From Nitrosopumilus sp. (GTDB lineage Archaea > Thermoproteota > Nitrososphaeria > Nitrososphaerales > Nitrosopumilaceae), in the NCBI GenBank assembly GCA_965204345.1, contig OZ241981.1, positions 544,001 through 608,000 on the forward strand: a stretch of DNA of 64,000 nucleotides, in the 5' to 3' direction. Below are positions 1-64,000 of the stretch, one piece after another (the first letter of the stretch is position 1; every line of letters starts with the position of its first letter). Below the pieces are notes generated by a model, which saw only the letters and a program-made list of their open reading frames with translations, was not told the origin of the DNA and did not search any database. Both the position numbers and the translations under genes were made by a program.

Positions 1-3000
1 CATCAGTCATTTTGTTGAAGATTAGCCGAATTTCTTTATCGACCTTATCAAATGCATCCAAGAACGTTTGCCGCTTGTCTTTTTCGATATCTTCAATGAA
101 TTTAACAATGGAGTTTCGTTCTGCCTCAAGGGAGTTCTTTCGGCTGGACATTGAGCGGTATCCGTAGGATACCTCAAGATATGTTTCAGGAGCTTTTGCA
201 TTTAATGCATTAAGGGATGCTAGTTCTGCTGTCAGTCCGTGCACAATAGGTTCAACATCAAACGTTTCCATGTTTTTATCAAAGCCAAACGCAGACAAAA
301 CATGTTGTAGTTTTGTTTCATTTTCAATCAAATCATGCAGATCACGGTTAAGGGAATCAGTCTGACGCTCAATACTGTTGATCTGCTTTGTTAGTTCCCT
401 GTCTTGGTCAGATAGGACTTTGAGTTTATCATCAAATTCTTGAAGATGTTCAATAGAAGAGCCGGAGGTAGAAATCAATTCCTGCTCTTTTTCACGCAGG
501 GATACAAGAACCTTGTTCTTGGATTCTTTTTGGGACTCTAATTCTTTGATTTTGGCATCATGTTCTTGAGATTCAAGATTTAGGGAATTGGCTTCACCAT
601 CAAGGCGGTTTGATTGCGACTTTTCCCTGTTGTATTGTGTCTGAAGGGTTGTTTGTTGGGAAGACTTGTCCCTGTATTCGTTTGTTAATGTAGTGTATAG
701 TTTTTCAATTTCGGATTTTTTTATATTGATTCTGGACAATTCGTTTGCAATTCGATCTTGCTCCCCGCCTGCATAATTTTCTTCAACAAGGACAATGCGC
801 TCCTGTAAAGACTCAACATGGGATTCGCTTGTACTAATTTCAGACCTTGTCATATCATTTCTGGAGGTCAAGGCAGAGATTCTCTTTGTTAGCTGCTCTT
901 TCATGCTATGGGCAGAGGCAATTCTTGATTTTAGATTAGAATAGTTTTCAGTAGTAGAAGATAGGGACTTTTCAGATATTGAAAGCCGTTCATCATAGGA
1001 TTGAATAGAATCCTCCAGTTTTTTCAGAGAATATTTTTTCTTTAGCATGTATTTTTTAACAATGCCAATGGACTGAAACAATCCGTCAATGTCACTGCTC
1101 ATGGAGATGAGTTTTGTAAGCTTGGAGATTTTTGAATTAATGTCAATTACAACCGTACCGCCCCTTGCCTCAAAGAACTCGCCATCTAGAGTCACTGATT
1201 TGTATCCTAGTTGAGACACGGCATGGGCAGACTTTCTAGTGTCAGTCAGGACAATATTGCCAAAGAGGAATGTCTTAAGGGAAGAGTAGGCAGGATCGCA
1301 TTTAACATAGTTTGAAAGCGAGCCTAAAACCCCGGATTCCTTAGGCAGCGAAAGCTTGAATTTGGGAATTGCATCAAGTGGAATTATTTTGAGCTTTGGA
1401 AGTTTTTTGCTTCTTGCAACTTCGGCAATTCCAAGCAGGGTTGCAAAATCTTTTACGACGATTGCCTTGATCCAATCAGAGCTTACTGCCAATACAGAGC
1501 GTTCGTACTTTTTATCCCAGGATATCATTTCATAAACCAGTCCCTCAATACCAAGCTTATCGGCGTCCTCTTTGAGCTTGGCAACAGTGTAATCCTCATG
1601 CATGAATCCCTTTACGGTTTTTATTTTAGATTCGTACTGATTTGCAGCCTTGCTAGATTTTTCCAAAATCAAGCCAAGCTCGTCCATGTCATTGTGTATT
1701 TTGGCTTTTCTTGTGTGGAGCTTCTTGATTCGAGACTTTAATTCGGTAATTGTTGCATTGTGGTTCTTTGACATGGACTCAAGCTGGGTTTGATACCCAG
1801 TTAATTTTTGAATGTCGTTTTCCAGCTCAGAAAACTTTGCAGTGTTTGTATCAATCTTGCTTTCGAATTCACTTTTTTCATGTTGAACTTTAGAAAGTTT
1901 GAGCTTTGCATCATTGAGTTTGCCTGTAAGAGACCTTATCTTATTGTCAATTTCGGATTTTTTGGCGGCAGCTTTTGACTGTTCATCAAGTATTTTGTTT
2001 CTCTGCAAATCAATTATTTGCAAGTCATCATTGATTTTGTTTTTCTTTACGTTGGTTTCGTCAATGGATTCTTTGATTTTTAAGAGTTGTGCGTCTATGT
2101 CAACTCTGGCTTGACTGATGCCGCTGATTTCATTTTGAATTTCAGGAAGTCTGGAACGGATTTGTTCCAATCTCTTCTTTGATGCAGATATTGCACTGTT
2201 GTCTATTTCATACTGCTCCATTGCAGAACTAATTTCAGCATCAAGGGATGCCTTTACCTGACTGTAGTCATTTGCCTCTGCCATGAGCTTGTTTTTCTCA
2301 GTTTCCAGGGTGCCAATTTCTGTCCGCAAGGCAGTTCTTGCAGCATCAAATTCAGTAACTTTACTCATCAAGGTGTTCAAAGTTGCCTCTTTTGTGGCTT
2401 TTTGACTTGAAACGACCTTCATTTTGTTGGCAGCAGCAACTGCTTTGTAACGATTTAGCTCACGTTCCAGGAGATCATGGCGCAATTTTTGGTTGCGTTC
2501 TTCCTCTAATTCGTCTATTCTCTTTTTAATTTCGCCCATTTTTGCAAGAGCAACCTCTAACCGCCTGTCTGCCTCATCTAACTGTTTTACAGATTCAATT
2601 TTTTTATCATCAAAGTAAGAGAGTCCAATCAAATCCTCAATTGCCTTTCTTTTTTCCTCAGAAGTAAATTCGGAAATTCTAGTAACGGTGCCTTGCTGGA
2701 CTGCATTGAGCTGACCCAGACCGGCATTTGCCATATCAAGTAAATCAAGAATATGACCCCGGTTTGTTTTCTTTTTGTTTAGATAGTACGTATTCTCACC
2801 GTTACTGTCCATTTCTCTTGTGATCTCAACAATGTCTGAATCTACTGGGATTTTTCTATCAGTGTTATCAAAATGAACGCTGGATCTTGCCATTTTTGGC
2901 CCACGCCTACCCCCTTCAATATCATGAATTAAAGATCGCAACTTATCAACCCTCATGACTTTGGGCTTGTTCTCACCCATTGCAAAAATTATAGCATCCA

Positions 3001-3127
3001 AGATGTTGCTTTTGCCAGAGCCGTTAGGTCCAGAAATAGAAACCAGTCCGGGTTCAAACTGAACCGTGGTATTCTTAAATCCAAATGACTTGAAACCAAA
3101 GATCTCAACTTTTTTAACATGAACCAA
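1..3127 (-). CDS. smc: Chromosome segregation protein SMC (3' end runs off the window; absent from the ORF track)
   Basis: Manual translation from TTG at 3127 gives MVHVKKVEIFGFKSFG...GPNGSGKSNILDAI (Walker A), then a Q-loop (VQQG), coiled coil and a hinge-like segment (VTLDGE). At the left edge it reads DKEIRLIFNKMT, short of the C-terminal ABC motifs. Confidence 0.95.
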   Translation of the reverse strand, partial: MVHVKKVEIFGFKSFGFKNTTVQFEPGLVSISGPNGSGKSNILDAIIFAMGENKPKVMRVDKLRSLIHDIEGGRRGPKMARSSVHFDNTDRKIPVDSDIVEITREMDSNGENTYYLNKKKTNRGHILDLLDMANAGLGQLNAVQQGTVTRISEFTSEEKRKAIEDLIGLSYFDDKKIESVKQLDEADRRLEVALAKMGEIKKRIDELEEERNQKLRHDLLERELNRYKAVAAANKMKVVSSQKATKEATLNTLMSKVTEFDAARTALRTEIGTLETEKNKLMAEANDYSQVKASLDAEISSAMEQYEIDNSAISASKKRLEQIRSRLPEIQNEISGISQARVDIDAQLLKIKESIDETNVKKNKINDDLQIIDLQRNKILDEQSKAAAKKSEIDNKIRSLTGKLNDAKLKLSKVQHEKSEFESKIDTNTAKFSELENDIQKLTGYQTQLESMSKNHNATITELKSRIKKLHTRKAKIHNDMDELGLILEKSSKAANQYESKIKTVKGFMHEDYTVAKLKEDADKLGIEGLVYEMISWDKKYERSVLAVSSDWIKAIVVKDFATLLGIAEVARSKKLPKLKIIPLDAIPKFKLSLPKESGVLGSLSNYVKCDPAYSSLKTFLFGNIVLTDTRKSAHAVSQLGYKSVTLDGEFFEARGGTVVIDINSKISKLTKLISMSSDIDGLFQSIGIVKKYMLKKKYSLKKLEDSIQSYDERLSISEKSLSSTTENYSNLKSRIASAHSMKEQLTKRISALTSRNDMTRSEISTSESHVESLQERIVLVEENYAGGEQDRIANELSRINIKKSEIEKLYTTLTNEYRDKSSQQTTLQTQYNREKSQSNRLDGEANSLNLESQEHDAKIKELESQKESKNKVLVSLREKEQELISTSGSSIEHLQEFDDKLKVLSDQDRELTKQINSIERQTDSLNRDLHDLIENETKLQHVLSAFGFDKNMETFDVEPIVHGLTAELASLNALNAKAPETYLEVSYGYRSMSSRKNSLEAERNSIVKFIEDIEKDKRQTFLDAFDKVDKEIRLIFNKMTD

Positions 3128-3584
3128 TGATTTTATTTTCTCATTACGTAGGATAATCGATGTCTAACAAGTTTAGTTGACATAATTACATAATTTTTCT
3201 TATTGTGTTATGATATTTTTCGTAGCGGTAGCAGCAATAACTGAACTTTTTACGGATTGATCGCAGTTACGCCTGCCATGTTTGCTCAAAGGGAACTAGT
3301 TGATGATAAGGCCAGGATTAATACAAACCATATCACAAGGCACAAACCAGATAGGGATTTTGCAGGCTGTAAAAGTACTAGAAAAAGAAGGACTCTCAAT
3401 ATTGCTCCAAACGTAGAGAGTCAGAGACAAGGGTGAAATAGGTCATTGGATTTGGCTGAAAATAACAAGACAGTAACTGGCAAGGGTACAAAATTAAAAG
3501 GGGAAGTGCAAATACAAAAAATCAGTTTAAAGAAATGCAAAGGGTCAAAGGGGGAAATTCTTAAACCCTAGTAATTTTTAATGG

Positions 3585-4679
3585 CTAGTTGCCTGCAACA
3601 AACTTTTCGCATTCGGATTTTGCGTTAACATCAGATGTCTGTTCAATGGGATGTTTCATCAGATACGCACTTGCAGATTTGATCGGCCCGCCTATGCCCC
3701 TGTCAAGGGCAATTTTTGCCAATCTGATTGCATCAATTACAATTCCTGCAGAGTTTGCCTTATCATCAACTTCCAGACGAACTTCCATGTTGTAGGGGAT
3801 ATTTGCCCATTGGCGTCCCTCAATTCTCATAAACATGAGTTTGGTATTGCCCAGGAAGGGAATAAAATCAGAGGGACCAACATAGATTTGATCATCGTCT
3901 AGTCTTTCATTGAGTTGGCTCTGAACACTTTCAGTTTTGGAAATTTTCTTTGATACAAGCCTGTCTTGCTCTTTCATGTTTAGGAAATCAGTGTTGCCAC
4001 CTACGTTGATTTGGTATGTTTTTTCAATTTTGGTTCCCCTGTCGCTGCACAGCTTAGCCAAGGTCCTATGAACAATAGTTGCGCCAACCTGCCCCTTAAT
4101 GTCATCTCCAATGCAGGGAATGTTTTTTTCTGTAAACTTTTTTGCCCATGTTTGATCAGATGCAATAAATGAAGGAATGCAGTTTACAAATGCGATATCA
4201 GTGTCAAGGCAAATCTGAGCCCAGTATTCAGTTACTTTATCAGAGCCCACAGGCAGATAAGAGACAATAATTTCAACGCCGGTATCCCGTATTACTTGTT
4301 TCACTTCTTTTGTGATTTGCTCTACGGATTTTGGGTTGTCAATGGGCTTGATTCTGTTCTCTACCCACAATCCGACCCCATCTAAAATCGGACTCTCATA
4401 AATTTTAGCATCGTTTTTTGGCAATTCGTCTTTGGGAATCCAGTCAACCATGTTTGGAAATGCATAGATTGCTTCATGGAGGGGTTTTCCAACTTTATTC
4501 TCACCCACATCAAATCCACAGACAAAATCAATGTCATAAATGCCATATCCGGCCAATTTATCGTGAATGATTCCAATAACTTCCTGCTCAGGGTTTTGTC
4601 GATAATATTCAATGCCTTGAATTAAACCCGAAAAGCAATTGCCAATTCCCACTAGACCAACTTTGATTCTGCCTGCCAT
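3585..4679 (-). CDS. ino1: myo-inositol-1-phosphate synthase
   Basis: GIGNCFS Rossmann start; GDDIKGQVGATIVHR, NVGGNTDFLNM and DKANSAG motifs. Confidence 0.93.
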   Translation of the reverse strand: MAGRIKVGLVGIGNCFSGLIQGIEYYRQNPEQEVIGIIHDKLAGYGIYDIDFVCGFDVGENKVGKPLHEAIYAFPNMVDWIPKDELPKNDAKIYESPILDGVGLWVENRIKPIDNPKSVEQITKEVKQVIRDTGVEIIVSYLPVGSDKVTEYWAQICLDTDIAFVNCIPSFIASDQTWAKKFTEKNIPCIGDDIKGQVGATIVHRTLAKLCSDRGTKIEKTYQINVGGNTDFLNMKEQDRLVSKKISKTESVQSQLNERLDDDQIYVGPSDFIPFLGNTKLMFMRIEGRQWANIPYNMEVRLEVDDKANSAGIVIDAIRLAKIALDRGIGGPIKSASAYLMKHPIEQTSDVNAKSECEKFVAGN

Positions 4680-4781
4680 TCGAAATGTGATGTTATTGGG
4701 CGGGTTTAAAGTTTACGTAGATTTTGAAAAGAAATTCCATCATGAAGGCAGAATTTTATACTTGAGATCAAAAGTAAACAC

Positions 4782-5723
4782 ATGGTAGAATCAGGCCGTG
4801 TGGTAAAAGATATTGAAATTGATTCAAACACTTCAATAGAAAAAATTTTTGAAGAGTTGTCACAATCAGGAGGATTTGAATCTGTGAATCTATCAGACGG
4901 ATTGGGAATTTTAACAGACATGATTTTGGATAAAGAATGCTTACGGTTTGTCTCGTTTGTAGGCGCAGTTGTGTCTACGGGACTGAGGGGCATAATTAAA
5001 GACATGATCAAAAACAAGTGGTTTGATGTAGCAATTACAACGTGCGGGGCATTAGATCATGACATTGCAAGGCACTTTTCACATTATAAGGAGGGATCAT
5101 TTACCATGGACGATATGGAGCTGGCAAACCAAAATATTCATAGGTTGGGAAATGTACTAGTTCCAACGGACAGTTATGGCCCATTAATTGAGGAGAAGAT
5201 GCAATCATTTCTAGAAGAAGAATATCAAAAGGGAGTCAGAGAGATGAGTACAGCAGAACTATGCAAAATGATTGGAAGGCACCTAGGAGAAGATTCGTTT
5301 CTTTATTGGGCATACAAAAATGATGTTGACGTAATAGTGCCAGGCATAATGGATGGGGCAGTAGGCAGCCAGATTTGGTTATTTACACAAAAACATGGTG
5401 ATTTTAAACTAAACATGATAGGAGATGCCAATTTGCTATCAGGATTGATTTTCAAAGCTCAAAAATCAGGGGCGTTTATGATTGGGGGAGGAATTTCAAA
5501 ACACCATACACTATGGTGGAATCAATACAGGGAGGGACTGGATTATGCATTTTACATCACTACAGCACAAGAATTTGACGGCAGTCTTAGCGGAGCACTT
5601 GTCAGAGAGGCAATCTCATGGGGAAAAGTTACACAGGTAGCAAAGCAGTCAACATTACATGCAGAAGTAACAACAATACTTCCATTCATCTATGCCGCAC
5701 TAGTTTCAAAATTACGGAAATAG
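4782..5723 (+). CDS. dys: Deoxyhypusine synthase
   Basis: STGLRG, IHRLGNV, GGGISKHH and EFDGSLSGALVREAISWGK motifs. Confidence 0.95.
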   Translation: MVESGRVVKDIEIDSNTSIEKIFEELSQSGGFESVNLSDGLGILTDMILDKECLRFVSFVGAVVSTGLRGIIKDMIKNKWFDVAITTCGALDHDIARHFSHYKEGSFTMDDMELANQNIHRLGNVLVPTDSYGPLIEEKMQSFLEEEYQKGVREMSTAELCKMIGRHLGEDSFLYWAYKNDVDVIVPGIMDGAVGSQIWLFTQKHGDFKLNMIGDANLLSGLIFKAQKSGAFMIGGGISKHHTLWWNQYREGLDYAFYITTAQEFDGSLSGALVREAISWGKVTQVAKQSTLHAEVTTILPFIYAALVSKLRK

Positions 5724-5745
5724 AATTAGATAAAAAAGCTATTAT

Positions 5746-6483
5746 TTGATGAATGTTCAAAAAAATCAGTTGTCACCCAGAATTAGAATTAGAGAACTAA
5801 AGGAGTTAAATTTGGAGGAAGGTTTTCTCATAGACGGATTTCCTTCAGTAGGCCTTAGCAGTGCCATTGCAACAGAATCAATGATTCATACATCGCAATT
5901 TGAATTGGGGGGAACGATTGATTCAGATAAATTTCCCCCAATAAGCGTTGTTAAGAATGGAAAGCCAAACTTTCCAACAAGAATATTTGTCAATGAGGAA
6001 TTAAAAGTGGGTATTTTTTCATCGTATCTGTCTTTAGAAGAATCCTTCCATAGAGCTACGGCAAAAACAATGCTGTCATGGGCAAAAAAACATAAGATAA
6101 AATTAATTGTAAGTAGCGTAGCAGTAAAATCAACGGATTCCAATAAGGAAATCATGGGGATTGGAAGTACAGATAATGCAAGAAAAAAAATACGTGACGC
6201 AGGTCTGAAAATACTAGAGCATGGCATAGTTCCGGGAATTCCGGGAATTTTATTAAACGAGGGGAGTACATCGGATCAGGATGTAATTGTAATAATTTTT
6301 CATACAGATGGAGATGGTCCAGACTATAAATCCAGTGCAGAATTATGCATGATGATGTCAAAATTAATTCCGGGCGCATCGTGTGATATTCCATCATTAC
6401 AAAAGGAAGCTAAAAAGGCAGAGGGAGTGATTAGAGAAGCACAAGAAGAATCAAAACATCTCAAAGATTCAATGTATAGATAA
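5746..6483 (+). CDS. Proteasome assembly chaperone (PAC2 family)
   Basis: DGFPSVGLSSAIA, FPPISVVKNG and PDYKSSA motifs typical of archaeal PAC2. Confidence 0.8.
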   Translation: MMNVQKNQLSPRIRIRELKELNLEEGFLIDGFPSVGLSSAIATESMIHTSQFELGGTIDSDKFPPISVVKNGKPNFPTRIFVNEELKVGIFSSYLSLEESFHRATAKTMLSWAKKHKIKLIVSSVAVKSTDSNKEIMGIGSTDNARKKIRDAGLKILEHGIVPGIPGILLNEGSTSDQDVIVIIFHTDGDGPDYKSSAELCMMMSKLIPGASCDIPSLQKEAKKAEGVIREAQEESKHLKDSMYR

Positions 6484-6528
6484 AAAAACTCAATCAAGTT
6501 TATTTCATTAGAGAATAAATCAACAGCA

Positions 6529-7149
6529 ATGACTCAGATTGCGGAATTTGCCATCATGGTCATTATCATCTCAGCATCAGGAGTAATGGCACCAGGCCCA
6601 CTTTTTGCAGCTAATGTATCATATGGATTACGAGAAGGAGCAAGATCAGGAATAAAGATGGCAGTTGGTCACACAATTGTTGAATTTCCATTATTGGTTT
6701 TGTTAGGAATAGGGGTAATTTCCTTACAGGCATTTCCAGAATTTACGACAATAATTTCAATTCTAGGTGCAATTACATTATTTGTATTTGCAGCAATGCA
6801 AATCAGATCAACATTAGGGAAAAAATCAGGCAGTACTGCAAACCCAAAACAGGGGCCGCTAATTACAGGGATTTTACTTAGTGCATTAAATCCATTTTTT
6901 ATTGTATGGTGGTTAACCATAGGATTCAAATTAATTTCAGACGCGATGCTAATTTGGGCATTTGCAGGAATACTAATTGTATTTGTTTTACACATATGGA
7001 TGGATTTTGCCTGGTTAGGAGTAATTTCTTTTCTAGCAGGAAAAAGTTCACAAATTCTGTCAAACAGAAATTATAAGATAATAATGATAGGGCTAAGTTT
7101 AATGCTAGTTTACTTTGGAATTAAATTTTTATCAGAGATTGACATCTAA
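6529..7149 (+). CDS. LysE-family translocator
   Basis: SGVMAPGP and ALNPFFIVWW motifs; about 6 hydrophobic helices. Confidence 0.85.
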   Translation: MTQIAEFAIMVIIISASGVMAPGPLFAANVSYGLREGARSGIKMAVGHTIVEFPLLVLLGIGVISLQAFPEFTTIISILGAITLFVFAAMQIRSTLGKKSGSTANPKQGPLITGILLSALNPFFIVWWLTIGFKLISDAMLIWAFAGILIVFVLHIWMDFAWLGVISFLAGKSSQILSNRNYKIIMIGLSLMLVYFGIKFLSEIDI

Positions 7150-7365
7150 CCGCAATCTAAAATCTCCATAGGTGGTTTGCAGTCATAATTAAACAAGTCA
7201 ATTCTTTCAAGAATATTTTCACAAAACTCAGGATCTAATGATTTTTCATACATGCCAATATCATTAGAAAGTAAAAGGTATTCAAAATTGCAAGAAAAAT
7301 CAAAAAGACTGACAGCTATGGCCAGAAAAAGACATCCAATACAAAAATACATTAATTTTTTTAAT

Positions 7366-7385
<20 letters not shown>
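7146..7385 (-). CDS. Small hypothetical membrane/secreted protein (start uncertain)
   Basis: ORF with an N-terminal hydrophobic stretch and a Cys-containing tail; fills the gap between Alba and LysE. Confidence 0.5.
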
Positions 7386-8139
<754 letters not shown>

Positions 8140-8176
8140 TTTTAAATTCCTATTATAGCAAATTTCTCTCTCGCTT

Positions 8177-8428
8177 TTATTTAATTTTTTCAGGATTTCC
8201 TTTCAAATAGTCTTCAAATAATTTTTCAAGATCGTCATCATTATCACATTTTTCAATTTGATTGACTAGATCGGGTTCTTCAATTTCATAACAATTCAAA
8301 ACATCTTGAGAATCTTTGAAAATTAGCATGGCTTTATTTTTGAAGATGCAGTGATAGAGTTTTTCTTTTTCCATTTTTTCAGGCTTTAGATTTATGCCAT
8401 TTTCATCCACAGATACAGGATATACCAT
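8177..8428 (-). CDS. Hypothetical protein
   Basis: 83-aa ORF with ATG start, protein-like composition, co-oriented with Alba. Confidence 0.7.
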
Positions 8429-8952
8429 AGGAATAATTTTAGGATGCTACAATTAACAATTATGGATGTTTTTACAGATCCATTTAGGTTCAAATATTTG
8501 ATCAGGTACAGCAATATAATATTTAATTTGAACAATTATTCATCAGAGATAAAGTTTCCAGGTGGATGCTTGCTTCTCAAAGGATGTTTAAGGAATCCTT
8601 TGCATGCTAGTTTAATTTTATAGCATTCATTTAGCATATTGAAAAAAGGTGATTCAACAGCAATTATGAAAATTCATCCATTCATAGCTACATCAGATCC
8701 ACATAAGCTTGTATGATGACACACCATATTCAAGGGCAGAAATTGGCATCAAGGGTGATAGTAAATGGATCATCATAATTCAAAACGTGTGGCAAATATC
8801 CGCAAGTTACCAAGGCCTTAAAAAAATAGAGTTTTTAATTCTAGAAAAATTATGTGATGATTTAATTTCTCAGACAACAAAAGGGAATTAGAAATAAAAT
8901 CAAAGCAGACATGCTCTGAAAATCAAGACATTAAGATAAATGCATGCAAAGA

Positions 8953-9603
8953 TTATAGTTTCAGGCCAAATATGGGATGACTTTTCTTTAGGACAACTAT
9001 AGGCAAATACGGAAAGCCGTGTTCAAACACATCAGTAAACTGTACAGGAATACCCTTGTGTCCGGAATATTTTATGAAAGGCTTGGTTGGCCTTTCATCT
9101 AGTTGAACATAATAAAAACAGTAAACTGTTTCAAGCAGATCAATTATAGACATGTAACCTACAACCCATTTTTTTCTTAGAGGAAAACACAGCAGAGTTA
9201 CCTTGGGTTCATCAGGCCATTCAGGATCATATGTTAGTCTGGCAAGACTTCCCAAGTCGTGTACCTTGGAGGATTTGAACTTGTCTGTGATTTTTTTATA
9301 AGATTGAACCGGAAAAGGCAGGGAATCCAAATGGACTATAGGAGCATGTTGAGATATAGACTTGATCGAATTTACAACTCTGGCAGTCTCCTTGCCATTT
9401 TTTGAATTATATTCGATGTAACGGCCATCTTGATAGCCGGTGTAAAATGCAAGAAGTGAATCAGACAAAACAAGCCTACAAGACAGCACCATGTTTCCGT
9501 GTAGTTTGTGGGCATATACTCTCAAAGGATGCTCCCTGAAAGCACAGACAAATCGAGCAAAATCTAAAAAGCCGTCTGTCTCTACAAAATGAATTTGAGT
9601 CAA
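8953..9603 (-). CDS. Hypothetical protein (possible internal duplication)
   Basis: 216-aa ORF; DFARFVC and SLARLTY plus two PIV(H/V)L motifs suggest two related halves. Confidence 0.75.
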   Translation of the reverse strand: MTQIHFVETDGFLDFARFVCAFREHPLRVYAHKLHGNMVLSCRLVLSDSLLAFYTGYQDGRYIEYNSKNGKETARVVNSIKSISQHAPIVHLDSLPFPVQSYKKITDKFKSSKVHDLGSLARLTYDPEWPDEPKVTLLCFPLRKKWVVGYMSIIDLLETVYCFYYVQLDERPTKPFIKYSGHKGIPVQFTDVFEHGFPYLPIVVLKKSHPIFGLKL

Positions 9604-9685
9604 TTCAACCAGCCTTTTATTTAAAAACTAATTAATGTTAGTCATAAAAAATTTGAAAAATAGGTCAGGATGGAACAAACCCAAA

Positions 9686-10000
9686 TCAGATAGAGGCGGT
9701 TCCACGCTGCTTGGTACACAAGTCTAATGCATCATCAACAGCAGTTACAAACACCTTGCCATCGCCTTTTGTTCCAGTACAAGCAACATTTGCAATCGAA
9801 TTTAAGACAGCATCAAGTTTAGTGTCATCTATGACACAGATTATCATTTCCCGACTATAATATTGTCCGACCAGCGGAGGATCTTCTGTGCCCTGTCCCT
9901 GGGCAGACTGAATCGTCACACCGCCAACGCCATTTTTCTTGATGGCTACAACAACAGCATCCCTTATTCCGGGATGAATTATCGCTTCAATTTTTTTCAT
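9686..10000 (-). CDS. P-II family signal transduction protein (divergent, short T-loop)
   Basis: MKKIEAIIHP start, GVGGVTI, and TGTKGDGKVFV B-loop. Confidence 0.9.
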   Translation of the reverse strand: MKKIEAIIHPGIRDAVVVAIKKNGVGGVTIQSAQGQGTEDPPLVGQYYSREMIICVIDDTKLDAVLNSIANVACTGTKGDGKVFVTAVDDALDLCTKQRGTASI

Positions 10001-10040
10001 AGATGGCGTTGAACTTTAATTTCTATAAAGCAGCATGCCT

Positions 10041-10058
10041 ATTCTCACAAATGAATAT
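10041..10058 (-). promoter_or_regulatory. Stress-cluster palindrome copy (ATATTCA-TTTG-TGAGAAT) upstream of P-II
   Basis: 11 nt upstream of a TTTATA box; one of 8 similar sites in 10-20 kb. Confidence 0.7.
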
Positions 10059-10159
10059 CAGATCAGATAATCATGCGACATTAAATTGATTTTTATAAAA
10101 AAATTATCATGACAGCCTCACAAAGTACTTTGGCATATTTAGAATTTTATATTGCTTGC

Positions 10160-11077
10160 CTAAATTAGATTTAGAGTTTTCTTAATCAGAGTCACCCTAT
10201 TCCTAATTGTGACATCACTAATCCCAGATTCTTTTGCAATCTTAGCCTGAGTTATTTTTTCATTATTTATTATACATGAGAGATACAACGATGCAGATGC
10301 TTGTGCGACAGGGTGCTTACCTGCAGTAATACGTGCATCCTCACAAGACTTTAGTATTTCAAAGGCATCTCGTTTTGTTTTTTCTTTCAAATCCATATTG
10401 TTTGAGATTTTTGAGATAAAGGAAGTGATATCATATTGGGTAAGATTTAACTCAAGCCTTTTGATTATAGTGCGTAAATCTCGAGAAAGAATTCTTCGTT
10501 CTATATTTCCAGCGTTTCCTATATCACTCAAAGTTCTTGGAATGTTATTTTCCCTACATGCAACATACAAAGAGGCAGAAATTAGGGATTTCATGGTTCT
10601 GCCTCTAGTCAGTTTTGCATTTACGGCTTTTCTGTAAATGTATGCTGCATTTTCAACCACATTATTTGGAATCCCCAGCTTTGTCTTCATTGCATGAAGC
10701 AGCGTGAATGCCTTACTCAAGCTAGCAGTTTCTCTGGATTTGCTTCGCTGATCCCAAGTTCGTAATCGGCGAAAGTCATATTTTGTCTTGCTAGATAGTG
10801 CCTTTCCGGTAGAATCTTTGTTTGTGCCAATTACAGTAGATAGCCCCCTGTCATTCATTGTTAATGATGTGGCAGGGCCTGTTCTTGTCAACTTTGCATA
10901 ATCTTCTTGGGTATAGCCATTATTTTCATGTGATGTGTCAATCATATTTTGCAATAAGATAAGACCGCATCCCCCACAAACAACTTCTCCCCGTTCAGAA
11001 TCTGTGATTGCAGGATAGGCTTTGCAAGCATCTAGTTGACACTCGACATCATAATCATTTGAATAATTCTCTATCAC
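10160..11077 (-). CDS. tfb: Transcription initiation factor IIB paralogue
   Basis: Zn ribbon (GEVVCGGCG), RTGP, GLSTVIG and two cyclin repeats (RGR; GKHP...SDVTIRNR). Confidence 0.95.
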   Translation of the reverse strand: MIENYSNDYDVECQLDACKAYPAITDSERGEVVCGGCGLILLQNMIDTSHENNGYTQEDYAKLTRTGPATSLTMNDRGLSTVIGTNKDSTGKALSSKTKYDFRRLRTWDQRSKSRETASLSKAFTLLHAMKTKLGIPNNVVENAAYIYRKAVNAKLTRGRTMKSLISASLYVACRENNIPRTLSDIGNAGNIERRILSRDLRTIIKRLELNLTQYDITSFISKISNNMDLKEKTKRDAFEILKSCEDARITAGKHPVAQASASLYLSCIINNEKITQAKIAKESGISDVTIRNRVTLIKKTLNLI

Positions 11078-11388
11078 TGTTAATTTGTACTAGTCATTAT
11101 AAAATAAAAATAACCTGATAGAGGTAATTTTATGATTAAAAATAAAAAATACATACAAAAAATTCCTATAGTTTCTTTTAGAAATTATTACATTTTATGT
11201 AAAAACATGCAGCATAATAAATGTTAAAATAAAAAAAATTTTTAAAATAAAAATAAAAAATATTTGTGGATTATTGCATCTGTTCCTTCTTTGAGTTTCT
11301 TCTCAATTATCGCATCGGTGTATCTGCCTTGCTGTGCATTACAACCACGGCATTTGCTACAAAACCATCATAGTGATTTTCCAATCCG

Positions 11389-11406
11389 ATATCCACCCAT
11401 GAGAAT
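11389..11406 (+). promoter_or_regulatory. Stress-cluster palindrome copy (ATATCCA-CCCA-TGAGAAT) upstream of Hsp20
   Basis: 11 nt upstream of TTCATAAA, which lies 29 nt before the ATG. Confidence 0.65.
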
Positions 11407-11446
11407 TTACACTTGATTTCATAAATATCCAAAGTCACTGCAAAAT

Positions 11447-11917
11447 ATGACAAAAAAACTCGTCAAAAAACAAGCATCACTGCCAGCAATGCCTAGTTTT
11501 TCTGAATTTGACAGGATTTTTGATGAGTTTAGAGAGGATATGGAAAAATCATTTTTTGCACTCTCCAGAACAGATTTTCCAAAATTTCCAGAAACGACAT
11601 GTGATGTAATTGACGAAGGCAAGCAACTCAGGGTAAAAATGAGTGTTCCAGGTGTTACAAAAAAAGAGGTAGCTTTGAGCGTAACTGATACTGCAATAGA
11701 CATTCGTGCAGAACACAAAGAAGAATCAGAAGAAAAGAAAAAGAATTTTCTTAGAAAAGAGAGAAGCAATGTATCATATAAAAGAATCCTGCCATTGCCT
11801 GACAAAATAATTCCTGCAAGAGTCAAATCAAAACTCACAGACGGAATATTGGAAATCATACTTCCAAAGGCAAAGCCGACAAAAATTCAGAAGAAAAGAA
11901 CAGTAAGAGTTCAGTAG
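11447..11917 (+). CDS. Small heat shock protein (Hsp20/alpha-crystallin)
   Basis: VPGVTKKEV, RKER...YKRILPLP, DGILEIILPK and C-terminal V-x-V. Confidence 0.93.
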   Translation: MTKKLVKKQASLPAMPSFSEFDRIFDEFREDMEKSFFALSRTDFPKFPETTCDVIDEGKQLRVKMSVPGVTKKEVALSVTDTAIDIRAEHKEESEEKKKNFLRKERSNVSYKRILPLPDKIIPARVKSKLTDGILEIILPKAKPTKIQKKRTVRVQ

Positions 11918-11970
11918 CCTTTTCTTATTTTTTACCGACAGTATAAAAGAATGAAATGACATATTTTATC

Positions 11971-12111
11971 ATGGCAAAGCGAATAACAGTGATGCTAGAT
12001 GATGACAATCTTAAAAAATTGCGGCTAAAACAAGCAAAGGCAATCAAGGAATCATCAAAATCAGTTAGTTTCTCCAGAATAATCAACGACGAAATCAGAA
12101 ACTGTAAGTGA
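11971..12111 (+). CDS. Small ribbon-helix-helix-like protein, 46 aa (below the ORF-track cutoff)
   Basis: MAKRITVMLDDDNLKKLRLKQAKAIKESSKSVSFSRIINDEIRNCK has the RHH beta-alpha-alpha pattern; TATAAA lies ~29 nt upstream. Confidence 0.75.
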   Translation: MAKRITVMLDDDNLKKLRLKQAKAIKESSKSVSFSRIINDEIRNCK

Positions 12112-12113
12112 CA

Positions 12114-12275
12114 TCATATCCAAGGATCGGCATCCTCACCCCACTGTTCAACACCTTTGGATGACTTGCTCAGAGAGTTACTTTTTGCAACGTTAGCTAA
12201 AAGACATTCATCAGAGCAGTGACTGAGTTTTGGGCGCCTCATCACTTTGCCACATTTTTTACAAAACTTTCCCAT
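12114..12275 (-). CDS. Small Cys-rich (CxxC...CxxxC) zinc-finger protein
   Basis: MGKFCKKCGKVMRRPKLSHCSDECL; internal ATG chosen because a TTTATAAA box lies ~20-25 nt upstream. Confidence 0.65.
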   Translation of the reverse strand: MGKFCKKCGKVMRRPKLSHCSDECLLANVAKSNSLSKSSKGVEQWGEDADPWI

Positions 12276-12384
12276 TAATGAACAAAGTATTTTTATAAAT
12301 ATACCAACTTTGTAGATTTTCAATACTGATAATGAGTACAAGTATCCAGGATATTTTTGATATGTTTATTTGTAATGTTAAAAT

Positions 12385-12981
12385 ATGAAAATCATGGATG
12401 TGTCTGCGGTAAAAAGAAAGCCACATTCTCAAAAAAAGGGGAAGACAAGAACGGTAACATTTAGGCTCCCAGAGAAATTAATCACAGAGTTAGAAACAGA
12501 GGCCGTACAAAAAGAGATATCTACAAATGTTTTGGCAAGACAAATTTTTGAAAAATTTGCTCGATGGGACAGATTTTCTGACAAAATTGGAATAATACCA
12601 GTGCCAAAAAGAATACTAACATCACTTGGGTTGGATTTGGAAACTCAAGACATCAATATGATAATAGATGTGTTAAAGCCAATAATCAAAGACAATGTAT
12701 TATTCATGAAAGGAAGATATGATTTGAAAAGATGCATAGAAACATTTGAAGACTATGTGAGGGCATCCGGAATGAAATCAGACCACAGAGTGGAAGGCAG
12801 CCTACATCATTTTATCATACAGCACGGGTTAGGAATGAGCTGGTCATTGTTTACAGAACAGCTACTCAAAGAGATATTTCATGAATTTTTACCTGATAAA
12901 ACCGTCAAATCAGAAACAACTGAAACTACTGTGATTACAACCATTGCACTTGGAGCAGATTTTAATGAACATGAATATTAA
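12385..12981 (+). CDS. Putative regulator with an N-terminal RHH-like domain
   Basis: TRTVTFRLPEKLITELETEA...ISTNVLARQI is RHH-like; the C-terminal domain (HHFIIQHGLGMSWS) is of unknown function. Confidence 0.75.
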   Translation: MKIMDVSAVKRKPHSQKKGKTRTVTFRLPEKLITELETEAVQKEISTNVLARQIFEKFARWDRFSDKIGIIPVPKRILTSLGLDLETQDINMIIDVLKPIIKDNVLFMKGRYDLKRCIETFEDYVRASGMKSDHRVEGSLHHFIIQHGLGMSWSLFTEQLLKEIFHEFLPDKTVKSETTETTVITTIALGADFNEHEY

Positions 12982-12991
12982 AAAAAAGAAA

Positions 12992-13321
12992 CTAGCTGTT
13001 GAGAATTAACTCAACGTTTGTTTTTCCGTTATTAAATACACTTTGTATTCCTTTTACTTTGCTTTTGTAAAGGAACAGCCTTTTGCCATCTTCAGTAATG
13101 ATGCCAGATGTTAAAAGCAATTTGTTGTCATGAAGAGTCTGAATTCTTCGGTATACGGTGCTCATGGGAATCTTTGACTCGGCAGTGATCTCAATTACTG
13201 ACTTTGGTTTGTACATGATGGATTCCAGGATGGTCCTGCAATACTTGTCAGACAAGATTTCAAGCAGGCTATCTTGTTTTTCTGCCTCTTCAATTTTGAA
13301 GGTTTGCTGTAATGATTGCAT
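12992..13321 (-). CDS. Winged helix-turn-helix regulator (ArsR-like)
   Basis: LSDKYCRTIL...KSVIEI...IPMSTVYRRIQTL. Confidence 0.85.
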   Translation of the reverse strand: MQSLQQTFKIEEAEKQDSLLEILSDKYCRTILESIMYKPKSVIEITAESKIPMSTVYRRIQTLHDNKLLLTSGIITEDGKRLFLYKSKVKGIQSVFNNGKTNVELILNS

Positions 13322-13502
13322 AAAATAGTATTTTATAGAATATGATATAATAAATCAGTCAACACTGTCTTGCAGTGTATACGATTATTTTCTGAAATTC
13401 ATCCCCCATTTCGTGCCTCATCTTTTCTGATTTTGGCCAACACCAAAGACAAAATGTCAGGATCTTGATTTTTAAATTTGACAGACCATAAAGCAGGCTT
13501 TA

Positions 13503-14777
13503 TTATTTTTTAGAGAATTTATAGAATAATGCACCAATTCCAACAAGCGCCATCCCTATAAGCACAACTTTGAATTCAAATTGCAAAGTCATGTATATTG
13601 AGATTCCAACTCCAAATAATGGAAGAATGGGAAACCTGCCAATGTTTAATGGAACTGTGAATTTTCTTTGGATCTCAGGTTCGGTATAACGTAAAACAAT
13701 TACTGCCAAATTTACAGCGGCAAAAGTAATTACAATGGCAAAAACAGCAATGTTTGCAACAATTACAATATCACCAATTAATGTAAAAGAAATCGACATA
13801 ATCATAATCACAATAATTGCCATCCAGGGAGTTTTGGTCCTAAAATGAATTTTTTTTAGGAACAATGGGAATGCCTGTTCTCTTGCCATGCCATAAAAAA
13901 TTCTAGAACCGGCAACAAGAGTAATCAAAACAGTGTTGGTTATGGCAAAAAGGGCAATTGATGAAAGCAGTACATGTGCTTTAGGACCTAGTCCTCTTTC
14001 TGCAACCAATGCAATGGGTGCAGATGAGGCTGCAAGTTCGCTCCAGTCTACAACTCGTACCACAGACAAAGAGACAAGTATGTAAATTGTTCCAGTAATC
14101 AGAACGGATAAAACTATTGCCCGAGGGATGGTTTTTTTAGGATTTTTTACCTCTTCTGCTATATTTGCCATATTTTCAAATCCAATAAACGCAAAAAATA
14201 TCAATACAAATGCAACCATAATTCCTGCAAGGCCTGTGGGGCTTTCAGCATAATCTACAGGTGCAGGATTAACAAAGGTAAACCCAATTATAATAATCAA
14301 AACCAGGCCTGTCGCTTCAATTATTGTAAAAATGGTATTTGTCCATGCAGATTCCCTAATCCCCATGAAATTTACCAGTGAAAGAATAGCCAACAGCCCA
14401 ATTGCAGATAAAACTATAGGCAGATCCACAAACTCCGAAAAATAGCCGCCGAATCCCAATGCAACAGTTGAGGCAGTAATAACAGAAGTAACGGCAGTTA
14501 GCCATCCAATAATAAAAGCAGCAAAATTATTTTTGAAAGCATTTTTAACAAAGACATACTCTGCGGCAGCCTTTGGAAATACAGAGGATAATTCAGCATA
14601 GCTGAATCCAGCAAATAATGCAACAATGGATCCCAAAACAAATGCAACCCATACTGCATTACCTGCAATACCTGCCGCCTCTCCTATCAGTACATAGATT
14701 CCCGCACCAAGAATTAATCCAACCCCATACATGGTAAGTTGAAAGAGGCCCATGTGTCGTTTTAGCTCAGACAACAA
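13503..14777 (-). CDS. APC-family amino acid permease
   Basis: GLILGAGIY, YAELSS and FAFIGFE...AEEVKNP motifs; about 12 TM helices. Confidence 0.92.
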   Translation of the reverse strand: MLSELKRHMGLFQLTMYGVGLILGAGIYVLIGEAAGIAGNAVWVAFVLGSIVALFAGFSYAELSSVFPKAAAEYVFVKNAFKNNFAAFIIGWLTAVTSVITASTVALGFGGYFSEFVDLPIVLSAIGLLAILSLVNFMGIRESAWTNTIFTIIEATGLVLIIIIGFTFVNPAPVDYAESPTGLAGIMVAFVLIFFAFIGFENMANIAEEVKNPKKTIPRAIVLSVLITGTIYILVSLSVVRVVDWSELAASSAPIALVAERGLGPKAHVLLSSIALFAITNTVLITLVAGSRIFYGMAREQAFPLFLKKIHFRTKTPWMAIIVIMIMSISFTLIGDIVIVANIAVFAIVITFAAVNLAVIVLRYTEPEIQRKFTVPLNIGRFPILPLFGVGISIYMTLQFEFKVVLIGMALVGIGALFYKFSKK

Positions 14778-14881
14778 ATTGCTTTGTTAGTCAATGATAA
14801 GAGGAAAGTTACGATTATTGATGGTGAAAATAAGGATTTGGTTTATTTGCCATAGATTACGTTTTGCTTAGTTCTGTTAAA

Positions 14882-15307
14882 TCACTTTACAATCAATACT
14901 GGTTTGCCGGATTTATGAAGGACATAGTTTGATGTGCTGCCCAAGAAAATCTCTCTTGCCGCACTCATCCCTCTAGAACCAATCACGATAAGATCAAAAT
15001 TGTGTCTTGAAGCAATATCAACTATTCTTTTTCCGTCATCGCCATAAGAGACTCGCTCAAAAAACAAAATGCCCTTTTTTGCTGCCTTTAGCTTGGCTTT
15101 TTTCATAATTTTTTTGGCATGATCTAAAAAAAGTCTTTCCATAGGAGGCATGGGTTCGTCAGTTCTAGGTTTAACCATCCCAATCACATACAAGCCAGTA
15201 ACAGCGGCATGAGACTCTCTTGCCATCTGAATTGCAACGTCTAAACCACGAAAAGAGTTAGGAGAGCCATCTAGGGGCACTAGAATTTTCTTTATGCTAA
15301 TTGCCAT
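14882..15307 (-). CDS. Universal stress protein (USP)
   Basis: ILVPLDGS...DLIVIGSRG...FLGSTSNYVLH. Confidence 0.95.
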   Translation of the reverse strand: MAISIKKILVPLDGSPNSFRGLDVAIQMARESHAAVTGLYVIGMVKPRTDEPMPPMERLFLDHAKKIMKKAKLKAAKKGILFFERVSYGDDGKRIVDIASRHNFDLIVIGSRGMSAAREIFLGSTSNYVLHKSGKPVLIVK

Positions 15308-15346
15308 GAAAAAATACGCTAATTTTTAAATTTAAAGACAATCGAG

Positions 15347-15377
15347 ATTCTCCCAGTTGATTTTCATATATGACATT
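15347..15377. promoter_or_regulatory. Two overlapping stress-cluster palindrome copies between the divergent USP and CBS genes
   Basis: Minus strand AAAATCA-ACTG-GGAGAAT lies 10 nt before TTTAAA; plus strand ATTTTCA-TATA-TGACATT. Confidence 0.65.
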
Positions 15378-15421
15378 CTAGATGAACATGAAATATCAAA
15401 TCAGACATTGTGAATTGTAAG

Positions 15422-15883
15422 ATGAATAATGCAAAGACCATGACTATTGCAGATGTTATGACAAAATCAGTGATTTCAGTGGATGCATCCATGACAGTAA
15501 ATGAAGCTGCAAAGATGATGGAAGACACAAAGGTTGGTGCAGTCATTGTAATGGAAAACAACATTCCCGTAGGAATTATCACAGATAGAGATTTTGCAGT
15601 AAAGGTTGTAGCCCATGCATATCAAATTACATCTCCAGTAAAGCAGATAATGTCATCTCCCTTATTCTCAATAAGCTTAGACGAGTCAGTTAGGACAGCA
15701 GCTGATTTAATGCATGCACGAGGGATAATGAAACTGCCCGTAATTGATGGCGAAAAGGTTGTAGGAATAATAACAGCAAGGGATATTGTTAATTTATTGG
15801 CAGTTTGTGTGGAAGATGACGTACGAGACATGTACTTTCATTCAGTAGTGAAAATATTTTCAGATTACAGCCCATATAACTAA
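15422..15883 (+). CDS. CBS-domain pair protein
   Basis: IADVMT...VGIITDRD...IMSSP...VGIITARD; ATG at 15422 preferred over GTG at 15410. Confidence 0.92.
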   Translation: MNNAKTMTIADVMTKSVISVDASMTVNEAAKMMEDTKVGAVIVMENNIPVGIITDRDFAVKVVAHAYQITSPVKQIMSSPLFSISLDESVRTAADLMHARGIMKLPVIDGEKVVGIITARDIVNLLAVCVEDDVRDMYFHSVVKIFSDYSPYN

Positions 15884-16269
15884 AAAAAATTACGGCAAGC
15901 CAGATAATACTAGCAGCAATGCCATTTTTTATTGGAATTGCAACGTATCTCCATGGAACAGCCAGCCAGAATAACCGCAAAGAACGTCTCAGAAAAGAAG
16001 AAGAAGCCAAATAGGAATATTCTGTATGTGATTTTGTCAGGAATTTGGGCTTTTCTCTTTGCTGGGAATTATACCACAATTTAAAAAAGGTGCTTTGATA
16101 ATAACTTGAGGTAGTACCAAGCATGAATACAGCCCCATACTGGAATAAAAAAATATGTTCAGATTGCAAGAGAATGCGGTGTGACAAAGGATGTCTTTGT
16201 GACTGCCATCAGTTACGAGATAGAACAAATTAAGCAATATCTGCATATCTTTTAAAAAAAAATTACCAG

Positions 16270-16707
16270 TTAATCAGGACCCAGTCTCAAAAGTATCTGA
16301 TCACAGATTTTGCGCATTTGGGAATCAGAACCTACACTAGAAATTCTTACAATATCACTAGTGGTGATGATTCCAATAATTTTGTCATTTTCTCTTACAG
16401 GTAGTTTATGAATGTCTTTTTCTTTCATCATCTCTGAGGCCTCCCACACTGTTGCTTCCGGACCAATGGTGATCAAAGGAGAGGACATTACTTCATAAAT
16501 TTCAGTAAAAAGAGGCTTGCCTCCGGCTATGACTTTGGTTACAAAGTCCCTTTCAGTTACAATTCCAACAGGCCTTGCATCATCGGTAATAACAACACAG
16601 CCGATATTTTGTGTTTTCATGCGCTCAGCAGCTTCTTGTAATGAGGCCAGCTTGTCAACAGTTAGAACGGTTTTGCTCATTATCTGATTTACAAACGTAC
16701 TATCCAT
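16270..16707 (-). CDS. CBS-domain pair protein
   Basis: VNQIMS...VGIVTERD...VMSSP...IGIITTSD; start trimmed to MDSTFV. Confidence 0.92.
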   Translation of the reverse strand: MDSTFVNQIMSKTVLTVDKLASLQEAAERMKTQNIGCVVITDDARPVGIVTERDFVTKVIAGGKPLFTEIYEVMSSPLITIGPEATVWEASEMMKEKDIHKLPVRENDKIIGIITTSDIVRISSVGSDSQMRKICDQILLRLGPD

Positions 16708-16747
16708 ACGACACAACATATTTCCAATTATATCAGATAAATTCCAG

Positions 16748-16765
16748 ATTATCATTTTTGAGAAT
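16748..16765. promoter_or_regulatory. Near-perfect palindrome ATTATCA-TTTT-TGAGAAT between the divergent CBS and USP genes
   Basis: 6 of 7 bases symmetric; best copy of the cluster motif. Confidence 0.75.
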
Positions 16766-16818
16766 CAGCAAAGAAAATCACAATATCTTTTAAAATATAA
16801 AAACAAGAGTTCCAACAT

Positions 16819-17250
16819 ATGGCAATATCAACAAAGAGAATACTGGTTCCCTTAGATGGCTCAAAAAATTCAGTCAGGGGATTGGACATGGCCATACACA
16901 TTGCAAGGCAATCTCAGGGAACAATCACGGCACTATCAGTAAAATCAGTGCCTGGAATATATTCACTTCACCCCCTAGGATTTTTGGATCTTAATTCAAT
17001 GACAGAAGTGAAAAAACTGCTTGAAGATTCAAAGGTAAGGGCTGCAAAAAAAGGAATCAAATTGGTTGGAAAGGCACTTGCAGGAGATCCGGGATACGAT
17101 ATTGCAAGATTTGCAAATAATGCAAAAAACAAAATTGATCTAGTGGTAATTGGCGCTCGTGGAAGAAGCTCTGCAAAAGAGATTTTCTTGGGCAGCACGT
17201 CAAACTATGTCCTTCACAAATCCAAGAAACCAGTATTGATTGTAAAATAA
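16819..17250 (+). CDS. Universal stress protein (USP)
   Basis: ILVPLDGS...GDP...DLVVIGARG...FLGSTSNYVLH. Confidence 0.95.
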   Translation: MAISTKRILVPLDGSKNSVRGLDMAIHIARQSQGTITALSVKSVPGIYSLHPLGFLDLNSMTEVKKLLEDSKVRAAKKGIKLVGKALAGDPGYDIARFANNAKNKIDLVVIGARGRSSAKEIFLGSTSNYVLHKSKKPVLIVK

Positions 17251-17261
17251 TCAAGAACCGT

Positions 17262-17675
17262 CATTTTAAAAAAAATGCTGATGTCAATGGACGGTTTGAA
17301 ATTTTCTCAAAAAGCGTTACAGCGGGCATGCGAAATTGCCAAAGCACTTGATTCAAAAATTATTCTGCTTTATGTGATTGAAAATCCACCTGTGATTAGC
17401 CTTTTAGATCGTAGGAAAATCTTAATTTATTGCAACAGTTTGGAACCAGGACACTTAAAAAAAGCAAACGACATGTGGTAAAAGAAGAGATCGGTGCAAA
17501 GAGTCTTAAAAAGAGAAAGCATTGCAGGTAAAATTAAAAAATTTGTTAAAACTGAAAAATGCAGTCTGATAGTAGTGGAAAGCAGGGATTGGGAACAGTT
17601 AGCAAAGCGCTGCTTGAAAGTGTTTCAAACAGACTTGCGCAAACATTATCTTGTTTGCTGTTGACTGCAAAATAA
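17262..17675 (+). pseudogene. Frameshifted USP pseudogene
   Basis: First frame reads KKMLMSMDG..FSQKALQRACEIAK...IILLYVI; a later frame reads GLGTVSKALLESVSNRLAQTLSCLLLTAK-stop; several frameshifts lie between. Confidence 0.8.
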
Positions 17676-17677
17676 AG

Positions 17678-18529
17678 TCATGCTAGTGTATTTACAATAT
17701 CAGACTTTGTAATAATGCCCACTAACCTTGATTTTTTGACTACGGGTAATCCACTAATGTCATATTTTATCATACGAGTAATAGCCAACCTAACATCCTC
17801 ATCTGCCTGAATTGTGATGGGATTGGTTGCCATGATGTCAGCGGCGTTGAATGCAAAGAGATAGCTCAAGTGATTGGGATGATGTTCTCTTAGTCCCTTA
17901 TGGAATTGATACTCTTTAACCTCAAGAGGATCTGCAGATTCTGCAATCCACTTGGGAACCTTTGCAGGCACAAAATCTCGAAAGGTAATCACTCCCACGG
18001 GTAGCGAATCACGTTTTACGATAATTCTTGATATTCCATATTTCATCATTAGACCCTCCACATGAAGTATTGGATCACTTGGAGCAACAGTGATTAATTT
18101 TCTTGTCATTATTTTTGAAACTTTTATTGGCATCACATTTTTTGTGAGGAAGACAGTTACAAGATTGGTTTTAGTCACGATTCCTCTCAGAGTTTTGTTT
18201 TTGTTGAGAATAATCACCAAATTAATTCGATGCTTTTTCATCAGTTGTGCACATTCTTCAATAGAATCGTCTGGAGTCAGTGCAAATAATGTTTTTGATG
18301 TAAAGTCTTTTGCCTTTACTGATTTTATTGGCTTTGTACCCAACTCATAAATCTTCCTTGCAATGTCCTTTTCAGTTATTACTCCAGTTGGTTTTTTTTG
18401 ATCTAAAACTATTACTCGCTTTATCTTATGCTCAAGTAAGATTTCCCTTATTCTCAACAGCGAGGTGCCAGGAGTGACTGTGAGAGGTTTTATGATTACA
18501 TTGGATAATTTTGATTTTTTTATATCCAC
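17678..18529 (-). CDS. Four-CBS-domain protein
   Basis: Four G(V/I)(I/V)T motifs (GVITEKD, GIVTKTN, GVITFRD, GIITKSD); GTG at 18529 preferred as start. Confidence 0.9.
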   Translation of the reverse strand: MDIKKSKLSNVIIKPLTVTPGTSLLRIREILLEHKIKRVIVLDQKKPTGVITEKDIARKIYELGTKPIKSVKAKDFTSKTLFALTPDDSIEECAQLMKKHRINLVIILNKNKTLRGIVTKTNLVTVFLTKNVMPIKVSKIMTRKLITVAPSDPILHVEGLMMKYGISRIIVKRDSLPVGVITFRDFVPAKVPKWIAESADPLEVKEYQFHKGLREHHPNHLSYLFAFNAADIMATNPITIQADEDVRLAITRMIKYDISGLPVVKKSRLVGIITKSDIVNTLA

Positions 18530-18568
18530 GGCAATTCTGTGCCACAAGTTGGTAAATACCCCATCAAT

Positions 18569-18586
18569 AATTTCAAAAGTGAGAAT
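18569..18586. promoter_or_regulatory. Stress-cluster palindrome AATTTCA-AAAG-TGAGAAT between the divergent 4xCBS and HPF-like genes
   Basis: TTTA boxes lie 12 nt away on both strands. Confidence 0.7.
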
Positions 18587-18639
18587 CAAGATGATGTATT
18601 TATCATACTAGTTTTAGTTTTAATTAAGAAGCACAGGAT

Positions 18640-19005
18640 ATGTCAGAGAAGATTCCAATATATGTAACAGGATTGCCAAAAGATGAGCCAGCTGGAGAGC
18701 TGCTGGCATCAAAATTTGGCAGCACGTTAGAAAAGGTCAGACAGGTGCTATCAGACATAATTGAAGCAAAGATTGATGTAAAATCTCAAAATACAGACGG
18801 AACAAAATCCCATTATGATGTAACTGCAATTATTAAAACATCAAGCGAGCAGCTAACGTATACGGAATCAGGCTGGGATATTCTTAAAATTGCAGATGAA
18901 CTGTCTAGAAAATTGGAAAGAGAGTTATCAAAGCATGATGACAAACGTCAAAGAGAGAGCATTCGTAAAAAAGATATCAGAGTCTCAAAAATGAGATCTA
19001 GTTGA
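18640..19005 (+). CDS. Putative HPF/RaiA-like (ribosome hibernation) fold protein
   Basis: Predicted beta-alpha-beta-beta-beta-alpha layout, ending ESGWDILKIADELSRKLERELSK plus a basic tail; resembles the HPF C-terminal helix (D..AID....KLERQL.K). Fold inferred by eye. Confidence 0.6.
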   Translation: MSEKIPIYVTGLPKDEPAGELLASKFGSTLEKVRQVLSDIIEAKIDVKSQNTDGTKSHYDVTAIIKTSSEQLTYTESGWDILKIADELSRKLERELSKHDDKRQRESIRKKDIRVSKMRSS

Positions 19006-19232
19006 TTTCAATGGGCAGTAAGAGTCAGAAAAGCAGTAGTATTTCCAGGTGCAGTTAATTCTTCTTTGGATAGCATTTATCGATAAACAATTCTAAAAAA
19101 CAAGGCAATTCAAAAAGCATTAGATGTTGCAAGTGCCTCCTTCTCCTCCATCAAGGAACCATCAATAAAACCATCAAAATATAATTTCATTTTTCATTTA
19201 TTGGCAGTCTAATGTCAATAACGGATATGAGT

Positions 19233-19250
19233 AATTTCAATATTGGAAAT
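19233..19250 (+). promoter_or_regulatory. Stress-cluster palindrome variant AATTTCA-ATAT-TGGAAAT upstream of USP
   Basis: 11-12 nt before (C)TTATAT, which lies 28 nt before the ATG at 19291. Confidence 0.6.
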
Positions 19251-19290
19251 CATCACTGTCTCTTATATTGAATATATTGTGTTGCAATAC

Positions 19291-19713
19291 ATGTCAAAAT
19301 TAAGAAAAATTCTTGTCCCGCTAGACGGATCAGCAAACTCCAACAGGGGACTAGACAAAGCAATTGAAATTGCAAAAGGCAGTGATGCAGAGATTACGGG
19401 ATTTTATGTATTTCATGTGCCTCTTGCTGCAGGAGTAAAATATACCCAAAAAATGAAAGATCAGGTACAGGAGAAAGCAGTTAAAGCAATTGGTCCGGCA
19501 ATGGTTCGTGCAAGAAAGGCAGGAATCAAATTCCAACATAAAGAGGGAGGAGGCCATACAGGTTCGGAGATCCTCAAATTTGCACAAAAGGGAAAGTTTG
19601 ACATGATTACAATTGGTGCCAGAGGAAGAGGCGGCATTAAGGAGGCATTTCTTGGAAGTACATCAAACTATGTCATGCACAAATCAAAAATTCCAGTATT
19701 GATTGTAAAATAA
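19291..19713 (+). CDS. Universal stress protein (USP)
   Basis: KILVPLDGS...DMITIGARG...FLGSTSNYVMH; start trimmed to MSKLRK. Confidence 0.95.
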   Translation: MSKLRKILVPLDGSANSNRGLDKAIEIAKGSDAEITGFYVFHVPLAAGVKYTQKMKDQVQEKAVKAIGPAMVRARKAGIKFQHKEGGGHTGSEILKFAQKGKFDMITIGARGRGGIKEAFLGSTSNYVMHKSKIPVLIVK

Positions 19714-19783
19714 TCAAAAACTGGCCATCGCATTATTTTTGCTTAAGGTAAAACTACTAAAAATCAGATAAATGTCTATTGTA

Positions 19784-19801
19784 ATATTCAATAGTGAGAA
19801 G
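19784..19801 (+). promoter_or_regulatory. Orphan stress-cluster palindrome ATATTCA-ATAG-TGAGAAG
   Basis: 9 nt before TTTATA; only a gene remnant follows. Confidence 0.55.
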
Positions 19802-20046
19802 TGATTATATTTTATAATGTATTGTTTGAAACAGATTGAATAATCAATATTTTGTGTTATCTGCTATGGGTTATTGTCAATAATTCCATCGGGTGCTGCA
19901 TGCGCTGAACATGTTTTTGAAAACAAAGGTGTATTCATAATAAAGATCACAGGACATTGTCAGATTCCAGTGTAATTTTTTTCAGATTCTAATTGAGATG
20001 TGTCTAGATGTTGAGCAAAAGCGCTAAGATAAAAAATATCTAATCC

Positions 20047-20188
20047 AAAAGAATCAGAATATGGTTCGTAATAATATTTTTTAAAACCAACTGCTTAGTT
20101 GTTGCATAGTCTCAGAAAACAAATTCCATGTATCAGCAACGTCTATGGTTTACTAATTATTATTACATCGTCTTGCAAGTATGCTTGC
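20047..20188. repeat. 142-bp direct repeat, copy 1 (copy 2 at 22715-22856)
   Basis: Manual alignment shows one mismatch (agtCtcag vs agtTtcag). Confidence 0.95.
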
Positions 20189-20239
20189 GGCACCGGTAAA
20201 TTCCAGTGAACAGATCATCTGAATTTACCAGAACCGTTG
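20187..20239 (+). mobile_element. Internal fragment of the MITE-like repeat (hairpin core)
   Basis: gcggcaccggtaaattccagtgaacagatcatc is identical to the sequence starting at 23567. Confidence 0.8.
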
Positions 20240-20478
20240 GAAATACACTACTTGAAGTAAATCAAATAATTATTTTAAATTTTGAAACAGTCAAAAAATA
20301 ATTGATTCCAAATTGTAATCACTCTAAGAAGATGATGAATAAGATCTCGGAGAGTCAATAATGTTATATGAATTGTAATTGGGATCTATGATCTTTTTTA
20401 AAAAGTTTGATTATTCTAGATGTCATTCCAATATTTGGAGATATTTTTTATGTGAGTATTTTCAGATGTCATCATATT

Positions 20479-21294
20479 ATGAGTTCTGATTCCTATCAAT
20501 TACCATATATAGAAATGGCATGGGTTTGAGATAACAAACAGTATGGTGTTTCTCTAAACAATCCAGTTGTTATGGTTGGAGAAGATATGCAAACATATCA
20601 CGTAAAATTTAACAAACCAGATGATCTTAGAATTGGAATTAATGAAATAGTTTGCAGTTTAGTGGGTTTAGAGTTGGAATTACCTCTCTTTAAGCCAATA
20701 ATTGCTAAAATTTCTCAAAAAGTAATTGACAGTCATGACTCTTTAGCAGGTTATTGTGCAGGAGAACATTTTGCTCAAGTGTATTTACAACCATTTGAAA
20801 CAGTCAACTCATACATAGGCCAAGGTAAAGAACTCAAAAAAGAAAATGTGGCAAATATAAGATCAGTACCAGATCTAATTGTCTTTGACAAGTATGTAGA
20901 AAATTACGATAGACATGGAGATAACATTTGCCTACGACCAAATGAAGCATTGAGTACAAAGGTTGATTATTACTTATTTGATCATGATTTGGCATTTCAA
21001 AGAAATGACACAAAGACAGACATAAGCAATTTACGTGACTTGAAAAAAGAGTTGATTCACATGTGCTATGTTGTTGATGATGTAAATAAAAGGACATTAT
21101 TTTGGCGTGGAACTAGCAAATGTATTGGATTGAAATCTAAAATTCCAGATTTAATTAAAAAAATCCCAAAATCATGGGCAGAAGGATATGAATCATATAT
21201 GTCAGATATAGAAATTTTACTTTCAAAATTTTCTGAAAGTATCATGAATGAGCATATAGAACTTAATAAAGGAAGATTCCCTAAATTACAGTAG
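20479..21294 (+). pseudogene. HipA-like (HipA_2-type) kinase with an in-frame TGA at codon 17; residual ORF 20572-21294
   Basis: YHVKF (ATP-binding Lys), INE, NYDRHGDN catalytic loop and FDHDLAF; the upstream in-frame sequence is MSSDSYQLPYIEMAWV*DNKQYGVSLNNPVV. Confidence 0.75.
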
Positions 21295-21296
21295 TC

Positions 21297-22091
21297 ATGA
21301 CTGAGTGTGAATTTTCTGTAATTAAATATGTGCCAGATATTGTAAGATTTGAACCAGTCAATGTTGGGATTGCATTATTGGATAAGGAAAATAAAAAAAT
21401 GCATAACAAGTACATTAGAAATTTTTCAGCATTTTTTGATAGGTTAGGTGTTGAAAAAATTAATGGTTTTGAACATTCATTTGAAAATTATAAATCAATA
21501 GTAAATGTAGATAATTCCGATTACTTATGGAAACTTCATGATTCGTTTCAAGGCAGTATGTTTTATTCTGAACCAACAAAGATCAAATCAGATACAATCG
21601 ATGCTACTTTACAGCAAATTTTTAACAAAATGATTAGCATTCCAGAAAAAGAAATTTCAGTTAAGGAACAAATATCAGTAAATGTAATTAAAACAAAAAT
21701 TAAACGGCATATTACAAAATTAAAATTTCCAGAAAAATCATACAAAGAAAGATATGAAATTATTCCGGAAACAAAGATTCCACAAACACGAGATTTTGCC
21801 TTTCTTAAAGAAGATGAACTAATAAACACTATTGATATTTTCACTTTTTCAAGCACTGGATTACTTGACAATCTTAAATTATTTTTATATGAAATAGATG
21901 CAATAATGAAATCAAAAATATCCCAGAACAATCAACCATTAATATTCAGTACCAAGCCAATTAATGCCTATGAAAAGTCTAGATCAGTTCATCAGTCAAT
22001 AGAATATTTGCATATGAGCAAAATCTCGATAATATATCCTGATAAACAAGAAGAAATGATTCAAAAAATTCGAAATAATATAGCAGTCTAA
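21297..22091 (+). CDS. DUF3037-domain protein (partner of the HipA-like kinase)
   Basis: FSVIKYVPDIVRFEPVNVGIAL signature; starts 2 nt after the kinase stop. Confidence 0.82.
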   Translation: MTECEFSVIKYVPDIVRFEPVNVGIALLDKENKKMHNKYIRNFSAFFDRLGVEKINGFEHSFENYKSIVNVDNSDYLWKLHDSFQGSMFYSEPTKIKSDTIDATLQQIFNKMISIPEKEISVKEQISVNVIKTKIKRHITKLKFPEKSYKERYEIIPETKIPQTRDFAFLKEDELINTIDIFTFSSTGLLDNLKLFLYEIDAIMKSKISQNNQPLIFSTKPINAYEKSRSVHQSIEYLHMSKISIIYPDKQEEMIQKIRNNIAV

Positions 22092-22676
22092 ATCAAACAA
22101 AATCTTTTCCCAAAAACTCCTCAAGCATTTACGAATTTGAAAAATCATTCTACAGTATTATTCATCAATAATTCATATTTGAGATAGAGCAGTCATTTGT
22201 TTTGATAAAATTTGTTTTCCTTTAACTTTAAGAGCTGTGGTTGACAGAAAGGAAAACTAGGCTAGTGTAATTAGCACATTTAATCTTGATACCCAATATT
22301 ATTATGATTCTGTATCATTAAAAACCTTGTAGGTCTGTGTAATGGTCGCATAAAAGTCTGAAATTCTTTAGGTAAGGTTTGATTCCCGTGAAGTCAATGA
22401 GATATTATCCAAACTAGATGTATCATATGCTTAAAGGTCTCTTTTTCAGATATAGATAAGCAAGTCAGCTGTGCTCAACAGCTATGAGTTTAATAGTTCT
22501 AGCATATTTTCATTTTCTTAAAAAAATATATGACAATATTATCATCAACTGAAATTCCCATAGTATGGAAAGAACACCCCTATCAGAGAATTGGTAAATA
22601 TCTCATCAAGTTATTTTTTTTTTGTTTGTTTGTTTGTTCTAGTATGCAAGCCCCAATCTTGATACAATTTATGATT

Positions 22677-22724
22677 CCAAACAAGTAAGAACTACAAATA
22701 TCATGCTAAACATAAAAAGAATCA
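22677..22724. repeat. 48-bp perfect direct repeat (att-like), copy 1; duplicates the TauE 3' end
   Basis: ccaaacaagtaagaactacaaatatcatgctaaacataaaaagaatca is identical to 25202-25249. Confidence 0.95.
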
Positions 22725-22856
22725 GAATATGGTTCGTAATAATATTTTTTAAAACCAACTGCTTAGTTGTTGCATAGTTTCAGAAAACAAATTCCATGTA
22801 TCAGCAACGTCTATGGTTTACTAATTATTATTACATCGTCTTGCAAGTATGCTTGC
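22715..22856. repeat. 142-bp direct repeat, copy 2
   Basis: See 20047-20188. Confidence 0.95.
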
Positions 22857-23194
22857 TCAATTTCAGCGCGTTTTAAAATCTCATTTACCACATAATCATT
22901 GAATTCTGATGCTTGATCATCATTTAACTCATAGCCTGCATCATTTTCTATTTTTTCTAGTGCTTTACCAAGTGCATCATCATACTTTGCTTTCAGTTCT
23001 TCTTTTTTATCGTCTTTTGATTTGTCTTTTTGTTCTTGCTTGAGATATTGTTTTGCTTCCCAGTCTGCATCTTTGAGAATATCTTTAACAGATTTCTCAT
23101 TTGTTTTGGCATCTGTGCTGTCTACCATTAAAAGTGGTATAACGAGTGCAGCAGCCAAAGACGCAAACAAAAAGATTTTGACTGTATTTTTCAT
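22811..23194 (-). CDS. Secreted hypothetical protein (possibly truncated)
   Basis: Signal peptide MKNTVKIFLFASLAAALVIP..., followed by a charged helical body. Confidence 0.65.
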   Translation of the reverse strand: MKNTVKIFLFASLAAALVIPLLMVDSTDAKTNEKSVKDILKDADWEAKQYLKQEQKDKSKDDKKEELKAKYDDALGKALEKIENDAGYELNDDQASEFNDYVVNEILKRAEIEQAYLQDDVIIISKP

Positions 23195-23508
23195 TATTGT
23201 AGAATATGATTAGTCCAGTCCAATAAAAATAGACTTGATTCTCAAGACTTGTAAATGATTTTATTCTAGTTTTAGAAATTTTCAGCCTTGCATGCTGACA
23301 GTAAATCAAAAACCATTACTTTAGGTTGTATGAAGATAAGTTCAAAGCAGAAAATGGGGAGTGTAAAGGCGATTACTGAGCTCTCTTTTGAATCTCGTAG
23401 TTAGAATAGTCTAACGGAACCGTAATAACTATACCACTTTTCATTTTTTTAAAGGTTGGGAATTGTCGATTTTGATAAGTTTTGATGATCCATGCCATAA
23501 ATCACAAA

Positions 23509-23815
23509 TTTAGTAGGGATAGACACGAATCTGTCTGATCGCACAAGTTTTAATCAAGACCTGCAAGCGGCACCGGTAAATTCCAGTGAACAGATCATCG
23601 AAATTTACCAGAATTGTCCGTTGCATTTACCGTGTTCATCTTAAAACCATCAAGATTTGCTTTGGTGTGGTTGTTTCCTCTATTCCTTGATCAATGTCAG
23701 AGAAAGAATCTCACTACACTAAATGAACATAAGTTTGAAAATCAGAAAACACCCCAAGATTCAACAATGTCCCAATTTATCTCCGGTGCTTATCTCTCAT
23801 GAACGCAACAGAACC
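23509..23815 (+). mobile_element. MITE-like element, near full length (right TIR intact, left TIR eroded)
   Basis: Homologous to 38156-38271, 56631-56865 and 20187-20239; ends tatctctcatgaacgcaacagaacc. Confidence 0.8.
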
Positions 23816-23857
23816 CAAACACAAAAAGATTAAAATGATTTGGCTTGAAGATAATGC

Positions 23858-24067
23858 ATGAAATTTCAAACAATATTTTGGAAAGAGGATGACATGTATG
23901 TCATAAAAAAAGTCACTGCCGATGTAACAACACAGGGTCGTACCATAGATGAGGCGCTAGCAAATATCAAAGAAGCAGTCCATATTTATCTTGAAGAAAT
24001 GCCAGATGTAAAAAATACCATACAAAACATGGATATGGTTGGGATAACAAGTCTCAAAGTTCCCTAA
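23858..24067 (+). CDS. hicB: HicB-like antitoxin
   Basis: TQGRTIDEALANIKEAVHIYLE signature. Confidence 0.88.
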   Translation: MKFQTIFWKEDDMYVIKKVTADVTTQGRTIDEALANIKEAVHIYLEEMPDVKNTIQNMDMVGITSLKVP

Positions 24068-24279
24068 GCTTGCATAAAACAAAATAGTAAAAATTCTTGT
24101 TGATGACTTTGATTTTCAAGTCTCACATCAGAGAGCAAGTCACGTTGTTTTGCATAAATTTGTAAAAGATAGAAAAATAACCACGGTGGTTCCGTTGCAC
24201 AAAGGTAAAGGTTGGAACTATTTTTGGTATTTTATCACTTGCAAAAATCAAAAAAGAAGATTTTCTTAAAAACATATGA
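24051..24279 (+). pseudogene. hicA: HicA toxin pseudogene (no start codon, TAA at 24075, frameshift near 24204)
   Basis: Reconstructs as SKFPKLA*NKIVKILVDDFDFQVSHQRASHVVLHK...TTVVPLHK/VKVGTIFGILSLAKIKKEDFLK. Confidence 0.85.
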
Positions 24280-24406
24280 TGAGATTGTTGTAACATCTGC
24301 CATATCAGAATTTGGAACATATTCGGGAATTATTTTTGGCGCTGCTACTACACTCTGGTTAACATTTTTACAAAAATATACCAAATGTGCTTTCCAAAAT
24401 TATTAG
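24280..24406 (+). pseudogene. Orphan PEFG-CTERM-like sorting-signal remnant
   Basis: EIVVTSAISEFGTYSGIIFGAATTLWLTFLQKYTK is a degenerate PEFG motif plus TM helix plus basic residues, with no upstream body. Confidence 0.45.
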
Positions 24407-24455
24407 ATGAACTCAAGTAATTATGGAAATGGAATTTATGTTTGTAAGATGCGAT

Positions 24456-25112
24456 TTAATTTTTAATTACCCAATCATGAATTATTTTTACTTGTTCCAG
24501 AATTATTGTGTTTAGATTGTCAATAGTTTGTTGCATATTTGCAATCTTATCTTTTAGATCCTGGTTTTCTTTTTGTATTTCGACAGCTTTTGCAGATAAA
24601 GCATTAAAATCATATAGCACATCAAAATATTTTTGCTCCCAATCAGTCATTTCTCCAACTTTTGAAGTTGGCAGTTTGGATGGAACAGGGTCTGATGAAC
24701 CATCAGAATATGTTACAATGATCGTATCTGTCATCCAAGGATGAACTATGCAAAAGTAAGGTACTTCGCCTACTTCAGTTGGATTCCATTCAAATGAATT
24801 TCCAGTTATTACTAGACCAGAGTCAAATATGGCACCTACTGAATCAGCATCTTCTGCAACACCTGATGTGAATGTATGTGCTGCGCTATCAGTGTTTGAA
24901 AATATCACAACACCACCTACATCAACTGTTGCTGTACTTGGTATGTAACATCCTTCTGGTGTGTCTTGACAACCAGAAAAGCCAGAACCTGCCGCGGCTT
25001 TGACTGTTACCTCTGAGTGATCTGCAAAAACAGCAGTTGGTGCTGTCATTGTGACAATACCTGCTGCAATAGCAAATAGTACGAAGAAAGAACCAAGTGC
25101 TTTAGTCTTCAT
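24456..25112 (-). CDS. Secreted plastocyanin/cupredoxin-domain protein with a C-terminal coiled coil
   Basis: Signal peptide; AHTFT and YFCIVHPWM supply type-1 copper ligands. Confidence 0.9.
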   Translation of the reverse strand: MKTKALGSFFVLFAIAAGIVTMTAPTAVFADHSEVTVKAAAGSGFSGCQDTPEGCYIPSTATVDVGGVVIFSNTDSAAHTFTSGVAEDADSVGAIFDSGLVITGNSFEWNPTEVGEVPYFCIVHPWMTDTIIVTYSDGSSDPVPSKLPTSKVGEMTDWEQKYFDVLYDFNALSAKAVEIQKENQDLKDKIANMQQTIDNLNTIILEQVKIIHDWVIKN

Positions 25113-25201
25113 TAGAGAAATTACCTGTTAAGATACATAAAAACCCCACTGGTTTCGAGATACAGAATCAGCTTCTTCTGTGTTGGTGCAATTTTAGAAT
25201 G

Positions 25202-25249
25202 CCAAACAAGTAAGAACTACAAATATCATGCTAAACATAAAAAGAATCA
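25202..25249. repeat. 48-bp perfect direct repeat (att-like), copy 2, overlapping the TauE stop codon
   Basis: See 22677-22724. Confidence 0.95.
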
Positions 25250-25998
25250 AAAAACAATTTAACGGCAGCAATTACCATTACTGCCGAGATTAGAATTTGT
25301 AAGATGCGTTCATTGACATCTAGGGAGATTCTTGCCCCAACCAGCCCGCCAAGAAAAGAGCCCATGGCTAAAAGACCAGCGTGAAGAAAATCAGGATGTC
25401 CCAAAATACTATGAGTCATCATTCCAGAAAATGAAGCAAACAGCAGTATCAACTGGGATGTAGGGGCAGCCTTTTTCATAGTCATGTTTAGCCCGACTAG
25501 CATCAAAGGAACAAAAACTATCCCGCCGCCAATGCCAAAAAACGAAGAGATTATACCAGCAAAGAAGCTGGCAGCAATCACAAAAAGTAGCATCTGATAG
25601 GAGGAGGTCTTTTCTCTTGTCTCAATTTTTTTTCTCAAAAAAATATAAGCCGCAGAAGCAAACAATACAAGGCCAAACAAGATTTTAAAGATATCAGGAG
25701 TTACAATATTTGAGACAAATGCCCCCAAAATAGTGCCAGGTACTGAGAGCAGCCCAAGCTTTAGTCCTAAAGAAAACTCAATTCTTTTTTGCCTGGAATA
25801 AGAGATCGTAGATGCAGTGGCATTGCTAAATGCGGCAAAAAGACTGTTACTTGCAGCAGCAGTGGGGGAAAATCCCAGAAAAGTCAGTACAGGAACTATA
25901 ATGATGCCGCCACCCAGTCCTATCATAGAACCTAAAACTCCTGCTGCAAATCCCAGGGGAACTAGCCATAAAGAATCAATCATCGTAATGCCAATCAA
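25231..25998 (-). CDS. Sulfite exporter TauE/SafE family protein
   Basis: Duplicated G(L/I)GGG...VP motifs; about 8 TM helices. Confidence 0.92.
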   Translation of the reverse strand: MIGITMIDSLWLVPLGFAAGVLGSMIGLGGGIIIVPVLTFLGFSPTAAASNSLFAAFSNATASTISYSRQKRIEFSLGLKLGLLSVPGTILGAFVSNIVTPDIFKILFGLVLFASAAYIFLRKKIETREKTSSYQMLLFVIAASFFAGIISSFFGIGGGIVFVPLMLVGLNMTMKKAAPTSQLILLFASFSGMMTHSILGHPDFLHAGLLAMGSFLGGLVGARISLDVNERILQILISAVMVIAAVKLFFDSFYV

Positions 25999-26023
25999 AG
26001 AATTTTCTGTTATTTAATTTGGG

Positions 26024-26656
26024 CTACTTTAGAATTATCAGGGTTTGCAAGACAGAGTTATCTTGGGATGTAATTTCCAAAAAGACTTTAACGTCCCCCA
26101 AATTATCAATTTTGGATTTGATGTTGCGCTCATCAGAGTCATAGTAAAAAGTCTGAACAGCCTTGACCCAATCAGAGACAGACTCAAATTCAAGGGATTC
26201 TTCTTCCTCCCAGCAGTCACAAACAAGAGTTTCAATCATGGTTTCAAATATTGCCATAGTTTCATCTGAATTTGATTCCAGAGTAGGAGTTTCAAGATTG
26301 GCCACGGCCATAATGGGGGAATTGATGTCTCCCCCGATGTTGATATTGCCCAGGGGATTTCTTTGAGAGTCAAGAACGGCAGTAGTAGTACAGTAATCCA
26401 CAGTTCTTGGCATGCCCTCATCAAAAAAGGTACAGTATTGATCAATAGTATGATCAGTTATTGCAGTAGGAGTGGATACGGAAATATTCTGTTCAGATAA
26501 TTTGGTTTGGATGGTTTGAATATCATAATAAGTAAAGCCAGCATCATAAATTAAATCAGACCCCGGTTCTACTGAATCAGGCTCAGATAAAACCAGAGAT
26601 ACAGAAATGGCCGCAATAACTCCTAGCAGTACAGAGATTAAGACAAGTTTGTTCAT
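26024..26656 (-). CDS. Secreted/membrane-anchored hypothetical protein
   Basis: N-terminal hydrophobic helix; acidic body with YC...YC...CDCW. Confidence 0.75.
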   Translation of the reverse strand: MNKLVLISVLLGVIAAISVSLVLSEPDSVEPGSDLIYDAGFTYYDIQTIQTKLSEQNISVSTPTAITDHTIDQYCTFFDEGMPRTVDYCTTTAVLDSQRNPLGNINIGGDINSPIMAVANLETPTLESNSDETMAIFETMIETLVCDCWEEEESLEFESVSDWVKAVQTFYYDSDERNIKSKIDNLGDVKVFLEITSQDNSVLQTLIILK

Positions 26657-26708
26657 GAATTGTAAATCCTGTGGTTAACGCCTGTTTTAAAGATAAGGCT
26701 TTGCAATG

Positions 26709-27200
26709 CTAGATTGAGATTATACTTAACTTGGAATCCTTGTCAATATTGTTTTTGGCAATAAACCCAGAGGTTACCTCAAGAACATACAGTGCATCAC
26801 CATCCGGAACTACGCTTTGACAGGTTGTTATTTCTAATGCAGTTTTGCAAGGAGGCACATCTTGCTCTATGTGGACAACATTGCCGTCCTGATCAAACCA
26901 AATCATATCCAAAGAAAACTGCATGTTTAACATCCAAAGAGAATAGATACCAGGCTCGCTAAACACGAAGATCATTCCCTGATCATATGGAAGTTGGTCT
27001 TGAAACATTAATCCGCGAACACGCCTAGGTTCAGAATCAGCAATTTGTACTTCAAGGGGTATGTCATCTACCATAATTGTCCCCCTAGGAAATTCAACAG
27101 ACTCTAGCTTGCTATCACTTGGAAGCGTCATTAGTCCAATTACGCCAATAATTACAGCTGCAATGGTTACGGGGATTAATGCCTGGGCCCTGGTGGTCAT
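26709..27200 (-). CDS. DUF192-family protein
   Basis: RVRGLMFQ...GMIFVF...WMLNMQFSLDMIW...YVLEV. Confidence 0.9.
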   Translation of the reverse strand: MTTRAQALIPVTIAAVIIGVIGLMTLPSDSKLESVEFPRGTIMVDDIPLEVQIADSEPRRVRGLMFQDQLPYDQGMIFVFSEPGIYSLWMLNMQFSLDMIWFDQDGNVVHIEQDVPPCKTALEITTCQSVVPDGDALYVLEVTSGFIAKNNIDKDSKLSIISI

Positions 27201-27237
27201 GTACTAATTTGTCTCAATCCTTTTAAAAACTAAGACG

Positions 27238-27588
27238 TTACAAGACAGAACTTTTAAAATCATTAATTGTAGATAGCGTACTTTTTGTCTCATGTCCAAT
27301 ATCATGCAAGGTAGAGCCGTTGTATTTTTTGTCAAGATACCTGCCTGCTACAATCATTGGACCGCCTACTGCACAAGTAACACCGGTCGGTTCAGGTACC
27401 CACAGCATTAAAAATCCAATTTTTTGGAGTTTTTTGCCCGGTGCAGGCGCTTTTTGAAGGGCACCTAAAGAGGTGGCCGTATGTTTGTTATCAATGGTGG
27501 CAACCTCACTGTACAAATTTGCCCTACGTTTGGCAGAATCAGAAAATTTTCGTAATTTATCTAGACGTTCCTTTAGGGGATCAGCCAT
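27238..27588 (-). CDS. Hypothetical protein
   Basis: 116-aa ORF with a hydrophobic hairpin (WVPEPTGVT). Confidence 0.7.
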   Translation of the reverse strand: MADPLKERLDKLRKFSDSAKRRANLYSEVATIDNKHTATSLGALQKAPAPGKKLQKIGFLMLWVPEPTGVTCAVGGPMIVAGRYLDKKYNGSTLHDIGHETKSTLSTINDFKSSVL

Positions 27589-27718
27589 TCGAACATAAAT
27601 TTAAAAAAAAATAGTTAAGAGCAAAAGATCAACTACGGTTACTTGCAGGTCAACAAAGAATAGCTAAAATTAAACAAAAAAACACTCAATTATAAAGATT
27701 GAGATAGATATAGAAACA

Positions 27719-28183
27719 ATGAAACCGAAAAATTCCAAAAGATTGGATTCAATCAAGGCCGCACACCAATCAGAAAGAGCAAGATCCAGTACAAGAAAAG
27801 AGGACTATTTGGAAGTAATTTCAGAGCTGGTAGAGTTAAAAGGATATGCCACGACATTGGACATTTCAAGATACATGAACGTAAGCGCGCCAAGCGTTAC
27901 CAAGATGTTGCAGAGACTAGATGAAAATGGGTTTTTAGAATATGAAAAATACCACGGAATTAACCTTACAAACAAAGGAAGGCAGATTGCAGAAGGGATT
28001 AGACAAAAACACGGAATACTGTTAGAGTTTTTTGAAATTTTGGGAGTTGGATTTGAGACTGCAAACCAGGATACGGAGGGAATTGAGCATCACTTGAATC
28101 CAAAGACAATCAAGCAGCTAAGAAAATTCATCACGTTTCTCAAGGCAAATCCAAAAATCATCGACAGCTTCAAAAATCTTTGA
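27719..28183 (+). CDS. DtxR/MntR-family metal-dependent regulator
   Basis: EDYLEVI, VSAPSVTKML, KHGILLEF and EGIEHHL motifs. Confidence 0.93.
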   Translation: MKPKNSKRLDSIKAAHQSERARSSTRKEDYLEVISELVELKGYATTLDISRYMNVSAPSVTKMLQRLDENGFLEYEKYHGINLTNKGRQIAEGIRQKHGILLEFFEILGVGFETANQDTEGIEHHLNPKTIKQLRKFITFLKANPKIIDSFKNL

Positions 28184-30005
28184 GGAAGACCTGAATGTCA
28201 TTTTGAGATGAAGAGTTATTCATCAGGGTGCGTGCAGTCTCAGAGCGTTTTGGTATCTTGATTTGGCCCTTTTTGCCAATTCGCACAGATGTCACAAAAC
28301 TTCCACTAGCATGAATGTCAGCATGCATTGAGGCAAAATCCCTATTGACAGTTAGCAGAAGAGCGGTTTTAGACTCTGAAAAACTAAACGGCAAATCATT
28401 AGTTGTTACAGATACATCCTCAAAAACCTTCTCAACAACGTCTATGTGAACTTGGAGTGATTTTTCGATTTCGTTTATGTTAGAGCCGCCCCGGCCAATG
28501 ATTGAAGCCATGTTTCTTGCATCAACCATGACCTTGACTCGGTTATCAGACAGGATTTCGACCTCGGCACGTGGATCATAGCGCCTAAAGACTTCACTGA
28601 TTTTGTCTTCTGCAAGCTTTTCTATTCCTATTTTTTCAGTATTTTTTCCAACGGGAACGATCACATTCTCCTCTCCAAACGTGTAGATTTCGTGCTCTAA
28701 AAGCCCATCATCAAAATTCTTGATCTCAATGACAGGTCTTGCAAGATCAGACTCTGTCATGCCGGTAGGTACTTTGACCTTTAATTCCAGATCATAGATT
28801 TTTTGAATTGTGCCATCTTTTACAAACACTACAGTATCCAAAACGTTGGGAATCATACCAAGTTCTATTTTTCCTATGAATCGCTGAACTGCATCCAATG
28901 GAGAATTTGCATGTATCACGCCTACCATGCCAACACCAGTTAATCGCAAATCAGCAAAAGTCCTAAAATCCTCACGCCGTCGGACCTCATCAAAGATGGT
29001 ATAATCGGGCCTGACAAGTAACAAAATATCAGCAGTGTTATCAAAACTTCCATCCAGCTTGCTATACTGCGTAATTCCCGAGTCTACCTGAAGATCACGC
29101 GGAGATTCAAATGTTTTAACAATTTTTCCCTGATTGTGATAAAAATTTGCCAGTCCGGATGCCAGAGTACTTTTTCCAGAGCCTGGGGCGCCAGAGATTA
29201 TGATTCCCTCAGCGTCATCAGAAAAACGTTTCATTAGTTTTTCTGAGATAGAGTAATCATCAAGGGATAATTTTACAATAGGATGAACTATGGTTATCTC
29301 AAAGGATTCAGAGAAGGGAGGAAAAGTAATGGCAATTCTATAGTCATGATGCTGTATTACATATGCGCCAGTCTTGGATATCTCCCGGGTTGTACCAGAA
29401 TCAGAAGCGGCAGCAAGATCTAAAATTTGGGATGAAACTAGTTCCAGATAATCCCTAGAGAGCAACTCATCTGAGAGCGCTTTTAATGCAAAAGATCCGG
29501 GCTTGCCTTTTTTTGCCAACGGATAGTTGTGCTCTTTTAGATGAACGCTCATGGTTTCAGGGTCAAAAAACTTGAGAAATTCAAGAGGCTTAGACAGAGT
29601 TCCAGATTTTAAAAGAACAGTCTCCACCCCTTCGGCCTGAGCTACCAAATGCTGGAGGTTATCAGAGGTGTACAAAACAGCATTATTTTGTTTGGCCATA
29701 TCAACAATTAATGCATCCAACCTTCCGCTTTCTGCAAGCTTGACATCATCAAAAGAAGGATGTATGCCAGATACGGCAATGCTTAGGCCGTGTGTTCCAG
29801 ACAGTGATTTGAGATGCTTGATTTTTTCCAGTCCAATAAATCCCTGCTCTTTTTTCTTTGATGCCTGTGACTGCAACTCATCAAATACTACCTGAGGAAT
29901 AATTATTTCGCAGTTACAAACAGAGCCGGATTCTATTTGGGCAATTAACTGTCCATTAATAATAACACTGGTATCAGATACAATTTTTGACAATGCAGTA
30001 ACCAA
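28170..30005 (-). CDS. PIN-domain ATPase with KH domain (PINA family)
   Basis: N-terminal DTSVII PIN domain, GAPGSGKST, FDEVR and C-terminal IIGRGG KH motif. Confidence 0.92.
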   Translation of the reverse strand: MVTALSKIVSDTSVIINGQLIAQIESGSVCNCEIIIPQVVFDELQSQASKKKEQGFIGLEKIKHLKSLSGTHGLSIAVSGIHPSFDDVKLAESGRLDALIVDMAKQNNAVLYTSDNLQHLVAQAEGVETVLLKSGTLSKPLEFLKFFDPETMSVHLKEHNYPLAKKGKPGSFALKALSDELLSRDYLELVSSQILDLAAASDSGTTREISKTGAYVIQHHDYRIAITFPPFSESFEITIVHPIVKLSLDDYSISEKLMKRFSDDAEGIIISGAPGSGKSTLASGLANFYHNQGKIVKTFESPRDLQVDSGITQYSKLDGSFDNTADILLLVRPDYTIFDEVRRREDFRTFADLRLTGVGMVGVIHANSPLDAVQRFIGKIELGMIPNVLDTVVFVKDGTIQKIYDLELKVKVPTGMTESDLARPVIEIKNFDDGLLEHEIYTFGEENVIVPVGKNTEKIGIEKLAEDKISEVFRRYDPRAEVEILSDNRVKVMVDARNMASIIGRGGSNINEIEKSLQVHIDVVEKVFEDVSVTTNDLPFSFSESKTALLLTVNRDFASMHADIHASGSFVTSVRIGKKGQIKIPKRSETARTLMNNSSSQNDIQVFLKDF

Positions 30006-30318
30006 CAGGAATTACTCTAGTGCCCTAAATTACTTTTCTAAAATATCAGAAACTGCCTTTAAGACAGTTAAAGTCAAAGGGTTTTCAAATACAGATAGTT
30101 GATATCATCCAAACCTGATCAAAGCATTTAATCAAAAAGAGGGCTAAAAAACGACTTTTTATGCCATACTGCGATTAAAGGATAGCGGCATTTTCATTGA
30201 CAGCTCCAAAAATGGTGCCGCAGTATCGGACCTGCAAAGATTCCAGCTAAAGAAAACAGACACTTAGAGCCAAAATCCCTCACTCTCTTAAAAAAATGCA
30301 GGCATTGGAATGCACATT

Positions 30319-30456
30319 ATGGGCCAAGGAATCCAAAAAAACCAAGAGTTTTATGAGAACTGTGGCAAGTATTTTGAATTTTTACGCAAAACCGGCTCTA
30401 AAGACTATGAGTTTGAGGATGAATACTATTTTACCATGCCTGCAATTTCAAACTAG
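30319..30456 (+). CDS. Small hypothetical protein, 45 aa (not in the ORF track)
   Basis: MGQGIQKNQEFYENCGKYFEFLRKTGSKDYEFEDEYYFTMPAISN; protein-like and co-oriented upstream of tldD. Confidence 0.55.
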   Translation: MGQGIQKNQEFYENCGKYFEFLRKTGSKDYEFEDEYYFTMPAISN

Positions 30457-30497
30457 GCAACACAAGGTTTAGGAGTCTTAAAAATAATGAAAAAGGA

Positions 30498-31919
30498 ATG
30501 AACAGCACGCTTCAAGATTTTGCAGACAGTGCAATAAAATATGCAGAAACAAAGGGAGTCCGGTATTGTGACGTCAGGGCCGAAGAATATGAGAAAAAAT
30601 CAGCACTGTTAGAAGACAGCCAGATTGAACACATAAGGACAGAGAAGGACCGTGGAATAGGAATCAGAGTCATAAAGGAAGACGTGTGGAATTTTTGCTC
30701 AATTACCAACCCACAGTCATTTGAGCAAATCAAAGAAGAGATTGACAAACTAGTTAAAAATGCAACATATAATTCAAAAAACGAAAAAAACAGGATAGCA
30801 CTTTGCCCAAACAAAACAAGCAAGGCTAAAATTAACTTCCCGGTATTAAAGAATCCAGAACTAGAAGAGATTGTAAAGATAGGGCTTGAATGCAGCAAGA
30901 TAATTACAGATACGCCCAAAATCATCAAAGCCGTAACCAATCCCCATTATTTGATAAATTCAAAATATTTTGCAAGCAGTGAAGGCTCGGAAATTTTACA
31001 AAATTATACAGATGTTGTAATAGAGATGATTGCAACTGCCCACGAGTCAGGAGTAACCCAATCAATAAACATAACAGAAGGAGGCAGAGGAGGAACAGAG
31101 CAGATCACAGGCAAGGAAAAGGCCTTTCATAGTGCAAAAGAAATTGCCTCAAAGACATCACAGCTAGTAAATGCAAAGCATCCAAAAGATCAAAAAGCAA
31201 CAGTTGTAATGAACCCTGACTTTGTATCACTGCTTGCCCATGAGATACTAGGTCATCCATCAGAGGCAGACAGGGTATTAGGTAAAGAGATGGCATGGGC
31301 AGGAGGTGCATGGTGGAAAGGAAAGATTGGTGAGAAAATCGGCTCAGAGAATCTAAGCGTGTTTGATGACCCCACAATCAAAGGGAGTCTTGGATGGTAT
31401 TATTTTGATGATGAGGGAGTTCAAACCAAAAGAACGCCACTAGTCAAAGACGGAATACTAGTAAATCATATGCAAAACAGGGAGACAGGCAAAATATTCA
31501 ATTCTGCACCCACAGGAAACATGAGGGCAACAAACTATCGATTCATGCCTCTGATTCGCATGGCATGCACATGTATAGGGGGCGGGGATTGGAGGGTAGA
31601 AGACATGATAAAGGATGTTAAGGAAGGGTATCTGATATCAAATATGAAAGTTCCCTCAATTGACATGAAAAGATACAACTGGAGCATATCATGCCAATAC
31701 GCACAAAAGATTGAAAGGGGAGAGATCACGGACCTGCTGCGAGATGTGATCGTAATGGGAACCTCAATGGAATTTTTTGACTCAGTTGATGCATGTGGGA
31801 ATGACTTTACAGTAAGGCCAATAACAAATTGCGGGAAAGGTGATCCAATGCAATCGATGATCATGGGAAATGGCGGACCCACCATAAGGGGAACTGCAAC
31901 AGTCAAAGGCGTGAACTAA
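30498..31919 (+). CDS. tldD: TldD/PmbA-family metalloprotease (TldD type)
   Basis: HEILGHPSEAD metal motif, DDEG and CGKG. Confidence 0.92.
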   Translation: MNSTLQDFADSAIKYAETKGVRYCDVRAEEYEKKSALLEDSQIEHIRTEKDRGIGIRVIKEDVWNFCSITNPQSFEQIKEEIDKLVKNATYNSKNEKNRIALCPNKTSKAKINFPVLKNPELEEIVKIGLECSKIITDTPKIIKAVTNPHYLINSKYFASSEGSEILQNYTDVVIEMIATAHESGVTQSINITEGGRGGTEQITGKEKAFHSAKEIASKTSQLVNAKHPKDQKATVVMNPDFVSLLAHEILGHPSEADRVLGKEMAWAGGAWWKGKIGEKIGSENLSVFDDPTIKGSLGWYYFDDEGVQTKRTPLVKDGILVNHMQNRETGKIFNSAPTGNMRATNYRFMPLIRMACTCIGGGDWRVEDMIKDVKEGYLISNMKVPSIDMKRYNWSISCQYAQKIERGEITDLLRDVIVMGTSMEFFDSVDACGNDFTVRPITNCGKGDPMQSMIMGNGGPTIRGTATVKGVN

Positions 31920-31921
31920 AA

Positions 31922-32515
31922 ATGAGGCAAAAATTAGAAACAGTCAAACAAAATGTCATAGAATGCACAAAGTGTGATTTATGCAAAACAAGAACAAACT
32001 CGGTGCCAGGCAAAGGAAACTTTCAATCAGATGTAATGTTTGTAGGAGAGGCACCGGGTGAAAACGAAGATCAGAAGGGAGAACCGTTCATAGGGATTGC
32101 AGGCAAAAAACTATCAGCGGCATTAGAGGGTGCAGAAATCACAAGAGACGACGTATATATTACAAATATTGTAAAATGCAGGCCTCCAAAAAACAGAGTT
32201 CCAAACACGGCTGAGAGAAGCACGTGTCAAGAGTATCTAAAGCAAGAGATACAGATAATCAAGCCAAAAATAATATGTATCCTGGGAAATACGGCATTTA
32301 ATTCGCTATTAGGAGGCTCAGAGATTACAAAACACCGAGGAAAGCTGGTACGAAAGGATGGCCAACTGTACTTCTTGACAGTGCATCCGGCCGCTACAAT
32401 ATACAACCAGGAATTGATCAAGGTGCTGCAAAAGGACATCATAAAATTATTTGATCTAGCAGCAGAGTTAAAAGATAATAAAAAAATTCAAGTAGATATT
32501 GACTATACTTCCTAG
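31922..32515 (+). CDS. udg: Uracil-DNA glycosylase, family 4
   Basis: CTKCDL, GEAPG...PF, KCRPP and HPAA motifs. Confidence 0.95.
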   Translation: MRQKLETVKQNVIECTKCDLCKTRTNSVPGKGNFQSDVMFVGEAPGENEDQKGEPFIGIAGKKLSAALEGAEITRDDVYITNIVKCRPPKNRVPNTAERSTCQEYLKQEIQIIKPKIICILGNTAFNSLLGGSEITKHRGKLVRKDGQLYFLTVHPAATIYNQELIKVLQKDIIKLFDLAAELKDNKKIQVDIDYTS

Positions 32516-33050
32516 AGAATTTTATTCAAAAGACACAGTTATCGTTGCAAGAAATCTGTTGGGAAAGAAGATCATTAGAAGGATGGGCAAGCACACAATA
32601 TCAGGAATAATTACAGAGACTGAGGCCTACCGGCACAAGGACGATCCGGCAAGCCACGCATTTAGAAGAATTACAGAGAGAAACAGGGTGATGTTTGGAA
32701 ATGTCGGAATTTCATACGTGTATTTTACTTATGGAATGCACTTTTGCTTCAACATAGTGGCAAGGGATTCAAAGAATTTGGCAGGAGCCGTGCTAATCCG
32801 CTCAATTATTCCAGAAAAGGGAATCAAAATTATGCAGAAAAATAGGGGCATCCCACACTTGAAGAATCTTACGGATGGTCCGGCAAAACTTGCACAGGCA
32901 TTGTCAATAACGAAAAAACAGCACGGGGTAGACGTGACAAAGAGATCAGAAGTATGCATCACCGAAGGAATAAGGGCAAAAAAGATTACGGCATCCCCAA
33001 GAGTAGGAATTAAAAAGGCAACTGACAGGCTATGGAATTTTAAAATCTAA
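32499..33050 (+). CDS. mpg: 3-methyladenine DNA glycosylase (MPG family)
   Basis: ETEAY...DPASH, YVYFTYGMH, GAVLIR, GPAKL and RVGI motifs. Confidence 0.95.
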   Translation: MTILPREFYSKDTVIVARNLLGKKIIRRMGKHTISGIITETEAYRHKDDPASHAFRRITERNRVMFGNVGISYVYFTYGMHFCFNIVARDSKNLAGAVLIRSIIPEKGIKIMQKNRGIPHLKNLTDGPAKLAQALSITKKQHGVDVTKRSEVCITEGIRAKKITASPRVGIKKATDRLWNFKI

Positions 33051-33679
33051 TCCTTGTTATTCTCATCCAAAGTCCATGGTGCAAACTTGCCAAGGATTCT
33101 TACCCAGTCCAACCTCAGCAACAGTACAACAACAGTCGTCATCATTGCTCCAAAGACAATCATTCCTATGTAAATAGGGGTTGCATTATCAATATTTTCA
33201 AGAAATGGCTCAACTAAGGACAGCCCAAGATAATGGGAAATAAACACAATAGAATAGCTTAGGACAATCTTTCCAGTAAAGGTTGCAATAAAAAATCTTT
33301 TGGGATTGTATTTTGCCAATCCCAACGGAACATAAACTAAGTCATCAGGAACAGGGGTTGCTGCTGCAAAAAATGCCGCAGTTGCACCGTATTTTTTAAC
33401 TAGTCTCTCAAAAGGGCGCATTCTCTTTCGGGTTTTTTCATTAATAATTTTTCTTCCACCATAACTAAGGTAGAAAATAATCTGTTTGGCAGCAGTAGAG
33501 GTTACTGCAAAAAGCAATGCCAAAACATGAAGATCAAACTGATCACCTACGGACATTGTTGCAAGAAGCAAAAACCCGGGCAGGGGGACAAACGGCACAA
33601 GGGAGCCAAAAAAGTTAACAAGAGTCAGACTGAGATAGCCTACCTCTGGTGCAAACGGGAAGAGATCAACAAAATCCAC
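33047..33679 (-). CDS. VTT/DedA-like membrane protein
   Basis: PFVPLP and AATPVPDD...GL...FF...GK motifs. Confidence 0.82.
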   Translation of the reverse strand: MDFVDLFPFAPEVGYLSLTLVNFFGSLVPFVPLPGFLLLATMSVGDQFDLHVLALLFAVTSTAAKQIIFYLSYGGRKIINEKTRKRMRPFERLVKKYGATAAFFAAATPVPDDLVYVPLGLAKYNPKRFFIATFTGKIVLSYSIVFISHYLGLSLVEPFLENIDNATPIYIGMIVFGAMMTTVVVLLLRLDWVRILGKFAPWTLDENNKD

Positions 33680-33768
33680 AAATCAAACTGTTTTTACGCT
33701 TTATTTAATGAAATCTAGAAGTCCAGCTTACAATTCATTAAAATATCATCTATTCTGAACTCTATTAA

Positions 33769-34143
33769 ATGGCAAAAAAGGATTATGAAAAAATATGTGA
33801 GAATATTGCAACAATAAGCCCATTTATCCGATTTGTAGGCGTAATAGGCAAAAGTGGAAACCTGCAGGCATACAAAAGAAGACCGGATCTAGTTCCGCTT
33901 TTAAATGAGAAAAATACACAGTACCAGTTCTCACATATTGCCATAAAGACGGATTTGGAAGGATTTTTTGATAAAAATCTTGGGGAAATTGAATTTGTGT
34001 GGGAAGAGAGGAAGAAGGTGCAGACCATTTCTTTTGCCATCAAAAAATCAAGAGTGTGGATATCAATAGATAAAAAAGTAATCAGATCTGAGATGCTAAG
34101 AATTATAGATGCATGTCTGCCAATTGTAAAAAAATACTCTTAA
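33769..34143 (+). CDS. Hypothetical protein (roadblock/profilin-like thaumarchaeal family)
   Basis: IRFVGVI...G...FDKNLG...ERKKV pattern; family assignment by recall. Confidence 0.7.
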   Translation: MAKKDYEKICENIATISPFIRFVGVIGKSGNLQAYKRRPDLVPLLNEKNTQYQFSHIAIKTDLEGFFDKNLGEIEFVWEERKKVQTISFAIKKSRVWISIDKKVIRSEMLRIIDACLPIVKKYS

Positions 34144-34563
34144 TACGCAGGGTTCCCTGCCGTGAAACCAGTTTGAATTAATCAGACAGGACATTATATT
34201 AAGGCACGTTTAGAAGATAAAAGAGAGACATAGAACTGGCTTTTCTAAGCAGGCATCATAAAAAATATGAAACACACAGATGAAATTCAAAAATTAGCAG
34301 ATAAAAATATTCTTAGAAGAGCAGATGAATAAAAATCATCAGATGAGCGCAGAGCAGACAAGTAGTGAATCAAGAGACATGGCAAAATTTGGGCAGGAAT
34401 CATTTTTAAAAAAAATCATCAAACTTGGAAAATCATAAAAAAGTCAGGTTTGATTCAAATGCGAATATGATTTGTAAAAATACGGCAGAAAGAAAGACTG
34501 TACAGGTGCAAGGGATTTATTTTTAAAAAAAATTGACAATGAATTAGTTAATTGAAGATAAGA

Positions 34564-35505
34564 TTATTTTTCATCCTCATATAGCCAGCATCTAACATAG
34601 CCAGTGTCAGTTTTAAATTTAGGAGGCAATTCTTTGCATTTTTCAATTGCCAAAGGACACCGTTCAATAAACCTGCACTGTGTTGGAGCATCAAGCAGGC
34701 TGGGAGGAACGCCCGGAATATATTTTGGGGCATTGCCCTTCAAAGTGGGAATTGACTCCAAAAGGCCCTGAGTGTAGGGATGTTTTGGGTTTTTGTATAT
34801 TTGTTCTGAGGAACCAAACTCTACCATCTCTCCCCCATACATTATGCCGACTTTATCGGCAATTTCTGAAAGCACAGCCAAATCGTGCGTAATTAGCATA
34901 AAAGACATGCCATCTTTTTTCAGGGATTTGAGTAAGCTGACAATCTGAGCTTGAATCAAGACATCTAATGCAGTGGTAGGCTCATCTGCGATGACAAACT
35001 TTGGTTTTAACAGCAATGCCATTGCAATTATTACTCTTTGCTTCATGCCGCCGCTTAGCTCATGGGGGTATTTTTTCAAGACGGCATCATCAAGTGAGAC
35101 AGAGCGTATTGCATCTGAAATCAGCTTTTTGGAATTATTGTCACAGTTATGCTGCTTTAAAATTTCAAGAAACTGCTCGTTGATGGTAAATACGGGATCA
35201 AGGGAATTCATGGCGCCTTGAAATATCATTGAGATTTTTTTCCATCTAAATTCATTATCAAACTCAGATTCATCTACATCCAAGAGTGAGGTGCCATCAA
35301 AGATGATCCTGCCTTTGGTGTCACTACTGCCTGAAAGCATCCGGATAAGGGAGAGCCCAAGGGTACTTTTTCCACATGCACTCTCGCCTGCAATGCCTAT
35401 TGATTCACCAGCATCTAGTTGAAAATCAACATCATCAACAGCATAAACAGGGCCTTTTGATGAGGAATATCTAGAGGATAGTCCATCTACACTTAGAAAT
35501 GCCAT
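34564..35505 (-). CDS. Oligopeptide/dipeptide ABC transporter ATP-binding subunit
   Basis: GESACGKS, YPHELSGGMKQR, DEPTTALD, HPYT and a Cys-rich tail. Confidence 0.95.
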   Translation of the reverse strand: MAFLSVDGLSSRYSSSKGPVYAVDDVDFQLDAGESIGIAGESACGKSTLGLSLIRMLSGSSDTKGRIIFDGTSLLDVDESEFDNEFRWKKISMIFQGAMNSLDPVFTINEQFLEILKQHNCDNNSKKLISDAIRSVSLDDAVLKKYPHELSGGMKQRVIIAMALLLKPKFVIADEPTTALDVLIQAQIVSLLKSLKKDGMSFMLITHDLAVLSEIADKVGIMYGGEMVEFGSSEQIYKNPKHPYTQGLLESIPTLKGNAPKYIPGVPPSLLDAPTQCRFIERCPLAIEKCKELPPKFKTDTGYVRCWLYEDEK

Positions 35506-35587
35506 GATTCCTTTAGGTTCAAACTAGAATTTTTGTTTTGCATCAAGGGATATAAACAAGATTGTAGGAATGAAAAAGTCGATTTAA

Positions 35588-36100
35588 ATGAAACTACCAA
35601 TTTGCGGCTTTGATGCAAAAAATTCGGTGCTATGTCCTCAGTGTGAGAGCAAAGTAGAGTCAGGCATACTAACAAAGGCAGATGTTGAGGCATCAATGAG
35701 TATTGCAAACATTGCAAAATCAAACAAAGAGATTGATGATTTTACGCTATACTCATGCAGGGAATTTGAGGGAAATTTTGTTTTATCCTTGGCAAAAAAT
35801 GACATTATGACAATCAGGCAGAGTCGGACGCTATATCGCATATTGCAAGAGCAGTTCAAGGGCAAAATTTGGCTGGTAGAAGCAGATGAAACCGACAAAA
35901 GATTCATCGAGGACTTGTTTTTTCCAACCAGGATTTTATCAATTAATGCAGTGTGGGCATCAGGAGGCATCCAAAAGACAAAGGCAGTTATTACAGGCAA
36001 ATGGACCCCAAAATTTCCAATTGACACAGAGAAAGTGGTGCAAATAGTCAGAAATGTCCGAAACCTTGACATTGAAATAGAGTTTGAGGATAAAAGATAG
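35588..36100 (+). CDS. Archaeal NusA-like KH protein with N-terminal Zn motif
   Basis: MKLPICxxD...LCPQC N-terminus; lies directly upstream of aspS. Confidence 0.75.
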   Translation: MKLPICGFDAKNSVLCPQCESKVESGILTKADVEASMSIANIAKSNKEIDDFTLYSCREFEGNFVLSLAKNDIMTIRQSRTLYRILQEQFKGKIWLVEADETDKRFIEDLFFPTRILSINAVWASGGIQKTKAVITGKWTPKFPIDTEKVVQIVRNVRNLDIEIEFEDKR

Positions 36101-36102
36101 AG

Positions 36103-37389
36103 ATGAGATTTGTAAAATCCCATGATATTTCAGGACTAAATGGGGAGTTAATTGGAAAACAGGTCGTTTTGGGCGGATGGATTGAAGACCTGCGAAAACT
36201 AGGAAAGATGTCATTTATCACGCTGCGTGACGTAACAGGAATTTCTCAGGTCATAGTAAAGGGGGAACTAAATGACAGCTTGGGGGATATTAATCGCCAA
36301 AGTGCCGTCATCATCAAAGGCATTGTTCAGCAAACAAAAGCCCGGGATTTTGCATTTGAAGTCAAGGCAGAAGAAATCATAGTTTTAGGCAAAGCAATCC
36401 ATCCACTGCCAGTAGACCCAATTGGAAGAGTTGAGAGCAATATCGATACAAGGCTAAATCACCGTGCGCTAGACATGAGAAACCAGAAAACGGCATCAAT
36501 CTTCAAGCTGCGCCATCATGCATTACAGTCATTAAGAAAGACATTGTCAGATAAAAAATTCCTAGAGATAACAACGCCAAAAATTATCGGCAGTGCAAGC
36601 GAAGGGGGGGCAGACCTGTTTTCATTAGAATATTTTGGAAAAACAGCGTATCTTGCTCAGAGTCCGCAGCTATACAAGGAACAGATGACGATAGGATTAG
36701 AAAGAGTGTTTGAGATTTCAAACTTTTACAGGGCCGAAAATTCCCACACGGGAAGGCACTTGACAGAGTTTACCAGCATAGACATAGAGGCAGCATTCAT
36801 GGATTATGAGGACGTCATGAATGTTTTGGAGCTTCTAATAGTTGCACTTTACAAGGATATTTCAGAGAACTGCAAGAAAGAACTAGAGTCAGTTGGACAT
36901 ACAGTCAAAGTTCCAAACACGCCGTTTGAGAGAATAACATACACCCAGTGTGTTGAGGAACTAAAAAAAGAGGGTGAAAAAATTGAATTTGGGGAGGACC
37001 TGCTTGATTCGCACCTCAGAATCATAGGAAAGAACCATCCAGGATTTTACTTTTTGACGGACTGGCCAATGAAGCTAAAACCATTTTACATCAGAGAAAA
37101 AGACGAGGATGCAACACTTTCTCGTTCGTTTGATTTGCAGTATGGGTTCTTGGAGCTGTCATCTGGGGGAACCAGACTTCACAATCCAGAAACGCTCAAA
37201 AAAAGACTAGAAGAACAGGGACTGGATCCCGCACAATTTGCAGACCACCTAAAGACATTTGATTGGGGAATGCCGCCACATTCTGGATGGGGGATGGGAT
37301 TAGATAGGCTGATGACTGCATTGATTGGGATTGATAACGTACGTGAAGTCGTACTATACCCAAGAGACCCAGACAGGCTAAGCCCATAG
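36103..37389 (+). CDS. aspS: Aspartate--tRNA(Asp/Asn) ligase
   Basis: OB-fold, AQSPQLYK, YRAENSHTGRHLTEF and GMPPHSGWGMGLDR. Confidence 0.97.
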   Translation: MRFVKSHDISGLNGELIGKQVVLGGWIEDLRKLGKMSFITLRDVTGISQVIVKGELNDSLGDINRQSAVIIKGIVQQTKARDFAFEVKAEEIIVLGKAIHPLPVDPIGRVESNIDTRLNHRALDMRNQKTASIFKLRHHALQSLRKTLSDKKFLEITTPKIIGSASEGGADLFSLEYFGKTAYLAQSPQLYKEQMTIGLERVFEISNFYRAENSHTGRHLTEFTSIDIEAAFMDYEDVMNVLELLIVALYKDISENCKKELESVGHTVKVPNTPFERITYTQCVEELKKEGEKIEFGEDLLDSHLRIIGKNHPGFYFLTDWPMKLKPFYIREKDEDATLSRSFDLQYGFLELSSGGTRLHNPETLKKRLEEQGLDPAQFADHLKTFDWGMPPHSGWGMGLDRLMTALIGIDNVREVVLYPRDPDRLSP

Positions 37390-37399
37390 GAGCAAAAGA

Positions 37400-37567
37400 A
37401 TGACATTATTCTGCAAGCAGTGCAACGGGAGAAGGCTTCCAATAGTACACGCAAAAGAGAAGGCACCACTGTGGCTATGTGAGAGGTGTGGGAATTTCGC
37501 AGACGGGGAAGACATTATTATTCGGGAATTGACAAAAGAAGAAAAAGATGAGATGAAGGCAAAATAA
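37400..37567 (+). CDS. Small zinc-ribbon protein, 55 aa (not in the ORF track)
   Basis: MTLFCKQC...WLCERCGN; starts 10 nt after the aspS stop. Confidence 0.7.
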   Translation: MTLFCKQCNGRRLPIVHAKEKAPLWLCERCGNFADGEDIIIRELTKEEKDEMKAK

Positions 37568-37676
37568 AAGATTTTCATAGAAACACAATTGCTAAATTAA
37601 GAGAGGATCGGGCAGGCAAATGATGTTAGTTGATTTGTCTGCTCAAATTTTTATTGTATTAGGAGTGAATTAGGGC

Positions 37677-37931
37677 ATGATCGGGCAAGACGATGCAAAA
37701 AAGGTAGTAGAGGTAATAGGAAATAATTTGATAGGTGTCTCTCATGATTCAAACAGCTTTGCAAAATTGCCTGATTCGTTTTGGGGGTATTTTGCAAGGG
37801 GGCATGACAAAAAGGGGACATTTGGGGTAATAGTCACATATTCTGAAGAAGGAAAGGACGTTGATGAGCTAATTAAGATGTATGAACAGTGGGCTGCAAA
37901 AAATAAAACAGGATCAGAGGAGCCTACTTAG
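37677..37931 (+). CDS. Hypothetical protein
   Basis: 84-aa ORF with a TTTATT box upstream. Confidence 0.7.
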   Translation: MIGQDDAKKVVEVIGNNLIGVSHDSNSFAKLPDSFWGYFARGHDKKGTFGVIVTYSEEGKDVDELIKMYEQWAAKNKTGSEEPT

Positions 37932-38055
37932 TTTCTTTGAGTAGTTTGCGATAGCCTGCACATTCCTTACAAATGGGTTTTCCTTTATATGCAGGATTGC
38001 CATCAGAAATTTTTAAGGTTCCAGGAGCATTCTTGCAAATACAACAATCAGCCAT
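37924..38055 (-). CDS. Small CxxC...CxxC zinc-finger protein, 43 aa (not in the ORF track)
   Basis: MADCCICKNAPGTLKISDGNPAYKGKPICKECAGYRKLLKETK; TTTATTA lies ~25 nt upstream. Confidence 0.7.
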   Translation of the reverse strand: MADCCICKNAPGTLKISDGNPAYKGKPICKECAGYRKLLKETK

Positions 38056-38155
38056 ACAATTGAGTAAAGATTGCAACTAATAAAAATTGATTTTGATGGT
38101 TCTGTCGGGTTAACGGGATCTAGGTTGAATTTTCCTTGTGTAAAATAGCATTTTG

Positions 38156-38271
38156 GATTCTGTTGCGTTTATGAGAAATATACACGAATCTGCTTGATCG
38201 CACCAGTTTTAATCAAAGACCTGCAAATGGACTGGTAAATTCCAGCGATCAGATCATCGGAGTTTGCCAGA
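38156..38271 (+). mobile_element. MITE-like element, left part with left TIR
   Basis: gattctgttgcgtttatgagaaata matches the reverse complement of the right end of the 23.8 kb copy at 22 of 25 bases; the body aligns with 23523-23611. Confidence 0.8.
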
Positions 38272-38334
38272 CCCGCAAAGACAACTGATGCCATGATGAT
38301 AATAATGATCAGATTGCCAATCTTCCTTAAATAA

Positions 38335-38637
38335 TTACAAGTCAGAGATCAGTCCAGAAAGAAACATGTGAAATTCCTCGTCATTAAAAGTAATTGTTTC
38401 AAATTTATTTTCACTCCTAGCTAGCTGTGCAGACTCCAAGTGATAGCAGGCAGTTTTGCCATGTAGCTTGCCAAAATAAAATCCAGGACAGGAACAATAG
38501 CGGGCGCCAGGATCAATCCAGTGCTCCCTGCTTTTTCCAACCACTGTCCAAATCTTTGTCTGACTGGGCTCAAAAACATGTAATTTTACACGTTTTTGAG
38601 AGACAAATGATCGGATTCGTTCCAGGTCTTTGTCCAT
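38335..38637 (-). CDS. SWIM zinc-finger protein
   Basis: WTVVG...YCSCPGF...CYH. Confidence 0.82.
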   Translation of the reverse strand: MDKDLERIRSFVSQKRVKLHVFEPSQTKIWTVVGKSREHWIDPGARYCSCPGFYFGKLHGKTACYHLESAQLARSENKFETITFNDEEFHMFLSGLISDL

Positions 38638-39083
38638 ATGTGTTAACAGATACCCATAGTATAACTATGATGTCACAAAAAGGACAAACCCATCAGAATC
38701 AGCCTTAATTAGATGATATGAAAAAATATAGTCTTGCAGTTACTTATATCCACATAGTATTTGAGGGTAACACGATATCAAACGGGATTTTCGCAGGTAA
38801 AAATTCAAGTACAAATGAATCAGTCAAAGAATTAACAAGGACACTGGTAATTAAAAAAAAAGGCCAGATTATGCAATTTTGTGAGACAGTGAGAGGACCG
38901 TTGTTTCCAATGCAGGAATAACTAAAGCTTGTTTGGGTTGTGGTACTTTTATTTTCAAACTTTTGGATTGCCAAAGGATGCAGATAAAAGATGTTGCAGA
39001 CAGGAATGATAAACTAGGAGAAAACAACTTTGCAGTCTAATAAATCAAAAGTACCTGTAAAATAGCAAAGAATTAGAAAGAGT

Positions 39084-42000
39084 CTAGCCCAACGGAATCT
39101 CTACTGTCTGTGTCAGTATTCCCTGCTCAACGCCGTTGGTGCTAACGCTGATTGCGTTGCCGCCCTGCTGGATGCCCCTCAAGGAGTTGACCTGCTCATC
39201 AGTGTGCGTGAACTGTACAAAGACGTTCAGATCATCATTGCTGTCTTCCCTGCCATGTCTGTCTGGGAATGCTATGGTAGTTACGGTTTGTCCTGAGATT
39301 CCAAGTTCCTTTTCTGCAAACACGTCAGGTACTGACTGCAACACCATGTATTGCGTTAGTGTCTCACCGGTATCCTCGTTTGTAAACTCAATGTTGGTAT
39401 TTAGGAATTCTTTGAGCACGTCTGGCAGGTCAACCTGCGTTGATATGTCGTTGATTTTCATGCCTGATTTTTGAGATACTGTCACTGCATCCTCAGATGC
39501 AATTGCAATTTCAGCAGAGGTTGGAACTATAGTCCTGCTTCCATCTCCTGCAACAATCTCAATTGTGTCACCGCCCAAGAGAACGCCTCTCATGGAGTTG
39601 ACCATATCATCAGAGGATGATATCTGCAAGAAGAGGTTTGCATTGTTGTTGCTCTCCTCAGAACCGGGTCTGTCAGTTAGTGCAACGGTGGTAACTGTCT
39701 GTCCGCTGATTCCTAGGACGGTTTCGGCATACTTGTCAGGGTTGGATTGCAGTGTCTGGAAATCAGTGAGTCTCATGCCAGTGTTATCATTTGTAATATC
39801 AGTAAAGTCAGCAAGGAACTCGCGGACTAGTTGGGGTGTCTGTACCGGGGCCAGTCCAGGTATCGGTACTGCTGGGAGATCAGTCATGGTGTCAGTTGGC
39901 AAATCTGCTCTAGAAGAGGGCTGGTCAGGTGTTACAACTGCACTGCCACCGGTAATAACAGGTGAGGATGACTCGTATGTGTTTACAGATACAGAGCCCG
40001 AACATTCGGTGATGTTAAGTGACTTTGAATCAGTGGATATTCCTCTTGATGCAATATTTTCTACCTGTACGTGTACAAACGACTCGTTTGGTGAGAGGTT
40101 TGCATCAAATGAAATTCTTCCAGGATAGGACTGCTCATCAGAGCGTTCTGCCGTGATTACACCTGCATAGGTTCTAAGCTTTACAGACAGATTGTCAGTT
40201 ACAGGACCAGCTATTACGTTGATTGTGTTTGCCTCACAGACATCCCATTGTACATCATACAAAACAGCAGCAGAGGCACCATTTGCAACAGATGAGCCGC
40301 TAGATGGAAGGGAAGCGCCACCGCCACCGCCACCGCCACCGCCACCGCCACCGCCGCCACCGCTGCGGCTACTAGAAGGTGTGGATGGTGTAGGTTCGAC
40401 AGGAACCGTAGAGAATGAGCCAAATGAGCTAAAGTGCGTGGTCCAGATGATCATATCAGAGCCGTCACGAACAAAACAGGATTCCAACGCAGTGCCAGCT
40501 TCAAGATTAGTATTGGCAGTAGTCTGATTGACAGGAACAAATGGACATACAACTAGTGATCGTGAATCTACAACGCCATCAGCAACTTCTTCTGAGAAGA
40601 AGGCACCCTCATAGCTTGCCTGGCCAGGCAAGAGTAGTCTGACTGCCTGATCAAATGTTAATCTAGTGTTATCATCACCGACTGAGAATGCCAGGCCTAT
40701 CTCATCATTTGGAGTTGGAGGAGTAGCAGTACCAGTAGAAAGAGATGGAACTGCGATACGGCCAGTCCAGTCACCAGATGAATCGCTTACAACCACATTA
40801 GCCGGATAAGTGACAGTTACTGTTTGAGAATCAGAGAGTGTAGAATTAACGACAGTAACAGAATCAGAAATTGTCACACTCTTTGGTACGGTTGGATTGG
40901 CAGTACCAAATGTTGGAGCGTCATTAAAGTCAAGCAGCTGGCCATCAGTAGTGAAAATCGTTTCAGGCAATGTGTCATGTACTACGTTGAGGGTGATCAA
41001 ATTTGAAGATGCCAGATATGTCCTTACAACATCACTGCCAAGCGGGATATTATCTTCAATGGTATCTCCGGTAGTGTTGATTGTAACTGTAACTGGGGCA
41101 GATGCGGTGTTGAGGTTGCCTGCAAGGTCTGTTGCCACGTCTGCTGCTATTGATACAACTATTGTTCCGTCTGTAGAGCCGCGAGCCACATTAAAGGTGT
41201 AGACACTGCCATCACCACCAATGTTGGATGCTACTGGATTGCCGCTGTTTGCAGTGCCTGTTACTGTAATGTCACCTAGCTCAAAGTTCTGGACATCCTC
41301 ACTGAATGTTGCCGTAAACGTTACTTGGTCATCACTGGTGGTAGTGATGCCATCAGCAGGTGTAATGGATACGGATGGCCTCACCATGTCCACTGTAATA
41401 ATATGTACAGCATCTGTGTTGCCATCTGTTACCACATCGTCAGGTATGGTTACTGTTAGCTCACCACCTGTGGTGATGCCGTGTGTTACTGTAAAGGCAT
41501 AGTCAGCACCGCTTCCACTAAATGCAGATATCAGGCTGCCAGGTGTATCAGAAGGAACTCCGTCAATTGCCACAGTGATGTCAGATTCTACAAATTCTGT
41601 GACATCCTCGCTAAAGGTTGCAGTAAATGAGATGGTATCAGAGTTTGTAGGATCAGCAGCATTTGTGCTCAGGGATACGTATGGGACAGTGGTATCTATG
41701 GTGACAGTGACTGGTACAGATGCGGTATTAGAGTTGCCTGCAAGATCTGCTGCTACGTCTGCTGCAATGGATGGAATTATAGTTCCGTCTGAGGTTCCGC
41801 GAGCAACATCAAAGGTGTATGTGCGAGCATCAACTGGTACAAAGTTGGATGCTACAGGATTGGTGCCGTTTGCTGTGCCTGTTACTGTAATGTCTCCTAG
41901 TTCAAAGTTCTGAACATCCTTGCTAAATGTTACTGTAAATGGTACCGTATCAAGTCCGGTGCTGCTGCCAATAGATGAACTGACAGAGACAGTTGGGGCA

Positions 42001-45000
42001 ATGGTGTCTATTGTGACGGTAATTTGGGCAGATGCCTCATTGGAGTTGCCTGCTGCATCTGTTGCCTTTAATGCATCTATGGATACGGTCACGGTTCCGT
42101 CTGTGGTACCGCGGAGAACATCAAAGGTGTAGACACTGCCTGTTCCACCAAGGTCGGATGCCACTGGACTGCCGCCGTTGGCAGTACCAGTTACTGTAAT
42201 GTCAGTTAGGTCAAAGTCCCCAACATCCTTGTTGAATGTTGCCGTAAATGGTATTGTAGCAAGGTTGGTGTTATCACCTGCAGTCGTAGCTACGGAGACT
42301 GTAAGGGGAACGGTGTCTATTGTGACGGTAACTGAATTAGATCCAGTGTTGGGGTTGCCTGCAAGGTCTGTTAGCTCACCTTCATCTATTAATACATTTA
42401 CGGTTCCATCTGTAGAGCCGCGAGCAACATCAAAGGTGTATGTGCGGGCATTAACTGTTACAAAGTTGGATGCTGTGGGACTGCCGTCGTTGGCAAAGCC
42501 AGATACTGTAATGTCAGATAGGACAAAGTCTTGGACATCCTCGCTAAATTCTACTGTAAATGTTACTGGGTCATCACGGGTGATGGTGCCATCGGCAGGC
42601 GTGATGGTTACAGATGGATCTATTCTGTCCACTGTGAGTGTATGAGTACTTGCCGTGTTGCCCTCTGCTACCGCACCGTCAGGTATGGTTACTGTTAGTT
42701 CACCTTCTGCGGCGATGCCGTGTGTGACTGTAAAGGTATAGTCAGCACCGCTTCCACTAAAGGCAGTTATCAGGCTATTAGATGCTGGGATTCCGTCAAT
42801 TGCTACAACGATGTCAGATTGCACAAATCCTGTGACATCCCCGCTAAAGGTTGCAGTAAATTCGACGGTCTCAGAGTTTGTAGGATCAGCGGCAGTTGTG
42901 CTCAGGGATACTGATTGGATAGTGCTGTCTATTGTGACAGTAACTGGGGCAGATACCTCATTGGAGTTGCCTGCAAGGTCTGTTGCCACGTCTGCTGCAA
43001 TGGATGGAATTACAGTTCCGTCTGTGGTGCCGCGAGCAACATCAAAGGTGTATGTGCTGGCATCAACTGTTACAAAGTTGGATGCTGCTGGAGTACCGCC
43101 GTTGGCAGTACCAGTTACTGTAATGTCACCTAGCTCAAAGTTCTGGACATCCTCGCTAAAGGTTGCAGTAAATGTTACGGGGTCATCACCTGTGATGGTG
43201 CCATCAACAGGCGTAATGGATACGGTTGGAACTATTCTGTCCACTGTGAGTGTAGTAGTGGTACTTGCCGTGTTGCCCTCTGCTACCGCATTGACAGGTA
43301 TTGTTACTGTTAGTTCACCACCTGTGGTGATGCCGTGTGTGACTGTAAAGGTATAGTCAGCACCGCTTCCACTAAATGCAGATATCAAGTTGGGTGTGTC
43401 AGTTCCGTTAATTGCCACGACAATGTCCTCTAGGGTGAATTGTGTGACATCCCTGTCAAATGTCGCAGTAAATTCGATGGCCGCAGAGTTGGTAGGATCA
43501 GCGGCAGTTGTGTCCAAGGATACTGATGGGACAGTGGTGTCTATGGTGACGGTAACTAAATTAGATGCGGTGTTGGAGTTGCCTGCAAGGTCTGTTGCTA
43601 CGTCTGCTGCAATGGATGCAGTTACGGTTCCGTCTGTGGAGCCTCGAGCAACATCAAAGGTGTAGACACTTCCTGTTCCAAGAAGGTTGGATGCTACTGG
43701 ATTGGTGCCGTTGGCAGTACCAGTTACTGTAATGTCACCTAGCTCAAAGTTCTGGACATCCTCACTAAAGGTTGCAGTAAATGTTACGGGGTCATCGCCA
43801 GTGGTGGTGCCATTGACAGGTGTGATGGTTACAGTTGGATCTATTCTGTCCACTGTGAGTGTAGTCGTAGCACTTGCTGTGTTACCCTCTGCTACCGCAT
43901 TGGCAGGTATGGTTACTGTTAGCTGTCCTTCTGCGGCGATGCCGTGTGTTACTGTAAAGGTATAGTCAGCACCGCTTCCACTAAAGGCAGTTATCAGGCT
44001 GCCAGGTGTGGCGGGGTTTCCATCAATTGTCACTACAATGTCATCTGCGATAAATCCTGTGACGTCACTGCCAAATGTTGCCGTAAATTGTATGGCCTCA
44101 GAGTTGGTAGGATCAGTTACATCTGTATCTAGGGATACGGTTGCAGTATCCAGATAGTTTATTGTAAGATCTGCTGTTGTATGCCTGTTTCCATCAGAGA
44201 AAGTTGCTTGTACTGTACATGTTGATGCACTGGCAAAAGCATTGATAGGCTCAAAGTCAAACTGTCCGTTTGACAGGATGGTAGAGGTAAAGTCCGTACA
44301 GTCACTAGATGTGGGGGCAGAGACTAGTGTCAGTGTCTGGGTATCTGTGTAATAATTGTTAATGTCAAGTGTAACCTTTCTGGGCTGGCTTGATAGGACA
44401 TCAACTGTCAGGGGTGTTGCAGTACGTACTGGTGCGGCATCCAATACCACAGATATGTTTACAGTGTATGCACCGCCTGTGCTGGCACCAGTACCATCAG
44501 AGATGTCAAAGGAGAGCGTACATGTCTCAGCAGTAGAGGATACAAACCTGAACGTATCAGAGCCAGATGGTGGCTGCTGCGTCAGGGTTCCAGTACAGTC
44601 ATCTGATGGATTGGTGTATGATAGCGTATCACCTTCGGGGTCTGTAAAGTGGTCATCAAGTGAGAACTCTTGGTGTGCGGCCAGTACAGGATGCTGTAGG
44701 GTTATGCCCGGTGTTACAGCAGGAACTGGTGGCAGTGTGTTGGTAGTTATGGTAACTGTAACTGAATTAGATGCAGTGTTGAGGTTGCCTGCAAGGTCTG
44801 CTAGTGCATCTGCATCTATTGATGCAGTTACGGTTCCGTCTGTGGTGCCTCGAGCAACATCAAAGGTGTAGACACTGCCTGTTCCAAGAAGGTTGGATGC
44901 TACTGGATTGGTGCCATTGGCAGTACCAGTTACTCTAATGTCAGCTAGTTCAAAGTCCTCGACGTCCTCACTAAAGGTCGCAGTAAATGTTACTGAGTTA

Positions 45001-48000
45001 TCGCTGGTGGTGGTACCATCGGCAGGTGTAATGGATACTGATGGTCTTATTCTGTCCACGGTAAGTGTATGAGTACTTGCCGTGTTGCCCTCTACGACCG
45101 CATTGGCAGGTATTGTTACTGTTAGTTCACCTTGTGTGGTGATGCCGTGTGTTACTGTAAAGGCATAGTCAGCACCGCTTCCACTAAATGCAGATATCAG
45201 GCCAGATGTGTCAGTTCCGTTAATTGCCACGACAATGTCCTCTAGGGTGAATTGTGTGACATCCCTGTCAAATGTTGCAGTAAATTCGATGGCCTCAGAG
45301 TTGGTAGGATCAGCAGCAGTTGTGTCCAGGGATACTGATGGGACAGTGGTGTCTACAGTGACGGTAACTGAATTGGATGCGGTGTTGGAGTTGCCTGCAA
45401 GGTCTGCTGCCACGTCTGCTGCTATGGATGCAATTATGGTTCCGTCTGAGGTGCCGCGAGCAACATCAAAGGTGTAGACACTGCCTGTTCCAAGAAGGTT
45501 GGCTGCTGCCGGATTGGTGCCATTGGCAGTGCCCGTTACTGTAATGTCACCTAGCTCAAAGTTCTCAACGTCCTCGCTAAAGGTTGCAGTAAATGTTACT
45601 GGATTATCGCTGGTGGTGGTACCATCGACAGATGTGATAGATACTGATGGTCTTATTCTGTCCACGGTAAGTGTATGAGTACTTGCCGTGTTGCCCTCTG
45701 CTACCGCATCGTCAGGTATTGTTACTGTTAGTTCACCTTGTGTGGTGATGCCGTGTGTTACTGCAAAGGCATAGTCAGCACCGCTTCCACTAAATGCAGA
45801 TATCAAGCCGGATGTGTCAGTTCCGTTAATTGCCACGACAATGTCCTCTTGGACGAATTGTGTGACATTCCTGCCAAATGTCGCAGTAAATTCGATGGCC
45901 TCAGAGTTGGTAGGATCAGTAGCAGTTGTGTCCAGGGATACTGATGAGAGACGGGTATCTATTGTAAATGTAGCAGTAAATGCCTCATTGAGGTTGCCTG
46001 CGAGATCGCTTATTTGTCCTGCATTTATGGATACGCCCACGGTTCCGTCTGAGGAGCCGCGAGTAACATTAAAGGTGTAGACATCATCACCAGATATGCC
46101 AAAGCCCGACGCTGATGGACTGCCGCCGTTGGCAGTGCCCGTTACTGTAATGATATCTGATAGGATAAAGTTCTGGACATCCTCGCTGAATGTTAAGGTA
46201 AATGGTATCGCGGCGACATCATGGGTGGTGCCATCGGCAGGTACGAGGGTTATGACTGGAGCTACCCTGTCTACTGTGAGTGTAGTGGTATCACTTGCTG
46301 TGTTGCCCTCTGCTACCGCATTGGCAGGTATGGTTACTGTCAGCTGTCCTTCTGCGATGATGCCGTGTGTTACTGTAAAGGCATATTCAGTACCGTTTCC
46401 ACTAAAGGCAGTTATCAGGTCGCTGACAGGTGTGATGGTGAATCCGTCAATTGTCACTACAATGTCATCTGCGATAAATTCTGTGACATCCTCGCTAAAG
46501 GTTGCAGTAAAGTCAATGGTCTCAGAGTTGGTAGGATCAGTAACAGTTGTGTCCAGGGATACTGTTGGGATATTAGAGTCTACGGTGACGGTAACTAAAT
46601 TAGATGCGGTGTTGGAGTTGCCTGCAAGGTCTGTTGCTACGTCTGCTGCAATGGATGCAGTTACAGTTCCGTCTGTGGTGCCGCGAGCAACATCAAAGGT
46701 GTATGTGCTAGCATCAACTGTTACAAGGTTGGATGCTACAGGATTGGTGCCATTGGCAGTGCCAGTTACTGTAATGTCAGCTAGGACAAAGTTCTCAACG
46801 TCTTCGCTAAAGGTTGCCGTAAACGTTACTGGGTTATCGCTGGTAGTGGTGCCATTGGCAGGTGTGATAGTTACAGTTGGGACTATTCTGTCTACTGTAA
46901 ATGTAGTGGCAGTACTTGCTGTGTTGCCCTCTACGACCGCATTGGCAGGTATTGTTACTGTTAGTTCACCTTGTGTGGTGATGCCGTGTGTTACTGTAAA
47001 GGTATAGTCAGCACCGCTTCCATTAAAGGCAGATATCAGGCTGCCAGGTGTGGCGGGGTTTCCATCAATTGTCACTACAATGTCATCTGCGATAAATCCT
47101 GTGACGTCACTGCCAAATGTTGCCGTAAATGGTATGGCCTCAGAGTTGGTAGGATCAGTTACATTAGTACTCAGAGATACGGTTGCAACATCCAGATAGT
47201 TTATTGTAAGATCTGCTGTTGTATGCCTGTTTCCATCAGAGAAGGTTGCCTGTACTGTACATGTTGATGCACCAGCAAAAGCATTGATAGGCTCAAAGTC
47301 AAACTGTCCGTTTGACAGGATGGTAGAGGTAAAGTCCGTACAGTCACTAGATGTGGGGGCAGAGACTAGTGTCAGTGTCTGGGTATCTGTGTAATAATTG
47401 TTAATGTCAAGTGTAACCTTTCTGGGCTGGCTTGATAGGACATCAACTGTCAGGGGTGTTGCAGTACGTACGGGTGCGGCATCCAATACCACAGATATGT
47501 TTACAGTGTATGCACCGCCTGTGCTGGTATATGTGCCATCAAAGATGTCAAAGGAGAGCGTACATGTCTCAGCAGCTGAGGATACAAACCTGAACGTATC
47601 AGAGCCAGCTGGTGGCTGCTGCGTCAAGGCTCCAGTACAGTCATCTGATATGTTGGTGTATGATAGCGTATCACCATTAGGATCTGTAAAGTGGTCATCA
47701 AGTGAGAACTCTTGGTGTGGGTCTAATACAGGATGCTGCAGGGTTATGCCAGGCGATACCGCAGGAACCGGAGGCAGTGTTGTGATATTTATGGTAACTG
47801 AATTAGATGCAGTGTTGGGGTTGTCTGCAAGATCTCTTGCCACATCTCCTGCAATTGATACGGTTACGGTTCCGTCTGTCGAGCCGCGAGCAACATCAAA
47901 GGTGTAGACACTGCCGTCTCCAAGAAGGTTGGATGCTACAGGATTGGTACCATTGACAGTACCAGTTACTGTAATGTCAGTTAGGACAAAGTTCTGGACA

Positions 48001-51000
48001 TCCTCACTAAAGGTTGCCGTAAACGTTACTGGGTCATCACCGGTGGTGGTACCATCGGCAGGTGTGATGGTTACAGTTGGATCTATTCTGTCCACTGTAA
48101 GTGTACGAGTATTTGCTGTGTTGCCCTCTACTACCGCATCGTCAGGTATGGTTACTGTCAGCTGTCCTTCTGCGGCGATGCCGTGTGTTACTGTAAAGGT
48201 ATAGTCAGCACCGCTCCCACTAAAGGCAGTTATCAGGCTATTAGCTGCTGGGGTTCCGTCAATTGCTACAACGATGTCAGATTGTACAAATCCTGTGACA
48301 TCCTCGTCAAATGTTGCAGTAAAGTTGACGGTATCAGAGTTGGTAGGATCAGCAGCAGTTGTGTCCAAGGACACGGATGGGACAGTGGTGTCTACGGTGA
48401 CGGTAACTGGGGCAGATGCGGTGTTGGAGTTGCCTGCAAGGTCTGTTGCTACGTCTGCTGCAATGGATGCAATTACTGTTCCGTCAGAAGATATGCCTGC
48501 AACGTTAAAGGTGTATGTGCGGGCATCAACTGTTGCAAAGCCGGATGCTGTGAGGGTGCCGCCGTTTGCGGTACCTGCTACTGTAATGTCATCTAGGACA
48601 AAGTTCTCAACGTCTTCGTCAAATGTTACTCTAAATGGTACCGTATCAAGTCCAGTGCTACTGCCTGTAGATGAACTGACAGAGACAGTTGGGGCAAGAG
48701 TGTCTATTATGACAGTAACCGGGGCAGATGCGGTGTTGGAGTTGCCTGCAAGGTCTGTTGCTACGTCTGCTGCTATGGATGCAGTTACGGTTCCGTCTGT
48801 GGAGCCTCGAGCAACATCAAAGGTGTAGACACTTCCTGTTCCAAGAAGGTTGGTTGCTGCGGGATTGCCGCCGTTTGCGGTACCAGTTACTGTAATGTCA
48901 GTCAGGATAAAGTCCTCAACATCTTTGCTAAATGTTGCCGTAAATGTTACCGTATCAGAGTTGGTGTTCTCTCCTACAGTTGTAGTCACAGAGACTGTTA
49001 GGGGAACGGTGTCTATTGTGACAGTAACTGGGGCAGATGCGGTGTTGGAGTTGCCTGCAAGGTCTGTTGCTACGTCTGCTGCAATGGATGCAGTTACGGT
49101 TCCGTCTGTGGAGCCTCGAGCAACATCAAATGTGTAGACACTGCCTGTTCCAAGAAGGTTGGATGCTACAGGATTGGTGCCATTGGCAGTACCAGTTACT
49201 GTAATGTCAGCTAGCTCAAAGTTCTGGACATCCTCACTAAAGGTTGCAGTAAATGTTACGGGGTCATCGCTGGTGGTGGTGCCATTGACAGGTGTGATGG
49301 TTACAGTTGGGACTATTCTGTCTACTGTGAATGTAGTCGTAGCACTTGCTGTGTTACCCTCTACTACCGCATTGGCAGGTATGGTTACTGTTAGCTGTCC
49401 TTCTGCGGTGATGCCGTGTGTTACTGTAAAGGTATAGTCAGCACCGCTTCCATTAAAGGCAGTTATCAGGCTGCCAGGTGTGGCGGAGTTTCCATCAATT
49501 GTCACTACAATGTCATCTGCGATAAATCCTGTGACGTCACTGCCAAATGTTGCCGTAAATGGTATGGCCTCAGAGTTGGTAGGATCAGTTACATCCGTAT
49601 CTAGGGATACGGTTGCAGTATCCAGATAGTTTATTGTAAGATCTGCAGTTGTATGCCTGTTTCCATCAGAGAAAGTTGCTTGTACTGTACATGTTGATGC
49701 ACTAGCAAAAGCATTGATAGGCTCAAAGTCAAACTGTCCGTTTGACAGGATGGTAGAGGTAAAGTCCGTACAGTCACTAGATGTGGGGGCAGAGACTAGT
49801 GTCAGTGTGCCGTCATCTGTGTAATAATTGTTAATGTCAAGTGTAACCTTTCGGGGCTGGCTTGATAGGACATCAACTGTCAGGGGTGTTGCAGTACGTA
49901 CGGGTGCGGCATCCAATACCACAGATATGTTTACAGTGTATGCACCGCCAGTGCTGGCATTAGTGCCATCAAAGATGTCAAAGGAGAGCGTACATGTCTC
50001 AGCATCAGAGGATACAAACCTGAACGTATCAGAGCCAGCTGGTGGCTGCTGAGTCAGGGTTCCAGTACAGTCATCTGATATATTGGTGTATGATAGCGTA
50101 TCACCTTGAGGATCTGTAAAGTGGTCATCAAGTGAGAACTCTTGGTGTGCGGCCAGTACAGGGTGCTGTAAGGTTATGCCCGGTGTTACAGCAGGAACCG
50201 GTGGCAGTGTGTTGGTAGTTATGGTAACTGTAACTGAATTAGATGCGGTGTTAGAGTTGCCTGCAAGGTCTGCTGCCACGTCTGCTGCTATGGATGCAGT
50301 TACGGTTCCGTCTGAGGTTCCGCGAGCAACATCAAAGGTGTATGTGCGGGCATTAACTGTTACAAAGTTGGATGCTGCCGGATTGGTGCCGTTTGCGGTG
50401 CCTGTTACTGTAATGTCAGATAGGATAAAGTTCTGGACATCCTCGCTAAATGTTGCAGTAAATGTTACTGGGTCATCACTAGTGATGGTGCCATCGGCAG
50501 GCGTGATGGATACTGTGGGGTTTGCCCTGTCCACCGTAATACGAGATCCATCACTAGCACTGCCACCATCAGCTGCATCAACAGGTATGACTACTACTAG
50601 CAGGCTTTCTGTGAGGCCGTGTGTGACTGTAAAGGTGTATTGGGCTCCCTCTCCCGCAAAGGAAGTTATCAGGCCAGGTGTGGTGGTGGTTTCATCAATA
50701 CGCACTATAATATCATCCTGGTCAAATCCCGTAACAGCTCTGCCAAATGTTACCGTAAATTCGATGGCCTCAAGGTTGGTGAGATCGCCTACATCCGTAG
50801 TCAGAGATACGGATGTACGATCCAGATAGTTTATTGTAAACTCTGCGGGTGTAAAGTAGTTTCCATCAGAGAAGGTTGTCTGTACTGTACATGTTAGCCC
50901 GCCAGTAGAGTCTTCTAAAACCTCAAATGTAAACACGCCACTGTCTGGTGAGGTAGATCTAAATGTACAGTCATCAGAGGTTATAGTATCAACTATTGAC

Positions 51001-54000
51001 AGTGACTTGTCATCTGTGTAATAGTCGTTAATGTCAATTGTAACTGTCCTAGACTGGTCTGATAGGACGTCAATTACCAGAGGCGTTGCAGTTCGTACGG
51101 GTGCGGGGTTTTCTGTGATTACCAGCTCAAAAGAGTATGGCTGCCCCGTGCTTTGCGTCGTGCCGTCTGAAATGTCAAAGGATACCACACATGTAGTGCC
51201 GACATCATTTGCGACGGGATCAATTTGCATGTTATGATTGTCTAGTAGTGTAACATCCAAGGTGACACCAGCAGCGCAGCTTGAGAAATTATTGAAAGAC
51301 AGTGTTTCAAATTCAGGATCCACAAAGTGATCACGCAGTGAAATTTGCGGAACAGTTCGGTTTGGATATTCGACTGTTGCAGATGGTACGGAGGCAGGTA
51401 TTGGTGGCAGTAGGTTAGTTACGGTAGATAACACACGGTATGAGGATGTAAACTGTTCTGTTGCAGAGCCGTCTGTCACATCAAAGGTAAAGCTACAGTC
51501 TTCAGGATATGTCACCGCGTTGTTTGGCGTTGCAGTAACGGTAAAGGCACCCGTCGGATTTACAGTTACGCTAGATGACTGGCATGCATTGTTATCTAGG
51601 GTATAGGACAGGGTATCACCGTCCGGATCTGCAATGTTGGTAGCTAGGTTGCCTGTGTGTGTCTCATCAATATTAAATGAAAAACTAGGTGGTACAGTTC
51701 CAGCAGGAACACGGTTGACATCTGTGACAGTCAGTGTAAATGACCCAGTAGTGGTATCAGCACCATCATCTAGCTGATATTCTACCTGAATTTCAGTAGA
51801 GAGGTCAAAGTCATCCCTTATGCTGGTGCCAGTTGGGGGATGAGCCACTACATCAAAAGGTATGTTGCCTGTGACTAGTCCATCCAAATTTATGTTCAGA
51901 TAACTATGACCGGTACTTATGAAACCGACATCAGCGGGGAAAAAGTTAGCAGGTAATGATACCTGATGTGAAAGAGATTCACCCTCTGCAACAGTTACGG
52001 TTGGAAGGCTAAGATAGTTTATTGTAATCTCTGTATCTGTGTGCCTGTTTCCATCAGAGAAGGTTGCCTGTACTGTACATGTTGATGCACTAGCAAAAGC
52101 ATTGATAGGCTCAAAGTCAAACTGTCCGTTTGACAGGATGGCAGAGTTAAAATCTGTACAGTCATCAGATACGGGATCAAAGACTAGTGTCAGTGTCTTG
52201 GCATCAGTATAATAGTCATTAATGTCAAGTGTAACCTTTCGGGGCTGGTCTACAGGTACATCAACTGTCAGGGGTGTTGCAGTACGTACTGGTGCGGCAT
52301 CCAATACCACAGATATGTTTACAGTGTATGCACCGCCTGTGCTGGCATTAGTGCCATCAGAGATGTCAAAGGAGAGCGTACATGTCTCAGCAGTTGAGGA
52401 TACAAACCTGAACGTATCAGAGCCAGCTGGTGGCTGCTGCGTCAGGGTTCCAGTACAGTCATCGGATATATTGGTGTATGATAGCGTATCACCTTGAGGA
52501 TCTGTAAAGTGGTCATCAAGTGAGAACTCTTGGTGTAGGTCTAGCACAGGGTGCTCTAGGTTTATGACTGGCGCTACTGCGGGAACCGGTGGCAGTATGG
52601 TGGTGTCTATTGTGACGGTGATCTCGTTGGATGCAATACTGGAATCAAAAACAATACTTGTTGCCGCGGCTGCAGGTATGGATACAGTTACGGTTCCGTC
52701 TGAGGATCCGCGGACAACATCAAAGCTAAATCTCGAGGCAACAGTTTCACCATCGCTAGTTGTACGGGAATTAAGTATCTGAAGGTTTGATGCAACCGGG
52801 TTGCCGCCGTTTGCAGTACCAGTTACTGTAATGTCACTTAGGGTAAGAGGGAAGACATCCTGATCGAATGTCACGATAAATGGTACTGTATGAAGAGGAG
52901 TCAGGGGATCGGCAGTCGTACTAATGGTAGTGGTTGGGCCAAAATAGATAAAGAGAAAGTCAAACTGAGCAGATGCCGCATTGTCTGCACCTGATAAGTG
53001 ATGTACTGCAACGCCTGCAGGTATGGACATTATTACGCTTCCATCTGAGACCCCACCTGCGACATCAAAGGTGTACGTATCTCCGGAACCTGCAAAGTTT
53101 GATATTTCAGGATTGCCGCCGTTTGCGATACCCGTTATGAGAATGTCATCGGCAACAAAGTCTGTGACAGGGTTGCTAAATGTTACTCTAAATGTTTCAG
53201 ACGGTTCAGTGGTTACAGTGAGATCCCTGACGGAGGTGATAGTTGGCACCGGAACAGTGTATATGGTGGCAGTGACCGGAGCAGATGCCTCATTGAGGTT
53301 GCCTATAAGATCTTCTGCCACATCTGCACCTATCGATACGGTTACGGTTCCGTCTGTGGTGCCGCGAGCAACGTCAAATGTGTATGTGCGGGCATCAATG
53401 GTTACAAAGTTGGATGCTGTTGGAGTGCCGCCGTTTGCAGTGCCATTTACTGTAATGTCACCTAGTTCAAAGTTTCTAACATCCTTGCTAAATGTTGCAG
53501 TAAACGTTACTGGGTCATCGCTGGTGATGGTGCCATCGGCAGGTGTGATGGTTACAGTTGGAACAAGAGTGTTTATTGTGACGGTAACTGGGGCAGATGC
53601 GGTGTTGGGGTTGTCTGCAAGGTCTGCTGTTACATTTGCATCTACTGATACGGCCACGGTTCCGTCTGTGGTACCGCGAGCAACCTCAAAGGTGTAGACT
53701 CTGCCTTCTCCATTAAGGTTGGATACCACAGGACTGCCACCGTTTGCAGTGCCTGATACCGTAATGTCATTTAGGTTAAAGCCAATGACATCCTCGCTAA
53801 ATTCTACTGTAAATGGTACCGTATCAAGAGAGGTGAGATTCTCTGGAATTGTACTGACAGAGACTGTTGGAGCATTGGTGTCTATGGTAACGGTAACTGT
53901 ATTAGACTTAATATTGATCACGTCGCGTGAATCAAATACTGCACCTATTTTTGTAAATACTGTTATTGTTCCATCAGTGGAGCCGCGTGCAACCTCAAAG

Positions 54001-56543
54001 GTATATGTTTGGAAATCAATCTCGGTGACGCTGCTATTTATAACCACAGGATTGCCGTTGTTGGCAGTACCAGATATATCAATGTCATTGGCGGAAAACC
54101 CAAAGACATCTCTGTTGAATTTTACTGTAAACTGTACAACCTCAAGGTTGGTGAAATCATCAGCGGTTGTGATAATTGGGATCAGTTGAGATTGGGCATT
54201 GGTGTCCCTGGTAACGGTAATCTGACGGGACGCAGTATTGGGGTTGCCTGCAAGGTCTGCTGCCACATCTGCTGCAATGGATACAATTACGGTTCCGTCT
54301 GAAGATATGCCTGCAACGTTAAAGGTGTATGTGCGGGCATCTGATCTGACAAAGCTGGCTGCTGCCAGAGTGCCGCCGTTTGCAGTACCAGTTACTGTAA
54401 TGTCTTCTAGCTCAAAGTTCTGGACATCCTCATCAAATGTTACTGTAAAGGGTACCGTGTTAAGGCCGGTGTAACTGCCTTCAGATGAACTGACAGATAC
54501 TGTTGGAGCACTAGTATCCATTGTGGTAGTAACTGGAGCAGATGCCACATTGAGATTATCTGCAGGATCTGTTGCCACATCTTCATCTATTGATGCAGTT
54601 ACTGTTCCGTCTGATGAGCCGCGCAGAACATCAAAGGTGTAGACACTGCCTTCTCCACGAAGATTGGATGCCACAGGACTGTCACTGTTTGCAGTGCCAT
54701 TTACTGTAATGTCAGCTAGCTCAAAGTTCTGGACATCCTCGCTAAATGTTGCCGTAAATGTTATTGTATTAGAATTGGTAATGTTGGGGGCACTCAATGC
54801 TGCCGTTGGTCTCTGAGTATCAATCTCAACTGTGATCTCGTTTGATGGATCAACGCCAACAACACCAAAACGACCGCTTGGCTGTAGGGACGCAGTTACG
54901 GTTCCATCAGAGGATCCGCGTACAACATCAAAGGTAGCTGTGTGGTCATCAATTTGCGTATAGCCAGATAGTGCCGGACTTCCGCCATTGGCAGTGCCAG
55001 TTACGATAATATTATAATCAAATAAGTTATCTGCGATAGTGGCACCGACCTCCTCATTAAATGTTATTGTAAATGGTATGGTGGTAAGTTTGGTGATTGG
55101 GTTGGCAGTAGTGCTCAGAGTTACTATGGGGATAGTTTCAGGGGTAGAAAATGAGCCAAATGAGCTAAAGTGCGTGGTCCAGATTATCATATCAGAGCCT
55201 GCACGAGTAAAACAAGATTCCAACGCAGTGCCAGCTTCAAGATTAGCATTGGCAGTAGCCTGATTGACAGGAACAAATGAGCACTCAGCTAGTGGTTGTG
55301 ATACTGCATTGCCATCGGCATCTTCTCCTGAGAAAAATGCACCATCCTGTTCTGCCTGTCCAGGCAAGAGTAGTCGGACTGCCTGATCAAATGTCAATCT
55401 ATTGTTGCCATCACCGACTGAGAATACAAGTCCCACAACATCATTTGAAGCTGGGGGAGCAGCAGTAGAGACAGATGGAACCGTTATGGTGCCTGCCCAG
55501 TCATCAGATGAGCCGCTTACCACTATGCCGTCAGGATAACTAACAGATACTGTTGCAGAAGAGACATCAGAAGTAATCTCTACTGCAGAATCAGAGACTC
55601 TCACGCTCTTGACTCCGTCCTGATCATCAAACGTTGGGGCACCATTAAAGTCAAGCAGTTGGCCATCACTGGCAGTAATGGTGTCAGGCAGTGTGTCAAA
55701 TATTACATTGAGTGTACTCAGATCAGAGGATGGTGCAAATGCTACTATGCCAGTAGCATCATCATCATCGCTGCTTCCGACTGGAACATTGGCCTCAATG
55801 ACAGTTCCAGTAATTACATTGGTAAAGGTAGATGGCACTGATGAGAAAAAATCAGCAGAGGTTGCAGACGGCAAGACATCAATTCTAACAGTGTTCTCCC
55901 CTTCTTTTAGCAATCCAGAATTGACTTGAATGTCATAGCTTGCTTTTGTGTCTGCACCCAGTGGGTTAGATGATAGTCCACGCCCGTAAGAGCCATCGCC
56001 TAAGACACCAGTGCCAAACTCATTTGCAAAGTTACCATAGCCAAAACCGCCAAAGTTACCATAGCCAAAGTCGCCAGGACTGCCATCTAAGGCATTGGCA
56101 CTAATGCCATCAAAGTTTAATGCCACAATCTTACCCTCAACGTCTGCTGTTTGTCCAAAGTTTGCAGCAATGGTGTTTGAGAGACGGTTGCCAGACAAAT
56201 CAAAGAATGCAACGACCTCATCAGAGTCACCGGGGTTGAGAACCACTCTGAGAACAGAGACATCAGCAAGTAGTGTCTCTGAATTAAATGAGGAACCATC
56301 ATCGGCTGTAAAGCTTATTCCGTTTTCAGCAGGATTTCTGACGACAAGTTCCATGGAGAGTATGTCATCAACATCAGCAAGCACACCGCCAGTAAAATCA
56401 ACAAAGGTTTCAGTATCATCCAAAGATATGGTCACAGCATCAATTCCAGGATATGGCGAGAAAAGCACGGCAAATAGGGCTATTGCCACTACTAGTGCCC
56501 CAAGCTCTCGTTTAGACTTTAATTTAGCTATAATACTGACCAT
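39084..56543 (-). CDS. Giant secreted surface protein (5819 aa) with dozens of Ig-like repeats, Cys-containing cadherin-like blocks and two HFS-motif domains
   Basis: Signal peptide; ~95-aa repeats (FTATFSEDV..F...DITVTG...YTFDV...DLAGN.N.AS); TDPxGDTLSY blocks; poly-Gly linker; uninterrupted 17.5 kb frame. Confidence 0.93.
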   Translation of the reverse strand: MVSIIAKLKSKRELGALVVAIALFAVLFSPYPGIDAVTISLDDTETFVDFTGGVLADVDDILSMELVVRNPAENGISFTADDGSSFNSETLLADVSVLRVVLNPGDSDEVVAFFDLSGNRLSNTIAANFGQTADVEGKIVALNFDGISANALDGSPGDFGYGNFGGFGYGNFANEFGTGVLGDGSYGRGLSSNPLGADTKASYDIQVNSGLLKEGENTVRIDVLPSATSADFFSSVPSTFTNVITGTVIEANVPVGSSDDDDATGIVAFAPSSDLSTLNVIFDTLPDTITASDGQLLDFNGAPTFDDQDGVKSVRVSDSAVEITSDVSSATVSVSYPDGIVVSGSSDDWAGTITVPSVSTAAPPASNDVVGLVFSVGDGNNRLTFDQAVRLLLPGQAEQDGAFFSGEDADGNAVSQPLAECSFVPVNQATANANLEAGTALESCFTRAGSDMIIWTTHFSSFGSFSTPETIPIVTLSTTANPITKLTTIPFTITFNEEVGATIADNLFDYNIIVTGTANGGSPALSGYTQIDDHTATFDVVRGSSDGTVTASLQPSGRFGVVGVDPSNEITVEIDTQRPTAALSAPNITNSNTITFTATFSEDVQNFELADITVNGTANSDSPVASNLRGEGSVYTFDVLRGSSDGTVTASIDEDVATDPADNLNVASAPVTTTMDTSAPTVSVSSSEGSYTGLNTVPFTVTFDEDVQNFELEDITVTGTANGGTLAAASFVRSDARTYTFNVAGISSDGTVIVSIAADVAADLAGNPNTASRQITVTRDTNAQSQLIPIITTADDFTNLEVVQFTVKFNRDVFGFSANDIDISGTANNGNPVVINSSVTEIDFQTYTFEVARGSTDGTITVFTKIGAVFDSRDVINIKSNTVTVTIDTNAPTVSVSTIPENLTSLDTVPFTVEFSEDVIGFNLNDITVSGTANGGSPVVSNLNGEGRVYTFEVARGTTDGTVAVSVDANVTADLADNPNTASAPVTVTINTLVPTVTITPADGTITSDDPVTFTATFSKDVRNFELGDITVNGTANGGTPTASNFVTIDARTYTFDVARGTTDGTVTVSIGADVAEDLIGNLNEASAPVTATIYTVPVPTITSVRDLTVTTEPSETFRVTFSNPVTDFVADDILITGIANGGNPEISNFAGSGDTYTFDVAGGVSDGSVIMSIPAGVAVHHLSGADNAASAQFDFLFIYFGPTTTISTTADPLTPLHTVPFIVTFDQDVFPLTLSDITVTGTANGGNPVASNLQILNSRTTSDGETVASRFSFDVVRGSSDGTVTVSIPAAAATSIVFDSSIASNEITVTIDTTILPPVPAVAPVINLEHPVLDLHQEFSLDDHFTDPQGDTLSYTNISDDCTGTLTQQPPAGSDTFRFVSSTAETCTLSFDISDGTNASTGGAYTVNISVVLDAAPVRTATPLTVDVPVDQPRKVTLDINDYYTDAKTLTLVFDPVSDDCTDFNSAILSNGQFDFEPINAFASASTCTVQATFSDGNRHTDTEITINYLSLPTVTVAEGESLSHQVSLPANFFPADVGFISTGHSYLNINLDGLVTGNIPFDVVAHPPTGTSIRDDFDLSTEIQVEYQLDDGADTTTGSFTLTVTDVNRVPAGTVPPSFSFNIDETHTGNLATNIADPDGDTLSYTLDNNACQSSSVTVNPTGAFTVTATPNNAVTYPEDCSFTFDVTDGSATEQFTSSYRVLSTVTNLLPPIPASVPSATVEYPNRTVPQISLRDHFVDPEFETLSFNNFSSCAAGVTLDVTLLDNHNMQIDPVANDVGTTCVVSFDISDGTTQSTGQPYSFELVITENPAPVRTATPLVIDVLSDQSRTVTIDINDYYTDDKSLSIVDTITSDDCTFRSTSPDSGVFTFEVLEDSTGGLTCTVQTTFSDGNYFTPAEFTINYLDRTSVSLTTDVGDLTNLEAIEFTVTFGRAVTGFDQDDIIVRIDETTTTPGLITSFAGEGAQYTFTVTHGLTESLLVVVIPVDAADGGSASDGSRITVDRANPTVSITPADGTITSDDPVTFTATFSEDVQNFILSDITVTGTANGTNPAASNFVTVNARTYTFDVARGTSDGTVTASIAADVAADLAGNSNTASNSVTVTITTNTLPPVPAVTPGITLQHPVLAAHQEFSLDDHFTDPQGDTLSYTNISDDCTGTLTQQPPAGSDTFRFVSSDAETCTLSFDIFDGTNASTGGAYTVNISVVLDAAPVRTATPLTVDVLSSQPRKVTLDINNYYTDDGTLTLVSAPTSSDCTDFTSTILSNGQFDFEPINAFASASTCTVQATFSDGNRHTTADLTINYLDTATVSLDTDVTDPTNSEAIPFTATFGSDVTGFIADDIVVTIDGNSATPGSLITAFNGSGADYTFTVTHGITAEGQLTVTIPANAVVEGNTASATTTFTVDRIVPTVTITPVNGTTTSDDPVTFTATFSEDVQNFELADITVTGTANGTNPVASNLLGTGSVYTFDVARGSTDGTVTASIAADVATDLAGNSNTASAPVTVTIDTVPLTVSVTTTVGENTNSDTVTFTATFSKDVEDFILTDITVTGTANGGNPAATNLLGTGSVYTFDVARGSTDGTVTASIAADVATDLAGNSNTASAPVTVIIDTLAPTVSVSSSTGSSTGLDTVPFRVTFDEDVENFVLDDITVAGTANGGTLTASGFATVDARTYTFNVAGISSDGTVIASIAADVATDLAGNSNTASAPVTVTVDTTVPSVSLDTTAADPTNSDTVNFTATFDEDVTGFVQSDIVVAIDGTPAANSLITAFSGSGADYTFTVTHGIAAEGQLTVTIPDDAVVEGNTANTRTLTVDRIDPTVTITPADGTTTGDDPVTFTATFSEDVQNFVLTDITVTGTVNGTNPVASNLLGDGSVYTFDVARGSTDGTVTVSIAGDVARDLADNPNTASNSVTINITTLPPVPAVSPGITLQHPVLDPHQEFSLDDHFTDPNGDTLSYTNISDDCTGALTQQPPAGSDTFRFVSSAAETCTLSFDIFDGTYTSTGGAYTVNISVVLDAAPVRTATPLTVDVLSSQPRKVTLDINNYYTDTQTLTLVSAPTSSDCTDFTSTILSNGQFDFEPINAFAGASTCTVQATFSDGNRHTTADLTINYLDVATVSLSTNVTDPTNSEAIPFTATFGSDVTGFIADDIVVTIDGNPATPGSLISAFNGSGADYTFTVTHGITTQGELTVTIPANAVVEGNTASTATTFTVDRIVPTVTITPANGTTTSDNPVTFTATFSEDVENFVLADITVTGTANGTNPVASNLVTVDASTYTFDVARGTTDGTVTASIAADVATDLAGNSNTASNLVTVTVDSNIPTVSLDTTVTDPTNSETIDFTATFSEDVTEFIADDIVVTIDGFTITPVSDLITAFSGNGTEYAFTVTHGIIAEGQLTVTIPANAVAEGNTASDTTTLTVDRVAPVITLVPADGTTHDVAAIPFTLTFSEDVQNFILSDIITVTGTANGGSPSASGFGISGDDVYTFNVTRGSSDGTVGVSINAGQISDLAGNLNEAFTATFTIDTRLSSVSLDTTATDPTNSEAIEFTATFGRNVTQFVQEDIVVAINGTDTSGLISAFSGSGADYAFAVTHGITTQGELTVTIPDDAVAEGNTASTHTLTVDRIRPSVSITSVDGTTTSDNPVTFTATFSEDVENFELGDITVTGTANGTNPAAANLLGTGSVYTFDVARGTSDGTIIASIAADVAADLAGNSNTASNSVTVTVDTTVPSVSLDTTAADPTNSEAIEFTATFDRDVTQFTLEDIVVAINGTDTSGLISAFSGSGADYAFTVTHGITTQGELTVTIPANAVVEGNTASTHTLTVDRIRPSVSITPADGTTTSDNSVTFTATFSEDVEDFELADIRVTGTANGTNPVASNLLGTGSVYTFDVARGTTDGTVTASIDADALADLAGNLNTASNSVTVTITTNTLPPVPAVTPGITLQHPVLAAHQEFSLDDHFTDPEGDTLSYTNPSDDCTGTLTQQPPSGSDTFRFVSSTAETCTLSFDISDGTGASTGGAYTVNISVVLDAAPVRTATPLTVDVLSSQPRKVTLDINNYYTDTQTLTLVSAPTSSDCTDFTSTILSNGQFDFEPINAFASASTCTVQATFSDGNRHTTADLTINYLDTATVSLDTDVTDPTNSEAIQFTATFGSDVTGFIADDIVVTIDGNPATPGSLITAFSGSGADYTFTVTHGIAAEGQLTVTIPANAVAEGNTASATTTLTVDRIDPTVTITPVNGTTTGDDPVTFTATFSEDVQNFELGDITVTGTANGTNPVASNLLGTGSVYTFDVARGSTDGTVTASIAADVATDLAGNSNTASNLVTVTIDTTVPSVSLDTTAADPTNSAAIEFTATFDRDVTQFTLEDIVVAINGTDTPNLISAFSGSGADYTFTVTHGITTGGELTVTIPVNAVAEGNTASTTTTLTVDRIVPTVSITPVDGTITGDDPVTFTATFSEDVQNFELGDITVTGTANGGTPAASNFVTVDASTYTFDVARGTTDGTVIPSIAADVATDLAGNSNEVSAPVTVTIDSTIQSVSLSTTAADPTNSETVEFTATFSGDVTGFVQSDIVVAIDGIPASNSLITAFSGSGADYTFTVTHGIAAEGELTVTIPDGAVAEGNTASTHTLTVDRIDPSVTITPADGTITRDDPVTFTVEFSEDVQDFVLSDITVSGFANDGSPTASNFVTVNARTYTFDVARGSTDGTVNVLIDEGELTDLAGNPNTGSNSVTVTIDTVPLTVSVATTAGDNTNLATIPFTATFNKDVGDFDLTDITVTGTANGGSPVASDLGGTGSVYTFDVLRGTTDGTVTVSIDALKATDAAGNSNEASAQITVTIDTIAPTVSVSSSIGSSTGLDTVPFTVTFSKDVQNFELGDITVTGTANGTNPVASNFVPVDARTYTFDVARGTSDGTIIPSIAADVAADLAGNSNTASVPVTVTIDTTVPYVSLSTNAADPTNSDTISFTATFSEDVTEFVESDITVAIDGVPSDTPGSLISAFSGSGADYAFTVTHGITTGGELTVTIPDDVVTDGNTDAVHIITVDMVRPSVSITPADGITTTSDDQVTFTATFSEDVQNFELGDITVTGTANSGNPVASNIGGDGSVYTFNVARGSTDGTIVVSIAADVATDLAGNLNTASAPVTVTINTTGDTIEDNIPLGSDVVRTYLASSNLITLNVVHDTLPETIFTTDGQLLDFNDAPTFGTANPTVPKSVTISDSVTVVNSTLSDSQTVTVTYPANVVVSDSSGDWTGRIAVPSLSTGTATPPTPNDEIGLAFSVGDDNTRLTFDQAVRLLLPGQASYEGAFFSEEVADGVVDSRSLVVCPFVPVNQTTANTNLEAGTALESCFVRDGSDMIIWTTHFSSFGSFSTVPVEPTPSTPSSSRSGGGGGGGGGGGGGGGASLPSSGSSVANGASAAVLYDVQWDVCEANTINVIAGPVTDNLSVKLRTYAGVITAERSDEQSYPGRISFDANLSPNESFVHVQVENIASRGISTDSKSLNITECSGSVSVNTYESSSPVITGGSAVVTPDQPSSRADLPTDTMTDLPAVPIPGLAPVQTPQLVREFLADFTDITNDNTGMRLTDFQTLQSNPDKYAETVLGISGQTVTTVALTDRPGSEESNNNANLFLQISSSDDMVNSMRGVLLGGDTIEIVAGDGSRTIVPTSAEIAIASEDAVTVSQKSGMKINDISTQVDLPDVLKEFLNTNIEFTNEDTGETLTQYMVLQSVPDVFAEKELGISGQTVTTIAFPDRHGREDSNDDLNVFVQFTHTDEQVNSLRGIQQGGNAISVSTNGVEQGILTQTVEIPLG
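40318..40362. repeat. (CCACCG)n repeat encoding the poly-Gly linker
   Basis: Directly visible. Confidence 0.9.
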
Positions 56544-56630
56544 GTTTCTAATCCTTTAAAATTAGAGTTAATAAAAATAACTATTACATCTGAATAATTT
56601 TTAAGAAAATGATCTCTGATAGTTTGCAGT

Positions 56631-56865
56631 TAAATTCCAGCGATCAGATCATCAAAATTTACAGAACTGTCCGTTGCATTATCGTGTTTGCCTTAAAATC
56701 ATCAGGATTTGCTTTGATGTGGCTGTTTTCTCCAGTCCCTGATCAGACCAGAGAGATAATCTCATCACGCCAAATCAACATCAGTTTGAAAATTAGAAAA
56801 CACCCCAAGATTCAAGTGTTCCAAACTTGTCGCTCATGCCTGTCCCTTATGAAGGCAACAGAACC
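56631..56865 (+). mobile_element. MITE-like element, right part with right TIR
   Basis: Aligns with 23577-23815; ends cccttatgaaggcaacagaacc. Confidence 0.8.
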
Positions 56866-57207
56866 GAATTGGGATCAATCTTAAATATTATTTTGACGTA
56901 ATGATTGTGACGAGAAGCCGTAATTCTGCGTCGTAGAATATCGGTATGGAAAACACATCATGTTAGGTATACGTTCTTGTTTTAGCGTGTTTTCCGTGTA
57001 TCTCGTTGTATCAAAGAATTATCAGCAATCCAAGCGCAACATCAATAGGCCATGCAAACATGAAAGCAAAGAAACCCAAAACAGGCACAAAATTTTATAA
57101 AAATTGTTTTGGTTTTAAGGCAATAAAAAAGCAGATGCAGTAAACAGAGCACCATCATGAATCCGGCAGGCATTTAGAATAGGTCGGATCTCATGTGTAA
57201 GAAAACA

Positions 57208-58221
57208 CTAAAGATTATCGGTAATTTGCTTTGTAAACTCCAATGTACTCTTGTCTCCGCCAATATCTTTAGTCTTAACGCCGGTTTTTACCAAGTCAAA
57301 TATCGTAGATTCTAATTTTGCTCCAACTTTGAGGCATTTGGGATCACTGTGTCTGTTTCCAAGCCAATCAAGCATCATCTTGATGGATAGCAAAAAAGAC
57401 GAGGGATTTGCAATGTTTTGTCCTGCAATATCAAAGGCCGCTCCATGAACAGGCTCAAACAGTGCAAAATCATCTCCAATATTAGCAGCTGGTGCCATTC
57501 CCAATCCGCCAACCACCTGGGAAGACTCGTCAGATAGGATATCACCAAACAGATTAGTGGTTACCACGACATCAAACTGTTCAGGCTGGCGAATTAAATT
57601 CATTGCACATGCATCAACATACATTTGCTCAAATGCAATATCAGGATAATCCTTTGAGACCTCAGTACATGCTTTTGCAAACAGGCCGTCAGTTACCCTC
57701 AGAACATTTGATTTATGGACACATGTTACTTTTTTCATGGAATCCCGTTGTGTCGCACATTCAAAAGCATATTTTGCGATTCTTTTAGAAGCGGTTTGAG
57801 AAATAATTCTTAGTGCAACAGCAGAATCACCTAAGCTGAACTCTTTTCCAGTATAAAGATCCTCAGTATTTTCCCTCACTATAACCATGTCAATGTCATC
57901 GCGTAGCGCAGGCATGTGAGGATAGGACTTTGAAGGCCTGATGTTGGCATAAAGATCAAGCATGCGTCTTAGCACTACAATTACATCAGCTGCGCTTTCT
58001 CCGACCGGTGCTTTGATGCATGCATCAGAATTTTTGATGGCACTTGTCGTTTCATCAGGCAATGCCCTTCCAGTTTCAGCCAAGGCCTGGTCGCCTGCAG
58101 ACAACTTTTCAACATCAAATTTCAAATCAAGCCTGTCATGAATCGTGTCTAAGACAGAGACTGCAGATTCTGAGAGTTCAGGGCCAATGCCATCGCCCGT
58201 AATTAATGAAATTTTATACAT
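57208..58221 (-). CDS. leuB: 3-isopropylmalate dehydrogenase (isocitrate/isopropylmalate family)
   Basis: GDGIGPE, RENTE, HKSNV, NLFGDILSD and EPVHG motifs; operon context. Confidence 0.9.
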   Translation of the reverse strand: MYKISLITGDGIGPELSESAVSVLDTIHDRLDLKFDVEKLSAGDQALAETGRALPDETTSAIKNSDACIKAPVGESAADVIVVLRRMLDLYANIRPSKSYPHMPALRDDIDMVIVRENTEDLYTGKEFSLGDSAVALRIISQTASKRIAKYAFECATQRDSMKKVTCVHKSNVLRVTDGLFAKACTEVSKDYPDIAFEQMYVDACAMNLIRQPEQFDVVVTTNLFGDILSDESSQVVGGLGMAPAANIGDDFALFEPVHGAAFDIAGQNIANPSSFLLSIKMMLDWLGNRHSDPKCLKVGAKLESTIFDLVKTGVKTKDIGGDKSTLEFTKQITDNL

Positions 58222-58253
58222 GATTACACAGGATAACAAGGGAATTTTAGGAT

Positions 58254-59768
58254 TTAGTTAACCTGTTTTCCGGTTACCATCTTTTTGAGCATGATTCTGT
58301 TGATTGCATCAATTACGGCCTTTACAGAGGTGGTTACAATGTCTTCTCCAACGGATTTTGCTGAGACCTTGTTTCCCAACGGATCCTCGACTTTGACAGT
58401 TACCTCACATAATGCGCCAGAGCCGCCAGAGATGGATGCTAGCCCATAATCCTTGATTCTAATCTCAGAAATCTTTCCAGTAATTTTCTGAATTGCATTT
58501 AATGCCGCATCAACTGGTCCTACCCCATAATCGGTTCCGATATGATCTTGGCCATCAATGTTGAGCTTTACAAATGCATAAGGCATTGTTCCAATACCAG
58601 TAGAAACTGAAAATCCAGTCAGGGTTACGATTCTTTTGAGCTCCTTTTCTCCCAAAACTTCGCTTGTCAGAGACAGCAGCTCTACATCAGTTATTTGTTT
58701 TCCCTGATCACCTAGCAGCTTGACTTTTTCTAGGATTTGCTTTGCCTGTTCTTCAGTTGGTTTTACGCCATACTCTTCTAGCATGGCATTCATTCCATGA
58801 ACGCCTGCATGCTTTCCAACCTTAAGCCATCTTTTTCGTCCTACCAATTCCGGACTGATTGGCTCGTACGTAAGGGGATTGTTCAACACGCCATGGGTGT
58901 GAATGCCAGACTCGTGTCCAAACGCATTGGCGCCGACTATTGCTTTGTTTGGCTGTACAATAATTCCAACCGTCTTTGAAATGAATCTGGAAATATCATA
59001 AATTAACTCAGACTTTATGTTTGTCTCATAATCTTGCGCATAGGGCAAACATTTGAGTGCCATGGAGAATTCTTCCAATGAGGCATTTCCAGCTCTCTCT
59101 CCAATACCATTAATTGTAACATGCGCACATGCGGCACCTGCATGAATTCCGGACAGTGCATTTGCAACTGCCAGTCCAAAATCATTATGGCAGTGAACAC
59201 TGACGGGCAATTTTGTAGCTTCAATCGCATCCTTGGTGATTTCAGCCATGTACTCAGGGGTACAATAGCCAACAGTGTCAGGAATGTTTACCCTATCAGA
59301 GCCTGCCTTTGCAACGGCACCAAAAACTTTTTTCAAAAATTCCCTATCGGTTCTTGAGGCATCTTCGGCTGAAAACTCTACTTGTAATCCACGGGATTTT
59401 CCATACTCTACGGCCTCAACAGCTTTTTGAAGGGCCTCTTCTCTGCTCATTTGGAGTTTATGCTCCAGGTGAATATCAGAGGTTGCAATAAACGTGTGAA
59501 TATAATCTAGCCCGGCATCAACTGCGGCATCAATGTCTTTTTTGATAGTCCTAGTCAATCCTGCAATTTCACAAGACAGTCCTTCTGAGGTAATCATTTT
59601 GACTGCTTGGGATTCACCCTCAGAGATTACAGGAAAGCCTGCCTCGATTGCATCAACGCCTAATTCATCAAGTTTCTTTGCTATTGCTAGCTTTTGATCG
59701 GGGGATAGTGATACGCCAAGAGTTTGCTCCCCATCCCTTAGGGTAGTATCAAATATTCTAACGTTCAA
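58254..59768 (-). CDS. leuA: 2-isopropylmalate synthase (LeuA/CimA family)
   Basis: DTTLRDGEQ, HCHND, GERAGN and HESGIH motifs plus C-terminal regulatory domain; CimA cannot be excluded. Confidence 0.85.
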   Translation of the reverse strand: MNVRIFDTTLRDGEQTLGVSLSPDQKLAIAKKLDELGVDAIEAGFPVISEGESQAVKMITSEGLSCEIAGLTRTIKKDIDAAVDAGLDYIHTFIATSDIHLEHKLQMSREEALQKAVEAVEYGKSRGLQVEFSAEDASRTDREFLKKVFGAVAKAGSDRVNIPDTVGYCTPEYMAEITKDAIEATKLPVSVHCHNDFGLAVANALSGIHAGAACAHVTINGIGERAGNASLEEFSMALKCLPYAQDYETNIKSELIYDISRFISKTVGIIVQPNKAIVGANAFGHESGIHTHGVLNNPLTYEPISPELVGRKRWLKVGKHAGVHGMNAMLEEYGVKPTEEQAKQILEKVKLLGDQGKQITDVELLSLTSEVLGEKELKRIVTLTGFSVSTGIGTMPYAFVKLNIDGQDHIGTDYGVGPVDAALNAIQKITGKISEIRIKDYGLASISGGSGALCEVTVKVEDPLGNKVSAKSVGEDIVTTSVKAVIDAINRIMLKKMVTGKQVN

Positions 59769-60256
59769 GCTCCGCTCCTCTGTAAGGCAGCAACGCCTGT
59801 TCTAGCAACATCAATGATTCCAAATGGTTTTGCAAGTTCCTCAAACGCTTTGATTTGATCAGGGGTGGCAGTCAGCTCTACCATGATGGACTCCTTTTTC
59901 ACATCATGGACTTTGCCACCGTATGCATTTGCAAGCTTGTTAATTTCCATACTATCACTAGCATTACTCAGTTTTAACTTAAAAATACTGAGTTCACGAA
60001 ATACAGTTTTGTGCTCATCTAAATGCTCAACTTTGACAGTATCAATCATTTTATCAAGTTGCTTTACTACTTGATCTATCTGTTTCTGATCACCATATGT
60101 GGTAATAGTCATCTTGGAGTAATCAGGGTTTTCAGTAACCCCCACAGATATGCTGTCAATATTGAAGTTTCTGGCTCTGAAGAGATGAGTCACCTTAAAC
60201 AAGATTCCTGGCTTGTTTTCAACTAGAATAGAAAGTATTGCCCACATAATAATCAC
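59765..60256 (-). CDS. ilvN: Acetolactate synthase small (regulatory) subunit
   Basis: VENKPGIL...RNFNIDSISVG ACT domain; ARTG. Confidence 0.93.
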   Translation of the reverse strand: MIIMWAILSILVENKPGILFKVTHLFRARNFNIDSISVGVTENPDYSKMTITTYGDQKQIDQVVKQLDKMIDTVKVEHLDEHKTVFRELSIFKLKLSNASDSMEINKLANAYGGKVHDVKKESIMVELTATPDQIKAFEELAKPFGIIDVARTGVAALQRSGA

Positions 60257-61968
60257 TAGGAAGGTAGTATCATATCCGATAAAGAGGTTCCAGGAGCTAC
60301 AAATGGCAGTACGTCTTCTTCTGAATCAATGGGAATGTCAATTACTGTTGCAACATCGCTGCCTAGCGCAGTCTTAATTGCCTTCTCAAGTTCATCCATA
60401 GACTGTGCCCGAATTCCTTGTGCACCGTACGACTCGGCTAGTTTAACATAATCAGGACAGCTTTGCTGATCCACACCAATCATTCTTCGATCATAAAAAG
60501 TTCTCTGCCATTGAGCCACCATTCCCAATGAAGAATTGTTTAAGAGAAATACAATAACTGGAATATCCTCCAATACTGCAGTTGCAAGAGAGTTTTCAGT
60601 CATACTGAAACTCCCATCACCTGCAATATCTACAACCGGAACATCAGGTCTTGCCACCTTGGCACCAATGGCTGCAGGGAATCCCCAGCCCATAGTACCA
60701 AGTCCAGTAGAGCTAAAGAAGGTGCCAGGCTGAATGACGTCATAAAATAAAGAGGCCCACATTTGATGCTGTCCTACCTCAGTAGTTACGACGGATTCTT
60801 TAGGCAACAACTCACGAAGTTTACGTAAAATTTTAGCAGCGCCCATTTCGCCAGGATGAAGTTTCAGGTTCTCCTTCCAGTAGGCCTTGGTCTCTTTTAC
60901 ATGTTTGACCCAAGGGGTCTCTTCTGATTTTTTGATGGCTCGCTGTAAAAGCAGCTTTACCATTATTCGTAATGATGCACGGACATCGCCAACTACTGCA
61001 ACTTGGGCAGTCTGATTTTTACCAATCTCGGCAGGATCAACATCCATGTGAATAATTTTCAATCTTTTCTCAAACGCCTCAAATGTTCCAACAGATCTGT
61101 CAGAAAACCTAGTTCCTATGGCTAAAACACAGTCAGCTTCGGTCATCATTTTGTTAGCCTCTGCATGGCCATGCATTCCAATTGGACCCAAGGACAAAGG
61201 ATGGGTTTCTGGAAATGCGCCCTTGCCTTTGAAGGTTGTAACAACAGGCAGCATAAGCGTTTCAGCAACGGATTGCAATTCTGCAAAGGCCGATGAAATA
61301 ATCGTACCCCCGCCAGCTAGGATAATAGGTTTTTCAGCATGAAGCAGCATATCAATTGCTCTTTGAACGTTGACAATGTCAGGATCAGCCCAAGGATGAT
61401 AGCCTTGAATTTTAAATTCGTCAGGAAAAATCATTTCTGCTTCGTTGGTTTGAACATCTTTTGGAATGTCAATTAATACAGGCCCAGGCCTTCCGGTTTC
61501 TGCAATAAAAAATCCCTTTTTGACAACTTCGGGAACCTCAGCAGCAGTTCTTGGCTGAAATGCATACTTTACAACAGGGTTTGCCATCCCAATAATATCG
61601 CTTTCTTGAAATGCATCCTTTCCAATCATGTTGACAGAGACCTGTCCGGTTACGGCAACCATGGGAGCAGAATCGGCTTGTGCAGTTGCAATTCCAGTCA
61701 GGATGTTAGTGGCACCAGGCCCAGAAGTGGCAAAACACACCCCGGGTTTTCGACTTACCCTGCCAAAACCATCAGCCATATGAGCTGCGGATTGCTCATG
61801 CCTTACCAAAATATGTCTAATATCACAGCGTGCAAATTCATCATACATTGGGAGGTTTGCACCGCCAGGCAATCCAAACACTTGTCTGACGCCTTCCTTC
61901 TCCATAGCCGTCATCAGGGCCTTTGCACCAATCATGTTTTCCATTTTATTCATCAAATTTCTCTCCAT
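60256..61968 (-). CDS. ilvB: Acetolactate synthase large subunit
   Basis: FGLPGG, RHEQ, TSGPGATN and GDGS...NN TPP motif. Confidence 0.96.
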   Translation of the reverse strand: MERNLMNKMENMIGAKALMTAMEKEGVRQVFGLPGGANLPMYDEFARCDIRHILVRHEQSAAHMADGFGRVSRKPGVCFATSGPGATNILTGIATAQADSAPMVAVTGQVSVNMIGKDAFQESDIIGMANPVVKYAFQPRTAAEVPEVVKKGFFIAETGRPGPVLIDIPKDVQTNEAEMIFPDEFKIQGYHPWADPDIVNVQRAIDMLLHAEKPIILAGGGTIISSAFAELQSVAETLMLPVVTTFKGKGAFPETHPLSLGPIGMHGHAEANKMMTEADCVLAIGTRFSDRSVGTFEAFEKRLKIIHMDVDPAEIGKNQTAQVAVVGDVRASLRIMVKLLLQRAIKKSEETPWVKHVKETKAYWKENLKLHPGEMGAAKILRKLRELLPKESVVTTEVGQHQMWASLFYDVIQPGTFFSSTGLGTMGWGFPAAIGAKVARPDVPVVDIAGDGSFSMTENSLATAVLEDIPVIVFLLNNSSLGMVAQWQRTFYDRRMIGVDQQSCPDYVKLAESYGAQGIRAQSMDELEKAIKTALGSDVATVIDIPIDSEEDVLPFVAPGTSLSDMILPS

Positions 61969-61997
61969 AATTTTAAGCTAGTATAACAGAGTACACT

Positions 61998-62057
61998 CTA
62001 AAGAAAAACAACCACCGGCAATACATTGCCAAGTCTTCCTGTAAATTTTCTGCTCAT
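61998..62057 (-). CDS. Candidate leader peptide (uORF) of the ilvB-ilvN-leuA-leuB operon: MSRKFTGRLGNVLPVVVFL
   Basis: ATG ~22-30 nt downstream of TTTATTAA/TTATTAAT boxes; 7 of the last 11 codons are Val or Leu; overlaps a hairpin and a U-tract. Confidence 0.55.
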   Translation of the reverse strand: MSRKFTGRLGNVLPVVVFL

Positions 62058-62176
62058 TGAAATCAAAAAAAATAATCAATTAATAATTAATAAAGATTCT
62101 CAGAAAAATAATCGAGGGTTAGCCTCAATTATACAAAGACTTAAACCGATATTTTCCATATTTGAAATGAACCATT

Positions 62177-62581
62177 TTGGGCGATAATGAGGAAATAATC
62201 AAAACTGTTGAGGCATTATTTCAAGCAGGAGTAACCAAGGATCTAACAGCGTTAAAAAAAATTCACCTAAATGATTCCAAGTTTTCAAGTTTTAGTGATT
62301 TGCCGCCATATGATCTCAAAGACTATCAGACCACAATAGAGCTTGAGGAATTGCGATTTGTGAGCATATCAGATTATACATATGAGATAAAAAATCCAAA
62401 AATCAGCGTATTTGGAGACACGGCAGTTGTAGCTTTGGAATTAATTCAAAAAGGAATGCTAGTGGATAACAAGGCATTCACAGGAGAGCACATGATAATT
62501 ACCGGTAGAGCAACTTTTGTTCTAGTAAGGCAGCCAACATGGAAAATTGCACACATTCACTTGTCAAAAATTGACAGTTGA
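62177..62581 (+). CDS. NTF2-like (SnoaL/DUF4440-type) protein
   Basis: KISVFGDTAVV...GRATFVLV...WKIAHIHLS. Confidence 0.85.
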   Translation: MGDNEEIIKTVEALFQAGVTKDLTALKKIHLNDSKFSSFSDLPPYDLKDYQTTIELEELRFVSISDYTYEIKNPKISVFGDTAVVALELIQKGMLVDNKAFTGEHMIITGRATFVLVRQPTWKIAHIHLSKIDS

Positions 62582-62584
62582 GTT

Positions 62585-63865
62585 TTATTCCGGGTTGGGT
62601 TTTGGGTTATCGCTTGGTTTGTCTTGACTAGGATTGTTTTGTGGTTTTGGTTGGTTGTTTGATGTGTCTTGACTGGGATTGTTTTGTGGTTTTGGTTGGT
62701 TGTTTGATGTGTCTTGACTGGGATTGTTTTGTGGTTTTGGTTGGTTGTTTGATGTGTCTTGACTGGGATTGTTTTGTGGTTTTGGTTGGTTGTTTGATGT
62801 GTCTTGACTGGGATTGTTTTGTGGTTTTGGTTGGTTGTTTGATGTGTCTTGACTGGGATTGTTTTGTGGTTTTGGTTGGTTGTTTGATTTGTTCTGATTG
62901 TTTGGCTTGTTCTGATTGTTTGGCTTGTTCTGATTGTTTGGTTTGTTCTGATTGTTTGGTTTGTTCTGATTGTTTGGTTTGTTCTGATTGTTTGGTTTGT
63001 TCTGACTAGGATTGTTTTGTGGTTTCTTGTGATTGTTTGATTTATTCTGATTGGGATTGTTTCTTGGTTTCTTTTTTGATTCTTGACTAACCAATGTTTG
63101 GTATAATTTGAAGGCTTGATCAACATTTTGATTTTGGTGAACAATTGCTCTGACTGCCTTTATCATGGAAACAGGGTGTTCTGACTGCCAGATGTTTCTA
63201 CCCATATCTACACCTACAGCTCCACATTTGATTGCATTGTATGTTAATTGCAATGCCTCACGTTCTGAAATCTTTTTTCCACCTGCAACTATTATTGGGA
63301 CAGGACAAGATTGAACCACTTTTTCAAAATTATCACAATAGTAAGTTTTGACAACATGTGCACCTTGTTCAGCTGCTATCCTACACGCCAATGAAAGATA
63401 CCTTGCATCTTTGCCAAGTTCTTTTCCAACTGCAGTGACTGCCAGTACGGGCAGCCCGTATTTTTCAGCTTCGCTGACAAGTCTTCCAAGATTTACAATA
63501 GTCTGATATTCATATTTTGCACCAACAAAAATGGACATGGCAAGAGCGCTAGCATTTAGTCGGATTGCATCTTCAATGGATACGGTAATGTCTTCTTGAG
63601 ATAAATCACCTCCAATAATACTAGAACCGCCAGAAACTCTCAAAACCATAGGAGTATCAGTTGTTGCAGGTACAGATGATCTTTGAACGCCTCTTGTGAC
63701 CATTAAGGAATCACAATATTGCAAGAGGGGCTCGACTACTTTTTTAGGATTTTCTAATTTTTCAGTCGGACCAAGAAAATATCCATGGTCTACTGCCAGC
63801 ATTAATGCACGGCTATTTCGTGGTTTAATGATTCTAGCAAGCCTGTTTTTTAATCCCCAATCCAT
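62585..63865 (-). CDS. lsrF: LsrF-type class I (DhnA family) aldolase/thiolase with a ~165-aa N/Q/P/K repeat tail
   Basis: MDWGLKNRL, AVDHGYFLGP, VKTYY, AGGKK and DMGRNIWQ motifs. Confidence 0.88.
   Translation of the reverse strand: MDWGLKNRLARIIKPRNSRALMLAVDHGYFLGPTEKLENPKKVVEPLLQYCDSLMVTRGVQRSSVPATTDTPMVLRVSGGSSIIGGDLSQEDITVSIEDAIRLNASALAMSIFVGAKYEYQTIVNLGRLVSEAEKYGLPVLAVTAVGKELGKDARYLSLACRIAAEQGAHVVKTYYCDNFEKVVQSCPVPIIVAGGKKISEREALQLTYNAIKCGAVGVDMGRNIWQSEHPVSMIKAVRAIVHQNQNVDQAFKLYQTLVSQESKKKPRNNPNQNKSNNHKKPQNNPSQNKPNNQNKPNNQNKPNNQNKPNNQNKPNNQNKPNNQNKSNNQPKPQNNPSQDTSNNQPKPQNNPSQDTSNNQPKPQNNPSQDTSNNQPKPQNNPSQDTSNNQPKPQNNPSQDTSNNQPKPQNNPSQDKPSDNPKPNPE
62622..63005. repeat. In-frame tandem repeats: about 6 x 45 nt (SNNQPKPQNNPSQDT) and about 6 x 18 nt (NKPNNQ)
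   Basis: Directly visible; copies nearly identical. Confidence 0.97.
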
Positions 63866-64000
63866 ATTGCTTCGATTTTGAAAGAATGAAAATCCCTTCT
63901 TAAGCCTTTCTTATCTTGTAATAATGATTTTCATTGCGTTGCTACCACTATGTGCATGATCAAATGCTTTTTGAGAGTCAGAAATGGAATAAGTGTGAGT

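Follow-up and report, generated by a model that had tools for sequence, protein, structure and literature searches.

A conserved promoter element predicted to define a stress-protein regulon in a Nitrosopumilus gene cluster

The haloarchaeal GvpE UAS is 20 nt long and built of two 8-nt portions; it lies upstream of BRE, and where promoters are divergent the distal portions overlap (PMC2241852). In Nitrosopumilus maritimus, proteins of the CBS, USP and Hsp20 families, otherwise at 0, reach 20-50 spectral counts exclusively at 32 C under iron-replete conditions, and neighbouring hypothetical proteins, together with a TFIIB paralogue, also go from 0 to detectable there only; when iron is limiting at 32 C these proteins are off, and CBS/USP/Hsp20-type proteins are absent under H2O2 (PMC12974425). 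Two further reports concern ribosome hibernation: structure 9ZNI is the 70S-SriC-SriD hibernation complex of M. acetivorans (PMC13004131), and HibA provides the comparison for fusions of CBS-HPF type (PMC13324472).

The window analyzed here is a stretch of 64,000 nucleotides from Nitrosopumilus sp. (contig OZ241981.1, positions 544,001 to 608,000). An original prediction, made from the letters alone, placed a palindromic element at eight coordinates in this stretch. A TCA-N4-TGA pseudo-palindrome is present at all eight, on the gene-facing strand, and the conserved form of the element is TGAWWWTCA-N4-TGAGAAT. The predicted pattern, AWWWTCA-N4-TGAGAAT, fits as written at 10041(-), 16748(+) and 18569(+), while the other five of the eight sites deviate at one or two positions (TCCA at 11389, GGAGAAT at 15347 read on the minus strand, TGACATT at 15360, TGGAAAT at 19233, and a final G at 19784). 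The element is thus shaped differently from a clean palindrome, and the form once proposed as ideal, ATTCTCA-N4-TGAGAAT, has no match genome-wide. A looser core, TTCANNNNTGAGAA, shows no enrichment in the window when one mismatch is allowed (12 versus 11.5 expected). Sequence alone is weak evidence for the element; its signal is carried by position.

A position weight matrix (PWM) trained on 87 sites, all from other genomes, was scanned across all 4.24 M positions of this 2.12-Mb genome. Scores of at least 14 bits occur at 62 genome positions, 12 of them in the 10.3-kb cluster between 9600 and 19900, where 0.30 are expected; at 16 bits or more there are 33 positions, nine in the cluster versus 0.16 expected. 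With the literal pattern, which has three matches versus 0.01 expected (none of 100 shuffles gave three), these counts confirm the existence of a shared motif. Sites beyond those originally listed are 10054-10071, 12316-12333 and 16761-16778 in the cluster, plus two outside the window at G000:C1:1383744 and 1384438. Features and scores are collected in Table 1. Site 19233 is equalled or bettered by 514 genome positions, and what supports it is its spacing together with the sites at orthologous promoters; the CBS1(+) and USP2-proximal sites, at about 12 bits, are carried by position.

Table 1. Elements, genes and candidate regulators of the cluster, in window coordinates.
Feature	Position	Strand	PWM score (bits)	Description
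P-II-like protein, 104 aa	9686..10000	-		Pfam P-II, E 9e-16
P-II site	10041..10058	-	21.2 (genome maximum)	ATATTCATTTGTGAGAAT; 11 nt before TTTATAGA, 40 nt before ATG 10000
Weaker second site at P-II	10054..10071	+	17.3	5-bp overlap, 13-bp offset relative to P-II site
Hsp20 site	11389..11406	+	16.6	ATATCCACCCATGAGAAT; 40 nt before ATG 11447
Hsp20 / alpha-crystallin small heat-shock protein	11447..11917	+		Pfam HSP20, E 3e-20
Small CxxC Zn-ribbon-like ORF, 53 aa	12114..12275	-		Own site upstream
Zn-ribbon/RHH198 site	12316..12333	-	17.9(-), 16.9(+)	ATTATCAGTATTGAAAAT; 12 nt before TATATTTA, 40 nt before ATG 12275
RHH198	12385..12981	+		N-terminal ribbon-helix-helix-like segment; C-terminal domain of ~140 aa with invariant His/Cys
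wHTH protein, 109 aa, ArsR/TrmB-like type	12992..13321	-		Weak Pfam and NCBIfam matches
Palindrome in wHTH promoter, different from regulon motif	13362..13378	.		ACACTG-N5-CAGTGT
USP1, universal stress protein	14882..15307	-		Pfam Usp, E 2e-28
USP1-proximal site	15347..15364	-	18.2(-)	AAAATCAACTGGGAGAAT; 10 nt before TTTAAATT, 39 nt before ATG 15307
CBS1-proximal site	15360..15377	+	15.6(-), 11.8(+)	ATTTTCATATATGACATT; 44 nt before ATG 15422; overlaps USP1 site by 5 bp
CBS1, CBS-pair protein	15422..15883	+		Pfam CBS, E 1e-27
CBS2, CBS-pair protein	16270..16707	-		Start 16707 from orthologue alignment and 40-nt spacing
CBS2-proximal site	16748..16765	-	20.7(+), 19.8(-)	ATTCTCAAAAATGATAAT on - strand; 40 nt before ATG 16707; + strand is distal half of USP2 element
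USP2-proximal site	16761..16778	+	12.1	AGAATCAGCAAAGAAAAT; 9 nt before TTTTAAAA, 40 nt before ATG 16819
USP2	16819..17250	+		Pfam Usp, E 1e-28
4xCBS protein, 283 aa, Sri-like (SriC or SriD)	17678..18529	-		Pfam, 4 CBS stretches; GTG 18529 start from orthologues
Single site common to divergent HPF-like and 4xCBS genes	18569..18586	+	15.5(+), 15.8(-)	Literal match and PWM; HPF-like side, 12 nt to TTTATCAT, 53 nt to ATG 18640; 4xCBS side, 10 nt to TATTTACC, 39 nt to GTG 18529
HPF/RaiA-like protein, 121 aa	18640..19005	+		Pfam Ribosomal_S30AE, 23.7 bits, exactly at cut-off
USP4 site	19233..19250	+	8.5	AATTTCAATATTGGAAAT; 12 nt before TTATATTG, 40 nt before ATG 19291
USP4	19291..19713	+		Pfam Usp, E 7.5e-30
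Orphan site	19784..19801	+	17.3	ATATTCAATAGTGAGAAG; 10 nt before TTTATAAT

The arrangement of the promoters is regular. The distance from the end of the site to the start codon is 39-40 nt at eight promoters (P-II, Hsp20, Zn-ribbon, USP1, CBS2, USP2, 4xCBS and USP4), which places the element at about -58 to -41 relative to the start codon, and for matches to TCA-N4-TGRNAAT the distance to a plausible ATG peaks at 39-41 nt (6 of 23 matches). TATA-like hexamers peak genome-wide at -29 from the ATG (40 counts versus a baseline of about 5, over 812 genes), so the boxes of the cluster occupy this organism's core-promoter position; because they lie at the genome's canonical -29, the start codon is probably the transcription start as well. 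The predicted gap of 9-12 nt between site and TATA-like box was re-measured as 10-12 nt at P-II, Hsp20, USP1, HPF, USP4 and the orphan site. The reported 22 nt from 16748 to the USP2 box and the weak box after 15360 also hold, and a shared cis-element directly upstream of BRE/TATA is supported. In place of the extra helical turn invoked at USP2, a second site overlapping at a 13-bp offset is the better explanation. Where promoters diverge, the distal halves of two sites share 5 bp, in a 31-bp layout, arm-N4-TGAnnnTCA-N4-arm, with each arm facing its own TATA box. Many P-II orthologue promoters have a matching distal arm by eye. On its plus strand, site 12316 lies 51 nt before RHH198. The orphan site has no gene behind it: ORFs in the gap 19714-20571 reach 40 aa at most, and the region gave no Rfam match and no homologue among the loci compared. 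Repeats lie directly downstream of this site.

Orthologous promoters were footprinted with leave-one-gene-family-out PWMs and 200 shuffles per sequence, an upstream region passing if it scored above the 99th percentile. Conservation, which the original prediction had set as a point on which it could fail, was found for P-II (28/29, with all 28 sites 39-41 nt from the ATG), Hsp20 (19/23), HPF-like (12/13) and RHH198 (24/28) upstream regions. A site is also carried by the USP1 orthologue in L041, by the CBS2 orthologues L030 and L032 and, at equal spacing, by the USP4 promoters L033, L035 and L038; an equivalent GAAAATCA-N4-AGATAAT-type site stands about 10 nt before the TATA box in 10 of 10 USP2 orthologue promoters, by eye. 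USP2 relatives at 83-88% identity bear Nitrosopumilus labels. The pattern GAWWWTCANNNNTGAGAA outnumbers its reversed counterpart 84 to 4 across 61 genomes of the genus and 142 to 15 across 151 genomes of the family, a tally that takes in two matches from an unpublished genome (G152). Eight loci from other genera (g19, g22, g27, g31, g36) were picked for clustered pattern matches. In seven of them, representing four genera, sites precede USP, CBS, Hsp20 or CBS-HPF genes; the g27 locus L253 has just one USP-like gene with a site. The order wHTH, site, CBS gene recurs in all five loci that hold it, with RHH198 following in three. Half-sites, spacer length (4 nt) and start-codon distance are conserved across the genus and the islands in four other genera, whereas spacer sequence and flanks vary.

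The genes behind the sites encode a P-II-like protein, Hsp20, three USPs, two CBS-pair proteins, a Sri-like 4xCBS protein, an HPF/RaiA-like protein and the Zn-ribbon/RHH198 pair. The 53-aa Zn-ribbon-like ORF, for which no family was found in Pfam or NCBIfam, is a likely regulon member, and is matched upstream of RHH198 in L033, L103 and L104. The cis-element in orthologous promoters supports the proposal that P-II-like, Hsp20, USP, CBS and HPF-like genes form one multi-gene regulon. We consider it reasonably probable, with room for doubt, that a sequence-specific transcription factor binds at the element and that the element defines a stress-inducible regulon; such a set of about a dozen stress proteins would be previously undescribed in this family of ammonia-oxidizing archaea. 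A dimeric factor, or a dimer of dimers, would bind the element and recruit or stabilise TFB/TBP, making the element an upstream activating site, and the genes, off in normal growth, would be switched on together under stress. The position of the element upstream of TATA favours activation, short of proof; several TATA boxes in the cluster look strong, and a repressive role would fit them.

For the factor itself, RHH198 is the best candidate in the cluster because the motif drives its own operon. Its matches to Pfam CopG_antitoxin (E 0.0014) and NCBIfam BrnA (0.0035) are both below cut-off, residues C117, H134, H141, H147 and H196 are invariant in 20 sequences, and its Atlas look-alikes are Nitrososphaerota clusters without names. 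Motif matches number 79 in 39 genomes with RHH198 (E 1e-60 or better) versus 5 in 22 genomes without it, a co-occurrence confounded by shared ancestry and paralleled by the distribution of the wHTH gene. In this genus the RHH198 site lies 27-30 nt from its TATA box by eye, versus the canonical 10-12 nt. By rough judgement RHH198 falls somewhat short of an even chance, and a factor other than RHH198 or the wHTH protein is just as probable. The adjacent Cys-bearing wHTH protein, which matches PDB 3r0a (E 0.0017) and has Cys28 invariant in 19 of 19 sequences, is by the same rough reckoning about half as probable as RHH198; the palindrome in its promoter is unique in the genome, and related palindromes occur, by eye, about 10 nt before the TATA box in the majority of wHTH orthologues from this and four other genera. 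Regulators had been predicted to lie inside the cluster: RHH198 stays a candidate, while the TFB paralogue lacks a regulon site and the wHTH promoter bears a different conserved palindrome.

The best PDB chain for the 4xCBS protein is 9zni_6 (E 4.7e-27). The HPF-like protein matches TIGR00741 below cut-off (E 2e-6), nine of the ten weak PDB profile matches listed for it are of YfiA/RaiA/HPF/S30 type (E 0.04-0.8), and it is 27-44% identical to the C-terminal domain of CBS-HPF fusions. In L252 and L259, two loci of a sister genus, the divergently oriented partner gene looks like a CBS-HPF fusion of HibA type. By these resemblances both the HPF/RaiA-like protein and the Sri-like 4xCBS protein are candidates for hibernation factors. 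The output of the regulon would be a low-activity state, with ribosome hibernation factors, a holdase chaperone and adenine-nucleotide-binding USP/CBS/P-II modules. The earlier reading of the cluster as a dormancy regulon draws some support from gene content, through the 4xCBS relative in 9ZNI and the HibA-type partner; its proposed trigger, hypoxia or ammonia starvation, is unsupported. Compared at the level of gene family, three uspA transcripts of N. maritimus are reported to show no significant regulation under ammonia starvation or under Cu stress (PMC12974425).

The N. maritimus proteins are tentatively linked to the cluster genes through gene family and neighbourhood. High temperature with ample iron, from that species, would be the only documented inducing condition; as the proteins stay off at 32 C when iron is limiting, the signal is something other than heat by itself. 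The parallel drawn with the Mycobacterium DosR regulon extends to gene content and to nothing beyond it. In promoter layout, the overlap of distal site halves at the divergent promoters here resembles the haloarchaeal GvpE UAS.

The element, TGAWWWTCA-N4-TGAGAAT, was originally predicted in the shorter form AWWWTCA-N4-TGAGAAT at eight places in the cluster. Each of these eight is a TCA-N4-TGA pseudo-palindrome facing a gene. As a literal pattern the shorter form fared less well: three of the eight sites fit it (against 0.01 expected), the other five depart from it at one or two positions, and the palindrome ATTCTCA-N4-TGAGAAT, proposed as its ideal, is absent from the whole genome. TTCANNNNTGAGAA with one mismatch is not enriched in the window (12 matches against 11.5 expected), and TCANNNNTGAGAAT has 21 matches in the genome, mostly within ORFs. 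By itself the motif sequence is weak evidence; the signal comes from position. The matches in the cluster alone have a TATA-like box 10-12 nt downstream. The end of the site lies 39-40 nt from the start codon at eight promoters (P-II, Hsp20, USP1, CBS2, 4xCBS, USP4, a Zn-ribbon ORF and USP2), with CBS2 taken to start at 16707 and 4xCBS at a GTG, 18529, fixed by its orthologues. Since TATA-like hexamers peak genome-wide at -29 from the ATG, the cluster promoters are canonical and probably leaderless; the element stands at about -58 to -41.

A weight matrix (PWM) was constructed from 87 sites, all from other genomes, upstream of orthologues of P-II, Hsp20, HPF-like and RHH198, a 198-aa candidate regulator. 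It has the consensus TGAWWWTCA-N4-TGAGAAT, with column counts of 82-87 of 87 for TCA and 76-87 of 87 for TGA, and its four spacer columns are unconstrained. At 14 bits or more it selects 62 genome positions, 12 of them in the 10.3-kb cluster (0.30 expected); at 16 bits or more the figures are 33 and nine (0.16 expected). The scan added to the original list two sites in the cluster and two outside the window, before secreted proteins. The site at 19233 scores weakly (8.5), yet has canonical spacing and orthologous counterparts. TATA-box regular expressions used as filters were too strict and missed known sites, and with a PWM made from HPF orthologues only, most cluster sites rank below 30 in the genome.

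The two sites outside the window score 20.7 and 18.0 bits, 40-41 nt before the ATG of adjacent genes for N-terminally hydrophobic, apparently secreted proteins; comparable sites precede unrelated secreted proteins in two relatives (G063, G021). Two repeated sequences also resemble the motif. Nine within-ORF copies of an evident multi-copy gene family carry CAAAAATCARGCATGAAAAT (17.8 bits) and inflate genome-wide match counts, and a repeated intergenic element begins with the motif-like GAAAATCATCTCTGAGAAT (17-20 bits), followed directly by the dispersed hairpin repeat that also lies downstream of the orphan site, and is without promoter architecture.

Positions of sites, genes and other features discussed in the text (plain numbers, window; C1, contig of the genome in hand, G000; L-numbers, loci fetched from relatives)
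Feature	Position	Strand	Remark
Gene cluster	9686-19820		
Sites, P-II	10041; 10054-10071		5-bp overlap; second site added by PWM
TFB paralogue	10160-11077		no site upstream
Site added by PWM	12316-12333		
RHH198	12385-12981	+	198 aa
wHTH	12992-13321	-	109 aa
Palindrome of wHTH promoter	13362-13378		ACAYTG-N5-CAGTGT
Single Rfam match	14787-14854		E 0.67, below gathering
Sites, USP1/CBS1	15347; 15360		5-bp overlap
Antisense ORF	16037-16246		69 aa
Cys-rich ORF	16124-16234	+	36 aa, CxxC...CxCxCH
Sites, CBS2/USP2	16748; 16761-16778		5-bp overlap
Broken USP gene	17275-17664	+	ORFs 17275-17481 and 17494-17664
4xCBS	17678-18529		
HPF-like	18640-19005		
Orphan site	19784		
Duplicated segment	20047-20188; 22715-22856		99% identity
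Hairpin repeat	20188-20236		about 45 bp
HipA_2-like kinase gene	20572-21294	+	Pfam E 8e-16
Sites, secreted proteins	C1:1383744; C1:1384438		outside window; added by PWM
Secreted-protein genes	C1:1383803-1384351; C1:1384496-1385218		outside window
Copies of CAAAAATCARGCATGAAAAT	C1:171906, 438236, 468722, 583452 (window 39452), 610481, 1448538, 1731352, 1766413, 1848123		within ORFs
Intergenic element with GAAAATCATCTCTGAGAAT	C1:10137, 678084, 1952500 (also 182872, 259800)		
P-II-like remnant	L039 4275-4418		genome G001
CBS-HPF candidates, genus g36	L252 about 12869-13985; L259 about 7450-8605	-; +	

The window covers C1:544001-608000. The genome (2.12 Mb, 38.7% G+C) encodes archaeal amoA, and its close protein relatives carry the label Nitrosopumilus in source records. 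In the cluster, Pfam identifies a P-II-like protein, a TFB paralogue, Hsp20, RHH198 (a weak RHH match), the 109-aa wHTH protein, an amino-acid permease, three intact USPs and a broken one, two CBS-pair proteins, 4xCBS and an HPF/RaiA-like protein. A 51-aa ORF that had been put forward as a second RHH protein matches no family in Pfam. The upstream regions of the TFB paralogue and the permease lack a site, which rules both out as regulon members. With the P-II protein as query, only distant bacterial and archaeal GlnB-type loci appeared among related loci.

In the broken USP gene, Pfam matches the first of two ORFs alone; relatives have an intact USP at this position, between USP2 and the 4xCBS gene. 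A 36-aa Cys-rich ORF was read by eye where longest-ORF calling gives an antisense ORF. The C-terminal end of the Cys-rich ORF recurs in conserved form upstream of USP2 in a relative's locus (L041), and this ORF has a TGGGAAT arm 10 nt before a TATA box, with a degenerate distal half-site. At least half of the sampled words from window 9900-19850 occur in ten sequencing runs, four under the organism's own coded name, four labelled "sponge metagenome" and two "metagenome". Six RNA runs contain 0.12-0.32 of the sampled words, which are word shares only and no evidence of expression.

Behind the orphan site at 19784 the longest ORF in the gap is of 40 aa, no Rfam family was found there (the single Rfam match, below gathering, lies elsewhere in the window), and the region has no homologue in the fetched loci of relatives. 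The closest relative, G004, has behind a comparable site a 45-aa acidic ORF that has no counterpart in this genome. A dispersed hairpin repeat (GGTAAATTCCAG ... CTGAATTTACC), present at about 25 other places in the genome, and a segment duplicated at 99% identity suggest rearrangement immediately downstream of the orphan promoter. A HipA_2-like kinase gene lies just past the cluster, beyond this repeat-rich gap.

Conservation in orthologous promoters, named as a check in the original prediction, bore it out. Using leave-one-gene-family-out PWMs and 200 shuffles per sequence, we found sites above the 99th percentile in 28 of 29 upstream regions for P-II, 19 of 23 for Hsp20, 12 of 13 for HPF-like and 24 of 28 for RHH198. 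All 28 passing P-II sites are 39-41 nt from the ATG. Most of these genomes have the genes scattered among several loci, so the shared element is not a by-product of local duplication. Over 61 genomes of the genus GAWWWTCANNNNTGAGAA has 84 matches against 4 for the backwards control, and over 151 genomes of the family 142 against 15, with two matches from the unpublished genome G152 included; G152 enters into this tally alone. Eight loci from five other genera, picked for clustered pattern matches, were inspected; seven of them, from four genera, are similar islands with sites before USP, CBS, Hsp20 and CBS-HPF genes, and the locus from genus g27 has just one USP-like gene with a site. In G001, a truncated remnant of a P-II-like gene, with motif and TATA box, lies directly upstream of the HPF-like gene and seems to have been its promoter source.

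The element is a real cis-regulatory site, conserved throughout the family and defining a stress regulon; that it activates, what triggers it physiologically and which factor binds there is our inference. It belongs with the archaeal factor sites already described upstream of BRE/TATA. Where promoters diverge, two 18-mers share 5 bp (a 13-bp offset), giving a tripartite arm-N4-TGAnnnTCA-N4-arm in which each arm is 9-12 nt from its own TATA box. Three such pairs occur in the cluster, and the same distal overlap is found at three loci of relatives (L252, L255, L259). The extra helical turn formerly postulated at USP2 gives way to a proximal site 40 nt from the ATG, overlapping the one at 16748, with a counterpart by eye in all ten orthologous promoters. 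Searches of the accessible full-text literature returned no description of the motif or regulon.

The element could also be a repressor operator, at which a bound factor blocks TFB and TBP at the adjacent BRE/TATA, in both directions where sites overlap, until stress releases it. At 0 spectral counts, family counterparts in N. maritimus are wholly off under five of the six conditions, as tight repression would give; good TATA boxes at the canonical -29 are found in several core promoters; the site ends only about 3-5 bp from the expected BRE position; and the best candidate family, RHH, consists in bacteria mostly of repressors. On the other hand, those repressors of archaea that have been characterised generally bind over BRE/TATA or the start of transcription. 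The strict distance to TATA resembles the distance dependence of the GvpE UAS, and sites upstream of BRE/TATA go with activation in the available descriptions of GvpE (PMC2241852) and OxsR (PMC9426492). We regard repression as rather unlikely.

It is very improbable that the TFB paralogue itself reads these promoters, the element being an extended promoter element for a dedicated TFB/TBP pair, as proposed for haloarchaeal hsp5. This gene does lie within the cluster, and beside USP4 in the closest relative, G004; the TFIIB paralogue Nmar_0979 is among the N. maritimus proteins seen only at 32 C; and heat induction of hsp5 from BRE and TATA alone, via TFB2/TFBb, is described in the accessible text of PMC2396416. 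That text, however, also reports no effect of hsp5 sequences 5' of the BRE. Here the element ends 10-12 nt upstream of TATA, beyond the BRE, which abuts TATA, and two half-sites that form a pseudo-palindrome around an unconstrained 4-nt spacer are characteristic of a dimeric factor and not of a TFB. No site lies before the TFB gene itself, which within fetched loci was matched beside the cluster in only three relatives (L030, L035, L254).

That the motif is an artefact of AT-rich background, or of promoters copied with duplicating USP and CBS genes, is scarcely credible: the relaxed core is at background in the window, a PWM from a single promoter family gave many equal or better matches elsewhere in the genome, and USP and CBS genes are paralogues, but the site precedes unrelated families (P-II, Hsp20, HPF-like, Zn-ribbon, secreted proteins), its conservation is limited to half-sites and spacing while spacer and flanks vary, leave-one-family-out PWMs still recover sites at 39-41 nt, and reversed-pattern controls are about 10- to 20-fold lower.

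The only expression evidence found on what might trigger a regulon activated through this element is that for N. maritimus (PMC12974425), whose genes are linked to those of the cluster by family and neighbourhood only. Hsp20 (Nmar_0010) was detected at 32 C only. At 32 C under iron-replete conditions a CBS protein (Nmar_0164), two USPs (Nmar_1274 and 1768) and a hypothetical protein (Nmar_1328) rise several-fold. Others go from 0 to detectable, with up to about 85 spectral counts, only in that condition: USPs Nmar_0674 and 1272, CBS proteins Nmar_0673, 1271, 1304 and 1481, adjacent hypotheticals such as Nmar_1305 and 1323, and Nmar_0979. Nmar_0675, 0676, 0852, 0890, 0905, 1007 and 1329 are also counted with the 32 C, iron-replete group, and the paralogues Nmar_1012, 1659, 0568, 0764 and 0778 as non-induced. 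At 32 C with limited iron, those USP and CBS proteins for which values in each of the six conditions are tabulated stay at baseline or are off. USP proteins are absent under H2O2, as cited in the same paper. Ammonia starvation, suggested earlier as a trigger, does not agree with these data: three uspA transcripts show no significant regulation by it or by Cu stress, and induction comes instead at 32 C with iron replete. The pattern would be the co-expression that a regulon predicts, and it argues against ammonia starvation as the signal.

The regulon includes two candidate ribosome-hibernation proteins. The 4xCBS protein has four CBS stretches in Pfam, and its profile finds as best PDB chain 9zni_6 (281 aa, E 4.7e-27). 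Available text of a preprint (PMC13004131) describes 9ZNI as the M. acetivorans 70S-SriC-SriD hibernation complex. In its four tandem CBS domains, length of about 280 aa and homology to SriA-D, the 4xCBS protein conforms to the Sri family; the same text treats separately, as possibly diverged, a Nitrososphaerales "SriC-short" clade whose ribosome-binding loop is shorter and less basic. The HPF-like protein scores 23.7 bits in Pfam, exactly the cut-off, and 28.1 bits for TIGR00741, below the cut-off of 40.9. Nine of the ten PDB matches listed for its profile are of YfiA/RaiA/HPF/S30 type, all weak (E 0.04-0.8), and it matches the C-terminal domain of CBS-HPF fusions. To judge from these profiles, its resemblance to HPF/RaiA would be weak but consistent.

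HibA/AHA proteins, which join a CBS module to HPF/RaiA, are experimentally supported hibernation factors according to the portions available of PMC13324472 and PMC13728122. In the window the HPF-like domain and the four-CBS module are not fused but encoded by separate divergent genes. Fusions of 360-430 aa occur in G021, G023, G024 and in other families. A recent split of HibA was rejected, as 4xCBS shares just 21-28% identity with the fusions' CBS module (three short matches, of 41-56 residues, reach 38-43%) and G021 has both forms. At two loci of genus g36, another genus of the family, the frame behind the site appears to continue into the HPF match, so that the gene divergent from a Sri-like 4xCBS there appears to be a HibA-type CBS-HPF fusion under the same element. 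In the window's genus this place is taken by the gene for an HPF-like protein of 111-121 aa, a stand-alone form that may be HibA in truncated shape. The hibernation candidates fit a stress or low-activity programme when taken with Hsp20 and with the USP, CBS and P-II modules, which bind nucleotides.

Two proteins from the cluster were considered as the factor. RHH198 and wHTH form a conserved gene pair with one to at least nine copies per genome. Pattern matches number 79 in the 39 genomes with RHH198 and 5 in the 22 without it, a comparison confounded by shared ancestry. A putative N-terminal RHH motif (beta-alpha-alpha, DNA-binding) of RHH198 is matched by CopG_antitoxin (E 0.0014) and BrnA (E 0.0035), both far below cut-offs, and no PDB match is significant; several His and Cys residues of its C-terminal domain are invariant. 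In other genera RHH198 follows the wHTH gene directly, within an operon driven by the motif; in the window's genus a motif site is found next to it. The wHTH protein, with 109 aa, a single wHTH and a Cys (C28) invariant in 19 of 19 sequences, agrees in size and in the Cys, conserved in the first helix, with the OxsR class, arCOG02242. Its matches to the TrmB profile (Pfam E 0.0054, 17 bits against a cut-off of 25.6) and to PDB 3r0a (E 0.0017) are weak; 3r0a is presumably the MM_1094 structure cited in the OxsR paper as a class member. The wHTH promoter carries a palindrome that differs from the regulon motif and is unique in the genome, and related palindromes occur upstream of most wHTH orthologues in this genus and the four other genera examined. 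This suggests that wHTH recognises the palindrome of its own promoter and may not be the factor of the regulon, and it was down-weighted. Given its association with the motif, its invariant His/Cys residues and the different palindrome of wHTH, RHH198 is ranked first as the putative binding factor.

It is possible, though doubtful, that one lineage-specific regulator, RHH198, switches on a "shut-down" module through a tripartite upstream activating element across the Nitrosopumilaceae. The module would comprise an HPF/RaiA-like or HibA-like protein and a Sri-like 4xCBS, Hsp20, and USP, CBS and P-II nucleotide sensors. The His/Cys cluster of RHH198 could sense metal or redox state, which would fit the iron dependence in N. 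maritimus. If true, marine ammonia oxidizers would have a defined stress regulon for the first time, and also the hibernation factors supposedly missing from them.

Nitrosopumilaceae are among the most abundant microbes of the ocean, are without a genetic system, and had no described regulon that we could find. The present work supplies a cis-element of defined geometry, a gene list and two candidate regulators, and the regulon could explain mechanistically why CBS, USP and Hsp20 proteins appear all-or-none in N. maritimus proteomics. Candidate hibernation factors under the same switch bear on how slow-growing chemolithotrophs survive stress, and on whether the family truly lacks such factors. 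In metatranscriptomes from the sea and from sponges, genes with the motif might be used as markers of stress.

Several known systems resemble parts of this regulon. The DosR regulon includes several USPs, HspX, the CBS-pair protein Hrp1/Rv2626c and an HPF-like protein, and has one palindromic box at many promoters. DosR acts at bacterial promoters as a NarL-type response regulator with haem kinases, and its triggers are hypoxia, NO and CO. The analogy drawn originally holds for gene content (USPs, alpha-crystallin, a CBS protein and an HPF-like protein by Pfam) and for one palindromic box upstream of many promoters, and Rv2626c structures (1xkf, 1y5h; E about 9e-9) are among PDB matches of the 4xCBS profile. 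It does not extend further, and the content is convergent at most: promoters here are archaeal, the motif differs from the DosR box, and the expression data of the relative point to heat and ample iron. The Phr regulon of Pyrococcus contains hsp20, an AAA+ ATPase gene and phr. It is likewise a small archaeal stress regulon with hsp20, and at 32 C N. maritimus increases Hsp20 along with a Cdc48-like ATPase from a neighbouring gene; the motif is another, however, and Phr represses transcription from a site overlapping its start.

As in the HibA/AHA and Sri/Dri systems, in so far as their available texts describe them, the regulon has an HPF/RaiA-like protein and a 4xCBS protein related to a chain of the 70S-SriC-SriD complex; unlike in HibA, the HPF-like domain stands alone here (121 aa). 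The text available of the HibA paper (PMC13324472) counts Nitrosopumilaceae among lineages without identifiable factors. OxsR of Haloferax volcanii is described, in the part available of PMC9426492, as a TrmB-family single-wHTH thiol switch of arCOG02242 with a palindrome upstream of BRE/TATA for activation. The regulon shares with it a stress function and a palindromic motif in that position, and wHTH shares a single wHTH, an invariant N-terminal Cys and 3r0a as best PDB match. The OxsR motif, in contrast, is CG-rich, and H2O2 brings up no USP proteins in N. maritimus, as cited in PMC12974425.

As far as the accessible text of PMC2241852 describes it, the GvpE UAS of haloarchaea (gas-vesicle promoters PA/PD) spans about 20 nt in two 8-nt portions, lies upstream of the BRE at a critical distance, and has distal portions that overlap where promoters diverge. 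The Nitrosopumilus element likewise has two portions with a free short spacer, lies directly upstream of BRE/TATA at a fixed distance, and has a central distal overlap, at USP1/CBS1, CBS2/USP2 and P-II here and at 4xCBS/HPF in relatives. Phylum, sequence and genes differ, and GvpE is a known activator, whereas the factor here would be a putative one. On this comparison of architecture, the GvpE UAS is the closest described precedent of the element.
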